This document shows, one piece after another, positions 1 to 64,000 of a stretch of 64,000 nucleotides of DNA (the first letter of the stretch is position 1; the number at the start of each line of letters is the position of its first letter). The stretch comes from an uncultured delta proteobacterium (lineage in GTDB: Bacteria > Myxococcota_A > Polyangia > Haliangiales > Haliangiaceae), in the NCBI GenBank assembly GCA_963848295.1, contig CAWKDB010000004.1, forward strand, positions 256,001 through 320,000, written 5' to 3'. The position numbers were made by a program, and so were the translations under genes. The notes under the pieces were generated by a model. That model saw only the letters and a list, made by a program, of their open reading frames with translations, was not told the origin of the DNA and searched no databases.

Positions 1-1740
1 AGATCTTCTCCGGTGAACGGTTTCTCCAGGATCGAGGCTTCGCCCCTTTCGACGCCGTGACGTACGACCGCATCGTCTGCGTAGCCGCTCATGTACAGCA
101 CCTGCAGCCCTGGCTTCACGAGCCGCGCCTGCTCGGCGAGTTGTCGGCCGTCCATCGTCGGCATGACCACATCGGTCAGCAACAGTCGGAGGTCATCGCG
201 GTTTTCCGTGACGAGTCGAAGCGCGTCGCACCCGTCGCTGGATTCGAGCACGCGATAGCCGAGCGACCGGAGCGTACGTGAGATCGCACGCCGCACGTGG
301 TTGTCGTCATCGACGACGAGCAAGGTTTCCGTCCCGCGCGCGCCTTTGGCCACGACATGAGCCGAGGGTCCCGCGGCATCGCTCACCGGAAACGTGATCC
401 TGAACGCCGTCCCGACCCCGACCACGCTCTCGATCTCGATGCGGCCACCGGCCTGTTCGACGATCCCATGAACCACCGACAAACCAAGTCCGGTGCCTTT
501 CCCGAGCCCTTTCGTCGTGAAGAACGGCTCGAACACGCGCCGCTTGATCTCGTCGGCCATCCCGCATCCGGTGTCGGACACCACGACGGCCACTTCTCGT
601 CTCGAATCCGTCATCCCGCTGCGCGTGGTGATGTCGAGCGTCCCTCCGGTCGCCATGGCGTCCCGCGCGTTGACCGAGAGGTTCATCAGGACCTGAACCA
701 GGCATCCCGGATCGATCAGGATCCGGCCGAGATCAGGCTCCAGCGACGTGGTGACGATGATGTCGTCACCGACCATCCGTTTCAGCATCTTCCTGGTCTC
801 GTTGACGGCGAGATTGAGATCGATCGAGGCCGGGACGACGACCTGCTTGCGGCTGAACGCCAGCAACTGCCGCGTGAGCGTCTCGGCCCGGTTGACCGCG
901 CTGCTGACCTCGTCGATCAGCTCTCGACCGGGATGGCTCGGCCCGAGATCGCTTGCCAGGATCGATGCGTTGCAATGGATCACCGCCAGGATGTTGTTGA
1001 AGTCGTGGGCTACGCCGCCGGCGAGCAGACCGAGCGACTCCATCTTCTGGGCCTCCCGGACCTCCTCGCCGAGCTGGCGCGCCTCGGTGACATCCTCGGC
1101 GAGGCCCGCGAGGCGGACCACCGCGCCGTCGCCGTCGAGCACCGGAAACAGCTTGGCGCGTACGAACCGGATCGAACCGTCGGGGTCGACGACGCGAAAC
1201 TGGTATCGCGACACGCTGCTCGGTGGCGACGTGACGACGGCGAGCATCATCGCGCGATCGTCGGGATGCAACGCGTTTAGCCAGTCGCGCGCGTCGGTGT
1301 TCAACCTCGCTCGGCTGCGCCCGAACATCCGATCGTAGGCCGGGCTGACGTAGGAGATCTGCGTGTTGTGCGCATCGGTCAGCCAGAACACCTCGTTGAC
1401 GGCACCCGCGAACTCGCACATCTGCTCGTGGCTGACCCGGAGCATCGCGATGGTGCGCTTGAATTCGCTGATGTCGACGTACGTGAACAGCGTGTGGGCC
1501 ACGCCATCGATCTCGATAGTGCGCTGCCATCGCTGCACCGTCTTGGATCCGATGGTGAGCTCGTCGCGGGCTGTCCGTCGGGGCGCCGACCTCGGCCTCG
1601 GCCGTGGTGCCCACGACTGCGTCCCTGGTCACGCCGAACAGACTCTCGTACGCCTCGTTGACGTCGACCACGTGAAGCGTGGTGGTGTGAACAAGAGATG
1701 CGGCGAACGGGGTGGCTCGAACTAGATCCTCGCACTTCAT
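1..1740 (-). CDS. PAS-PAS hybrid sensor histidine kinase/response regulator; runs off the window start; one frameshift near 1580
   Basis: Manual translation of the minus strand gives PAS (EVFWLTD...YVSPAYDRMFG), H-box (QKMESLGLLAGGVAHDFNNIL), N/G boxes (QVLMNLSVNARDAM, FEPFFTTKGLGKGTGLGL) and a receiver domain (LLVVDDD...LLLTDVVMP...MSGY...EKPF). The N-terminus is in ORF 766..1740. Confidence 0.9.
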
Positions 1741-1954
1741 GCCGGCAAGGACAGCAAGCGGTGTGCCGTCACTCGCGGCGGATCGTTCGGCGAAGCGCGC
1801 TGTTGTTGCCGGGACGTGCGGCTGCCCCGCAGATCCTGCGCGTCGGATGTCCTACATCGCGGATAGGACCCATCCCGGCCGTCGAGCGTCGCGTTTCCCG
1901 ACAACCGGGCGTGGCACGGCGGCTGATGAGCTCGACACCATACGAGCTCGCCCG

Positions 1955-2268
1955 CGATCTGGGACGAGCACGGCCTGTTCTCTCCGAGTGGCAAGAAGAT
2001 CGTGTGGATGAGCAGCCTTCCGTATCCACAGAGCACGTCCGTCATCAACCTCGAGACCGAGTTCATGTTGATGGACGCGGACGGTTCGAACGTCGTGGAG
2101 CTGACGCACTTCAACGTGCCAGGCTACCCGGAGTCGACGAGCCAACCTTCGGTGGCGGCCGTCGCGGGATGGAGCCGAGATGGTACGCGGCTGTACGCGA
2201 CCCAGCTGATCGGGCCCTCGATGCAGGTGATGTGGATCATCCGGCTCGCCGGCGCGTGCAGCGCGTAA
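1955..2268 (+). pseudogene. C-terminal remnant of a TolB/PD40-like beta-propeller protein
   Basis: Frame reads IWDEHGLFSPSGKKIVWMSS...LMDADGSNVVELTHFN...WSRDGTRL (PD40-like FSPxG and WSxDG motifs); no N-terminal part is visible. Confidence 0.55.
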
Positions 2269-2329
2269 CACGGAGCCGGACGGCCGACGATCGACAAGGT
2301 CGAGCGCGATCCCGCGTATCCTCGCGCGT

Positions 2330-3259
2330 GTGATGGCCAAACGTCGCGCGCCGCCCAAGTCGGATCTCGATCTCAACTTGCTGGTGATCCTCGAGGCGTT
2401 ACTCGCAGAGAAGAGCGTGACGCGAGCGGCAGACCGGGTCGGATTGACGCAATCCGCGGCGAGCCACGCGCTCACGCGGTTGCGCGACCACTTCGACGAT
2501 CCGCTGTTGGTCCGCGCGCGCGGCGGGATGGCACTGACGGCGCGCGCCCAAGAGCTGGCTGTGCCCGTGCGCGATGCGCTGGCCACGCTCGATGCCGCGC
2601 TGCGAGGTCCGGGCCCGTTCGAGCCGGCTCGCGCTCGCCGCAGGTTCGCGATCGCGATGACCGACTACTTGGGCGTCGTCTTGCTGCCGCCGCTATACGC
2701 GCGTCTCGCGCGAGAGGCCCCGCAGGTCGATCTCGCGATCACGTCGGTGGTGCGCAGCGTCGAGGACACGCTCGGCGCCGAATCGATCGATCTCGTCGTC
2801 ACGATGGCGCCGCTGGCGGATGAACACCCCGACCTCTACCAGCAGCGACTGTTCGAAGAGCGCTACGTCTGTGTCATGCGACGCGATCATCCGGCCGCCG
2901 CGCGTACGCTCACGGTGGACGCCTACTGCGCGCTCGATCACGTGCTGATCGCGCCACGCGGCGGCCGCGGCATCGTCGATCGCGAGCTCGCCACACGCGG
3001 GCTCGCCCGTCGCGTCGCGGTCCAGGTTCCGCACTGGCTGGTCGCGCCACACTTGGTGGCGTGCAGCGACCTCGTCCTGACGGTCGCCGAGCGGCTCGCA
3101 CGGACCTACGCTCCACTACTGCCGCTTCGCATCGTCGAGCTGCCGATCGAGCTGGCCGCGATCTCGTGCTGGCAGCGCTGGCATGCGCGCAGCCACTCGG
3201 ACCCGGGCCACGCATGGCTCCGCGGGCTGGTCGCCGACGTCGCTACTTCGCGGGTTTGA
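2330..3259 (+). CDS. LysR-family transcriptional regulator
   Basis: DLNLLVILEALLAEKSVTRAADRVGLTQSAASHALTRLR HTH plus substrate-binding domain; 309 aa. Confidence 0.95.
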   Translation: MMAKRRAPPKSDLDLNLLVILEALLAEKSVTRAADRVGLTQSAASHALTRLRDHFDDPLLVRARGGMALTARAQELAVPVRDALATLDAALRGPGPFEPARARRRFAIAMTDYLGVVLLPPLYARLAREAPQVDLAITSVVRSVEDTLGAESIDLVVTMAPLADEHPDLYQQRLFEERYVCVMRRDHPAAARTLTVDAYCALDHVLIAPRGGRGIVDRELATRGLARRVAVQVPHWLVAPHLVACSDLVLTVAERLARTYAPLLPLRIVELPIELAAISCWQRWHARSHSDPGHAWLRGLVADVATSRV

Positions 3260-3680
3260 AATCGAAGCCGTTCGGCATGTAGACGAAGACCACGCACGGC
3301 GCCTCCGGCTCGCAGTAGTTGTCGTGCACCTGGTTCGCGACCTGGTGCCAGCGCTCGCCGGTAGCGAGCGCGGGGCCGGTGTCGCTTCCCTGGAAATTGT
3401 GCATGCGGCCCTCGAGGATGACGGCGTAGTCGTCCGAGCTGTGCGTGTGAGGACCGGGCTTGAACCCGGGCGGCGTCTTGAACAGGAACCCGATCGGCGC
3501 CTTCTTGTCGAGCGCACCGAACACGACCGAGACCTGTGGCCCCTTCGCGCCAGCCTTGGCATCGAGAGGGATCCACACGGCCTGCTTGGCGGTCGTGGTC
3601 GACGAGTGATCGGCGCGGGCGGTTGCGGCGGTGGCGAGCGAGCCGGCGAGTGCCAGAGTGATTAGCGTGAGACGAGACAT
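3243..3680 (-). CDS. Secreted cupin-domain protein (DUF4437-like)
   Basis: Signal peptide; cupin motifs PHTHSSDDYAVILEG and HDNYC; SD-like AGGAG upstream. Confidence 0.8.
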   Translation of the reverse strand: MSRLTLITLALAGSLATAATARADHSSTTTAKQAVWIPLDAKAGAKGPQVSVVFGALDKKAPIGFLFKTPPGFKPGPHTHSSDDYAVILEGRMHNFQGSDTGPALATGERWHQVANQVHDNYCEPEAPCVVFVYMPNGFDFKPAK

Positions 3681-3920
3681 GACGTGCTCCTGGTTCTTGG
3701 TGGGTCTTGGTGATTCTCACCGTGCGCTCGCCTGGCCATCGCGTCGAGATGACGGGGTGCATGACGAGGATGCACGCCGTGCATGGGCCTCCTCGTCGAG
3801 CTGCAGCGCCAGCCGGCCCGATGACGCCTGAAGCTGGAGTCAGCGCCGACTCGACTCGGGCGGCTCGTTCTCGGGCGCCACGACTTCGTATCCACGCGCT
3901 GCGATCATACGATTGAGGAC

Positions 3921-6548
3921 GTGAAGTCGGGCGATACGCTGGCGGACGACGACACCGCACGGCCCGGTGCGGCCACGATCCCGGCGGGTGGAGTGCGTTC
4001 GCCTGTGGTCGAGCTGCAGACTGTCGATCCGGTGGTCTACCAGCGGCTCCACGAGATCGCCCGCGGTGGGATGGGGCGGATCACCGTGGCGATCGATCGC
4101 CGCCACGGTCGCTCCGTCGCGATCAAGGAAACGCTCGGCGACGGTGACACCACGCGCTTCGAGCGCGAGGCGTTAGTCACCGCGCGCCTCCAGCACCCGG
4201 CGATCGTCCCGGTCTACGAGGCGGGGCGGTGGCCAGACGGGACACCGTTCTACGCGATGAAGATGGTCGCCGGACGCCCGTTGGACAAGGCGATCGCAGA
4301 GGCGGCGACGCTCGAAGCGCGCTTAGCTTTGCTCACGCACGTGCTCGCCGCGTGCGAAGCGCTCGCGTATGCGCACGACCAGCGGATCATCCATCGCGAT
4401 CTCAAGCCGTCGAACGTCCTCGTCGGGAGTTTCGGCGAGACCGTCGTGATCGATTGGGGGCTCGCGAAAGTCTTGGGGACGGCGGACGCGGTCGGCGTCT
4501 CGAGCTCGACGCCCAGTGGCGAGATGACGGTCGCGGGCGACGTGCTCGGCACACCGCAGTACATGCCGCCCGAACAAGCGAGCGGCCAAGAGGTCGACGA
4601 ACGCGCCGACGTCTACGCGCTCGGCGCGATGCTCTACCACGTGCTCGCGGGCGCGCCTCCGTATGAAGCCGCGCCGGTCCACGTCATGGTCGCCTCCGTG
4701 ATCGACGGGCCGCCGCTACCGCTCGAGCGCCGCGCGCCCGAGATTCCGCACGACGTGCTCGCGATCGTCGCCAAGGCGATGTCCCGCACGCCGGAGGCGC
4801 GCTATCGCGATGCACGCGACCTGGTCGATGACTTGCGCCGGTTCCAGACCGGGCAGCTCGTCCGCGCGCATACCTATACGCTGCGCGAGCGAATCACGCG
4901 CTTCGTGCGGAGAAACCGCGCGGCGACCGCGATCGCGGCGGCGGCGGCAGTCGCGCTCGGCATCGGTACCGCGATCGCCGTCCACCAAGTGGTCGACGAG
5001 AAGAACGTGGCGGTCACGCAAGCGGAGCGCGCCGACGCCGAAGGCGGCGATGCTGATCTCCTCGCGACGCAAACGCTCGCGGAAGCAAGCACCGCGCTCG
5101 ACCGCCTCGGCCACATCGATCTGCTGGAGTCGATGGCGCGGCGCACGGTGGAGCACTACGAGCGCATCGAGCGAGGAGGGCGGCTCACGGATCGTCGGGC
5201 CGTCGCATATGCGCTCGCACTCGAGGCATTGTCGCGCTCCGAGGTCAAGGTTGGACGCGTCGCCCAGGCGACCAAGCTGCTCGATCACGCCCGGCATGTG
5301 CTCGCAAGAGAAACGTCGGGCGCGCCCGGCCTCGACGCGATGCGCGCGACCGCGAGCGTGGCGCTGCATCAGAGTGCGCTCGACCGCGCGACCGGCGACA
5401 CGCAGGCGGTGATCGCCCACGCCGGTGAGGCTCGCGACTGGGCGACGCGGGCGTTGGCTGTCGATGCCCGCGACCCTCTCGCGGCGCAGACGTTGGCGGC
5501 CGCGTTGATGACGATCGCGAATCGCGACCGCGCGGCCGACGACCTGGCGAACGCGCGCAGCAACTACGAGCGCGCGAAGACCTTGCTCGACGCGCAGGGC
5601 GGGGATCGCGATGCCGCGATCCTGGGCGCGCAGCTCGACTGCGAGCTCGGCTATCTCGAGCAAGGCTTGGGGCACCTCGATCTTGCGAGCGCGCGGTTCG
5701 AAGCGGCGATCGACAAGACCAGGGCGGTGCTCGTCGCGGCCGCGACCTCGCCTGACTTGGGAGCGCTCGAGTGGCAGGTCGAAGCGGATAACGGGCTCGC
5801 CGGGCTCGCGAGGCTGCGCGGGCAGCTGGCGGAGGCCGCGCGACGCAGCGCCGACGCGATCGACGGCTCCGCTCGGCTCACGGCGGCCGATCCCGACAAC
5901 AAGGTGTTTGCGTCAGAGCTGGCGTTGGCGCGCACCGAATCCGCGGAGATCGCGATCGCTTCGCACTCGCCGGACTCGGCCGCGGCCGAGCTCGAACAAG
6001 CGCGTGCCCAAGCGCACCGCCTGACCGAAGACGAGCCCGACAACCGCCTGTGGTGGCGCGATTCTCGCTCACATCGAGCGCGTACGCGGCGACCTCGCCG
6101 GCGAGCATCACCAACTCGCGGCGGAGCTCGACGCATACGTCGCGAGCAGCGAGGCCGCCCAGCACGCGCTCCGCGGCGAGCACGATCCCCTCGATCTGCA
6201 TCAGCTCGTCTGGGCGCTCGAGCTCCAGGGCGAGGTGCTCGAGGAGCTGAATCGGCGCGACGATGCGATCGCTCGCTACGCCGACGAGCTGAGGACCGCG
6301 ACCGAGCTCGTCGCGACCGGGCGTGAAGGCAAGTCCTGGCTCTCGGATCTAGCCGACGCGGAGCAGCACCTCGGCGCAGCCCGGTTGCGACGCGGGGACG
6401 CGGACGCGAGGTCGATGCTCGAGCGGGCCGCGCAACACCAGCGCGAGCTCGTCGCCGCGCACCCCGACGATGCGAGCGCGCGCGAGGATCTCCAGGACAC
6501 GGAGCGACTACTCGGGACGGGCGGCGGCACGGCACTCACCGCCCGTGA
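3921..6548 (+). CDS. Ser/Thr protein kinase with TM segment and TPR-like C-terminus (frameshifted near 6065; 3' end approximate)
   Basis: IARGGMGRI, VAIK, HRDLKPSN, DWGLAK, GTPQYMPPEQ, DVYALG. The helical repeats continue in the frame of ORF 6235. Confidence 0.88.
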
Positions 6549-6561
6549 GCCTCGCGGAGAC

Positions 6562-7884
6562 TTACGACGTGCGCTTCGGAGCGGCCTGGACCGCCGCCGG
6601 CGGTGCGGTGGTGCGCGATGGGGGCGCCGCCATCATCGCTTGCGCGGCGCGCCGGTTGTCGGCCGGGGTCGGCGAGTCGTTGCGCGTGATCACCTGCGCG
6701 GCGAGCAGCGTCTGCACGACGCGCAGCACGTCGTCCGAGCCCGACGCGACCGCGCCGTGACCGTTGCCGCCGCTCGAGCCGAAGTTGACGAACTGACCGT
6801 TCGAGAGCGCCGCTGCGACCTCGCGGGTCAGCGACGGCGCGAGCTCGAGCCGTCGCAGATCCATGTAGGCCTCGCCGGCTTCGACCAGCGCTTGCGCCTT
6901 GAGCCGGATCGCGCCGGCTTCGGCCTCGGCCACCGCACGGATGCGCGCCGCTTGAGCGCGGCCGTCGGCCTCCTGGGCGATCACGTTCTGTTCGGCATCC
7001 GCGCGCGCCTGCGTGATCTGGTTGGCGGCGAGCTCGCCCTCGCGCTGCTTGCGCACCATCGCCTGCTTCTCGGCCTCGGCGTTCGCGATCGCTGCACCGT
7101 TCGACGCGATCTGCATGTGCAGCGCGCGCTCCTGGTCGTTGATCTTCTGCTCCGCCTCGAGCTGGGCGATCCTCGCGCGCTGCTCCTCCTGCGCCTGCAC
7201 GACATCGGCGCTGGCCTTCGCACGTGCCGCCGACTCGCGCCGCCGCGCATCGGCGACCTCGCTGAGCACGGCCTTGATGTTGAGGCTGTTGAACGACAGA
7301 CCGAGATCGAGCAGCTCGCGCGAGCACGCGTCCTTGATGATCACCGCGAGCTCGTCGTCCTCGCCACGCTTCGCCAACGCCTCGGCGGTAAGCCCGGTCA
7401 CGGGCGCGCTTCCGCTGCGCGCGTTGAACAGCTGGTCGTGCCACAACAGGTTGATCGCGCGTCGCCCCGCCGACGACAGCACGTCGGTCAGCGTCGACAT
7501 CTGCTCGCCCGAGGACTTGGAGAAGAACTTGTTGGCGGCGGTGTTCACCATCGCCTCGTCCTCGCCCACGCTGACGATCGCCGACGCGCGCACCGTCACC
7601 TTGACCGGCGCTGGGCGCGCTTCGGCGTCGACGTCTGCGGTCTGATCGGTGATCTCGATGTCGACGTTGATCGCCTGCGCGGGAATCCGCCGGACCTGCG
7701 TGATCACCGGTACGATCATCGCCTTGCACGGCCCGCGGTAGATGCGGAGGCCGCGGCCGCGGCTCGCGAGCAGGATCTCGCCGGCATCGACGCTGCGCAG
7801 GAACGTGGTGACGATGATCGACGTCAGTACGAGAACTGCGACGACGGCGGCCCCGGCGATGATGAGCGACATCTGGACTGGCAT
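6562..7884 (-). CDS. Flotillin/SPFH-family membrane protein
   Basis: N-terminal TM, SPFH domain (MIVPVITQVRRIP...VTVRASAIVSV) and an AEA-rich coiled coil. Confidence 0.88.
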   Translation of the reverse strand: MPVQMSLIIAGAAVVAVLVLTSIIVTTFLRSVDAGEILLASRGRGLRIYRGPCKAMIVPVITQVRRIPAQAINVDIEITDQTADVDAEARPAPVKVTVRASAIVSVGEDEAMVNTAANKFFSKSSGEQMSTLTDVLSSAGRRAINLLWHDQLFNARSGSAPVTGLTAEALAKRGEDDELAVIIKDACSRELLDLGLSFNSLNIKAVLSEVADARRRESAARAKASADVVQAQEEQRARIAQLEAEQKINDQERALHMQIASNGAAIANAEAEKQAMVRKQREGELAANQITQARADAEQNVIAQEADGRAQAARIRAVAEAEAGAIRLKAQALVEAGEAYMDLRRLELAPSLTREVAAALSNGQFVNFGSSGGNGHGAVASGSDDVLRVVQTLLAAQVITRNDSPTPADNRRAAQAMMAAPPSRTTAPPAAVQAAPKRTS

Positions 7885-8549
7885 GGCGAGCTCCTAGGCG
7901 TCACGGACGCCCGGGCACACTCTACCCCTCCGGAACCGGAAACGGTTACCCGTTCACGCGCGGGATCGACGTCCTCGACGCGGAGGCTGTCGCCGACTCT
8001 CACGTCGAGGTGCGCCTGTGCATCGATCAACCGGGCCGAGAATTGCACGAGCCGGCCATCGCGCACGACCGAGACCACGCCGCGGCCGTTGCGAAACCCG
8101 GTCACCGCGGTGGCGTCCGACATCACGATCGTTTCGAGTGGCGCGCTCGGATGGCCCTGGAACCGGAACAGCAGCCGCCACACCGGCGTCACCGCGAAGC
8201 GCTCGACGATCGCCGCCGGAACGATCGCGACGAGGCCGGCCCACAGCGGCGCGAGGTGCACCGCGAGCAGCACGTTGCCGAATGCGCCGTACAGCGCGAG
8301 CAAGCTGAACACGAGCCGCGGCGACGGCAGAAAGCGCGTCATTCCAGTCGGCGTCGCGTGGACCAGGGCACCCTGCGCAGCGGCGGTGCCGCGGACCGGT
8401 ACGAGCGCGGCGGCAGCGCGAACGGGTGCGAGCGTGGCCGCGTGACCCGCGTGCAACGCGCTCCGCCCGACATTCGCGTGGCGACCGAGCGCCGGCAACG
8501 CCATCGCCGCGAGCGCGGCCAGCCCGACGACCATGAGCGTGAGGAACAT
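7824..8549 (-). CDS. NfeD/YqiJ-like membrane protein (flotillin partner)
   Basis: Starts MFLTLMVVGLAALAAM; several TM segments; C-terminal OB-fold-like GVVSVVRDGRLVQFSAR...VRVGDSLRVEDVD; directly upstream of flotillin. Confidence 0.7.
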   Translation of the reverse strand: MFLTLMVVGLAALAAMALPALGRHANVGRSALHAGHAATLAPVRAAAALVPVRGTAAAQGALVHATPTGMTRFLPSPRLVFSLLALYGAFGNVLLAVHLAPLWAGLVAIVPAAIVERFAVTPVWRLLFRFQGHPSAPLETIVMSDATAVTGFRNGRGVVSVVRDGRLVQFSARLIDAQAHLDVRVGDSLRVEDVDPARERVTVSGSGGVECARASVTPRSSPCQSRCRSSSPGPPSSQFSY

Positions 8550-8627
8550 CCAGCCAAAAGCGTGCGCCTCGGCACCGCCCGCGTCAACAGGGGCCCGTGA
8601 GCGCGACCACTCGGGTAAGTTCCCGGC

Positions 8628-9704
8628 ATGTCGATCACGGACGAAGCGGCCCGCGCGCTGGCAGGCGTCGATGATGTCGACTGGGCATCGTTGCATCACC
8701 CCTATGGCCCGGCCGACGATGTCGCTGGCCATCTGCGCGGCTTTCTTTGCGCTCCGGACACCGATGACGCGATCGAAGCCGCCACGTTTTTCGGATCGCG
8801 CTTCGTGTGTCAAGGCATAGACTTCGGCTCCGCTGCGCCCCATGCCGTGCCGTTCATGCTGCGCTTGCTGGCTGCGCCCGGTGTGTCCGGGCGTGGGCCG
8901 GTGATGGGCGCGATCCTGACGATGCTGCGGATCGCGGTGCGCAGAACGCCACGGGACATGGAACCCGCGCTGCAGCTTGCCTGGCTCGATGCGATGGGGC
9001 GGCACGCCGACGAGATCGTGGCGGTCGCCAACTTCCTCGACGGCAAAGGCTTCGAGGAAGCGATCGAGGTTCTGGTGGTCGCGTTCGCCGACTCGATCGC
9101 ACCGCTGACGGCGCGCGCGCCCCGAACCGTGCGCGAGATCGTGGCGCGGATTCCCGATCTCGATGTCCCGCACACGCCGGGCGATCGGATCGTCGCCTGG
9201 ATGACGCCGCGATGGGACGACGTGTTCAACTGCCTAGTCGATATCGAAGCGCACGTCCCCGATGAATACCTCCCATCCGAGGGCGGCGATGACGACGATG
9301 GCGAGGACGTCGAGGAATCACAACCCGTCGAGACCGAGGCCGAGGTCGAATCCCGGAATCGTGCCGCTTGTGCACGTACACCGATCGTCGGCGCGCTCGC
9401 ACGCGATCGCGCTGCGTTGACGGAGCTGTATCTCGCCTATCTACGGGTCGAATGCGACGTCGTCGTCACCGTCCAGGACGACCAACGCCTGAACGTCAAG
9501 GCGCCGGCGTTCGTGGATGAACGCAAGCTGTTCGGCAGCGTCGCGCTGCGGACGCTCCTATCATCGCCGCCGCCCGAGCTTCCCATCGATGGCTCGATCG
9601 AATGCGACGAGGCCGGCAGCTGGCTTGCACTCCTGGTCGAGAGGGACGCAGAATTCGAGAGCTTTCTCGAGTCCTGCGCGTTTGTCCTGGAGGCGGCCGG
9701 CTGA
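8628..9704 (+). CDS. Hypothetical protein with HEAT-like N-terminal domain
   Basis: LAGVDDVDWASLHHPYGPADDV motif typical of HEAT-like hypothetical proteins; 358-aa ORF. Confidence 0.65.
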   Translation: MSITDEAARALAGVDDVDWASLHHPYGPADDVAGHLRGFLCAPDTDDAIEAATFFGSRFVCQGIDFGSAAPHAVPFMLRLLAAPGVSGRGPVMGAILTMLRIAVRRTPRDMEPALQLAWLDAMGRHADEIVAVANFLDGKGFEEAIEVLVVAFADSIAPLTARAPRTVREIVARIPDLDVPHTPGDRIVAWMTPRWDDVFNCLVDIEAHVPDEYLPSEGGDDDDGEDVEESQPVETEAEVESRNRAACARTPIVGALARDRAALTELYLAYLRVECDVVVTVQDDQRLNVKAPAFVDERKLFGSVALRTLLSSPPPELPIDGSIECDEAGSWLALLVERDAEFESFLESCAFVLEAAG

Positions 9705-9800
9705 CTGTTCGCGCGTTGCGCCCGCTACGAAGACATGAATCATGGTCGTCCGTGAAAGCTTGCTGGCCGCGGCGTCGCGTCGCTACGTTATCATCGCACG

Positions 9801-10880
9801 GTGATCAGTCCTGTGGCGGTCGCTTGTGGCGTTGTTAGTGCGATTGCACTTCCGGCGTGCGGTCGCGTCGACTTCGAGCCGTCCGGCGTCGGCTGGTGGA
9901 ACGACGCATGGCCGTACCGCGAGTCCCTCACGATCGATCATCGGCAGGTCGCAGGCGATGTGACCGATTTTCCCGTTCTGGTCATATTCGATGACGCGTC
10001 ACTCGGCGCACACGCAACGCCTGATGGGCACGATCTCGCATTCGTCGACGATGCTGGCGACGAGCTTCCGTACGAGCGCGAGAGCTACAGCGCGGTGCCG
10101 CCGAGCGCGGTCGTCTGGGTCCAGTTGCCCGCGGTCTCGGCCGAGCTGGACACCACGTTCGACGTCTACTACGGGAACGCCGCCGCGCCCGAGCAGGCGC
10201 AGCCACGAGCGGTCTGGAGCAACGCGTACGTCGGCGTTTACCACTTCGGCGACGGCACAACCCTCGACGTTCACGACTCGACCGGGAACAACGACGGAAC
10301 CGCGAACGGCGCGGTCGCAGCGCCGGACGCGATCGTCGGCGGTGGCCTCGCGCTAACGGGCGGGCCGGTCGTGACCGCGCCGACCGCAGGCGTAGACGGC
10401 GTGCCGAATGGTCTGAACACGGTCACGTTGTGGGTCGACTACGAAGGCCCGATCGGCAAAGCTCCCGTCGGCTTCGTGGTTGGCCCCGAGGTCTACGACG
10501 TTTGGTATGAGGCGCTCGACTGCGTGGGCTTCAACACGCAACAGGGCGACGTGCTCGGAACGACCGACGATCTGACGGGTCGCTGGCTGTACCTCGCGAT
10601 GGTGTTCTCCAACGGTGTGCCGACGGCGACTGCAAATGAGCTCTACGTCGACGGCCAACCCGAGACGCTCGCGGCATGTGGCACCGGTAGCCCCCTGAGC
10701 TACTCGGTTGGTGGGATCGTCGACTGGGGCGGGGATCCCGGCTTCGAGATGACCGGCACGCTCGACGAGGCCCGCATCGCGACCGGAGCGCGGAGCCCGG
10801 CGTGGATTGCGACCGAGTATGCGAATCAGCATGCCCCCGAGGCGTTCGTCGTGGCGGGCGCCGAGGAGGAACGGCCGTAG
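9801..10880 (+). CDS. DUF2341/LamG (ConA-like) domain lipoprotein
   Basis: Lipobox LPAC; WWNDAWPYRESLTID...DFPVLV...DVYYGN (DUF2341); GTLDEARIATGARSPAWIATEYANQ (LamG end). Confidence 0.85.
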   Translation: MISPVAVACGVVSAIALPACGRVDFEPSGVGWWNDAWPYRESLTIDHRQVAGDVTDFPVLVIFDDASLGAHATPDGHDLAFVDDAGDELPYERESYSAVPPSAVVWVQLPAVSAELDTTFDVYYGNAAAPEQAQPRAVWSNAYVGVYHFGDGTTLDVHDSTGNNDGTANGAVAAPDAIVGGGLALTGGPVVTAPTAGVDGVPNGLNTVTLWVDYEGPIGKAPVGFVVGPEVYDVWYEALDCVGFNTQQGDVLGTTDDLTGRWLYLAMVFSNGVPTATANELYVDGQPETLAACGTGSPLSYSVGGIVDWGGDPGFEMTGTLDEARIATGARSPAWIATEYANQHAPEAFVVAGAEEERP

Positions 10881-10992
10881 ATCGCGCGCAGACGCGCGCC
10901 TCGGGCGCGGCACCGAAGGTCGCACGAGCTCGCGCCACGCGCTCCCGCGGTAGCCTTCTCGGACTTCGCATGGATGCGCGTACACTCGCACG

Positions 10993-11370
10993 ATGGCTCA
11001 GCCCACCGTCACGATCTTCCACAACCCTGGTTGAAGCACCTCCGTCTACGCCACGGCGGTCGCCGAGGAAGCCGGAGTGTCTTATCGCGCGGTCCAGTAT
11101 GCGAAGAAGGCAGAGCGCCCGGATCGAGCCACGCTCGAAAACCTGGTCGCGATCATCGAGGATCCCGTCGAGGATCTCGTGCGCAAGGACTCGCTGTTCA
11201 AGAAGCTCGGCCTCGATCCGGCCGACTACGTGAGCAAGCCGCGCGCGGTCGTCGACATCCTGGAGAAGTACCCGGCGCTGCTCCAGCGCCCGGTGATCGT
11301 GCGCGGCAAGAAAGCGATCATCGGCCGCCCGCGCGAGCGTGTGCCCGTGTTTCTGAAGTCCAAGCCCTGA
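10993..11370 (+). CDS. arsC: ArsC/Spx-family (glutaredoxin-type arsenate reductase family) protein with in-frame UGA, probable selenoprotein
   Basis: ATG at 10993 reads MAQPTVTIFHNPG-[TGA 11032-11034]-STS..., in frame with ORF 11077..11370 (LLQRPVIVRGKKAIIGRPRE). The TGA sits at the catalytic Cys of the ArsC HNPxCxTS motif. Confidence 0.85.
11037..11079 (+). promoter_or_regulatory. Candidate bacterial SECIS hairpin
   Basis: CTCCG...CC-A-CGGC[GGTC]GCCG-A-GG...CGGAG; the apical loop GGUC (11058-11061) begins 24 nt after the UGA, like the E. coli fdhF SECIS loop. Confidence 0.65.
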
Positions 11371-11486
11371 TCTGCAGGGTTCGCCGGCGTCGCTCGAGCT
11401 GCGCATCACGTTTGTCCACGACGCCGCGTTCGAGAGTAGTTTGGGCGCTCTGGAATAGGCCGATCGCGTCGGGCGTAGACGCAGCG

Positions 11487-12623
11487 ATGACCTCGAGCAG
11501 GCGACTCGCCGTTGCGTCCCTGTGCGGGGCGTTGCTCGTCGCGAGCGTCGCCGGCGAGTCCGCGGCTGCCGATCTCTCCGACATCGCGCGCTTCCTTGCT
11601 GGCAAGGGCGTCGCGCCCGACTCGAAGCTCGCCGAGCAGGCTCGAACGCAGTCGTATGTAGAGTACGCCGAGCAGATACGGTCCGGCTGGAAGCAGTTTC
11701 AGCAGCCGAACCTCGAGCGCATGCGGAGCTGGTGGACGGGCCGTGCACCGGCGAGGTACTCGACCGTGTTTTACGCGTTCAGCGGACCCGATATCGGGAA
11801 CGCGCTTGTCCTGTTCCCCGACGCCGACACGTATCTCATGTTCGGCCTCGAGTCCCCGGGCGCCATTCCGGACTTGCAGGACATGGACGAGGACGAGATC
11901 AGCTCGGGCTTGAACGAGCTCGAGGCGTCGCTGAGCACGATGCTCCAGGTGAACTACTTCTTCACCAAGGCCATGGAGAAGCAGCTGGGCAAAGGGCCGT
12001 TCAATAGCATCAGCAGCCTGCTCCTGTTCTTCCTCGGCATGAACGACTGCGAGGTGACGGGGGCGAGGAGGATTGCCATCGGTCCGAGCGGCGCCGTCGT
12101 GCAGGGAATGGCCGCCGACGACTCCGCGAGCGGACGTTCCCGCTCTCGTGTCCCGGGAGTCGAGATGACGTTTCGACGACGTGGCGGCAAGGAGCAGACC
12201 ATCCGCTACTTCATGGTGAACGTCGCGGATGCCGACCTCGCGAAGAGCTCACCCGAGCTCATGCCGTACCTCGAGAGCCAAGGACGTCTCGTGACCATGA
12301 TCAAGTCCGCGTCCTATCTGATGCACAAGGAAGGCATCGAAGAGCCGGCGCACTTCGAGCAGATTCGCTCGCTGATCCTCAGGCAGAGCGACTTCGTCGT
12401 GCAGGACGATTCAGGCGTACCGCTCAGGCTGTTCGCGCGCGACACGTGGACCCTGCGGTTTCACGGCAGGTACGAAGCGCCCACTCCAGAGTTCGCAAAA
12501 TATCTCGAGAAGGACTTGAAGATCGAGATGCAGAGGAACTCCTCGGGGAGGCTTCCATTCACCTACGGCTACGCCTACCAGCAGGGCGAGTCGAACCTCA
12601 TGACCGCGGAGCGAGCTCGGTAA
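11487..12623 (+). CDS. Conserved secreted hypothetical protein
   Basis: Signal peptide MTSSRRLAVASLCGALLVASVA; conserved-looking motifs FYAFSGPD, NYFFTKAM, KSASYLMH, QDDSGVP, LPFTYGY. The ORF-track start at 10974 is too far upstream. Confidence 0.75.
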   Translation: MTSSRRLAVASLCGALLVASVAGESAAADLSDIARFLAGKGVAPDSKLAEQARTQSYVEYAEQIRSGWKQFQQPNLERMRSWWTGRAPARYSTVFYAFSGPDIGNALVLFPDADTYLMFGLESPGAIPDLQDMDEDEISSGLNELEASLSTMLQVNYFFTKAMEKQLGKGPFNSISSLLLFFLGMNDCEVTGARRIAIGPSGAVVQGMAADDSASGRSRSRVPGVEMTFRRRGGKEQTIRYFMVNVADADLAKSSPELMPYLESQGRLVTMIKSASYLMHKEGIEEPAHFEQIRSLILRQSDFVVQDDSGVPLRLFARDTWTLRFHGRYEAPTPEFAKYLEKDLKIEMQRNSSGRLPFTYGYAYQQGESNLMTAERAR

Positions 12624-12639
12624 TCGAGAAGGAGCAAGC

Positions 12640-13740
12640 ATGGTCAAGACCAGACAGCTACGCGTGGTGGGTTTGCTTCTGTGCTCGGCGGCTTGCGCCG
12701 GCCGGCAGAAGGCCGCCGAGGGCATGATTCCAGTCGCGAAGGCGATCACGATCTATAGCGCCGGTGGGAGCGTGGTCTCGGGAGTCATCGACCCGGCCGC
12801 GCTGGGTGCTCGCAGGCTTCGTCTGCCCGCGTCCGTCGCGGCCATCAGTCTCTCTCAGGCCGACCAGAGCTTGAAGTGGTTCACCGTCCAGGCGATCCCG
12901 GACACCAAGAAGGATGTGACCCACAAGCTCGTCGGGCTCCCTTCGCTGAAACCCGGAGCGCTGAAGTTCAACTACGCGTTGCCCGATATCACGTGGGCCC
13001 TCCAGCTGAAAGCGGAGATCACCGATGCGAAGTCGGTGAGCCTCCAGCTCCTGGCCGCGGTCAACATGAACGCGAGCGATCCATACAAGAACTGCGACGT
13101 CACCCTCGTGCTGAACAACGCGGTGAGCGTGGAGAAGCTCTCAGGGTCCACGTTCAAGCTGAGCTCGTTTGACCTCTATCCCCATCGCAACATCACCTAC
13201 AGCCTCGGCACCAAGGTCGCGGACTATTCGTTCATCCGCGAGTGGAATGCCTACGCGGGCAAGGACGAGGTCCACGTCCTGCTACAGGTGAAGAACCCGT
13301 TCTCGGTCGATCTGAACCAGACCAGCAGCTCCGTCGAGGCCAACCAGATCATCGTCGAATCGGGCACGATCAGCGACGAGACCGGGCCCGGAGCGGTGAT
13401 CTCGCTGCCGGCAGGGATCGATGACACGATCTCCACCTTCCGCTCGGTCAAGATCACCGAAGCGACAGACAAGCGACTCCTGCCGTTCAATCACCGAATC
13501 TCGTACGACATCGTCAATCGATCCGATCAACCGAAGACGCTCCGGCTCGTGACCTCACGGGTGATGGGCAACGAGCACCGCTCGGTCTATCACTTCACTC
13601 AGCCGCCCGACGCCACCCCGGACAATACGCTCGTCTGGATCCTCAAGCTCGAGCCGGGGAGCACCCGTACTCTCGAGTACGACTTCGACGCCGACATCAA
13701 GGACGTCGACGGCGAGAACGGATTCGAGCAGGGAGGGTAG
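12640..13740 (+). CDS. Lipoprotein, DUF4139-like beta-sandwich
   Basis: SD AAGGAG; lipobox AAC; C-terminal LVWILKLEPGSTRTLEYDF resembles DUF4139 ends. Confidence 0.65.
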   Translation: MVKTRQLRVVGLLLCSAACAGRQKAAEGMIPVAKAITIYSAGGSVVSGVIDPAALGARRLRLPASVAAISLSQADQSLKWFTVQAIPDTKKDVTHKLVGLPSLKPGALKFNYALPDITWALQLKAEITDAKSVSLQLLAAVNMNASDPYKNCDVTLVLNNAVSVEKLSGSTFKLSSFDLYPHRNITYSLGTKVADYSFIREWNAYAGKDEVHVLLQVKNPFSVDLNQTSSSVEANQIIVESGTISDETGPGAVISLPAGIDDTISTFRSVKITEATDKRLLPFNHRISYDIVNRSDQPKTLRLVTSRVMGNEHRSVYHFTQPPDATPDNTLVWILKLEPGSTRTLEYDFDADIKDVDGENGFEQGG

Positions 13741-13741
13741 T

Positions 13742-13777
13742 GCGCCCTCCACGAAATGGCGGCGGCGGGAGTCGAAG
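13742..13777 (-). repeat. Short copy of the tmRNA-3'-end-like repeat
   Basis: gcgccctccacgaaatggcggcggcgggagtcgaag matches the repeat at 33456-33491 with 2 mismatches. Confidence 0.7.
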
Positions 13778-13788
13778 ACGCTCGCGCG

Positions 13789-15027
13789 TCATCTCGGCAT
13801 GACCCGCTGGCGCTGTAGCTCGATCAGCGTCCCGCTGCGCGAGTCGGTCACTCGCACCTGCGTCGTATCGACCACGACCAGGCCGGTCAGACACGCGGTG
13901 GACGCCGCGCAGGTGTCGCTCGTCGTGTAGATCGTACGAGCTTCGTTCGCGGTCCCGTCGACGGTGCCTCTGCCGTCGGCGAGCACCATCCGCACGGTGG
14001 TCCTCGACGTCACGAACAGGTTGCCGATCTCGTCGCACCCCAGGCCCGCCGGCGAGTCCACGGGAAGCATGTTCGCCGGCGCGCCATCGCCAGACGATGT
14101 CGTGGTCCCGTTGCCGAAAACCGTCGTGATGGACCCGGCTGTGGTCACACGGCGGACACGATCGTTGCCCGTATCGGCGACGAACAGGTCGCCATTGCCG
14201 CACCAGGCGACCGCGTGCGGCTGATAGAGCTCCGCGCTCGTGGCCGGGCAGTCGCTCCCCTCAGGGGGGCAGTCTCCGAAGAACCCGAGCATCTGAGGGG
14301 TTCCGGCAACCGTGGTCACGGTGGTGCCGGCGATCTCGCGGATGACGTGGTTGCCGGTGTCTGCGATGTACACGTTGCCGAGTCCGTCGACCGCGAGGCC
14401 GGTCGGAGCGACGAACCGGAACGATGCGCTTGTCGCCGGACCGTCGTCGCCGCCGAAACCGAAGTCCCCGGTCCCCGCGATCGTGGTGATGACGCCGCTG
14501 GTCGCATCGACCCGGCGGATCCGACCGTTGCCGGTGTCGCCGATGTACAGGTTGCCGGCGCCGTCCAGCGCCACGCCCGATGGGAGATCGAGTTGGGCGT
14601 TCGCGGCGGAACCACCATCGCCAGAGAACCCCGCGGTCCCGGTGCCGGCGACCGCGGTGACCGCGCCGGTCGATGCGTCGACCCGGTCGACGATCTGGCC
14701 GCCGGTGTTCGCGAAGTACACGTTGCCGTTCGCGTCGGCCGCCACGCCCGTCGCGCTCGGTGCCGGCGAGGCGGTGACCGCGGTCGCCGTCGCCTGCCAG
14801 TTGGTCTGCTCGCACGCGCCGCGTTGACACACGCCGAATGGCACGGCAATGCAGTTCGTGCCCTCGGCGTGACTTGCACATCCATTCACCAGCGCTGGAT
14901 CGATGCAGCCGCCGCCTTGCGGCTCGCACACCGTCGACGTCGGACACGTCGTCCCGTCGGCGCAGGTCGTCGTCGTCGGCGTGAAGCACCCGGCGAGCGC
15001 GGCGAGCGAGAGCGCGGCACGCTTCAT
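13789..15027 (-). CDS. NHL-repeat lipoprotein (short paralog)
   Basis: MKRAALSLAALAGC lipobox; Cys-rich N-domain; NHL repeats (GVALDGAGNLYIGDTGNGRIRRVD); ATGA overlap with the upstream gene. Confidence 0.9.
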   Translation of the reverse strand: MKRAALSLAALAGCFTPTTTTCADGTTCPTSTVCEPQGGGCIDPALVNGCASHAEGTNCIAVPFGVCQRGACEQTNWQATATAVTASPAPSATGVAADANGNVYFANTGGQIVDRVDASTGAVTAVAGTGTAGFSGDGGSAANAQLDLPSGVALDGAGNLYIGDTGNGRIRRVDATSGVITTIAGTGDFGFGGDDGPATSASFRFVAPTGLAVDGLGNVYIADTGNHVIREIAGTTVTTVAGTPQMLGFFGDCPPEGSDCPATSAELYQPHAVAWCGNGDLFVADTGNDRVRRVTTAGSITTVFGNGTTTSSGDGAPANMLPVDSPAGLGCDEIGNLFVTSRTTVRMVLADGRGTVDGTANEARTIYTTSDTCAASTACLTGLVVVDTTQVRVTDSRSGTLIELQRQRVMPR

Positions 15028-18000
15028 GGGGCGGGGAGGCGCTCCAGCTCGATCAGCATGCCCGTGCAGGAATCGGTGATGCGCACGTGCGTGGAATCGA
15101 CGATGGCCACTGCCGTGAGACACCCCGTCGTCGAGGCCGGGAAGGTCGTACGAGGCGGCGCACCGTAGATCGTGCGTACCGGCCCGGTGCCGTCGACCAC
15201 GCCCGCGTCGTCGGCGAGCAGCATCCGCACGGCGTTCGTCGACGTCACGAACACGTTGCCGACATCGTCGCAGGCCAGGCCGAGCGGAAAGTCGACAGGT
15301 AACTCGCTCGCTGGCGCGCCCTCGCCCGATGACGCGGCGGCGCCGTTACCGAGCACCGTCGTGATCGTGCCGTCGGCGGCGATCCGACGCACGCGCTGGT
15401 TGCCGGTGTCGGCGACGAAGATGTCTCCGTTGCGGCACCCGGTGAGCGCCCGCGGCTGATCGAACAGCGCCCCCGACGCCGGGAGGCCGTCGCCGGAGAA
15501 GCCGGCCGTCTGGGGCGTGCCGGCGAACGTCGACACGGTCGCGCCGGTCGCGTCGATGGCGCGGATGACATGGTTGCCGGTATCGGCCACGTAGACGATG
15601 CCGGATGCAGGATCGCGGTAGAGACCGGTCGGGTCGGACAGCTCGGCGGTCGCGCTCGGTCCGTCGCGCCAGCCGGCGACGCCCGACGCGAGGTCCGCGA
15701 TCGTCCAGGTCTCCGGGGTCGCGGGATCGGTCACGGTCACGACGTGCACCAGCTCGTGGCCGGCTTCGGTCGGGTTGGACTCGGTCAGATAGATCGATGT
15801 GACGCCATCGAAGGCAACGCCGGCCACGTTGCCGAAGTTCTGATCGCGGAACCTCGCGAGGTTACTCGTCGCGGTTCCGACCGCGTTCGGATAGCGACCC
15901 GTGACGACATCGAGCGAGGTCGCGTCGACCGCTTCGACAGTCCCGCTCGTGCCGCCGGCGACGAGCTCGAATGGCGCGGCGGTCACCAGCGCTCTGGGAT
16001 CGGCGAGCCGAGCCTGGGCCAATGGCCCGGTGCCCGCCGGATCCACCGGCCCCGCAACGGTCGTGATGAGGCCGGCGGTGTCGATGCGGCGGACATGGCC
16101 GCCGGGGCTGCTGGAGGCGTCGGTGACATAGATCTGCCCGAGTGTGTCGACCGCGACCCCCAGAGGGGCGAGCAGGGCGGCTGTAGCGGGGCCGCCGTCG
16201 CCGTCGCCGTTGATTCCGACGTCACCGGTGCCCGCGACCGTGGTGATGACGCCAGCCGTATCCACCCGCCGGATGCGGTTGTTCTGCGAGTCGGCGATGT
16301 AGAGGTTGCCGAGCCCATCGATGGCGACCCCCGTAGGCGTGTACAGCTCCGCGGTCGTCGCCGCGATGCCGTCGCCGTTGTACCCGGAGGTTCCCGTGCC
16401 TGCGATCGTCGTGATGATACCCATCGTGTCCACGCGCCGAACGCAGTAGTTGTACGTGTCGGCGATGTAGACGTTGCCGAGCCCATCGACCGCGACGCCA
16501 CGGGGATAGTGCAGCTGCGCGGCGGTGGCCGCGCCTCCGTCGCCGCTGTAGCCGAGCGTCCCGACGCCCGCGACGGTCGTGATGACGCCGGTCGTGTCCA
16601 CGCGCCGGACCCGGTTGTTGAAGGTATCGGCGATGTAGAGATTGCCGGCCGCGTCGACCGCGACGCCGTAGGGGAGAGACAGGTTTGCTGCGGTCGCGGC
16701 GCCGCCGTCGCCGCTGTACCCAAGGGTCCCGGTGCCCGCGACGGTCGTGATCGTGCCGTCGGGATCGACGCGCCTGATGCGGTTCTTGGACTCGTCGGCG
16801 ATGTAGATGTTGCCGAGTCCGTCGATCGCCACGCTCTCGGGGGCGCTGAGCTCGGCGGCGGTCGCGGCGCCGCCGTCGCCGCTGTACCCGAAGGTCCCGG
16901 TGCCGGCGACCGTGGTGATGACGCCGGAGCTGTCGATGTGTCGGATCCGGCTGTTGTTGGTGTCGGCGATGTAGACCTCGCCGAGGGCGTCGATCGCGAC
17001 GTCGTTCGGGTCGCCGAGCTGGGCGTCGGTCGCGGCGCCGCCGTCGCCGATCGTCGACCCGCCCCCAGCGATCGTCGTGACATCTCCGGCGGAGTCGACA
17101 TACAGAATGACGTCGTGGTCGGTGTCGGCGATATAGGTCCCGAGCGCGTTGACCGCCACACCGTGCGGCGAGCTCAACGTCGCGGACGGTGTGAACGGCT
17201 CGACGTTGCCTGCCATGTCCAGGTCCAGGATGCGGCCGTTGCCCGAGTCGGCGATATAGACGTCAGCCCCGTAGGTGGTGACGCCGAACGGTTGGTCGAG
17301 CCCGCTGGTCGGGGCGAACGTCGTGATCACGCCGCTGGTGTCTACGCGACGGACGCTGTTGTTGCCGGTGTCGGCGATATAGACCTCGCCGTTCGCGTCG
17401 ACCGCGACCCCGTACGGTGAGGACAACTGCGCGCTGGTCGCGGCGCCGCCGTCCCCCGCGGACCCGAGAATCCCGGAGCCCGCGATCGTCGTGATGATGC
17501 CGGCGCTGTCCACGCGCCGGATGACATTGTTGCTGGTGTCGGCGATGTAGAGATCGCCGAGGCCGTCGACCACGACATCAGCGGGGTAGTACAGCTGCGC
17601 GCTCGTCGCCGGGCCGCCGTCTCCGGAATCGCCGTGGTTCCGGGGGAGGCCGCTGCCCGCGACCGTCGCGATGATCCCCTCGGTGTCGATGCGCCGGATC
17701 CGGTTGTTCCCTCGGTCAGCGATGTAGACTTGGCCGAGCCCGTCGACCGCGACACCTTGCGGCGTATCCAACTCCGCCTCGGTCGCGGCGCCGCCGTCGC
17801 CAGCGTATCCCTCCGTTCCGGTGCCCGCGATCGTCGTGAGGAACCCCGCGGTGTCGAGGCGCAGGATCCGATGGTCAGACGTGTCGGCGATGTAGAGGTT
17901 GCCGGCCTGATCGACCGCCACGCGAAACGGACTCGAGAGCTGGGCGGTCGTCGCGTTGGCTTGCCCGCCGATCACCACCGTCGCTTGCCACGTGGTCTGC

Positions 18001-18220
18001 CCGCACACACCTTGCTGGCACACTCCGAACGGGAGCGCCGAGCAGTTCGCGCCTTCGGCTTCGCCGGTGCACGCGGTCACGAGAGTCGGATCGACACAGC
18101 CGCCGCCAGCCGGCGCGCATATCGTCGACTCGGGGCAGGTCGTGCCGTCGGTGCACGTCGTCGTCTGCGGCGTGAAGCAAGCCGCGAATACCGCGAGCAC
18201 ACCGAATGCGATCGCGCGAG

Positions 18221-18224
<4 letters not shown>
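15024..18224 (-). CDS. NHL-repeat lipoprotein (long paralog, 1066 aa)
   Basis: Lipobox FAAC; many repeats GYSGDGGAATAA.L..P.GVAVD..GN.YIADT.N.RIRRVD. Confidence 0.93.
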
Positions 18225-21103
<2,879 letters not shown>

Positions 21104-21134
21104 CACCGTGATCGTATCAGTTACCATCACCTCG
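21104..21134. promoter_or_regulatory. Back-to-back -10 boxes (putative bidirectional leaderless promoter)
   Basis: Minus-strand TACGAT (21111-21116) is 7 nt before GTG 21103; plus-strand TACCAT (21122-21127) is 7 nt before GTG 21135. Confidence 0.6.
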
Positions 21135-22097
21135 GTGAAGAGCCTCGTGGTCCTCCTGGTAACCGTGTGGGGCGCGGTTGCTCACGCCGAGCCGAAGCCG
21201 TGGGCGCTCGGGGTCTCGGACGCCGAGCAGGCGACCGCGCTCGCGATCTACAACGACGCCAACGCCGAGTTCGAGGAGGCGCGATACGCGCAGGCACTCG
21301 CGAAGTACCACGACGCGATCAAGCATTGGGAGCACCCGGCGATCCGCTTCAACATGGTGGTGTGCCTGATCAACCTCGACCAGCCCCTCGAGGCCTTCGA
21401 CGATCTCGAGCTCGCGCTCAAGTACGGTGCCGCGCCGTTCAGCGCCGACGTGTTCGCGCAGGCGCTGACCTACCAGAAGCTGCTGCTCGGCCAGCTCGCG
21501 AGGCTCGAGGTCACGAGCGCCGAGCCGGGCGCTACGGTGATCCTCGACGGCGCGAAGCTGTTCGTGGCACCCGGAAGCGTGACGAAGCTGGTGAGGCCCG
21601 GAGATCACCAGATCGTCGCGACGAAGCCCGGATTCCTCACCGCCACGACTCCGCTCGTGCTCGTCGGCGGCAAAGGGACCGTGGTCGACGTGAGGCTCGT
21701 GAAGATCGAGCCGACGCACATCGTGCGGCGATGGTCGCCGTGGAAGCCGTGGGTCATCGTCGGTGTGGGGGTGGCGCTCGCGGCGGCCGGGGGCTATCTC
21801 GAGTGGCGCGCATACGAGGACAACTCGAACTACGACTCGCGGTTCAAGGCGGACTGCCCGACCGGTTGCGGCGGCCCCGTGCAGCCGCCGATTTCAACGT
21901 CGCTGGTCTCGCTGCGCGACCGGGCGCGCAACGCGAACATCTCCGGGATCACGCTGCTGATCGCGGGAGGCGCGGCGCTCGTGACGGGCTCGTACGGTGT
22001 CTACGTGAACCAACCCCGCGCGGCCGGACTCGAGAAGAACATCACGGTGACTCCGTCACTCGGCGGTGTTTCGTTGACCTTCGCTGGCTCGTTCTGA
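21135..22097 (+). CDS. Secreted TPR + PEGA domain protein
   Basis: Signal peptide; TPR (ALAIYNDANAEFEEARYAQAL...PAIRFN); PEGA (LEVTSAEPGATVILDG...PGDHQIVATKPGF); C-terminal TM segments. Confidence 0.85.
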   Translation: MKSLVVLLVTVWGAVAHAEPKPWALGVSDAEQATALAIYNDANAEFEEARYAQALAKYHDAIKHWEHPAIRFNMVVCLINLDQPLEAFDDLELALKYGAAPFSADVFAQALTYQKLLLGQLARLEVTSAEPGATVILDGAKLFVAPGSVTKLVRPGDHQIVATKPGFLTATTPLVLVGGKGTVVDVRLVKIEPTHIVRRWSPWKPWVIVGVGVALAAAGGYLEWRAYEDNSNYDSRFKADCPTGCGGPVQPPISTSLVSLRDRARNANISGITLLIAGGAALVTGSYGVYVNQPRAAGLEKNITVTPSLGGVSLTFAGSF

Positions 22098-22343
22098 CAC
22101 GAGTCGCCAACCCATTCATCACCGGCATCACGACGGCGCAGCTCGCGACGCGACGCGCGCGCCGAGAGATGACCGGCGACCGAGCTCGACCCGCGGTCGC
22201 CCCGAGCGCGCATTGCCTGGGCGTAATGCTCCGGCAAGGCTGTCGCATGACCGGCGCTCTACGCTCTTCCGAGTCGGTCGTCGAGACGGCGGTGACCACC
22301 GACCGTTGCCGTTCCACCGCGTCGTTCAAGAAGCAGGAGATCC

Positions 22344-22940
22344 ATGAAGCGCATACTCGTCACCATGTTGCTCGTCGGGGGTGCCGCCGCGGGCTGCATC
22401 AAAGACAACCACCCCGCCGTCGCGAACCCGCCCGAAGCGCACAGCGTTACCGGGGCCTCCCGGCCGGGCGAGCCGACGCAGGTCGTCGCCACGATCGACG
22501 GCCATGCGGTCACGGTCAAGGACGTCGATGCGATCATCGCGGCCCAGCTTGGCCAGCTCCAGCAGCAGTTTCAGGCGGAGCAGTTCGCCCTACGGAAGCA
22601 GGGCCTCGACGCGGTGCTGTTCATGCGGCTCGCCGACACCGAGGCCAAGAAGGACGGCACGACCGAACAAGCCTGGGTCAAGCAGCGCGTCGAGGCGTCG
22701 GCGCCCGCGGCCACGGAGGCCGATGCGAAGACGTTCTACGACCAGAACTCCGCGCGCATGGGTAGCCGCACGTTCGACCAGGAGAAGTCCCGGATCATGG
22801 CGTTCCTGACCAACCAGAAGCGCGAAGTCGAGGTGGAGAAGCTGTTCGCTGATCTGAAGAGCAAGGCGAAGATCGAGATCACGCTCAAGCAGCCCGCCAA
22901 CGTCGTGGCCGATTCGCACGAAGTGCCACCCAAAAAATAA
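22344..22940 (+). CDS. Lipoprotein with SurA-N/foldase-like domain
   Basis: SD AGGAG; lipobox AAGC; VVATIDGHAVT...EADAKTFYDQN...LKSKAKIEITL. Confidence 0.75.
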   Translation: MKRILVTMLLVGGAAAGCIKDNHPAVANPPEAHSVTGASRPGEPTQVVATIDGHAVTVKDVDAIIAAQLGQLQQQFQAEQFALRKQGLDAVLFMRLADTEAKKDGTTEQAWVKQRVEASAPAATEADAKTFYDQNSARMGSRTFDQEKSRIMAFLTNQKREVEVEKLFADLKSKAKIEITLKQPANVVADSHEVPPKK

Positions 22941-23086
22941 ACAAACCTCCGCTACCGCGGTGACCCCCGCGACCGGAGCGAGCTCACCGTGGTCGGGCAT
23001 CGCGATCGAAACCCGTCGCGATCGCACAGGTTCGAGCTCGAGAACGCCAGCTGCCTGCGGGCGCGCGGTTGTGGCTCGACGCGCAG

Positions 23087-23788
23087 CTACGTAGCGCCGA
23101 GTGCCCAACGGAGCGAGTTGCGGAGCACGCTAGCGCCATCGTCGAGAGCACACGCTCCGTGCGCGATGACGAGGTGGCGCGGAGACCAAGCGATCGCGCG
23201 CGCGAGCGACGCCCGGAGTCGAGCCCGCCGCAAGAACGACAGACGCCACTCGCGCGGCGTGCTGCCATCGTGACCGACGAGCCCGTCGAGCTTCATGAGA
23301 AACCGCTGAAACCCGCCGAGCGTATGCTCGTCGAAGCGCTGCACGAGATCGCCGACAATGCACGTGCTCGACGCGCGATGAAAAAACACGACCTCGGTCA
23401 GCGCGAAGCTTCCCGCCACGCAGACTTGATCGATTTGACCGAGCCATTCCGGCGGGGCGTCGTCGCCGAGCTCTCCGGTGAATGACAGGTCCTTGCGCTT
23501 CTTTGCGAGACCTGGCGGGGCGTAGATCCGGAGTGAAGGCCACGCCGCGGCCCATCGGGTGAGCGCGAGGTGGTGGAGCTTGTTTGGCTCGACCACGAAT
23601 CGCGGCTCGCCGAGTTGGTCGATGGCAGTGCGTACCCGCTCGTCGAGCGCAACCGGCGACCACACCCATAGCGCACCGCTGTCGAGCCGAACGACCACCA
23701 TGCGCGTCGGATATGGAAACCCGTGGAACGAGACCGGGGTCCCCTCGACGATCCAGATCCGTTCGCCGATCGGCTCGAGGACGTTCAT
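23087..23788 (-). CDS. DUF4336 domain protein (metallo-beta-lactamase-like)
   Basis: YPTRMVVVRL..GALWVWSP, PNKLHHL, EVVFFHRASST, IAHG. Confidence 0.88.
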   Translation of the reverse strand: MNVLEPIGERIWIVEGTPVSFHGFPYPTRMVVVRLDSGALWVWSPVALDERVRTAIDQLGEPRFVVEPNKLHHLALTRWAAAWPSLRIYAPPGLAKKRKDLSFTGELGDDAPPEWLGQIDQVCVAGSFALTEVVFFHRASSTCIVGDLVQRFDEHTLGGFQRFLMKLDGLVGHDGSTPREWRLSFLRRARLRASLARAIAWSPRHLVIAHGACALDDGASVLRNSLRWALGAT

Positions 23789-23837
23789 GCGCTGACGATG
23801 CCACGGCCACGGCGGGAGTTGCGCGCAGCGGGCTCGC

Positions 23838-24410
23838 TCAAGTGCGGTTCGCAGCCTGGTTGATCCTGAAGTGCAGCTTGGCGACTTGCTCGGGAGTCAG
23901 CTTCGATCGCAGGACAACACCACCATACGAGCGGAATCGCGCATCGAGGTCGTCTGGATCGGGCTCGCGGAGCAGGATGAAGATCGCCGAGTCACCGGCT
24001 GCGACCGTGGCGCGGATGTTGTCCACGAACTCGTCGGAGACTCCGAGCTCGTTCTTCCACCACGAGTCATCGACCGCGCCGTGCTTGGCGCCGATGATCG
24101 AACCGCCGACGGCGCCGGCGACGAACGTGGTGGCGGCCGCCACGGTGCCCACACCCGCGGTGACCGGAAGCGCGAGCGCGGCGAGCACGATCCCGACGAA
24201 CGAGCCGAGTAATCCGCCGACGATCGCACCTTCGCCTTTCGACGATTGGTAGCTGCGATCGATGGTCAGCTCTCCACGATCGTTTCGATACGCTGCCACG
24301 GCGCCGTGGAGATTGGCCGACCAAGCTTCGTCGCGCGCCCTGATCTGGCCCAGTACAACCGCGGCCCGTTCGATGTCCTGCTTGAAGGCGACGACGACGA
24401 GCTCTGACAT
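23838..24410 (-). CDS. DUF1269 domain membrane protein
   Basis: MSELVVVAF; Gly-zipper GAIVGGLLG; GVSDEFV...GDSAIFIL...YGGVVLRSKL. Confidence 0.85.
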   Translation of the reverse strand: MSELVVVAFKQDIERAAVVLGQIRARDEAWSANLHGAVAAYRNDRGELTIDRSYQSSKGEGAIVGGLLGSFVGIVLAALALPVTAGVGTVAAATTFVAGAVGGSIIGAKHGAVDDSWWKNELGVSDEFVDNIRATVAAGDSAIFILLREPDPDDLDARFRSYGGVVLRSKLTPEQVAKLHFRINQAANRT

Positions 24411-24531
24411 GCCCCGATCATATGCCGTCAGCTGCCCCGTGGTTGCAACGTGCGCCTCCGCGCGGTGCCGATGGTGCGAACGCGCGGTGAGCGCCGTTTC
24501 GTGACCTTGCTGCCGATCGTTTGCTCCCGCG

Positions 24532-25914
24532 TCATCGCGAGATTCGCTCGAGGGACTTGTTCGTCGCGGACGGCCCGGCAAGCGCGAGCAACCCCGCGAT
24601 GAGCCCGGTGCAGCCGATCGCGGTGAAGCCGGCGCGAAACGACCAGGCCGTGACGAGCACGGGTAAGCCGAGCGCGCCGACGGCGCCTCCGAGGTGCCCG
24701 AGCCCGTCGCTCAGGGCGAATCCTGTGGCGCGCGCCCTCGTCGGGTAGCTCTCGACCGTGAACGTGTAGGTTATTTGGAGGTACATGCCGAGCGCCATCG
24801 AGCCGAGGAACGAGCCGGTCGCGATCACGACGTCGCTCGCCAAGCTTCCGATCGCGAGCATGCCGCCGAGCCACAACACCGTCGACCCGACGATCAGCAG
24901 CTTCCGCTCCAGGCGGTCGGCCAGCGCGTACATGACGAGCGCGCCGACCGGATACCCGAGCGCCCCCACGGCGAGATACCCGAGCGAGCTCGCGATCCCG
25001 ATGTGCTGGCTCGCGAGCAGCGTGGGCGCGTCGCCGAGGAAACCGTAGTTGCCGACGTACCAGAAGAACCACATCGCCGCGAAGATCGCGAGCCGGCCGG
25101 CATAAGGTCGGTGAAAGAGATAGCTCGTCGGGAAGCGCCCGCGCTCGCTGCTGATCGGCTCCGGGTGCGGCTCGGCGAGCGCGACGCCCTTCGCCTTCGC
25201 CACCGTCTCCATCTCGGAGACCAGCTGCTCCGCTTCGTCGATCTTGCCGTGCAGCACGAGCCAGCGCGGCGACTCCGGTAGCCGCGACCGCATCGCCAAC
25301 GCGATCACGGCGATCGCGCCGCCGATGACAAACAGCAGTCTCCAGCCGAACGAATAGTGGGGCACGAGCGCCAGCGCGACGAACGGCGTGACGGTCTGGC
25401 CGATGATGCCGATCAAGAACGTGAGGACCGAGATCCTGCCGCGCTTGCCCGCAGGCGCCATCTCGCCGAGGTACGTCGACACGAGGTTGAGATCGGCGCC
25501 GACGCCCATGCCCGTGACGAACCGCCAGAACGACAGGCTGACCAGGCCGGTCGCCGCCGCATCGCCGAACGAGCCGACGGCCGTGAGCAGCATGGTGAAC
25601 AGCATGGTGCGGTACCGACCGTAGCGATCGGCCATCGTCCCGATCACGTACGAGCCCGCGATGTACCCGACGAGGCCGACCGCGAGCGCGACGAACAACG
25701 ATTCGTTCCCCGTGAGATCGAGCTGTCGCCCGATCGCGGGCATCGCATAGCCGATGTCCGTGATGTCGTAGAACGTAAAGAAGTAGCCGATGCCGATGAT
25801 GATCAGGAACGACCGCGAGAACGACCACACCGGGATCCGATTCATCCGGCCAAGGACGTTCGCGCCCTTCGTCGCGATCTCGTCGCGATCGTCGCTGGCG
25901 TCGCCGCCGGTCAT
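24532..25914 (-). CDS. MFS transporter (sugar porter/AAHS-like)
   Basis: GTMADRYGR, EMAPAGKRG, LPESPRWL, ESYPTRARATG; multiple TM segments. Confidence 0.93.
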   Translation of the reverse strand: MTGGDASDDRDEIATKGANVLGRMNRIPVWSFSRSFLIIIGIGYFFTFYDITDIGYAMPAIGRQLDLTGNESLFVALAVGLVGYIAGSYVIGTMADRYGRYRTMLFTMLLTAVGSFGDAAATGLVSLSFWRFVTGMGVGADLNLVSTYLGEMAPAGKRGRISVLTFLIGIIGQTVTPFVALALVPHYSFGWRLLFVIGGAIAVIALAMRSRLPESPRWLVLHGKIDEAEQLVSEMETVAKAKGVALAEPHPEPISSERGRFPTSYLFHRPYAGRLAIFAAMWFFWYVGNYGFLGDAPTLLASQHIGIASSLGYLAVGALGYPVGALVMYALADRLERKLLIVGSTVLWLGGMLAIGSLASDVVIATGSFLGSMALGMYLQITYTFTVESYPTRARATGFALSDGLGHLGGAVGALGLPVLVTAWSFRAGFTAIGCTGLIAGLLALAGPSATNKSLERISR

Positions 25915-25981
25915 GGTTTCTCGCGACCACATTTGCACACGTCGTGCGATGGAGCACGGGTGGCGCGGACTCGCCGGGTGG

Positions 25982-27250
25982 TCAGCCCGATCGCGTGCGC
26001 GCGTCCCCTGTCGGCGACGTCGATACCGGCGCGGGGAACAGCCCGAGCTGCCGCGCCACGCGATCGCGATCTGCCCCCGAGACCGGCAAGAGCGGCAGGA
26101 CTTGCCGGTATCCGCTGCCGATCGCCGGCGCGCAGCGCTCCCCGGGGACGTAGCCGCCCCCGAGGTCCGCCTCCCGAACGGTCGCATTGTCCTCGCTGTC
26201 GGCCTGTCGGCTCAGCAACTCCGGCGAGGCGTGCTCGCGAAGGACGCGGCCCAGCGCGGAAGCGAGATCGTGGGCGGCGCGCACGCTGGAGTTGAGGCCC
26301 AGCGAGGCACCTAGCGGCAGCGCGTTCGCGGCCGCACCGAGCAGCCACACCGTCGACGTCGACGGGCGGGCCGCGATCCCTACCGGCATTCGCTCGAGCT
26401 GGCCCTGGCGCAGCTCACCCAGTGGTGTGCCGAGGTCGGGCAAGTAGCGCGCGACGAGCCTTGCCAGATCGTCGGCATCGGGTGCGGTACCGGCCGCCAC
26501 GCGGGCATCGAGGCGCTCCGACGGCGGTAGCTGCAACGCGATCCTCGTGCCTCCGCCCGCAAGCGGCCACAGCGCGACGGTCGCCTCGCCGAGCGCGATC
26601 CTGATCTCGCGGCCCAGCGGTGGTCCGCCGTCGACCTCGAACACCGCGATCAGCTCCGGCGGCGCGAGCGTGCGCCATGGTAGCTCGAGCTGGCCGCGGA
26701 CCAGCGAGTCGGCACCGTCCGCGCCGATCAGGAACGGGGGCTCGCGACGGAGGATGCGGCGCACCATGTGCTCCTCGTGAGCGACCACGTAGCCCGTCGG
26801 CTCGCTATCGATGACGTCGACGTTCGCGATCACGCGGTCGCGGCTCGCCTCGATGTTGCCGAGCCGGTGCCGCCACTGGACCGCGACGTGGCGGTCACGC
26901 AGTTGATGCACGAGCTTGTCGCACAGCCGCCAGCACGGCACGACCGCGGCATAGCCGAACCCCGACGGTGAGTCCCGAAGGTCCAGCGCCGCGACGCGCG
27001 CACCGCGGTCGTAGATCGCCACGGTATCGATCGCGGCAGCTTCATCGGCCAGGTCGAGCTCCACGCCCGCGTCCTCGAGCCGCGCCAGCGTATCGGGATG
27101 CAGCACGACCGAGAGCTTGTCGGTCCGCGGCGCCCACGAGCCATCGACGATCTCGACTTCGATCCCGCGCTCTCGCAGGAACAGCGCGGCCGCGAGCCCG
27201 ACCGGTCCTGCGCCAACGACTAGAGTGTGGTCGGTCTTGCGATGCGCCAT
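25982..27250 (-). CDS. FAD-dependent monooxygenase family protein
   Basis: LVVGAGPVGL Rossmann motif; LIGADGADSLVR; the degenerate GD motif reads LLGAAAN. Confidence 0.82.
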   Translation of the reverse strand: MAHRKTDHTLVVGAGPVGLAAALFLRERGIEVEIVDGSWAPRTDKLSVVLHPDTLARLEDAGVELDLADEAAAIDTVAIYDRGARVAALDLRDSPSGFGYAAVVPCWRLCDKLVHQLRDRHVAVQWRHRLGNIEASRDRVIANVDVIDSEPTGYVVAHEEHMVRRILRREPPFLIGADGADSLVRGQLELPWRTLAPPELIAVFEVDGGPPLGREIRIALGEATVALWPLAGGGTRIALQLPPSERLDARVAAGTAPDADDLARLVARYLPDLGTPLGELRQGQLERMPVGIAARPSTSTVWLLGAAANALPLGASLGLNSSVRAAHDLASALGRVLREHASPELLSRQADSEDNATVREADLGGGYVPGERCAPAIGSGYRQVLPLLPVSGADRDRVARQLGLFPAPVSTSPTGDARTRSG

Positions 27251-27303
27251 GCGGCACCTTCGTCGAGAAGTCTGCTCTTGGAAGAAGCAAGTCGCGTACC
27301 GGA

Positions 27304-28068
27304 TCATGGCGCGGCCGAGGCGCTGGATCCGCGCTGTTCGGGAGCCGCCGGCCTGCTGGTCGCGACGTTTACGCGCGTGCGTCTGCGCGTACAGCGCGCG
27401 GGTACGCACGAGATCGACCGCGACCCCGCGCCTGTCCTTGTATGCCAGCGCGAGTGCATCGCACTCGTGCCCATCTTTGCTGCACGCTTGCTCGAGGAAC
27501 GCCAACGCTCGCCTGGGATCGGCCGCGACACCCTCGCCGTGATCGAGTGCGAGGCCTTGCGCCGTGCAACCCCCGGCGACGTCCAGCTTGCACGCGCGCT
27601 CGAACGCCGCATACGCGTGCTTCGGTTCGGCCGGCCCCCGAGCCCGTTGCGCCACTCCACGCCAAGGTCGAAACATCCAGGTCCGTATCCGCTGTCACAC
27701 GCCGTGGTCAAGAGTCCTCTCGCGAGGCGGAAATCCTGGTCGGGATCGCCAGTGGATCCGATGTGGTGGCCGAGGTCGTTGCCCACGAGCCCGCACGCGA
27801 AGTGCCCGGCCCGGTCTTTCACGTTGCATGCGGCCACGAAGTACTTGTGCGCGCCTTCGACGTCGGACTTGCCGAGCTTACCTTCGCGGAGCACGTACCC
27901 CGCCGCGACGCAGCTCCTCGAATAATGCAGCGTGCAGCCGTGATCGAACGCATCCAACGCCTGAGCTGCGGCCTTCGGTTCGAGCTTGGTGCCCAGCGCG
28001 TAGCACGCGTCGCCGCTCCCACATGGTGCGGGGTCCGCCGCCGCCGTTGCTGCGACTGCTGCGATCAT
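27304..28068 (-). CDS. Sel1-like repeat (SLR) protein, frameshifted near 27635
   Basis: Cys-paired SLR repeats: ACYALG, GCFDLGVEWRNG, ERACKLDVAGGCTAQG...GEGVAADPRRA. Confidence 0.75.
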   Translation of the reverse strand: MIAAVAATAAADPAPCGSGDACYALGTKLEPKAAAQALDAFDHGCTLHYSRSCVAAGYVLREGKLGKSDVEGAHKYFVAACNVKDRAGHFACGLVGNDLGHHIGSTGDPDQDFRLARGLLTTACDSGYGPGCFDLGVEWRNGLGGRPNRSTRMRRSSARASWTSPGVARRKASHSITARVSRPIPGERWRSSSKRAAKMGTSAMHSRWHTRTGAGSRSISCVPARCTRRRTRVNVATSRPAAPEQRGSSASAAP

Positions 28069-28254
28069 TGCGTGTGCGACGAGCTTACGAGCGCCGACCT
28101 TATCTCGGCAGCCCGATCGAGAACGACTACGAAGACGTCCGCCGTCAACATGCGTGGCAGTGAAACCGCCCTACGCGGCGACCTGACGGCAGGCGCTCGA
28201 CGACGTCATCTGTGGACCTGTAAGCAGTGAGCGCGGTCGCCGTTGTTGGACGTC

Positions 28255-28542
28255 ATGCGGATGTTTATCCTCGGAGTGCTCGTCACCGCCGGCTGCTGGC
28301 GACTCCACGCGAGCCGCACGTTCCCGATGCCCACGCGGCCGGATCGGCAGTGCACCGCTGGCTGGAACGAGCTGTGGATCTGGGATTGCCTCGAAGGACA
28401 GCACGTCGTGATCCATCAGTTCTGCGGCGAGTGGGGCGGATGCAAGCCGCCGCTCAAGGACGTCTATGCGTGTGGCGAGACCTCGGGCTACGAGCGGTCC
28501 ATCCAGCCCGGCCACTGCGACATCAGTGCGCCCGGCTGGTGA
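28255..28542 (+). CDS. Small Cys/Trp-rich lipoprotein
   Basis: MRMFILGVLVTAGC lipobox followed by a domain with six Cys. Confidence 0.55.
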   Translation: MRMFILGVLVTAGCWRLHASRTFPMPTRPDRQCTAGWNELWIWDCLEGQHVVIHQFCGEWGGCKPPLKDVYACGETSGYERSIQPGHCDISAPGW

Positions 28543-31172
28543 CGGTTACCCGCGTGCGGCTCGGGCTTGTCCGTAGTGCCTGCCTTGTCCGACCGCCGGC
28601 GATCCCGGCGACGACGCCCGATCAACAGCGCCACGAGCGCGGAGATCGGCGCGGCTCCCAGGCCGGTGCCACCCGCGGCACAGCCGCCGCCATGGGAGCC
28701 ATCGCCGGCACCGGAACCGGAGCCACCGCCGGAGCCGGAGCCGCCGCCAGAGCCGGAGCCGGAGCCGGAGCCGCTACCGCTGCCGCTTCCCGAGCCCGAG
28801 CCGCACGAGCCGGTGTCGATCATGACGCAGGTCCCGTCGGCGGTCGCGCCAGCCGCCACGCTGCACGCTTCGCAGTCGTTCGGATCACCGCCGCCGCATG
28901 CGGTGTCGCAACACACGCCGTCGACGCAGAATCCGGTCGCACAGCCGGTGGCGTCGTCGCATCCACCGCCGTCGGGCGCGACCGTCAACACCCGCGACTC
29001 GACGCGTGGCGCACCATACGGCGCTTGCAGCACGACCCGGCCATAGACGACGGAGGCGGTCGAGTCGCCGGTGGCCGCGAGGCCGATCGTCGGCAGCACG
29101 CCCGATGCGGCCACGAGCGGCGACGCATCCAGCACGCTGCCATCGCTCGCGATCCGCGCCGCGTGAAGCGTGTACGTCAAGGTGTCGGTGCTGTCGGCCC
29201 ACATCACGACGTAGTCGCCGACATACGCGACCATGCTCGGCTCGACATAGCTTGCGACGGGAGAGATCACGATCGGCGTCGCATCGACGATCGCGCCCGA
29301 CGCCATCACGCGTGCGCCGAGCACGCGAGTCGAGAGACCGGCGTTCCAAGCCACGAAGAAGTCGGTTCCATTCGACGTCACGGCGGGCGCGTAGTCGTAG
29401 CTGGCGGGGCCGACGACGATCGGCGTCGCATCGCTCACGACACCCGCCGGGGTAACGCGCACCGCCGCGATGGTGTCGTGCGTGCTGTCTTCCCACGCGA
29501 CGAGCGCTTCGCCGCCGTTGCTCGCGATCGCCGGCGTCAGCTCCGTCGAAGCTCCGGCGTCGAGTTGGAACGCGGCGGTATCGAGGATCGTGCCATCGGG
29601 GCGCACGCGCACGCCCTCGATGCGGTACTGCGCCGCCCACACGACGAGGTACACACCGCCGACGTACGCGACGCGCGGGTTCGCGACGAACGACGAGGTC
29701 GTCGGCAAGTGCAGCGGGACGGCATCGAGCACGCTACCGTCACCGGCGACCCGCGCGGCCGTGATCCAGCCGCTGCTGGCGGCGACCACGAGATAGTCAG
29801 AACCATCCGACGCGACCGCCGGCATATTGGCCGAGAAAGGAATGACCTCGAACGAGTGGGCGTCGAGCGCCGTGCCATCGGGGGCGAGTCGCACCGCGTA
29901 CGTGCAGCCGCTCGTGCCATTGGCGCAGCGCGAGTCGACCCACACCGCGAGCGAGCTCGTCGCCGCGCTCGCGATCGCCGGCGTCTGCTCGGTGTTCGCC
30001 GCCGTCGAGATCGCGATCGCCGACGGATCGAGAATGACACCGGCGGTCGACACGCGCGTGCCATACACGCTGGACTCGCCGTTGTTGTGCGGGTATCCCG
30101 ACCACGCCGCGAGCACGCCGGATGCACCGCGCGCGAGCGCAGGTCCAGCGAAGCCGATGCTCGACGGCGAGAGCGTCAGCGCCGGTGCGTCGCGCACGAC
30201 GCCCGCCGGTGACACGCGCGTCCCGGCGATCCCCGATCCGGTCGTCCACGCGACCAGCTGATCGCTGCCGTCGAATGCGATCGCGGGCTGGCTGCCTTGC
30301 GAGCTGATCACGAGCTCGGAACCCAGCGTCGCACCCGAGGTTGCCATCCGTTGGCCGTGGATCGCATTCGGGAATGTGTGGGCATCCTGCCAGGCGACGA
30401 GGTAGCTCGTGCCGTCGAACGCGACCACCGGCGACTCCTGGCCGGTCGTCGATGCGCCGAGGGGAATCCCGTCCGCGTCGAGCACGGATAGGGATGTGGT
30501 GACGCGCGCGACGTAGATCTCCGAGTAGGCGGAGCCAAGCCGTGAGTCTTGCCACGCGACGAGGACGTTCGTGCCGTCGAACGCGACGCGCGAGTTGCTT
30601 TGCGACCCGAGCGCGCCGCTGATCGTGACCGGTCCCTGGACGACCGTGCCGTCGGTACCGACGCGTAGGCCGACGATGTCCGGGTTCGATGTCGCGGTCG
30701 TGTACGCCACGAGATAGTCGCTGCCGTCGAACACGACGTCCGGCGACTCGCCCGCGGTCGCGAGCTCGATCGGCGACGCATCCAGCACGGTGCCCGCAGG
30801 GGACACGCGATCCGCGTACACGCGATTCGACTCGGTCATCCACACCACGAGATAGTTGGTGCCGTCGAACGCGACGCGCGGCGCGAGCAAGGTGTCCTGG
30901 ATGGGCGCCGAGATCCGGAACCCGACGGGATCGAGCACCGCGCCTCCCGCCGAGACTCGCGCGCCGAAGATCTCGGGAGATCCGAGCTCGCGGAAGTCGC
31001 TCCACACCACGAGGTAGTTGGTGCCGTCGAACGCGACCGCGGCTCCCTGTTTCGTACCGAACGAAACGCCCGCGACCGGAGGATCGACCGCGACCTCCGC
31101 GGAGAACGGCGTGGCGCCGGCGGTGGCTGCGGTCACGCCGATGCAGAGCAGGATCGAGCAGGTGTGATTCAT
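28488..31172 (-). CDS. MYXO-CTERM-sorted surface protein with tandem 'P.VAFDGTNYLVVW' repeats
   Basis: Signal peptide; repeated PxVAFDGxxYLVxW...G.RV..G.VLD; Cys-rich CVDGVCCDTAC; GS linker; C-terminal GGGCAAGG...TM...RRRR. Confidence 0.88.
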   Translation of the reverse strand: MNHTCSILLCIGVTAATAGATPFSAEVAVDPPVAGVSFGTKQGAAVAFDGTNYLVVWSDFRELGSPEIFGARVSAGGAVLDPVGFRISAPIQDTLLAPRVAFDGTNYLVVWMTESNRVYADRVSPAGTVLDASPIELATAGESPDVVFDGSDYLVAYTTATSNPDIVGLRVGTDGTVVQGPVTISGALGSQSNSRVAFDGTNVLVAWQDSRLGSAYSEIYVARVTTSLSVLDADGIPLGASTTGQESPVVAFDGTSYLVAWQDAHTFPNAIHGQRMATSGATLGSELVISSQGSQPAIAFDGSDQLVAWTTGSGIAGTRVSPAGVVRDAPALTLSPSSIGFAGPALARGASGVLAAWSGYPHNNGESSVYGTRVSTAGVILDPSAIAISTAANTEQTPAIASAATSSLAVWVDSRCANGTSGCTYAVRLAPDGTALDAHSFEVIPFSANMPAVASDGSDYLVVAASSGWITAARVAGDGSVLDAVPLHLPTTSSFVANPRVAYVGGVYLVVWAAQYRIEGVRVRPDGTILDTAAFQLDAGASTELTPAIASNGGEALVAWEDSTHDTIAAVRVTPAGVVSDATPIVVGPASYDYAPAVTSNGTDFFVAWNAGLSTRVLGARVMASGAIVDATPIVISPVASYVEPSMVAYVGDYVVMWADSTDTLTYTLHAARIASDGSVLDASPLVAASGVLPTIGLAATGDSTASVVYGRVVLQAPYGAPRVESRVLTVAPDGGGCDDATGCATGFCVDGVCCDTACGGGDPNDCEACSVAAGATADGTCVMIDTGSCGSGSGSGSGSGSGSGSGSGGGSGSGGGSGSGAGDGSHGGGCAAGGTGLGAAPISALVALLIGRRRRDRRRSDKAGTTDKPEPHAGNRHQPGALMSQWPGWMDRS

Positions 31173-31394
31173 CGTGCGCCAGCGGGTTTGCAACGCACGT
31201 GCCCCGCGCAACCGGGTGCGAATGCAGCCCTCGTGACCCGGCGAGCGTCGTCGCGCGTTCACGTGCGCCCCAAGGCTTCGCACGCGGTCACTGCCGCGTA
31301 ACATTGCAGCGCGATGACAACGCGGACGACGCTCGTGACGATGGGCGCGGCGGCGGTCACGCTGGCGATGGCGATCGCGCTGCTGTCCTGGTGA

Positions 31395-32129
31395 TCACTT
31401 CGGCAGCACGAAGTCGTGGCTGACCTTGATGCCGTGCTGCGTCGCGGGGAAGCGCAGGCGCTCGACGTGCCCCTCGATGCAGTCGAGCGCGGAGCCCGAA
31501 GCGTCGACCGGTCCCAGGCTCATCGCGACCTCGCCGCTCGGCAGGACCGTGATGTCGTAGGTGACGCGAGCGGGGCCGACGCAGTCGGAGAGATCGACTT
31601 GAACGACCGCGGCGACCACGGTCGCGGCCGCGGGCGCGTCGGGAAGCTTCGGCTTCGGTTTCGGCTTCGGCTTACGCGCCGGCGCCGCGTGCACGCGTGG
31701 CCGGGCGGGTGCGGATACGCGCTCGGTTTCGGCGCGAGCCTCGTCGGCGCGCTGCTCGGCGGCGACGCGCTGCGCCTCGGCCTGGGCGACCGCCGCACGC
31801 TCGCGGGCGCGCACTTGGTCGATCGCCGAGGTCTCAGGGGGTACAGTGGTCGACACTGGCGCGGCGGGCGATCGAGCGTGCACCGCGAACGCGAGGCCGA
31901 GCGCCGCGACCGCGATCCCGACGGCGACCGACGCCAGGACCGACATCCGCGCGGCGGACGGCGCGACGGCCGGGGGCTCCGCCGTGATCGCGCGGTCCTC
32001 GGGCGCGGCCACCGCGGCCGGCAACCACGACGTCTGTCCGCAGTACGCGCACGACACCTGCTCCTGCCCGGGCACGACCTGCAGTGGCGCATCGCAGTTG
32101 GGGCAGCGAATCGAGGTCGCGGGGTCCAC
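31395..32129 (-). CDS. Zn-ribbon + TM + AgmX/PglI-C-like protein
   Basis: CPNC...CAYC, a TM helix, a KP linker and C-terminal LDCIEGHVERLRFP. Confidence 0.65.
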   Translation of the reverse strand: MDPATSIRCPNCDAPLQVVPGQEQVSCAYCGQTSWLPAAVAAPEDRAITAEPPAVAPSAARMSVLASVAVGIAVAALGLAFAVHARSPAAPVSTTVPPETSAIDQVRARERAAVAQAEAQRVAAEQRADEARAETERVSAPARPRVHAAPARKPKPKPKPKLPDAPAAATVVAAVVQVDLSDCVGPARVTYDITVLPSGEVAMSLGPVDASGSALDCIEGHVERLRFPATQHGIKVSHDFVLPK

Positions 32130-32327
32130 CGCTTCCAGCTTACCGCGGCGGCGGCCGGCCGATCAGCGCGGACGCCTTCGCGACGTCGTGGCGGCCGAGC
32201 GCTGCGCCGGCAGCTTCGGGATCGCGCGCGACGAGGGCGAGACCGCGTCGCGCGAGATCAGCGCGTGCGAACCGGTCGAGGTTGGAATCGACGTTCGCGA
32301 ACACCACCTCGTGCACCGTGCCGTAGT

Positions 32328-32424
32328 GCGCGGCACCTCCCGCGCGGACGAGCATGACATGCGAGGACGCCGCTCGGCGTCAGCCGAGGGCGCCCTCCAC
32401 GAAGTGGAGGCGGCGGGAGTCGAA
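32328..32424 (-). repeat. att-like repeat A: tmRNA-like 3' end plus downstream hairpins
   Basis: The minus strand reads TTCGACTCCCGCCGCCTCCA (T-loop/acceptor end typical of ssrA), then hairpins. Near-identical 96-bp copy at 33395-33490. Confidence 0.75.
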
Positions 32425-32549
32425 ACGTTAGGACACATCTTTCTCGACGAGCACTTGCCCGATTCTTCGAGACAAACGGCCCGACTGATTCCCGCTGCCG
32501 CCTTCGTATGGCGTCTGCTTTTGCAGCGTCCGTGGCAGCGCCGACGTGA

Positions 32550-32930
32550 TCAGCCGAACTCGATCGTGAGATTGCCTAGATCGATAATCGCTCGCGCAGC
32601 TCTTAAGAAGTCCATGCCGATGATCCCACCGAATTCGAAGCCGTAGTCCATCTCGCCGATCTCGACTTCGAATCCATCGAGGCCGTGATCGCCGACCGCG
32701 AATCGATCGACTTGCCTCATGAAGACGTGCTCGTGGCCGCCGACACCTCGAAGCCGACGCAGCTGATCGCGCGGCTCGAGATAGATGTCAGCCTCCGCCG
32801 CGAGGTCGGCGTTGATCACTGTACTCACCGCACCCGTGTCCACCAGGACGTCTGGGATCTCGACCGTCGTGCCTCGGTACCTCAGGGTCGCGGTGACATA
32901 TACGAGCTCATGCTGGGAGATGAGTTGCAC
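32550..32930 (-). CDS. Retropepsin-like (clan AA) aspartic protease
   Basis: VLVDTGA catalytic motif, LRGVGG flap and GIIGMDFL. Confidence 0.88.
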   Translation of the reverse strand: MQLISQHELVYVTATLRYRGTTVEIPDVLVDTGAVSTVINADLAAEADIYLEPRDQLRRLRGVGGHEHVFMRQVDRFAVGDHGLDGFEVEIGEMDYGFEFGGIIGMDFLRAARAIIDLGNLTIEFG

Positions 32931-33186
32931 GCAGCCCCCGGACGCCAAGCCAAAGACGTTCTTCGATCTCTAATTCGACCATGCTCGTGTGCACGAAGCA
33001 GAACTCGCGGTGCGGATGCTCGCGTCGGAGCTCGGCGTAGCGCTTCATCGTTGCTCGCCCGTCGGGGCAATGGTCGATCACTGCGATCCTGTCGTAGACG
33101 CGATGATCGTTCTCAGAGTGTGCGTCCAACGCCTCGATCACGAGCCATTGATCTGGATGTGCCTCGCGCACTTCGGGCCAACGCAT
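32908..33186 (-). CDS. Small DUF5678-like protein upstream of the aspartic protease
   Basis: MRWPEVREAHPDQWLVIEAL; overlaps the protease start. Confidence 0.7.
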   Translation of the reverse strand: MRWPEVREAHPDQWLVIEALDAHSENDHRVYDRIAVIDHCPDGRATMKRYAELRREHPHREFCFVHTSMVELEIEERLWLGVRGLRATHLPA

Positions 33187-33346
33187 GAACCAGCGTAGTC
33201 GCTGAATCTGACATCGAGCAACTTCCGCGCGAGGCGGCGGGTGTTTCTATGGAGAGATCCCATTTCTCGACGACAGCATCGTGGCAGCGCGTGAAGAAAG
33301 ACACGCCACCATGGCCTCAACATGTGGAAACCATAGTCGAATAGAT

Positions 33347-33490
33347 AGTGGAGGCGGCGGGAGTCGACGACGCGCAGCAACGGAGTTGCAAGCGGCGCGG
33401 CACCTCCCGCGCGGACGAGCATGAAATGCGAGGACGCCGCTCGGCGAAGCCGAGCGCGCCCTCCACGAAGTGGAGGCGGCGGGAGTCGAA
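33347..33490 (-). repeat. Two further tmRNA-3'-end-like copies (33347-33367 short; 33395-33490 long)
   Basis: agtggaggcggcgggagtcga at 33347 and the full repeat B at 33395-33490. Confidence 0.75.
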
Positions 33491-33597
33491 GGCGGCCTGA
33501 AGGATTCACGAGTTCCAAATCGGATGGGAATCGTGGAGGTTTGAGCCGGCGCGCGAGACCCATCCGTGTCGCTTCGTGCTGCTCCGCGATCACGGAT

Positions 33598-35759
33598 TCA
33601 GGGAGGTGCCTGACATGAAGCGCTAAGTCCATCGAGTGCGCCAAGCAACCACGAGTCGTCGGGATTGAGGGACAGCAAGCGCTGATCGCCGCTTGCCGTG
33701 AACGCCGCGTTGCCAGAGTGCACTTGTCGATAAGACTGCATCGTCAGATCGGGCGCGCACGTGGCCGTGCAGGGAGTTGCAGCATGTGCTGTCTCCAAAG
33801 ACGCGAACAGCGAGGGATCATACTGAAATCGGATCCGTGGATCGCTGGGGTTCACCGCGTAGCGAAAGCCCCGCACGAAGACGTTTCCGTCGATCTCGAT
33901 CCTTGGCCATGCGAACAGCTCGTCGCTTGCCTTCGCGAACCCCATCGCAAGTCCGCCTCCAACGCCGGCCGTGGAATTGCCCTGGTGTTTGATGATGTCC
34001 CACATCACGCTGCCGAACGCATGGAACGAATGGCCAGGTGGTTTCGATTGCTCGATCGCGTCGCACACGATCGGGACGTACTCAGTCGCGCCGGTGACAA
34101 CATAAGACCGCTCGCCAGGACGCGGGCGCCACACCGAGATGTCCCCGTACGAGTGTTCGATCGCACCTTGGCGTTCTTCGCGACGTGAAAGGCGAACAAC
34201 GAATCGCACGGCTTGTGGATCACAGGAACCTGGCCACGTGATTCGCGATCAGCTTCGGGTCCTCCTGAAACATCGCGAAGGTTGCGCAGAGGGCCGTGTC
34301 GCGCTCTTCGACGGTCTTGTAAAAGCGATTGTGGGTGGTTCGTTTCTTGGTCACTTTCCAGACACCTTCAATCGCATTGAACTCGGGCGAATAGGGCGGC
34401 AGTCGGAACAGCTCGATGCGATGGCGGTTCTCCTTTAGCCACAGCTTTCCGTCTTCCTTGAGATTGTGGCAGGGACCGTTGTCGATGATCAGGAAGATCT
34501 TGCGCCGGGTTCGAGCAACGACCTGCTTGAGGAAGTCGAAGAACGTGAGTCCGTTGAAGACGGGCGCAAACTTGTAGTGGAACCGTGGTCGTTGCTCGAG
34601 CGTAACGACGCCGAAGACGTGCGCCGTCTTGCGCATGCCGAACGTGTCTACGCGGGGCTGGCAGCCAACTCGGGACCACGTTTGGTGGAGCGTCCCGTCG
34701 AGCCAGAAGCTGGCCTCGTCGCCGAAGGCAACGACGCCGCGGCACTGGCGCGCTTTTTTTAATCTTCGGCAAGGTCTCTCGCAGCCACGTGGCCTGCCGC
34801 GCAGATCGGCTCGGGCCAGCCGTTTACGCGGCCGCTGGACCGAGAACTTGAGTTGGTGCAGGAGCCTCGGCACGTGATGATTGTGATAGCGAACGCCGAA
34901 CCGCTCCTCGATCAGGTCGCCGATCATCGGACCGGTCCAGACACCGGACTGATAGCCTGCCTGCATCGGGCCCAGTTCAATGATGATCCCCAGAGCCTCG
35001 CGTTGCTCGTCGGTGAGCTTCGGCGCAGGGCCTTCGGCAATCGAAGTCCGAAGCCCCTCAACGTGATCGACGTCGTACCACTGGAGCCAGCGATTGACGG
35101 AGCCGCGTGTGATGCCGAAGTCGACCGCGATGTGCGTGACTTTTCGTCCATCGATGTATGCACGAACAGCACGGCCCCGACGCCATTCGCCGAGGTCGTT
35201 CTTGAGTTGCGCTTCGACGATAAAATCGTCGAGCTGTTTGAGCTGCGTGCCACGGCGACGCGAGCGACGAATTGCCTTGCCTGGTTGAGATCGAGCCACG
35301 ATCGCCGCACGATGATCCTCTCGGGATCCTTCGTCAATAGGCGAGGATCTCAGCCTGTGCGATCTGTTTAGACCTGGCGTGTTGTCGCTGAAGAATCCCG
35401 CGAGGATCAAGGTTACGTCGCGAACATCTGAGTTCGCGAAGACTTGTTGGAATTCTCCGAAGATCGCCTCGAGGTGCATTCGGAATGGCGTCGGCCCACA
35501 GCGAGTGGCGCTTCCCGACTTTTCGTCGGTGCGCGTGATACCAGGTAATAAATGGACGCGCGGCTTCGACGGCCATCACGAAGGGAATTAAGTCACCCGA
35601 GGCGACGGCCGCACTCCGCTCGCTCAATGTCACGGCCTTAACAGAGTTGTCGAGGCGCTTGCCTTCCGAGGTGAGGCGCGAGTCCGCCATCAGAATCACC
35701 TGCGAATCGTCGGGATTCTGGTCCGCAGGTCGAGATGCGAAACCCAACGCGAGTGTCAT
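33598..35759 (-). pseudogene. Proteasome-beta/Ntn-hydrolase-like gene interrupted by IS630
   Basis: 5' part MTLALGF...VILMADSRLT...KAVTL...AVASGD...LILAGF (35759-35370); 3' part ...VTGATEY...TAGVGGGLAMG (about 34190-33598). Confidence 0.6.
34195..35369 (-). mobile_element. IS630-family insertion sequence
   Basis: HTH (SVNRWLQWY...GL), WTGPMI...RFGVRY and DDE motifs FGDEASF, IIDNGPCH, LPPYSPEFNAIEGVW. Imperfect IRs aacagatcgcacaggct / aacgaatcgcacggct; TA at one end. Boundaries approximate. Confidence 0.9.
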
Positions 35760-35935
35760 CTAGGCCACGTTATCGTACGTCCGTCCCGAAGACTTGCATT
35801 TCCCGCTCGACGCCACGAATGAAATGTTGCCGAGCGGTCTGTTGCCCGACGAGGCAACGTCGCCACGCAGGACGACAGAGCATGAGCTCAGCACAGCGGG
35901 CCCCAGGACGACGACGACGCGTGCGCCGGAGCAAG

Positions 35936-36790
35936 CTATGCATGTGCCGCAAGAAGCGGCGCTAGCCGATCGATCTCTCTCGACACTTCGTGAGCAATCT
36001 CTTCGGGGATGCTGAGCACGATCGTGAGCGTCGCATTGTACGGCGTACCCGGCGGCGCGCCTGCGAGCGCGCGGCAACCTTCTTCGAACACGCGATCGAT
36101 TTCGCTCGGAACGTTTTCGACAGCTAGCTGTGCCTGGCTCATGAACTTCGGAAGGAGCTCGAGGATCCGGTCCGTCTCTTTCGACGCGCAAGTTGTGTGA
36201 ATCCACTCGAGGCCCCATCGGACTAATCGCCGGTAGAGGTCCCCGACACGGTGAGCTACGTACTCCAGCAGCTCAGGGTCGCCAGGTTGTCCCGGTGGAC
36301 CTAGGCCATCGGCGAGACTGTTTCGATGAGACGGGTGAAGGTCTTCAGCGCTGAGGTCGCGTCGTGCATCGACGACCGGATCGCCTGGGGCAACTCAGGA
36401 GGTTGGAGCACCCGTGGCACACTCACGACGATGCCGTACTTCAGGTCTCGCGCTTCGTCACGACTGCTAGCGATCTCGTCGCGAAGTAGCTGGCCGAATA
36501 GACGATGCGACCACCCGAGTGAGCGCTCGGCCACGATCCGCGCGGCCTCGATGCTGATCGTGCGCCCGTTCAACGTCGGCGTGGCCTCTTTGGAAGGGCG
36601 CTCGCCGATGTTTTCCTGAACGTAGGCCTCGTGCTGTCGCTTCCAAGAACCCAGTACTTCGACAGTGTACCGAACCACGTCGCGATCGACCTGGGTGGCG
36701 TGTGTCGCGCATAGCCAGATCCCGTTCTCTACCGACGACCGCCCCTCGCTCGTCATTTGACCGTCGAAACGAGGTCCTCGAACTCCGCAA
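35936..36790 (-). pseudogene. HNH-domain protein, 5'-truncated and frameshifted
   Basis: GPRFD...RSSVENGIWLCATHATQVDRD..RYTVEVLGSWKRQHE, followed by a helical domain continuing through 36142-35936. Confidence 0.65.
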
Positions 36791-36816
36791 TCGTACCATG
36801 CGCTAGCGTAGTTACG

Positions 36817-37010
36817 TGGAGCGGTCTCACTGGATCGAGCGCATCGCCCGCGCACGCGCCAACCATAACGTGGTGTGGCTGGCAGGCGTTCGGCGCGTTG
36901 GCAAGACGACCCTCGCCAAGGCCCTGCCGCACGCGCGCTACTTCGGCGCATAGGCCACGTGCAACTGCGACGTCGCTGACCCCGACGTGCTCGAGGCGAC
37001 GTTCCTCGAA
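36817..37010 (+). pseudogene. Remnant of an AAA_14/DUF4143-family ATPase
   Basis: VVWLAGVRRVGKTTLAKAL Walker A, followed shortly by a DVLEATF fragment; most of the gene is missing. Confidence 0.55.
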
Positions 37011-37288
37011 GACTTCCACGCGTTCGATCCGGTCGAGCGCTCGCTGCCGCTCACGCCGGACGTCGGCGGTCTGCCCGACGAGGCCACCGTCGCCGACCTG
37101 GTGCGGGCGACGCTCGCGCGGGGCGGCCGAGCAGCGTCCGCGTCGCCCGGACGGACGCCGAGCGGAGGGCAGCTGTGATGGCTGCAGCGGGGGCCCGGCG
37201 GACCGCGCGCATGGTCGGGTAGCCTGGCGAGCTGACTCGCCGGGCTACCCGACCGCACCCATATCGGCGTCGATCACCCAGCCGATAG

Positions 37289-37714
37289 TCACTGCCCTGC
37301 CATGAAGACGAGCGGGTAATCGACCACAGCTCGCTCGTCGAACCGCGCGCCGGCGGGCACCGCGAACGCGAGGATCTGCTCGCACACACATGCGTCGACC
37401 GTCGCGTCGAAGCCGCGGATCGCGACGTTGCCGACGGCACCGGCGCGATCGACCTGAAACGACTCGTAAAGGTCGCCGCCGACGCCCGGCTCGCGCGCCA
37501 GCAGTTGCTGATAACATGCCAGGATCGGACGATGGCGCTGGCGCATCAGCTCGCGCACGGGATCGGGAAACGTCGTCGGCGGCTCGGGGGGCAGTGCGGG
37601 CGGAGATTCCTCGGCGAATCCTTCGAGTCTCGGCGGTACATAGGTCGGAGCGAATGAGCGCAGCGGCGGCACACGCGGACCACAGCGCGTCACACCATCG
37701 GCGTCGCGAACCAC
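37289..37714 (-). CDS. AgmX/PglI C-terminal domain protein (5' end uncertain)
   Basis: ILACYQQLLAREPGVGGDL...FQVDRAGAV...VDACVCEQI...VVDYPLVF. Confidence 0.65.
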   Translation of the reverse strand: MVRDADGVTRCGPRVPPLRSFAPTYVPPRLEGFAEESPPALPPEPPTTFPDPVRELMRQRHRPILACYQQLLAREPGVGGDLYESFQVDRAGAVGNVAIRGFDATVDACVCEQILAFAVPAGARFDERAVVDYPLVFMAGQ

Positions 37715-37768
37715 TTACGAAAACAAAGAAGGCCTCGCATCTGCTCACGAGACCCTTCGTTTCCTGGT
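37714..37768. repeat. att-like direct repeat (left copy), downstream of the tRNA-Ala fragment
   Basis: cttacgaaaacaaagaaggcctcgcatct...acgagacccttcgtttcctggt, repeated at 62418-62470. Confidence 0.85.
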
Positions 37769-37815
37769 GGAGCCAAAGGGGGATCGAATCCTGACCCCTA
37801 GAGTGCGATTCCAGG
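37765..37815 (-). pseudogene. 3' half of tRNA-Ala(CGC), an integration-site remnant
   Basis: Minus strand CCTGGA-ATCGCAC-TCTAGG anticodon arm, GGTC, a degenerate T-arm TTCGATC and GGCTCCACCA end; no 5' half or D-arm. Confidence 0.75.
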
Positions 37816-37991
37816 CGGCTTGGGGCCATTCCGCGAACTTAGGAGCCGCCGACGTTACCAGGTTCGAGGGAGCTTCGTGGAACGCCGAGCCCTACGAGTG
37901 GGTCTCGATCAGAAACACGCGCTCGGTAACATCGATCGGCTGTCTCGCCCTTCGTTTCTGGGGCAGCCAACCAACTGAGCGATCGGCTCCG

Positions 37992-38929
37992 TCAGAGCAT
38001 AGAGATGGACATCACGATCGGTTGATCGGCCAATTCTTCGGAGACGCCGCCGCTAAGCGATCGCCCCTCTCGGGCCAAGGCGACGACAAAGTTCCGCTCA
38101 GAAAATTCCGACCGGAGTTCGTACAGGAAGCTACCGGTAACATGATAGTGCAGCTGACCGAGGAGCATCGGGTCCTCATCGGCTGGTGTCAGCTCGAGAC
38201 CGAGCTGCAACGATTGTCCGTAACGCGAGGCGAACTCGGCGTCCGGTAGCAGCTTTTCGATATCAACGAAGAAGCTGGTTCGTGGACGCGGCGGTGGCAT
38301 CGAGACGGATGCTTCGCCTTGCGTGGACACGACCCGACTCGTTTCCCTCGGCGCGAAAGTTAATGCCGACAGTCGGCGCTTCGAGAACAGCAATGGCAAC
38401 GAGACCTTCAGGAAGCTGAAAACGAAGTTGCACATGATGGAGCTGATGCTTACTTGTGGAGCGGATCACCACTTCGTGGTCGCGGTACAGCGCTGTCTCT
38501 TTGCTCGTCACGACCTCCTGTCCAAAGACGAAGAGCCCCGTGTTGGTTTTGAACTTGATCTGCGGCAAACCAGGAACGAAGTCTCCGCTCCGCAGCCACT
38601 CGTCGTGCTCACGTTTCCATGTGCGAAGGAGCGCAGGAGGGAATGCGGCTTCGTCTCTATCGACGATGTCGGCGCACGGGCCACAGAGCCAGATGCCGTT
38701 GGAAAAGGCTGAACGCTCGGGCCGGGCTTTGGCTGGCATCGTATCGTGCACCACCTGGGGAAGCGCCAAGTATGTGCGCCGCTCGCCCGGTCTTTATCGA
38801 TGCGGCCTCATCAGAAAGGCTAGGCAAGATTGTCCGCGTTCGACAGCGGGGGCGCGAGCAGAGAAAGGCGGCTCGCTCACGGAGTAAGCGAATTGTCAGC
38901 TGACTAAAGTTGTCTCGTGGCAGCGACAC
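37992..38929 (-). CDS. HNH-domain protein (frameshifted)
   Basis: RDNFSQLTIRLLRERAAFLCSRPRC...AAHILGASPGGARYD...NGIWLCGPCADIVDRD...LRTWKREH, then an unknown C-terminal domain. Confidence 0.75.
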
Positions 38930-38985
38930 GTGGCCATTCTACGCCGCAGTTGGCTACGACTAGAGGTCGATGCCATAATGCGGCG

Positions 38986-39812
38986 ATGGGGTCGGAGGTG
39001 AGTGAAGAGGGCGGTCCTGTGGCCACCGCGAACCCAAGAGCGGTTGACGCTCAGGATGACCGACTGATCGCCTTGTGGAAGGAACAGGAGGCGATCGCGA
39101 TGCACTTCAACGACCTCATCGCGCGCTTCAGAATCCAGAGCGCTCGGCGGTACCGCCGCGATCGGTGCCGTCGGTGCCCTGGTCACTGAAGCTTACCGCC
39201 AAGACGGGCGGAACTGTGCCAACAGTCGCGTGGACGATTTTCGCTCTGATGTCGTTCTTGTTTGTCGCGTGGACTGCGCTTTGGATGCTCGACTATGGCT
39301 ACTACCAGCGGCTTCTCGGTGGCGCGGTGCGGACGCTACTCGATTTCGAAAAAACGTTGCCCTCGTACGCTGCGCGAGTAAGCACTCGCATTGAAGAGAA
39401 CTTCAGGACCGCGTATCACGGCCATTTTTGGTTCTATGCATTGATACACGGTGCGCTCGGGATGCTCGCGATGTTCGCTCTATACGACGCGGCCGGATGG
39501 GGAGGCTGGCTTGCTCTCGGAATGACCGTCATCGCAGGATGGACGACCGCTGTGCTATGCAACGTCTGGCCGTCGTCGGCTTCAAGAGCGAAGGCCGCAC
39601 TGGCGCGAACCGAGTTCGTGGCTAACAAGATCGTGGAGGTGGCTGAAGCACGGTCCGCTGCGATTAGAAAAAAGGCAGAAGCGAAGGCTGTAGCGAGAAC
39701 AACAAAGGCGAAGGCGAAAGCAGATGCAGCGCAGACGGCGCGCCTGGCCCTCGATGAAGTCCGAGCACAGAGGGAGCGCGCGAAGGAGCTAAAGCGCGAC
39801 GACCGGGCGTAG
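38986..39812 (+). CDS. Multi-TM hypothetical protein with C-terminal coiled coil (frameshifted near 39150)
   Basis: LIALWKEQEAIAMHFNDLIARFR, then TM segments WMLDYGYYQRLLGGAV. Confidence 0.6.
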
Positions 39813-39904
39813 AAGTGATCCGCGAGCTCTGTTGGGTGGGTCGTTGCACTAGCAGAGCGAGAAGCGTCGCTCTTGCGAAAGGATCTCAACGATTCCATTG
39901 GAAT

Positions 39905-40515
39905 ATGCGCTCTCGCTGCTGGCCAATCGACAGGGCGCGCGCCCTGTTATTTCTCGCAAGCACAAAGCGAAGACTGGAGCGCCAACTCACGGTAGCTGCC
40001 GACTTGCGCGCGCAGCTGACGGCTGAGTATCGAGAGCTGCTGTTCCAACAAGGCGACGCTCTCGCGCTTGGAAAAGAGCTGCAAAGCTCGCCTGACGATC
40101 TCGCCGATGTCTTCTCGATGTGTCGGCGTGGGAGTGACTTCCTGTTGCTTGGCGATCGGGGACGCGCTGAGGAGTGGTATCGTGACGCCCTCTCTCGCTC
40201 TAGCACCGGTGATGAAAAATACTCCGCGCTGTGGGGACTCCGCCCCGAAGCTCGAAATACGGCACTCCGCGCGAGACTCGAACGTGATCGTGGTTGCTGA
40301 ACTGCCCTGATCGCGACGTCGACGACGTCGCGGATCGACTCGTCCAAGATCAACTACGGTGGCGACGCTTCTGCGGAGAAAAGTGCGCTCGAGAGTTCTT
40401 CGCCGCTGAACACTTCGAGATGGTCGAGACGTTCAGCTCGTGTGACTACTGCGCGGTCCGAGGCCCGGCCGCGCTGATGCGGTGCCCGAGTTGCGGAGCC
40501 GCGCGACAGAGCTGA
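39905..40515 (+). CDS. Hypothetical TPR-like/Zn-ribbon protein (fragmented)
   Basis: LGDRGRAEEWYRDAL; C-terminal CDYC...CPSC in ORF 40294..40515. Confidence 0.35.
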
Positions 40516-40614
40516 CGGGGTGAGCAACGTTTGCTATGGCGATCTCTGTCGCGTCATTGGTACCGAGATCTTCCGCGACGATATTACGGAACCGTACTAA
40601 ACCAGACCTCTTAG

Positions 40615-41779
40615 ATGGACACGAGGGAGCGCATCCTGCTTCCGTTGCACGACGCGACGTCCGGTCTCGAGATGACGTCGCCCCGCTGTTCTTGCATCTT
40701 CTACTCTTCGAAAGCGTGATCCTTCAGTCGATCAGGCTCACCGATGTTGCTGCGCTCGTTCGAGCCATCGGCGCTGAACAAACGATCGAGTCCTGGACTC
40801 GGGGTGCGTTCACATTCGGGTCACGCCCGAGACGCTCGGGTACCCGGACGATCCCGATTGGAGTGCGGGTTCGTGACCGTCGACATATCGGATCCGGAGG
40901 CGGATCTGAGCGCCGCGATGCACGATGCGTTCGGCGTGTTGGCCCTCCCGAAACCGATCCGGAACAAGCTCAAGCTCGCGGTGGTACGCCGATGTCTTCG
41001 TGGTGGTTCGACACCGCACGGACGGGTGGCGATCGACGATGCGCTCGTCGAGATCACAGGTCAGTCGGCTGCATTTCTCCGGGCCATTCAGCGCTCTGCG
41101 GAAAAATACGCCCCGGGATTGGTTGTTCCGCCGGGCGCGATTTCGTGTGAGATCGACGACCCACTGACCCACCAGCTGCGCTACACCGCCAAAGGGCTTG
41201 CCGACACCCGCGGTGGTCGCCGAGGTGGTTCGCCGAGCGAGCCTCGCCGTGGCGTCTCTGAATGCAGAGCTAGGTCGCATGGAGCGCGATAACGCCGTGA
41301 CCGCACTCGACGACGAATCGACCGAGTTGATGGGAGCAAGGATCAACGCTCTGTGGCAAGGCTTCGACCCGACGGAGGGTGCCGACTCGTTCGCGCGACT
41401 CGTAACGCTGCTCGACCTACCCAGCTTCGACGACGGGATCCGGGACCGGAGCCTGAACGTAGAACGGTTTCTCGAGTTACGCTCCACCGACGAGTGCCTG
41501 AATTTTCGGGCATTCTTACACAGCGCCGGGACTCTAAGTGACGCCGAGCTACGCGCGCGAGCAACAAGCCTTCGCGCTCGGCTCGGCAACATCGTTCAGA
41601 GCGCTCCAGGGCGAATACTCCGATTCTTGGCGACGGCAGCGATAGGAGTTAGAGCAAGGGAAGCGTCAATTGGGGTCGCGGTGGGTGCCGGCGATTCGTT
41701 TCTGTTGGAGAAGCTGTTCCCGCGTTCCGGCATCGTCACATTCGTCGGGAAACAGTACCCATCGCTCTTCAAGGAATAG
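40615..41779 (+). CDS. Hypothetical protein (several frameshifts)
   Basis: Coherent coding pieces across ORFs 40536, 40744 and 41198, ending ...GDSFLLEKLFPRSGIVTFVGKQYPSLFKE. Confidence 0.55.
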
Positions 41780-41985
41780 CCGGGCTGGTTCTACCCAGGC
41801 TGCATTCGAAGGCTCTCGAGGTTTGGGGGCGCGACTCCGCGCACCTGCGGCAGTGGGAGGCATTGACATGGTCCGCGGGAAACGATTTAGCTTTCAGCTA
41901 TCGACAATCACCGAACTGGCTGAAGGCGATCTTTCGTTCTATCATTGCCGGCCGTAGGGCAACGCCAGCCAAGGGGGAGGACTAG

Positions 41986-43024
41986 ATGACGGAATCTCAG
42001 AAGGGGAAGGACGCGGCGAACGAGACAAAGGCGCCTAAGAGTGCCGACCTCAATGAGCAGCTCCGCCAAGATGCGCGCGAGCTACGCGCGGTCGCCGAGA
42101 AGTACATCGTCGAAGAAGGCCGCGTGATCACGCGCGCGACGATCCCGCCCAAGATAAGGGCAGAACGATATCGCCGTGCAGGGGCCCATTCATGGGTCCC
42201 TTTTTTTATACTCGACGAATGTCTGCATTGGCGAAGCGGGTTGGGGTCGAGGTCGCGAGGCGGCCTTCGCAGGAGTTGGTTGTGCAGAGCGGCACCGACC
42301 TTGCCGAGTTCAACAGCGGCGTCAGCGAACTCCTCAGCGAGATAGCTCCCGATGATAAATCACCCAGGTTAACGCCCGAGCTGCTAGCGAGCGTCGAGGA
42401 GATCGCAAAGGTAAGCAACTCGACCCACTGCTCGAAGCGATCGCATCGGTTTGCGCGGTTCATCTCGACGAGCCGGGCCAGGTAGTCGACGTCAATCTGA
42501 TGGTGCCGCTCAGAGACAAGGCGACGAGCTGGCCGCTGTGTGAGCAGAACGTGAACGCTACGAAGGCCTTCGGCCGCGATGTTCACAATCGGGCAGACGA
42601 GATCCTTCGGATCCACACGAGTACCAACTCGGGCTACGACGGGTTCTGGTTGCCGGTCTTTAGCGCGGTCTCTGCACACATGCCGGGGGCTGCGAAGGCG
42701 TTTCGTAACCAAACGCCTCAACGCATTTTCACGCGGCACGTCGGTAGCCATCATTTTGGCGACGCCCACGCAACCGAGGATATAGCGCGTGTGATCGCCT
42801 ATCTGGCCAACGTCCCGTTCCAAGTCTTTCTAAGTTTTCCGATCGTTCGGGATCACGACACTATCGGCGTCATCAACGTCAACATCGAGCAGGACGAACT
42901 CAAGCTCTATAACCGCGCCGAGTTGTTGAGGTTGCATCACACACTGAGACCATTCCTTGTTGCCGTCGAGGCAACTCTCGATCAACTGGCGCTCGATGCT
43001 CCGGCGCCAACGCCGCCCGCTTGA
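41986..43024 (+). CDS. Hypothetical protein with C-terminal GAF-like domain (frameshifted)
   Basis: SD GGAGG; C-terminal FLSFPIVRDHDTIGVINVN resembles GAF strands; TGATG overlap with the next gene. Confidence 0.5.
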
Positions 43025-43860
43025 TGTCGCACTACATTCGCAGCGCCTCCGATTTCGCCCAAGCGATCAAGAAGGGCGTAACGATGGAGAGCAAGGTCCT
43101 GGACTTCAAGCGAACCATCAACAACTGGAACGCCCCGAAGTCCGCGCCGGATCGTGTCCGGCAAGACGCACAGATGGAACTCTGTCGCGACATCACGCAA
43201 TTCGCGAACACGGATGGCGGTTGCCTCGTCGTCGGCGTCGATGAGACTGCGAACTCCGACGGTGTCAAGGTTGCTGGCGAGACGGTTTTCGTCAGCGACG
43301 GCGAAGGAATGCGAGCCTGGATCGAGCAGGCTGTCGCGAACTACTGCGTGCCGGCGACGTTTTCCATGGACGTGCATTCGGTCAAGCTTCTCGCCGGCAC
43401 CATCTTGACGGTGAACGTTCCGCCATCGATGGCCACGGTATACATTTGGGACCGGCACGCGAAGACGATCGAGGTCCTCGCGCGCACCAGTTTTGGCAAG
43501 GCTTGGTTGAACCCCGGAGAGTTGGAACGTCACATCATGAACGGGTCGAGAGCGGCGCGCCTTTCATTCGAGGAAGTGATGTCCGAGGCCAAGTCAAGAC
43601 GCGTCGAGGACGTTGAACTCGTCGGCGGTGTACAACGTCTCGCCGGTCGAGCGATCGGCCCGCTCGTCAACGGCCCGGTTCGAATCGGCATGATTCGTCC
43701 GACAACGTTCGACCTCATGATCCCGATAACCGGTGCCGGTGTCGTTGCGTTGACCGTGCCATTCGGCCTGCTGCGAGAGGTATGGCTAGATGCGTCGAGT
43801 CTGATCCACGTGATGCTTCACGTCGCAGTCCATTGGAACGATCGTTTTTCATTCCGTTAA
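43024..43860 (+). CDS. Schlafen/AlbA_2-domain protein
   Basis: ESKVLDFKR...ELCRDITQFANTDGGCLVVGVDE signature, plus a novel C-terminal domain. Confidence 0.88.
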   Translation: MSHYIRSASDFAQAIKKGVTMESKVLDFKRTINNWNAPKSAPDRVRQDAQMELCRDITQFANTDGGCLVVGVDETANSDGVKVAGETVFVSDGEGMRAWIEQAVANYCVPATFSMDVHSVKLLAGTILTVNVPPSMATVYIWDRHAKTIEVLARTSFGKAWLNPGELERHIMNGSRAARLSFEEVMSEAKSRRVEDVELVGGVQRLAGRAIGPLVNGPVRIGMIRPTTFDLMIPITGAGVVALTVPFGLLREVWLDASSLIHVMLHVAVHWNDRFSFR

Positions 43861-43935
43861 GCTCAGAATCTAGTCCGTCAAGGACGACATCAGCGGAGCG
43901 AGATCTCGGGCACTGGAAGTCCTTGCGAGTCCTAA

Positions 43936-45263
43936 GGGGCCGCGAATGCAGAAGTCGGCCGGTCAACGTAGCTCCTTGCGCGGCTTGATGACGTAGTTCC
44001 AGTCGCCGTGGAAGTCGTCCCGCTCGATCTTCAGCGCGCGAAGTTCCTTGGCAGAGACCTTCTTGCCGGTCGGGTACTTGCGACGGTCGAGCCGGGCGCG
44101 GACGACGAGGCCGCCGCGGTTGGTCGTGTTGCCGATGAGATTGACGACCGTCTCGTAGGTGCGCAGCGGTCGGCCGCGCCAGTTGATCGAGATGAACGAG
44201 AACAGGCGATGCTCGACCTTGTTCCACTTGCTGGTGCCCGGCGGGAAGTGGCTGACGTGGATCGCGAGGTCGAGCTTGTCGGCGACGCGCTGCAGTTCGT
44301 GCTTCCACACGTGCGAGCGATAGCCGTTGCTGCCGCCCGCGTCGGCGGTGATGAAGATCTCGCGCGCCTCGGGGTAGCGCTTCGCGCCGACCTGCTTCCA
44401 CCACGCCTCGATCGACGTGACCGCGAACACCGGCGTGTCGTGATCGACGCCCACGCTGACGAAGCCGTCGTTGGCGCCGACGTCGTAGACGCCGTACGGG
44501 ATCGCCTTGCCGATCGCGTCGCGCGGGAAGTCGTGGACGTCGACCAACTCGGGCTCGCCCTTCGGCTGCCACTCGCGCCCGCCGTTCTTGAAGTTGCCGA
44601 CCAGCTCCTTCTTCTTCGTGTCGACGGAGATCACCGGAACGCCGCGCTCGAGGCAGTCCTCGGCCTTCGCGTTGATGTGCTCGAACTGCGCGTTGCGATC
44701 CGGATGCTGCGCGCCTTCGACGGACTTGTTCGGCGCCTGCAGGCTGTAGCCGTGCTCGCGGAGCAGCTTGGCGACCGTCTTGTCGCTGATGCGGATGCCG
44801 TGCTGCGCGAACAACTCGGCCGCCAGCACGTGCGTGCTCTTGCACGTCCAGCGCAGCGGCGACTCCGGATCGCCCCGCGTCACCGGGTCGACGAGCTTCT
44901 CCAGCGCAGGCCACACCTCGGGATGCGCGACCTCGAACGGTCGCTTGCCGCTCCTGCGTCGAACGTTGACGACGTCCTCGGGTCGCGCGCCGCCGCGAGC
45001 CTCGTCGCGTCCCTTGCGCACCGTGCTGATCGCGAGGCCGGTCGCGCGCGCGACCGCAGCCACGCCGCCCTAGCCGATCGCGTCGGCCTCGGCACCCGCC
45101 CACAGCCGCGCGCCGCTCGTCCATGGTCGCCTTCAGCAGGCGCCACTTCTGGCGAACCGACTTCTCCGCGTCCACACCGAACGTAGATCACGCCGCTGCG
45201 TCCTGTCGATCCCCTGCGATCCATTTCGATCGCGGTTCGATCGACTCGACCATTCGCGGGCCC
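43936..45263 (-). mobile_element. ISAzo13-family IS (transposase about 43963-45175, damaged at its 5' end)
   Basis: TRGDPESPLRWT, HPDRNAQF, ISVDTKKKELVGNFKN, PPGTSKWNKVEHRLFS. IRs ggggccgcgaatg / cattcgcgggccc; TAA flanks both ends. Confidence 0.93.
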
Positions 45264-45286
45264 TAAGCGAGATCTGATGCTGGCGC

Positions 45287-45949
45287 ATGTTCGAAGATGA
45301 TGGAGCTCAGTCGCAGCAAGCCGCGCTCGCCGTTGTTCGGAATGCGTGGCATCAACGCGAGGAGCAGCAACGACGCGTCTTGATTCAGGCAATGCAGATG
45401 GGTTGGCTCGAGGCGCTCCCGCAACTGCAGCCAAATCCCGAGTTGCTGCTCGGTCTCGAAGTCGTCAGGCTCAGCGGCAAGACCTCGGAGGGCGACGTTG
45501 TCGAGTCGGTTGCGCTACCGTGGCGGCTTCTATTGGATGAGCTGAAAAGAAACCCAGCATTTCTCCATCTCTTCGATCCGCGCAAGATGGAGGAGTTGGT
45601 GGCAGCTGCGTATCGGACCGCCGGCTACGAGGTCATTCTCACGCCGCGCTCGGGTGACCTCGGTCGCGACGTGATCGCCACGCGGTCGGGGCACCTGTCG
45701 GTCCGGATCCTTGATCAGGTGAAGAAGTACGCGCCGGGTAACCTCGTCACCGCGAACGATGTGCGCGCGTTGCTCGGCGTGTTGTCTGGAGATCGCCGGG
45801 CGTCGGAGGCCGTCATCACCACGACTTCCGACTTTGCACCGAGAATAATGGACGATCCTGGCATCGCACCGTTCGTCCCCACGCGGTTAGAACTACGCAA
45901 CGGCAACGACCTCGCGAGTTGGCTGACTGATGTTGCTGCACCGAAATAG
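45287..45949 (+). CDS. Mrr-like (Mrr_cat) restriction endonuclease
   Basis: DPRKMEELVAAAY...GYEVILTPRSGDLGRDVIA...QVKKY...ITTTSDF. Confidence 0.88.
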   Translation: MFEDDGAQSQQAALAVVRNAWHQREEQQRRVLIQAMQMGWLEALPQLQPNPELLLGLEVVRLSGKTSEGDVVESVALPWRLLLDELKRNPAFLHLFDPRKMEELVAAAYRTAGYEVILTPRSGDLGRDVIATRSGHLSVRILDQVKKYAPGNLVTANDVRALLGVLSGDRRASEAVITTTSDFAPRIMDDPGIAPFVPTRLELRNGNDLASWLTDVAAPK

Positions 45950-46056
45950 GGTCTGGAAGAAGAGCGACACTTGCTCGCGTTGTATCGCTCTTCATTGTAG
46001 CGGGCGGCGGCAACATGGCTCGCGGCGGTAGCCAGACAGGCGAAAGGTCGTGACGA

Positions 46057-46608
46057 CTAATCACGAGGCCGACGTCTACGTGGCGACTGTCCGGTCCTCT
46101 TCTTGACCTTCCGCTCGAGGCCGCGTGGGCTGATACCGAGCCTCTTGGCCGCGCGGGCGACGGTGTCCTCCTGCGCGAGCGCGTCATCGATTAGTTCGTC
46201 CGCCATCTCCTGAAGGGTCTTGGGTTCTGCGGGCAGTGGCGGGTAGCACGCTATGCGGTGAAGCTCGTCGACCCGAGCGTCCTTGCCAAGGCACTTGAAC
46301 GCCCCAGCTCGCCACGCTGCGAACTCGAGGTCGTCGCTCACGAAGGCGCTGAAAATCACCGACAACGTCGTCGGCGAGACTCTGCGCAGAGCGCGCACCA
46401 CGTCGAGACCGTTCGGGCCGCTGCCGAGCACTTGATCGACGACCGCGAGTCGCGGCTTGAGTTGCTTCGCTAGCGATAGTGCTTCGTCGCTACTACTCGC
46501 CGTGCGCGTGTCGCAGCCGAGGTGACGCAGTCGTCTCGCGATTGCCGCAGCCAGCACCGCGTCATCATCGACAACCAACACCACGATGCCTTCTTCGCCG
46601 TTCATCAA
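46057..46608 (-). CDS. RegA/PrrA-type response regulator (REC + Fis HTH)
   Basis: VLVVDDD...AVVD...NGLDVV; C-terminal TVARAAKRLGISPRGLERKVKK; 183 aa; SD GGAGG. Confidence 0.85.
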   Translation of the reverse strand: MMNGEEGIVVLVVDDDAVLAAAIARRLRHLGCDTRTASSSDEALSLAKQLKPRLAVVDQVLGSGPNGLDVVRALRRVSPTTLSVIFSAFVSDDLEFAAWRAGAFKCLGKDARVDELHRIACYPPLPAEPKTLQEMADELIDDALAQEDTVARAAKRLGISPRGLERKVKKRTGQSPRRRRPRD

Positions 46609-46653
46609 CGCCTCCCGCGATTACGCTAACGAGGCATGTGGCAATCCGTCAAC

Positions 46654-46671
46654 TACGAACTTTTGTCGCAT
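46654..46671 (-). promoter_or_regulatory. 18-bp operator-like box upstream of the response regulator
   Basis: ATGCGACAAAAGTTCGTA followed by G-TTGACG (-35) and a TAGCGT -10-like box; an identical 18-mer lies at 57257-57274. Confidence 0.5.
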
Positions 46672-46730
46672 GGTTTGCTCTTGATCATGCGATCGAGATT
46701 GCGTAGGGTCTTTCGCGAGAGGCGTTTCTC

Positions 46731-48007
46731 CTGAGATATCCCCTCAGATCAGCCCGAACACAGCGCGGAAAATTTCCTGCTGCCGAACGATGTGGTCGAA
46801 CGATTTCATGAGCGGCGCGAGCTTCTCGTCTCCCATGTACGGAATGGCCTCGTAGAGGTGAATGCCTTGGTTGAGGAGCGACATGGTGCGCTTCTTCGAG
46901 GTGTTGGTTTTCATCAGCCGATCCAGTCCGCACGCCTCGCCGGCGGCGCCGAGCAACGTCAGCAACGCCTGTGCGACTGCCGCCAGAAGCAGCAAGCGGT
47001 CCCGGCGATCCGTGGTGCCGATGTGCGTCGCCGATAGCCCCATGCCGAAGCGAAAGTTCTTCTGGTCGCGAAACGTTTCTTCGATCGTGAACCGTTGGCC
47101 GTACAGCTTCACGATCTCTGCGGCCTTGAGCTCGCTCAGCGTCGTCGCTAGGCACCACGCCTCCTTCATCCTCTTGGCGTGCATGACGATACCGCCGGCA
47201 CTTCGGCGCGCGTGCGCGTGACTCGAGCCCCGCGCAGGATCAGGGCGCGACCGTTGTCTGGCACCCACGCGTTCGCCGTCTTCCGAGTTCCCGTTGCGTC
47301 CTCGACCTGAATCGCTCCTCGAAAGCGGATAACGAAATCCCAGCCGAGCGTCTGCAGGAACCGATACAGCTTCTGATTGCCGAAGCCGCGATCCGCCAGC
47401 ACTGTGATCTTCACGTCGGGCGCGACGCAGTCGTGCAGCCGTTCGAGCAACCGATACTCGTGGTCATTCCGCTTGTTCTTGAGCGTGGTCTTGCTCACCG
47501 TCATCCAGATCAACGGGTCGCCCGCCCAGGCTGGTGATAGGTAGCCCGCCAGCCGCGTGGTCGTCGCCATCGAACTCTGTCCAGTCGAGCGCGACGACGA
47601 TCTCTTGCGCTCTGCGACGACAAACTGGGCCCACGGTCGGAACAACGTCCACACGTCGATGCCCGGGTTTCCGAGCAAACGATCGGTCTGCTTCACCCCG
47701 TGCTTCTTGTCGTTGTTGGTGACGCGCGCGTATCCACGACCGATCGCGTGGATCGACAGCACCGCTGCGTCGACGGTGCCCACGACACCGTTCGCCAACG
47801 ACAGCACGCGCATCGCATGCAGATCATCACCGAAGATTTGGTGCACCGTCTTCGCGACTTCCAGCGGGTCTCGAACAAACTCTGTCATCGATTGACGGCT
47901 CATCATGCCGCTCGAACCGACGCGCGAGCTCCGAAATTCCGCCTCAGCTGGGAAAAATCCGGAGCGCTTTCGATCACCTACGCCGCCAAAGCGAGGGGAT
48001 CCATCAG
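46731..48007 (-). mobile_element. IS4-family IS (transposase 46744-47906, frameshifted)
   Basis: VALDWTEF, VLADRGFG, Y..RFTIEETFRDQK. IRs CTGAGATATCCCCTC / GAGGGGATCCATCAG; 9-bp TSD gcgtttctc (46722-46730, 48008-48016). Confidence 0.93.
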
Positions 48008-48065
48008 GCGTTTCTCACCTCGAGGGTCGAGGCTGAGGTTTGGATAGCGGCACGAGCGCAGGTTC

Positions 48066-48503
48066 GTGAGCGCTGCCGCGCATTGCACAATTTTCGAAGG
48101 AGCATCCGATGGGGCGAGCGGTCGTATTTCGTGCGTGTCTTTCGGTTTGCTGCTAGCGACGGCCACGTCGCGCAGCGACAGCTCACCTCCTTCGCTGCCG
48201 CCGAGCGCAGAGTCGGAGCCGATTACCGGAACCGCCGTTGACCCAGCGCCCGGCTCCGAAACCCAGCGCCACGATCCGTTCACGCCGTACGACGTCGGCG
48301 ATCCGGCGGGAACCTGGTCCTACAATGAACTTACCGCCGCCGAAAAGGCGATCGTCGACAAAGGCCGCGACACGAGCGGGATGGTGCCGGTGCACGCCGC
48401 ATTCGGTGCGGCTGTCGCCGAACGCGCGCAAACCGCCGCCGCGACCTCGGCCGAGCATCAGCTCGGGATCGACAACCTCGAAACGCTGGGAGTCGTGCCA
48501 TGA
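48066..48503 (+). CDS. Hypothetical (probably exported) protein; start uncertain
   Basis: Coding-like C-terminus WSYNELTAAEKAIVDKGRD...LGIDNLETLGVVP; ATGA overlap with the next gene. Confidence 0.55.
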   Translation: MSAAAHCTIFEGASDGASGRISCVSFGLLLATATSRSDSSPPSLPPSAESEPITGTAVDPAPGSETQRHDPFTPYDVGDPAGTWSYNELTAAEKAIVDKGRDTSGMVPVHAAFGAAVAERAQTAAATSAEHQLGIDNLETLGVVP

Positions 48504-49010
48504 AGTGGGCTTTGCTAGCCGCACTCGTCGTCGCGAGCGCCTGCAACGCGGAGAGCGTGCAACGCGATTCGATTGGGAAGGTCGACTACATCGTTCCGTC
48601 GAGCTGGCATTCCGCGAAGTCCGCGACGAAGACCTCGGCGACCGTCGTGTGGACCCCGGAGGATAACGCTCGTCGCGAATCCATCTCGCTCGTCTCTAGC
48701 CCGATCGACGAAACGCTCGCGAAGTCTGGCCCTGGGGCGCTCGGTCCGCTCGTCGCGCGGGCGCAAGGCGCGCTCGGCCACCTGCCTCCGCCGTCGGTCG
48801 AGCCGATCTCGAGCGAGCACGGCCTGTCCGGCGTCGAGGTTCAACTCGACTTCACGCCATCGGGCCAGACTGCTCGCTATCACCGCGTCCATGCCGCCCT
48901 GCTCGACGGTAACCGCGTGATCCACGTGCTCTACACCGCCGCGGATCCAGAATCCCACGCTCGCAAACCTCAAGCTCGTGATCGCGAGTCTCGCGCACGA
49001 GGAGGGCTGA
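48500..49010 (+). CDS. Lipoprotein (PsbP/DcrB-like fold possible), frameshift near 48955
   Basis: MKWALLAALVVASAC lipobox; VDYIVPSSW...RVIHVLYTA; TGA at 49008-49010 just before the RHS ATG. Confidence 0.55.
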
Positions 49011-49012
49011 TC

Positions 49013-52000
49013 ATGTCGATGCTTCGCAAAGCGCTCATCACCGCCGCCATCCTCGCGCCAACCCACGCATGGGCGAGCCCAGAGATATGCGGCAACGATA
49101 TTGACGACGATGGCAATGGTCTGACCGACGAAGGTTGCTATCCATCTCTAACAACGGGAGTGTGCGAATCTCCGCTATCTTGCGGCGATACCGGGATGGT
49201 CAGTTGGACGACTGGCTCACTGCACTATGACCTTCCGCCGGACATTGCACCTGCCGTGCCATTCGGTCCCGGAATAGGATTCAGAAGATTCTATACTCCG
49301 AGCTATTCCCCAGCTGGACTGACCTTTGGCTCGGTCAATGAACAGCCGCTCGGTCCGGGATGGGGTCACACGTACATGACCTGGCTCGACGCCTACACCG
49401 TCGGTCCCACGAACTACATCGTCCTGCACACCAGTCAAGGCCGAGACGTACTCTATACGGAAACCGGCGCATGTGGAAGCGATACTTGCTATGCGCCGCA
49501 AGCGGGCGACCACGTGATGTCGCTCAAGTACGATCCAACTAACTTCGTCTACTACGTGCAGCTCCTAACCGGCGAGACCCTGAAGTACAACGCGGTCGGT
49601 CAGATCATCGAGATCTGGGACAACCTTCAGCCGACGCCGAACAAGGTGCTCATCACCTGGACGAGCACCACGAACGGCAACGTCTCTACGGTGACCGATG
49701 CGTCGGGCCAGCGCCAGCTCTCGTTCACGTACACCAACAACCTGCTAACGTCGCTCCAGTTCCAGATCTACAACTCGTCGATCGGCGGTTGGGTGGTCCA
49801 GCACACCACCACCTACGACTACTCGCTCGGCGTCACGCGCGACGCAACGAGCGGCTGGTACGTTCCGGCGAGCGCCAGCGAGTGGAACGAGCTACTTACC
49901 GGAACCGGCATAGCGACCCCAACCAACGCCTGGGGATGCCAGGACACTTCGGGCAGCCTCACGTCGATTTCCGGGTTGGGGTCGGTGAGTCTCGCCGCGC
50001 ATGGTGCTGGAGGGAGCTATAACCAATCCGTCAGCGGCTGGTCCCGCAAAGCCGTCAAGCTCGCCGACGGCGGCACGTCATACTGGCAATCCGCTTCGAG
50101 CATCTGCAACCCAGCGACGACGAGCTGCACGACGTTGGGCTTGATCGGCATGACGGCGACTCCCGGCGCGGAGCGCGACGTCATCACCGCCGGCGACGGC
50201 AACGGAATGCGCGGTACGGCCATTGAGCGCACCGGCCCACCCGCAAGGATCTGGGCCGCAGAACGCTGGGACACTTCGAACGACGGTAACGTGACCAGTA
50301 TTACCAATGTGAAGTCGTGGATCATGACTACCAATCACACGAGCTACACAAATCTTACGGTGGACGGCGCTAGCTTCGGAACTCCGACGTGGGCCACGGG
50401 TACGAGCGCGAATGGCAACCTCACGATCGGCGCGGTTAGCCTCGACTCTGCTGGCAGTGAGTACCTCTATCTCGCGGAGTGGAACGGAACGGCGCTGACC
50501 ACTGCGCAGGAAACGACGCTGCATCAGCGTCTCACCAACGGTCCGGGGATCCTCTCGTCCGTAACGATCGGCGGCCAACTCGCGCAGCAATATAAGTACA
50601 GCCCGTCCGGCTACGTGTCTCAGGTTCTCGACGGCGGCGGTACGCAAGTGGCGGCGTTCTCGTTCTCGTCAACGGTTGCCGGCCAGGTGGATTTGATCAC
50701 GACCCCGCGAGGAACCGTGGGCTTTGACTACAGCGCGATGCGTACCGGGTGCACTGGCGATACGATTCTCTACTTCAACGCCAACGGCACCTCGTGCACG
50801 ACCGACTCGGACTGCAGCGCGTCGAGCTCGATCTGCGGCGGATCGAATGGCACCACTGGCAGCGGCCGCTGCTTCGTCGCCGGACGATGTATGACCACGA
50901 GCACGGCGAACGGCGAGGAGGTCGTTACGAATATCGCGTCTCTTGGGCCGACTGGCGTTGGAACGTGCACCGGAGCGTGCGCGGACGTCTCCCAGTACTC
51001 GTGGTCGACGGCGAGCGGTCTCGTAAACGTGATCGGCCGCAAGGACGCGGCCGCAACTTCACTTCCGCCACGTACAACTCGAACGGGCTCCCGACCCAGG
51101 TGGGGTACGGCGACACGGACAACGATCCGACTAACGGAGGAACGAATCGAACCGCGTACTACTTCTACGACACGACATTCCCGGGCCGGCTCGCCGAAGT
51201 GCGACGACCGAGCGATATCAGCTCGAGCTCATCGAGTTGCTCCGCATCCAACACGACGGGGTGCGAGCGCACGCTCTACACCTACGACTCGACGAGCCAG
51301 CAGCTCAAGACCGTCGAGCAAGACGGCTACACGCTGACAAGCGCCGGCGCCCAAACCACCTACTCGAAGATCATCACGTACTCCCATGACTCCGTCGGCC
51401 GCATCAGCGAGATCGACGGGGCGGTCTCGGGGATAAAGACTACCTACGACTACTACCCGCTCTCGTCAGGATCCAACACGAGCTACCTCCTGGAGGACGA
51501 TACAAGGCGCAAACAAGGGAATGGTAATAAACGTACTTTGAGCCGGAAAATCACCGGTGTACGACTTCTGGGGACAATCTGACGAGATTGTCAAGGATTC
51601 CGACGGGCAACTACACCTGCGACACCTATGAGACAGCGCGCGCGGTCTTCTTAGCCATGCGCAAGCGAGCAAATGGATGGGGAAACTCGACGCGCGGAGG
51701 AACGAAGATCACCAGCAAAAGCTGGGCCGGCGATGCTGGGCCGCGTTTGACGGTGCTGACGCGTTCTGACTCGCGCGCGGCGTCTGATACACGTACTACA
51801 TGTTGATGGCATGATTGAAGAAGATGAACCGAAGCGATGATCTGGCAACTGAAAGAGCGAGAGTGGTGATGATCAGATTATTTACGACGTTGACGGTCCC
51901 ATCGACTCAGTATTCAGACCGTAGAACTGCGGCGGAACGCGCGACGCGCAAGCAGAAAGTACTGGCTCTGACCAGGGTTCGGCCAGCTCGAAGAGAATTA

Positions 52001-54400
52001 TTAACCTGGAGGCGACGTTGACGTAGACGAATCTCGTCGACGACGTCGTCGGCAAGCTCAACGAAGTCGACGGTTACAGGAGCCCGTCTCAGACCGTATT
52101 CGACTACTACAGCACGCTGGTGCGACAACGGGTTACCTCGGTCGAGAAGAACAGGTCTAGCTTGAGCCTCGGAGACGTGGAAACTGCTCCACGCCTGGAC
52201 GGGCGGCTGAGCCTCAAGTACACTGACGGCGACAGCAAGGTCACTGGAAGCACGCGCGACGAACCTCGGCGTCTGGTGAATCTGATGTTGCCTGGATCTC
52301 GCTCATTCTATGATTCGCGCTCCGACGACGTGGCTAGTTGACTGACTACGATCTCGTTGAAGACGTAGGTGGAGCCAGACCCGCGACCGATGAGGCGTTC
52401 ACTGATGACTTCCTGACCCGTACGCGGAGCGCTGATGATCAAGGCTCGTGCGCGATGACCTGAACAGCGCATCCTGAAAATCGAGCGAAGCCACGACGCG
52501 CTTCCTCCCTGCGTGACCTGCTCGATGAACCGCGGTTGGAAGAATCCGCTCGTGGGTCGAGCTGGCCGACGTCGATGTGATCTGAATGTGCTCGTCGACA
52601 GACATAGGTACAGTAATGGCTCGCTCGATCAGCTGTACGTCTTCCACATCCAATGAACCTCGGGACGTGCCGCCGAAGAGAAGATCTCGAACGATACCAA
52701 GAGCGGACAGCCAACGACAAGCCCACCTACGACGCTGACGGCGACCTGATCAAGGTGTACTCCTTTCCTTCGACGGCTGAAGATCGACTGGAACGACGGT
52801 GCTGGGGGCGTTTCGGACTTTGATCTCGCGGACCGTGATCAGCCGGACGCTGAAGTGTCCCGGTGATCGACACGGTCGCCTGGAACCCGTTCGACCGTGG
52901 GCGTCTTACGACTGGGGGGCAAAGATCGGCGGCACGGCGCTTCAGAACGCCGCGGCTCGGGACAAGTCCGTACCAGATCACGAACGTCTAGGTGCTCGAG
53001 TGGGCACGAGCGGAACGGTGAACGCGGAGGTCGATGTCGCCCGCGACAACATGAATCGCGCCACTTCTCGCGTCTACTCGCCGGCCGTCACTGGGCTCAC
53101 AAACTCGTATGATCTCTACGACGAGCAGAGCCGCGTGACCTGCGAGACGACGACCGCCGTTACTACGTGCCCGACCACGGGCTCGGGATAAAAGACAACC
53201 ACAGCCTGTCGCCGACGTTCATGAACCAGAAGATTGGAAGCACTCTTGCGCCCGATCGAGGGGAGCACTGGCGGCCTGACGAACAATTCAACTCGTCCGG
53301 CATGGGCTACGGCACTACGCATCAGATCACTGATATCAACCAGTCCGACGACCCCGGCGTTCGGCCAGACTGCTATGGCCTACGACGAGTTCGGCAACCG
53401 GTCGAACGACGACAACACGACGCATGACGAGCGATCGCCGCGACTACACGTACGACGCGCGCCACAACCTCGTGAACGTCGCGGGCAGTACTACACCGGG
53501 AGCGCGTGGCACTACTACGACGTCGCGAACGCGTTCGACGCGAGGAATCGCCGCGCCTCCAAGTGGTTTACGACGAGACGACGACCAAGACGGTCAGTGG
53601 TTCTTCTACTACGACGCTTTCGACCGGCTGACGGAGGCCGGTAAACTCCGACATCTCGTCGCCAAGCACAAACTCTGTGTTTCACCTGTTCTGGCTCAAC
53701 GAGAAGCTCGTGGCCTACTGGCAGGTGGATATCCACGACAACGTCGAAGCGTAACTGACGTCGGACGAGGCTGACCGTCCGCTGCAGCTCTGGAACTGGC
53801 CTTCCAGCGGCGACGCGATTCGGTCTGGGCCATCAACCCTAGCGCGTGGGGGTTCGACACAAACGTCGTTGGGTCGAGCGTGTATCAACCAATCTTATTT
53901 GCTGGAGTATCAAGACGCCAAAACGATCGCATTTAGAACGACGGCGCGACCACACATCGTCCGGGACTTGCCATCAACGGCTTCCGGAACTCCGATCCAC
54001 TTCTCGGCAAGTACCTTCAAATGGATTCGCGCGCGCCCCAAACGCGGAGCAGCTATGTCTACGATGACAGCTCGCCGGTAGCCAATACCAATTCAACGGG
54101 CCTCATGATGGCGAATGGCTTTCATCGTTCTGATACTTGCATGTCTCCGACGACTATTCGGCGTGACAGACAACTGAATTGATGGTGGTGGTGGTGGCGG
54201 TGGCGGTGGCGGTGGCGGCGGCGGTGGCGGTGGCGGTGGCGGTGGCGGGGACGGTGTCGGGGACGGGGGTGGAAGCGGTAGCAACGGCAGAGCCGGCGGT
54301 AGCGTCGATTGCGACACGGTAGGAACTGGATATCTTCCAAGCGATGATTTGGACTTAATGGCGACGAGGGACTTGGCGAGTGCGCGCGAAGCAATGGGGG
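49013..54400 (+). CDS. RHS/YD-repeat polymorphic toxin with signal peptide, MopE-like repeat and DUF6531; heavily frameshifted after about 51050; 3' end approximate
   Basis: EICGNDIDDDGNGLTDEGC; FRRFY...PLGPGWGHTY; YD repeats (YSHDSVGRISEI, YDEFGNR, YTYDARHNLV, YYDAFDRLTE); RHS core end FRN.DPLLGKYLQ near 53980-54020. Confidence 0.8.
54184..54250 (+). repeat. (GGT/GGC)n trinucleotide run, probable poly-Gly linker after the RHS core
   Basis: About 21 consecutive GGY triplets directly after the RHS core end. Confidence 0.7.
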
Positions 54401-55799
54401 GGCCAAGGCGGCGGAAGTGGGAGCAGTGGTCAGACGCCTATCCCCGTGCGGCGACTGAGGAATTAGATTGCCATCTGCGCAGCTTGTACGGCCAAATCAA
54501 TCGTACAGTTTCCACAGTGGGACTACAACCGCCACGACAAGTGGTAGATCGGTTGCATATTCTTCACGATTCCGGCCAGAAGTCGAACTTGAGCTCGTCT
54601 AAGTACAATCACTAGCAATTGACCAGTTTTCCAAACTATTGTACCAATCCAAGTTTTGCTCATGAACATCCGCGTTCGTGCCAACGTGACATCGGCGGCG
54701 GTCGTGATCAGGCATGCGGAGCCTGGGACTCCTGCACCAGCACCGGTATCTAGCTCTAGGCGATTGTTGTTGTGGGACTGTCCGCCAGACGGTAGGACAG
54801 CGTTTGGTAAGTCCTCGCGCTGCCACGTCGTGACAAGCGCGAGGACTTACCCAAGTAATCGGCGACCGACGACCGGACTGCGGACCTAACTAACCAAGCA
54901 CGTCACGCAACGCGCGTCAGGACGGCAGGACCGGTCACGCCGAGGGGTTATAAACTCGAGCCCAGGCTGATCGCGTTCGATAGGCCATTGAACGACTGCC
55001 GCAGGTCCGACCGCTCGGTCGCGATGCACACGCGCGCGAGCGCGGGATCAACTTAACAACGAGCGGACCTACCAATACGAACTTCGATTCGGGCAAGTGT
55101 TCCCCTGCTTGTAGCAGCCGAGAGTCCTTGGAACCGGATCGAGTGTGTCATCCCAGCTACCACGACAGAGCGCCAATGAACGTGAACGACGCCGCCAATA
55201 CCCAGAACAGTCCGACCTCGCTGATTTCTTCTCCACGTGTTACGCGTTGCCCTGGATGCACCAAAGCCTTCTGTAGGTGCCCAGCTCGTCACGTATCGTG
55301 CACCGCGTGAATCTGATCAAGCGGGACGTCGTGAACGACGTAGATCTCGATTCCAGAATCGAGATCGTCCGAGACGCTCACAATTGTGCCGTCAGCAGAC
55401 GCGATGACGGATCGACTTTCATCGCCGGGCCGAAGTCAACGCCATCATGAGCGCGGACGCGCAGACGAGGGCTCCCATCCGGGTCGGGTGAGACCGCGTT
55501 CACGTCACCATAGGGCGAAAGTACTGACGGGCAACAACTGTTCACGATCACAAGAGCAAGAACCGTCGAGCAATGTGATTCAACGTAGCCGACGATCGAC
55601 AAGTTCGAACGGTAGGCTGCGATCACGACTGCGCCGCGGTTCTCAGCCGATTCTCTGGCCATGCGGTTCTGATAAGTATCTCGCGCTCTCTCAGTTCGAC
55701 TCGCCTGGCCCGTTGTGGCCGGACACGTCCGCCGGGTCGTTATGGCGTGACCATCGTCGTGGTCAAGGTGCCGGGCCCTCGGGGAACCAATAGGCCTCC

Positions 55800-57230
55800 G
55801 GCGTCGCAGTGAGATCGATTGACGTGCCGATCGAGCACCGATCTCGAAGACGTCAGTCTGACCGGCGGTCAGAATGCGGCGGAATTGCTGGCTGCGGTAA
55901 AGCCGTCTCGATTGTCGCGGTGTCCTGTAGCGTCGTCTGGCCGCGTTGATCGAGCACCGAGTTGACGGTGACGTAGTAGCGCGACGCGACGCCGACGGTT
56001 GGCGGGCTCGACGACAGCGTCAGCGTCGTGCTGATGCTTAGTCATCAGTGCTGGTGCCAAACACGTTGCCATTCATCTGCGGCTAACGACCATACCTAGT
56101 CCGGCTCGAGCGGTGCCCGATCGGAGACGGTGGACAGTTCGCGATGCAAGCAGGCGCCCGAAGATCGCGGTGTTGGTTGTGCCGGGGAGCTGGATGAACC
56201 GGTACGTGTAGTAGCGGCAGCATGCGACTGGGTCCACGTACTCGGAAGGCTCGCCAGATGCCCAAGTCGCGGATACTGCGGTCGAGTCGGTCTTGTAACC
56301 CGGCGCGAAGATCAGGTAGACGGGCTCGCTGGTGAAGAAGCCGCGCGTTTCGGCTTCCGGCAGCGTGCTGATCGCGAGCGTCGAGAGTTCGTAGGTTGTG
56401 AGCCCGGCGAGTGAGCGGTCGGTCGGCTGCAAACGCGGCCGATTCATGGACAGTTGGAGGTGGTGGTCGTCAGCCGGGGTGAACGCGCCGGCCAGAGTCG
56501 CTGTGCCGCCGTTGGCGACATCGAAGGAGTCGGGAAAGAAGGTCTCGGCGGCTATGCAAAACATGTGGACGCTGTCGGTCTGCGTCGCGAGATGCGTCAG
56601 CGTGAGCTGATCACCGGACGAGCCGTCGATCAAGTTCGGGACGTATGTGGACCAGAGGACTTGAAGCCAGACAGGCTCGTCGCGGCGATTTGCGGCGCGC
56701 CGGAACCGCGCGCTCTCCCATGCCGTACGCGCTCGTGGCGCTTCCGGGCGAAGAACATCTGGAGCTCGTGCGTCAATGCCAGGCCTCGAGACGGTGAGTC
56801 GAAGGTCAAGTCGATCCGCGCGGTGGCGCGCCGGTCGTCGGCGCGCGACGAGCGAGTAACTGAGGTCCACGCTGTCGGCTCTCATCTGAGGTAGCGCGTG
56901 CCGAGGACGAGGTAGAACGAAGCGCCGGGAGGTTCGGGATCGAAAACGTTCCCGTCCATCGCGCCGCTGCCGCTGTATTCGGTGAACGACGGAAGCGTGA
57001 GGGCCGAGATCGGTGTCGCTGACAGATTGAAGGTAGTACGATGCCCCGGCGGGTGACGAAGGTGATGTCGAGCGTGCCGGACACCGTGCGAAGAGATCGG
57101 CGCGTGTCCGGCGCATCGACGCTCGCATCCGCAGGGTTGTGCTGCTCGAGCCCCCGATCGGAGGACCAGACTGCAATCGCCGACGTCCACGCCGCGTCTT
57201 CATCGGCGAAATCTAACGCACTCAAGCGCG
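55800..57230 (-). pseudogene. Degraded or poorly sequenced secreted beta-rich protein
   Basis: Fragments DASVDAPD...TVSGTLDITFVT, GASFYLVLGTRY, LIDGSSGDQLTLTHL, FDVANGGTATLAGAF in different frames. Confidence 0.45.
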
Positions 57231-57256
57231 AGCCCGTCGGGATTGCAACGCTTGCA

Positions 57257-57280
57257 ATGCGACAAAAGTTCGTATTGACA
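57257..57280 (+). promoter_or_regulatory. Second copy of the 18-bp box abutting TTGACA
   Basis: ATGCGACAAAAGTTCGTA-TTGACA. Confidence 0.5.
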
Positions 57281-57406
57281 CGACGGCCGACCAGCGGCGC
57301 TATGGCCGAACCGGCAGCCCTTCAAACAAGGTCGTGAAGCCGAGCCTGAATCGAAGCGCGGTCATGCTCCAGTACTATGTGCTCCGAATCCAACGGTCTC
57401 GCGGTA

Positions 57407-58460
57407 CTAAGAGCGGGCCGCATCGAGCTCAGCCGCGACCTGGGCTATCAGCGCTGCCGGCACAATCGCACGAGCGTGCGGCCCCACTCGAGGACGATGA
57501 CACAAGCGGCGCAGGCTCGCGCGGTGAAGGACAAGCGAGCGTCCGTCGGGAAGCTCGGTGATCGGTGGGTTGGGTGCCAGCTCGAGACGAGACGAGATGC
57601 GCTTGCTCGCGGCTCGAACTCGATGACGACGTGATGCGGACCAGTTGCGTCGCGTAGGTGCGGACCAAATGCGCCTTCGAGTACTTCGGCGATTCCCGTC
57701 CTCGGGGATGTGGAAGTCGTGGCCCTTGAGGTACTCGGCTTCCGTGAAGCGCTCGATCGCGAAGACTGAGCGGCGAGCCACCACGGCATTTCGGCGGTGC
57801 TGAAGCCGCGCGCCGATCGCATAGAGACCCTGTCGGTACATGGCCAACGGAACGGCGAGCAGGCCCCTTGTGCGCGCCCGCGCCCATCAGCGTAGCGGTA
57901 GCGAACGAGCTTCCGATTGATGATCCGGTCTGGAGCGCCTCGATGATGTCGTTCTTCGCCCTCGTACGACTTCGTGCCGTGGTCGGCATGTACACGCATA
58001 GGGCGCCGAAGGCTGCTAGCTCAGAATATCTCTCGTCCGTTCATACGCTTCTCCAGCTTCATCAAAACGCTAACCACATCTTCGAGAAATTGCGTCTGCT
58101 TGAAACATGAAAATCCCGAAGCACCGGCAACGTGAAGCGTTCGCTCTTTGTGATCCTTCACCGGGCGAGTAGTTCGTTCTGCGGTGAGACACGCATAGTC
58201 GCCGTCGCCTGCTTCGTGACTTCATGTCGCGGCCCTCGTCCTGGAGCTCGGCGAGGTCGCGCCTGACGGTGCGCTGGCTCTCCGATCTCTTCGGCGATCC
58301 CCTACCCAGCGGGCGCGTTCAACCCCTCGGCGCTCATCCACAACCCGAAGTGCTGGCGAACCTGCCCGAAATTAATCCGCCGATACATGCAGACCCCAAC
58401 GCGATGGAAGGTCCACAATCGTGGGCAAAGCCGGGGAACAAAGCCTCCAGAAGGGGTCCA
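57407..58460 (-). pseudogene. HTH-WYL-WCX transcriptional regulator (frameshifted; ends approximate)
   Basis: HTH SQRTVRRDLAELQDEG (about 58235-58280); WYL YRQGLYAIG...VFAIERFTEAE...FHIPED; WCX HVVIEF...WHPT...ELPDGR...LEWG. Confidence 0.7.
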
Positions 58461-60479
58461 TGGGTACCTGATCCAGCGGTTCTGCGAAGGTCTGACTAAC
58501 TGACCAGGTTATGGTCCCGGGAACCTCCAGTTAGGCAAAAGTTCCGGACTGCGTCTCGTACCTTGTTGCTCATGACGACGAAGCTCCTCCAAGTCCGAGC
58601 ACCAATACCCGCCCCTTGCGCGCGACCTCAGCGGAAACCTACCGGCCATCCCTGAGGGGACGCGAGCATGGCGCACCGTCGCAAAGTTCCGGCCGCCCCC
58701 GGGAGATCAGAGGCCCCCACAAGCAGCTCATTCGTCTACCCGTTAGAGACGACGTGCGAGGACCTCGTGGAGCTGTGGTACCGGCGTGTACGGCGTCGAT
58801 GCTCTGAACGAGATCGGCGAACTGCTGGGCGATGAACACGTGTCCGAGTGGGACTGGACCGACGGCGTTCGCGATCTTCGCACCGGGACGCAGGAGGTGT
58901 TGAAGCCACGAGCGGTCATTGCGTCTGCTGGTGCGCGTGACTCGGCCCTCGGTGCGTCTCGACGCCGTGACGCAGATGATGCGAACGAATAGCGAGGCGT
59001 TGCGAATCGTGACGGACTCGGACGTGGACCTGGCGAAGACGCCTGAGACCGTGAAGGGGCTCCCACGCAACGCGGGGTGGCTGTCGATAACGAAGAGCGA
59101 CGAAACCGACGATGACGACAACAACGAGGATGAGCCGAACAAGCGATCGCCGCACTGGCTCGAGTTACTCATGCCAGTCGCCGGAAGCCGGCGGAGATGG
59201 CCCGGTTTCGTCATCGGAAAGGTGATGCACGGAGGATGACTCGGGATCAATCCGTCACCGCCTGGAATCCGCCGCAAGGCGCCGAAGGAAGATGATTCGC
59301 GACTCGGATTCCGTCCCGACTGGGAACTTCGTGTCCTCTCACGATCTCTCGTACGCGGCGCGGAAAGTGCAGGGAAACGAGCCGTAGAGAGACACGAGTG
59401 GCCTCTGGAGCCGCGTCGCGGCGCTCCAGGACGGATCCATGGCTCATCCTCATAGTGGAGCGGCTGAGCGCGATCGAGCGGCCGCTCGCTGCTGAAGAAA
59501 TCGAAACGCTCATGCGCGCGATCGCGATGTCCCAGTAGGAGGAGCGGACCAGGTTTCTCGAATCGATCGAGGCGTTGCCTGTCGATGGCGGAACGCGTTC
59601 TGTCGCGACGTCGCCGTGGCGATTCGTGAGTCGTCGTCGGCGTCAGCGTCATGACGCAACGCGCTTGCACTCACAACATTCCGAAATCTAAAACACGAAG
59701 GTGATTCCATGTCAAGCACGACTGCAAGAACTGAAGCCCTGAGCGACGAGACATCGAGAGTCTTCTATCGGTAACCAAGGTCGATCGACGCCATGCGACT
59801 CGCGGCGGATACTCTACGCCACCGAAGCCTACCCGGCCGAGCGCGCGGCGTCGGACGAAGCCGGAGCAGGTCCACCAAAACCGCCAAGGCCCAATTCGAA
59901 GTTCATGCGTTCGATCGCGGACAACATCAAGGTTAAGCTGCTGGCGATCTCGTTCATGTTCGACCGACAACCTGGCGTTGGAGCTCTTAGGGCGAGAATC
60001 GCGGAGCATTGGACGAATCGGATAGCTCGCTAACCGAAGAGCCTCTGCCTCTTGTTCGCGATGCATCCCGGTGACGCAGCACTCTCGACTCGTGTGATCT
60101 CGACGAGGATGGGACGAGCTCTGCGTCGTGAGTACGCTGAGATGAGCTCGTCCGTGAGCTCATCCGGGCCGGATCCGCCGCTCGATGCGCCCGATGTTCT
60201 CCTCGCCGTTGAACCTCTGTCGGAGAGCGACGTGGAGCTCAAACGAAAGGCGCAGGAGGTGGCGACTCGGTTCGGCGCGCTCGTAATGGTTGACGAGCGT
60301 GAACCTTCGAATACCGTTCCCTCGCATGCCGTCGGAGCCCACAACCAGGTCGCTTTCGACTCTCCGATCGGTTGCTCGAGCGGATCATTCGGCACGCGAG
60401 GCGGCTCGGTAAGGGGCAGCGCGGTGTCCGATTCGCGCGGAACGACTCGATCCGGCCTTGTCGAGCGGCGCTCGATCGC

Positions 60480-61505
60480 TCAAGGGCAAGGATCGTGCAG
60501 CGTTAGCGCGAGGGGCCGAACAGATCTCGGCCCGTATTCGGACCGCGCCGGGTATCGCGTCGTTCAAGTCGACGCGGCGGCAATTCGCGAAACGGCGTTC
60601 TCGACCGAGGAGAAGGCCGAGCGCTATGTCGAGATCTGCGCGCGCGCCTAGACCGGGAAGAAGGGACGACCAGACCGCGTCTTGGTCTAGTCCCGGCTAC
60701 ACCTTCAGGGGAAGGGGAACAAACAGGCGTCGATCGACGTCACGGAGGGGCCCTCAAGCAGTTCTTACCCGTCGCCGGTCTTGCTCCAGCTGCTCTCGGC
60801 AAAGCGATGCAAGGCATTGACGGGATCTCGGCTCGCCCGCACGCCCGTACCAAGAAGCTGTTGTCGCGGGAGACGAACCGCAGCATCCTTGCGCAGGCGA
60901 AGAGCTTCCTCACCTGGTGCGTCGAGCGCGGTCGGCTACGCGCGAACCCGTGCGCGCTGTGAAGGGCATCGGCCGCCGCCGGCCCCGCGGCAAGTCGCTC
61001 GGCAAAGACGGCAACGCGCTACACGTCAAGGAAGCGCGGCTTTGGTACGTGAAGGCGCTGGAACTCGCGCAAGGGTGACGAAGGCGCCACGGGGGCGCTC
61101 GTTGCGCTCTTGCTCGGGATGCGCGCAAGCGAGATCGTTTCTCGTCGAGGATGCGATCGATGAAGACGATCCGGCCGCGAGCTGCTGTGGACTCCATGAG
61201 AAGAACGGGGGGCCGCCGCACCCTCGAAGGGCCCGCGGTGGTGCGCCCGCGCCTGGTTCGTTGCTCCAAGGACAAGCCGGCAGACGCGTTCCTTTTCCAA
61301 ACGGAGAGGCCATCCGGCTGGCGCGATTCGATCATCGGCAACGTACGTCGCGTGTGGGTCCGGAAAAGGCTCGCCCGTCACAGCCGATGCAATGCGTGGC
61401 TTACTCGCGAAGGTCACCGCCGACGGGACTCGCGGGCGACTTCATCGCCGCTACCTCGGTCACGAGGACGAGCGAACGACGATGACTCCTATGCCGCTTC
61501 GGTTT
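60480..61505 (+). pseudogene. Tyrosine recombinase/integrase (frameshifted)
   Basis: LGPYSDRAGYRVVQV N-terminus; ALLLGMRASEIV (catalytic R), AMRG, YLGHEDERTT (box II) in shifting frames. Confidence 0.75.
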
Positions 61506-61625
61506 AGCCAAGGCGGGTACAAATCGGACAGTCGTGCTCCAAAAGGGGTCCGGCGATCGCGGTTGACCCAACGGCGGCGCTGAGCAGCGAACTAAAGGGC
61601 CGCAGGCTGGCTGACCTCATGGTCC

Positions 61626-61713
61626 AATCGTTCCGCAATCGTTCCGCAACTGCATTTTGCCCACTGCAAACAAAAGGGCCTGGCGACCTCACGAGTCCTT
61701 TTGGTTTCCTGGT
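61626..61713. repeat. Element end: tandem arm-type sites and an att-like hairpin
   Basis: aatcgttccgc-aatcgttccgcaa tandem; aaacaaaagggcct...ccttttggtttcctggt resembles the 37714/62418 repeat. Confidence 0.5.
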
Positions 61714-61810
61714 AGCGCGGAAGCGTTCCGCAGGCGGTGCAACGTCTCGGATGTTCTGGGAGAAGTCGCGGAACGGATGCGAACCGACTCGGCTCGTATA
61801 TCTTGATCTC

Positions 61811-62041
61811 GTGACCGCGCTTCGGGCTCATGTCGTCCACGGAAGGATCGTCGTTGACGAGCCGGTCGATCTACCCGACGGCGCCGAGGTTCGCGTCTAT
61901 CTCTACGACGCGGCCGCCGACAACATGAGCAAGGAAGAACGCGCCGCCCTCGAGCAAGCGCTCGAACGTAGCGTGGCGCAGGCGGATGCTGGCGAGCTGA
62001 TCGATGCCGACGCCGTTCTGGACGAGCTCCGTGATCAGTGA
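61811..62041 (+). CDS. Putative antitoxin
   Basis: LRAHVVHGRIVVDEPVDLPDGAEV + SVAQADAGELIDADAVLDEL; GTGA overlap with the toxin gene. Confidence 0.75.
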   Translation: MTALRAHVVHGRIVVDEPVDLPDGAEVRVYLYDAAADNMSKEERAALEQALERSVAQADAGELIDADAVLDELRDQ

Positions 62042-62337
62042 GAGTTCGCTTCACGCCGCAGGCTTGGCTGTCGGTCCGAGAGAAGCACACGTCGTGGGAG
62101 CAGCATCGCGAGAAGGCTTCCGCGCTCTTTGTCGAGGAGCTGTCCGTAATCGTGAGGAAGCTGCGCGATGGCACGGACGCGGAGCGTCAGCCGTTCGGGG
62201 CGCGTGGCGGCCGGATCGTGTGGGGAATCCTCATGCCGAAGACGCGTAACCACGTCTACTACCGAGTCGACGATGCTGGTGACGTCGAAGTGTTGCTCGC
62301 CTGGAACGCGATCGCCGGGCGCATGCCGGACGTGTAG
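62038..62337 (+). CDS. RelE/ParE-family toxin
   Basis: MRVRFTPQA...LFVEEL...TRNHVYYRVDD..VEVLLAWN. Confidence 0.8.
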   Translation: MRVRFTPQAWLSVREKHTSWEQHREKASALFVEELSVIVRKLRDGTDAERQPFGARGGRIVWGILMPKTRNHVYYRVDDAGDVEVLLAWNAIAGRMPDV

Positions 62338-62417
62338 CTCCACGGTTGAGATCTCTTGAGGAACGGATCCGGCCGTAACTCCGCGTCTCGTCAGGGGACC
62401 TCTAGATCTGGGGAACG

Positions 62418-62470
62418 CTTACGAAAACAAAGAAGGCCTCGCATCTCTACGAGACCCTTCGTTTCCTGGT
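62418..62470. repeat. att-like direct repeat (right copy), cut by IS21
   Basis: Matches 37714-37768 up to cctggt, then IS21 begins. Confidence 0.85.
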
Positions 62471-64000
62471 TGATCGACGACAACTACTTCTGCCGGGCGG
62501 CGACAACTAATTTTGCCGGTCTCCGGGCCCGTCCTGAAGGCTCGTCAGACCCCCGGTTCCCACTCGGGTTCCGATGGTCACCGACGAGCAGGTCAGGCTC
62601 TTGAGGCAGAAGCAGATGGAAGGCAAGAAGCAGGAAACAGCAGCAGCGGCCGCGTCGATGAGCGTGCGGTCCGCGAGGAAGTGGCAGCGCGGATCGCTGC
62701 CGACGGAGGCCAAGAAGCCAAGGACGTGGCGGACGCGGGAGGACCCGTTCGCCGAGATCTGGGATCGCGATGTGGTGCCGTTGCTCGGCACCGACGAGAA
62801 GAGCGTGCTCCAGGCGACCACGTTGCTCGGCTGGGTACAGGACAAGCACCCGGGCAAGTACGACGACGGCCTGCTCCGCACGTTGCAGCGCCGGTTGCGT
62901 GACTGGCGGGCGTTGCACGGTCCGCCGAAGGAGGTGTTCTTCGAGCAGCAGCACGTGCCTGGTCGCGAGGGCGCGTTCGACTTCACCGACTGCGGCGAGC
63001 TCGGCGTGACCATCGGCGGCGAGGCGTTCGAGCACTTGCTGTTCGAGCTCGTGCTCACGTACTCGAGCTGGACGTGGGTCGACCTCGCGTTCGGCGAGAC
63101 GTTCGAGGCGATGTCGGCCGGGATCCAGGGCGCGGTGTGGGACGCGGGCGGTGTTCCGCACGTGCTCCGCTCCGACAATCTGTCGGCTGCGACGCACGAT
63201 CTCAAGCACAGCGCCGGGCGCACGCTCACGCAGCGGTACAGGTCGCTGCTAGAGCACTACGGCGCGACGTCGACGAGGATCGAGCCAGGCGAGTCGCACC
63301 AAAACGGCGCCGTCGAGCAACGGCACTCGCGCACCAAGCGAGCGATCGCCGAGTCCCTCGTGATCCGTGGGAGCAAGGACTTCGTCGACGTCGCTGCGTA
63401 TCGCGCGTTCGTCCTCGACATCGTGGCCAAGCGCAATCGCCGTATCGAGGCGAAGCTCGTCGAGGATCGCGCGGCGCTCCGACCGCTGCCGTCGTCACGG
63501 GTGCCGACGTACACGGTATTCAAGCCGCGCGTTCGTAAGTGGAGCACCGTTCGCGTCGGTCGGCAGACGTACTCGGTGCCGTCGCGGCTGATGGGACACA
63601 TCGTCGAGGCGCGTCGCCACCCCGACACGATCGAGATCCTCTACGGCAAGAACACCGTCGAGGTGATGCCGCGCGTTCGTGGCGATGGTGCCGCGCGGAT
63701 CGACTACCGGCACGTGATCTGGTCGCTCGTGACCAAGCCTGGCGCGTTCGCGCGCTACCGCTACCGCGAGGAGCTGTTCCCGACGCTGACGTTCCGGCGC
63801 ACGTACGACGCGCTCAAGGCGCGCACTGTGCGCGCCGACGTCGAGTACCTGCGCATCCTGCACCTGGCTGCGAGCACGATGGAGAAGCCGGTCGAGGACG
63901 TGCTCGTCGCGATGCTCGACGCCGGCGAGGCGATCAGCTTCGACGCCGTGCGCGAGCGCGTGGCGCCGATGCGTCCCACCGTGCCCGTGATCGACATCCC
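62471..64000 (+). mobile_element. istA: IS21-family IS; istA from ATG 62574 runs off the window end
   Basis: Terminus TGATCGACGACAACTA with repeated CGACAACTA sites; MVTDEQVRLL...RTWRTREDPF...LRTLQRR...FDFT...RSDNL...HQNGAVEQRH. Not in the ORF track because no stop lies in the window. Confidence 0.92.

Follow-up and report, generated by a model that had tools for sequence, protein, structure and literature searches.

A UGA codon at the catalytic position of an ArsC-type gene is very likely read as selenocysteine

The window, the whole stretch of 64,000 nucleotides that was analysed, contains a gene for a 125-aa ArsC-type protein in which a UGA codon occupies the place of the catalytic cysteine. 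The gene is intact, and this UGA is very likely read as selenocysteine (Sec), aided by a conserved RNA hairpin. The gene joins the UxxS "arsenate reductase" selenoprotein family, predicted since 2005. Its main features are as follows.

10993..11370, + strand: coding sequence (125 aa) of a glutaredoxin-type ArsC-fold protein with a UxxS motif (U14-S-T-S17), from the frame, the profile match and the fold
11032..11034, + strand: in-frame TGA in the column equivalent to the catalytic Cys12, putative selenocysteine 14, from the homolog column and an assembled contig

The frame that starts at ATG 10993 reads MAQPTVTIFHNPG*STSV and is then open up to the terminal TGA at 11368-11370. As the earlier note had claimed, TGA 11032-11034 is the sole internal stop of this frame, with the ArsC domain continuing after it, and the ORF list truncates the gene, giving at this locus only a 97-aa remnant with a GTG start (11077-11370). 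The best 16 database protein matches were likewise short (86-105 aa, with query coverage of at most 83%), as would be expected if gene callers truncate the relatives too. These short matches, together with the frameshifts of two homologous loci (L054 and L106), are what favours taking the TGA for a nonsense mutation or an assembly error in a pseudogene, or regarding the 97-aa form started at GTG 11077 as the real product. We consider this very improbable and already largely refuted. TGA has been retained at this column across several phyla and is never replaced by TAA or TAG, conservation extends over the 13 preceding codons, a promoter-like hexamer precedes the ATG, and the 97-aa form would be without the catalytic residue. 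Moreover, the codon was checked against assembled contigs of public DNA runs, and in the one of four runs that spans it (depth 2.45) an independent contig covers 10932-11100 with 0 differences and has TGA at 11032-11034, not the TGC or TGT that would have spoken against selenocysteine. The annotation is thereby corrected, the catalytic residue being restored to a gene that is kept truncated in databases.

The state of the catalytic column was then compared among homologs. Among 60 genome loci, 59 were readable (the exception, L054, is frameshifted) and comprised 21 TGA, 36 TGC and 2 TGT, while a scripted count over 76 metagenome loci, some of which duplicate genome loci, gave 11 TGA and 58 TGC, with 5 loci unread and 2 mis-registered. 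Neither TAA nor TAG was found at this column in the readable loci of both sets. Because one search pattern included the Cys, the Cys counts are inflated. The in-frame UGA is thus aligned with a conserved Cys of the homologs, and the pairing of Cys and TGA on which the earlier reading turned was borne out. The records with TGA forms carry the titles Kofleriaceae, Acidimicrobiia, Thermoleophilia, and Verrucomicrobia. Four loci (L023, L025, L052, and L053) are titled Bifidobacterium or Bifidobacteriaceae, but their proteins group with Acidimicrobiia and Thermoleophilia in the tree, and these titles are probably mislabels. On a 75-row tree, which has few columns, gives no direction of change and lacks L157 (missed by the script), the Sec and Cys forms switch repeatedly within the clade, with 6 changes, 3 of them forced by starred branches. 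The Sec machinery was commoner where the column is TGA. With the genome of L054 left out, selA was found in 19 of the 21 TGA-genomes (one partial and below cut-off) versus 5 of 15 close-clade Cys-genomes, one of these five (G006) being unpublished; tRNA-Sec scored above 53 bits, a line set post hoc, in 18 of 21 versus the same 5 of 15. These co-occurrence counts treat kin as independent, and the carrier genomes are related.

The window's own genome (7.78 Mb, 85% complete) encodes selA, selB, and selD, all above curated cut-offs in a profile search, together with a tRNA-Sec that scores 67 bits and has a TCA (UCA) anticodon. All four components whose absence would have told against the earlier reading are therefore present. 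They lie on contigs C2 and C10 and the window on C4; the tetranucleotide correlation between C4 and the two machinery contigs is 0.996-0.997. A different possibility is that UGA stands for Trp or Gly throughout the genome, or is read as Cys instead of Sec. Some Actinomycetota and Verrucomicrobiota are reported to use UGA for Trp (PMC13462651), and at least three of 120 database homologs (P0082, P0097, and P0120) have W at the column. A Trp, however, would be implausible where Cys is otherwise invariant, and gene callers probably produced these entries as artefacts. TGA is the commonest ordinary stop of the genome, ending 1788 of 3361 long genes, and it also ends the present gene where its homologs end; genome-wide reassignment was therefore rejected, and we give this possibility as a whole next to no credence. 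In our judgement UGA 11032-11034 is very likely read as selenocysteine. As for the wider use of the system, SelD (G000:C10:3584927-3585883) is a cysteine form (GGGCAAKL) and internal TGA was found in none of the 4 molybdopterin-family matches of the genome, so that small redox proteins seem to be what the Sec system is used for.

Downstream of the codon lies a predicted bacterial SECIS element (bSECIS) with the following parts.

11051..11068, + strand: upper stem-loop of the predicted SECIS, from the core sequence, folding and published bSECIS constraints
11058-11061, + strand: GGTC apical loop, closed by CGGC/GCCG
11056-11063, + strand: conserved SECIS core GCGGTCGC, from the comparison of TGA and Cys genes
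about 11036 to 11080, + strand: looser lower stem of the predicted SECIS, from folding

The earlier note had placed a SECIS-like hairpin with a GGUC loop 24 nt downstream of the TGA. The loop indeed begins with the 24th nucleotide after the codon, but the stem begins earlier. The claim of a hairpin of this kind was strengthened by its core, which is conserved and tied to the TGA state. The core GCGGTCGC was found in 24 of 30 TGA genes (the window's included), in 0 of 22 Cys genes and at 25 of 1788 ordinary TGA stops. Within the core the four-fold codons hardly vary (GCG in 17/17, GTC in 17/17, GCC in 21/22), those elsewhere are mixed, and the GC3 of the genes with these frozen codons spans 0.39 to 0.95. 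The published consensus requires a loop of 3-9 nt whose first two places contain G, an upper stem of 4-16 bp, a spacing of 16-37 nt, and an MFE at or below -7.5 (PMC13188914); the window offers a GGTC loop, a spacing of 23 nt, and -11.8 kcal/mol for 11039-11075, with -7.4 kcal/mol for the upper stem-loop 11051-11068 alone. This rule, as applied here, is a loose approximation distinct from bSECISearch, and it lets through 35% (629 of 1788) of ordinary TGA stops and, among Cys genes, 12 of 22. The folding energy of the hairpin did not exceed the chance level (z between -1.23 and +0.66), and covariation in the stem was no better than in shuffles, 275 of 500 of which reach its score, the stem being invariant and not compensated. 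The stem is paired in 84.7% of cells, versus 31-68% for slid pairings. It is the conserved core and its link to the TGA state that provide above-chance evidence for a SECIS, which folding energy by itself does not. The remaining 6 of the 30 TGA genes lack the core, and five of them form a Thermoleophilia-type group (L047, L051, L052, L053, and L098) with a different hairpin, GCAAYGC-CGTGC-GCRTTGC, 15-33 nt past the TGA column and so roughly as far from it as the GGTC hairpin, which suggests a second SECIS solution within the same clade. In the window's gene, SelB with Sec-tRNA would bind the GGUC loop 23 nt downstream and insert Sec14.

The protein obtained by reading through the UGA matches the ArsC family PF03960 over residues 9-117. 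Its structure model (pLDDT 91) has ArsC proteins as top fold matches, followed by Spx and YffB, and aligns with E. coli ArsC at a TM of 0.77; ArsC is best both by profile and by fold, as the earlier assignment of the domain had it. The predicted structure is thus of the ArsC fold of glutaredoxin-dependent arsenate reductases, and alignment with E. coli ArsC places Sec14 at the Cys12 position and recovers the triad Arg60/Arg94/Arg107. The other active-site positions, all from this alignment, are as follows.

11020..11022, + strand: His10 (equivalent to E. coli ArsC His8), invariant
11044..11046, + strand: Val18 (equivalent to E. coli Arg16), variable in the clade
11182..11184, + strand: Arg64 (equivalent to E. 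coli Arg60), invariant
11287..11289, + strand: Arg99 (equivalent to E. coli Arg94), invariant
11326..11328, + strand: Arg112 (equivalent to E. coli Arg107), invariant

H10, U14, S17, R64, R99, and R112 are invariant in 61 of 61 aligned sequences, with column 14 counted as Sec or Cys, and correspond to H8, the C12 position, S15, R60, R94, and R107 of E. coli ArsC. Fold and catalytic residues are shared with E. coli R773 ArsC (PDB 1i9d, 1jzw; TIGR00014). In contrast to that enzyme, the window's protein has Sec for Cys, 28% identity, Val at R16 and no C-terminal extension, its gene lies outside an ars operon, and its score for TIGR00014 is below the equivalog cut-off (77.2 vs 106.05 bits). The earlier note had taken the Val in place of Arg after the TS as a sign that the substrate may not be arsenate. 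This argument fails: the R16 position is occupied by K, R, Q, S, or V among the TGA forms and is likewise variable among the clade's Cys forms, with the arginine triad invariant, so Val18 tells nothing specific on the substrate.

The Spx motif is CxxC. Spx and YffB (TIGR01617; PDB 1z3e, 1rw1, 2kok) share the common fold family with the present protein, and the TIGR01617 and Spx models match it weakly (39 and 37 bits), which together with the fold matches could point to a redox regulator of Spx/YffB type instead of an enzyme. These scores are lower than those for ArsC and below cut-off; the protein contains one Cys/Sec only, in a UxxS motif without CxxC; and its arginine triad, described as essential in E. 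coli ArsC, is complete, whereas YffB keeps one of the three arginines (PMC3169414). Such a regulator is scarcely conceivable here. The "Arsenate reductase-like" UxxC selenoprotein (GOS "ArsC 2", NF041106) is also related to ArsC and has Sec at the first redox position, but the window's protein is UxxS and NF041106 is not among its NCBIfam matches.

The combination of PF03960/COG1393 with UxxS defines the predicted Sec family "Arsenate reductase (ArsC 1)", and the window's protein has it. This UxxS family was predicted in 2005 from 14 Sargasso Sea sequences (PMC1088965), was represented by 77 sequences in GOS (PMC2398784), and is tabulated as "Arsenate reductase" or "ArsC 1" (COG1393, pfam03960, TIGR00014; UxxS) in PMC9312934 and PMC13188914. 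The gene is one more member, with a TGA that pairs with a homolog Cys and a stem-loop just downstream that has G in its small apical loop. The published family came first from marine metagenomes; in contrast, the nearest named relative of the window's protein is a Kofleriaceae (Myxococcota) MAG (97%). The likeness to the published family is one of descriptions and not of an alignment, so the sub-clade is not thereby fixed. The functions of such predicted selenoproteins are still largely uncharacterized according to a 2026 review (PMC13188914), and a Sec form of B. subtilis ArsC has been engineered (PMC4150793). Nothing further on the window's ArsC-type protein stands in the available portions of PMC13326102 and PMC4150793, and ArsC is not mentioned in that of bioRxiv 10.64898/2026.04.03.716425. 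Our literature search, with most subscription papers outside its scope, yielded no assay of a natural Sec ArsC and no work on orphan arsC; it also found none joining selenoproteomes, SECIS, and Myxococcota, and supplements and BSepDB, which were outside its scope, may list these taxa. The window's protein, a selenoprotein of 125 aa with natural Cys forms close to it and with a short GGUC SECIS whose sequence is frozen, makes a convenient test case for what Sec contributes to the chemistry of ArsC and for whether the substrate is arsenate.

One further feature precedes the gene.

10981..10986, + strand: TACACT, a -10-like TAnnnT hexamer 6 nt before the ATG, from comparison of homologs

A TAnnnT hexamer stands 5-8 nt upstream of the ATG in 26 of 35 homologous genes (the window's included), versus 100 of 7000 random positions, and no Shine-Dalgarno motif was seen upstream of ATG 10993. 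This arrangement suggests a leaderless-type transcript and promoter. A sigma-70 two-hexamer scan returned 0 promoters and did not report the TACACT hexamer; its terminator-like match falls inside the gene and was ignored. The gene stands alone. DNA similarity to the closest copies (86-95% identity) is limited to 10972-11375, that is, the gene and its -10-like hexamer, and the flanks of these copies all differ from those of the window, while L019 and L079 have flanks in common with each other. On such comparisons the stretch 10972-11375 behaves like a self-contained portable unit. None of the three proteins next to the gene in the window had a match at any of 143 homolog loci. In a Pfam scan of 100 ORFs neighbouring the gene at 30 selected loci, no redox or arsenic gene recurred; the one LMWPc neighbour, at L045, is of tyrosine-phosphatase type. 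The gene has 95% DNA identity to its copy in the genome G001, against 86% in the selA region and 89% in the gene downstream, which is suggestive of a recent transfer, although purifying selection on a short gene explains the 95% as well. Of the 36 other genomes of the genus, among them the unpublished G047, a close ortholog was found in 1 and selA in 34.

Several neighbours in the window can be described. A 378-aa ORF (11487-12623, +) begins like a signal peptide, has no match in Pfam or NCBIfam, and recurs in G001 at 89% on another contig; with a DUF4139-like ORF (12640-13740) it forms a stretch of lower GC (61-64% vs about 68%). Two adjoining large ORFs at 13789-18224 (-) consist of many short glycine-rich repeats, presumably NHL-like, and Ser/Thr kinase-like ORFs lie at 3921-6326 and 18221-21130.

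What the enzyme acts on can be weighed from its active site and from the arsenic genes of its carriers. We incline, if only slightly, to the view that the product would be a glutaredoxin-type arsenate reductase like that of E. coli, with arsenate as its physiological substrate. In the reaction of that type, the arsenic-bearing enzyme is resolved by glutathione and glutaredoxin, a step that belongs to established knowledge and to the name of TIGR00014. In a monoselenol ArsC, the arginine triad would hold arsenate, the Sec14 selenolate would attack it, glutathione and glutaredoxin would release arsenite, and an unlinked Acr3 would export it. The selenolate chemistry is drawn by analogy with E. 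coli ArsC, for which a thiol-arsenic adduct is described (PMC3169414). The window's genome has every component in trans: gshB above cut-off, 5 glutaredoxin-domain matches, and acr3. The last belongs to an ars cluster (G000:C10:3875208-3879191, L163) with an arsJ-like gene, an LMWP arsC, arsR, acr3, a second LMWP arsC, and arsM, on a different contig (C10) from the selenoprotein gene (C4).

Alternatively, the protein is a genuine selenoprotein with another substrate, a stand-alone ArsC-fold selenol oxidoreductase whose arginine pocket would take a different anion and whose reductant would mostly not be glutathione. We consider this a serious possibility that falls short of probable. It agrees with the sub-cut-off TIGR00014 score, with the two other arsC genes that the genome already has in its ars cluster, and with the largely uncharacterized functions of such selenoproteins noted in PMC13188914. 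Neither the window nor any TGA locus examined shows ars linkage: acr3, arsR, arsM, and LMWP-arsC were not found in the flanks of TGA loci, among 143 loci examined with flanks of up to 3 kb, often shorter. Among 36 carrier genomes, gshB was above cut-off in 3 (33 without), acr3 was found in 3, and an ArsB-family match in 3; in 32 neither of the two pumps was found, so that the glutathione/glutaredoxin system and an arsenite pump, present in the window's genome, were not found in most other carriers. For most of these, which are MAGs, completeness is not reported, and the ArsB control was positive in no more than 2 of the 14 reference genomes; the gaps in pumps and gshB therefore mean "not found" and not "absent"; the arsenite exits covered were Acr3 and ArsB only. 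A search for mycothiol ligase gave 0 of 36 above cut-off, with matches of 400-421 bits in 13 genomes. Against another substrate stands the whole ArsC catalytic set, invariant here and reduced to one of three arginines in YffB. The earlier doubt about arsenate thus loses its Val argument but persists on other grounds: the gene is unlinked to the ars cluster, and neither Acr3 nor ArsB was found in those 32 carriers.

A bolder form of this alternative extends it to the clade in Myxococcota, Acidimicrobiia, Thermoleophilia, and Verrucomicrobia, which would be a leaderless, mobile, glutathione-independent selenoenzyme with an ArsC site that serves another anion. We hold this to be unlikely; if true, the clade would not be an arsenic-detoxification family, and the name "arsenate reductase" would have been wrong since 2005.

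Two further selenoprotein candidates were seen in the genome. A gene at G000:C2 ~299280 (-), which we take to be rhodanese-like from its sequence likeness, has an in-frame TGA in CHNES-U-HAC (UxxC), followed by a 7-bp hairpin whose GGTC loop lies 20 nt after the TGA and which has the same GCGGTCGC core as the arsC-type gene. Three rows of PMC13188914 give rhodanese forms as UxxS, UxxG, and CxU, and UxxC is not among these rows. The third candidate of the genome is an AhpC/TSA-family gene at G000:C10 ~807164 (-), with a TGA in frame within RGYW-U-PWC and a hairpin of 7 bp whose loop reads GGC.
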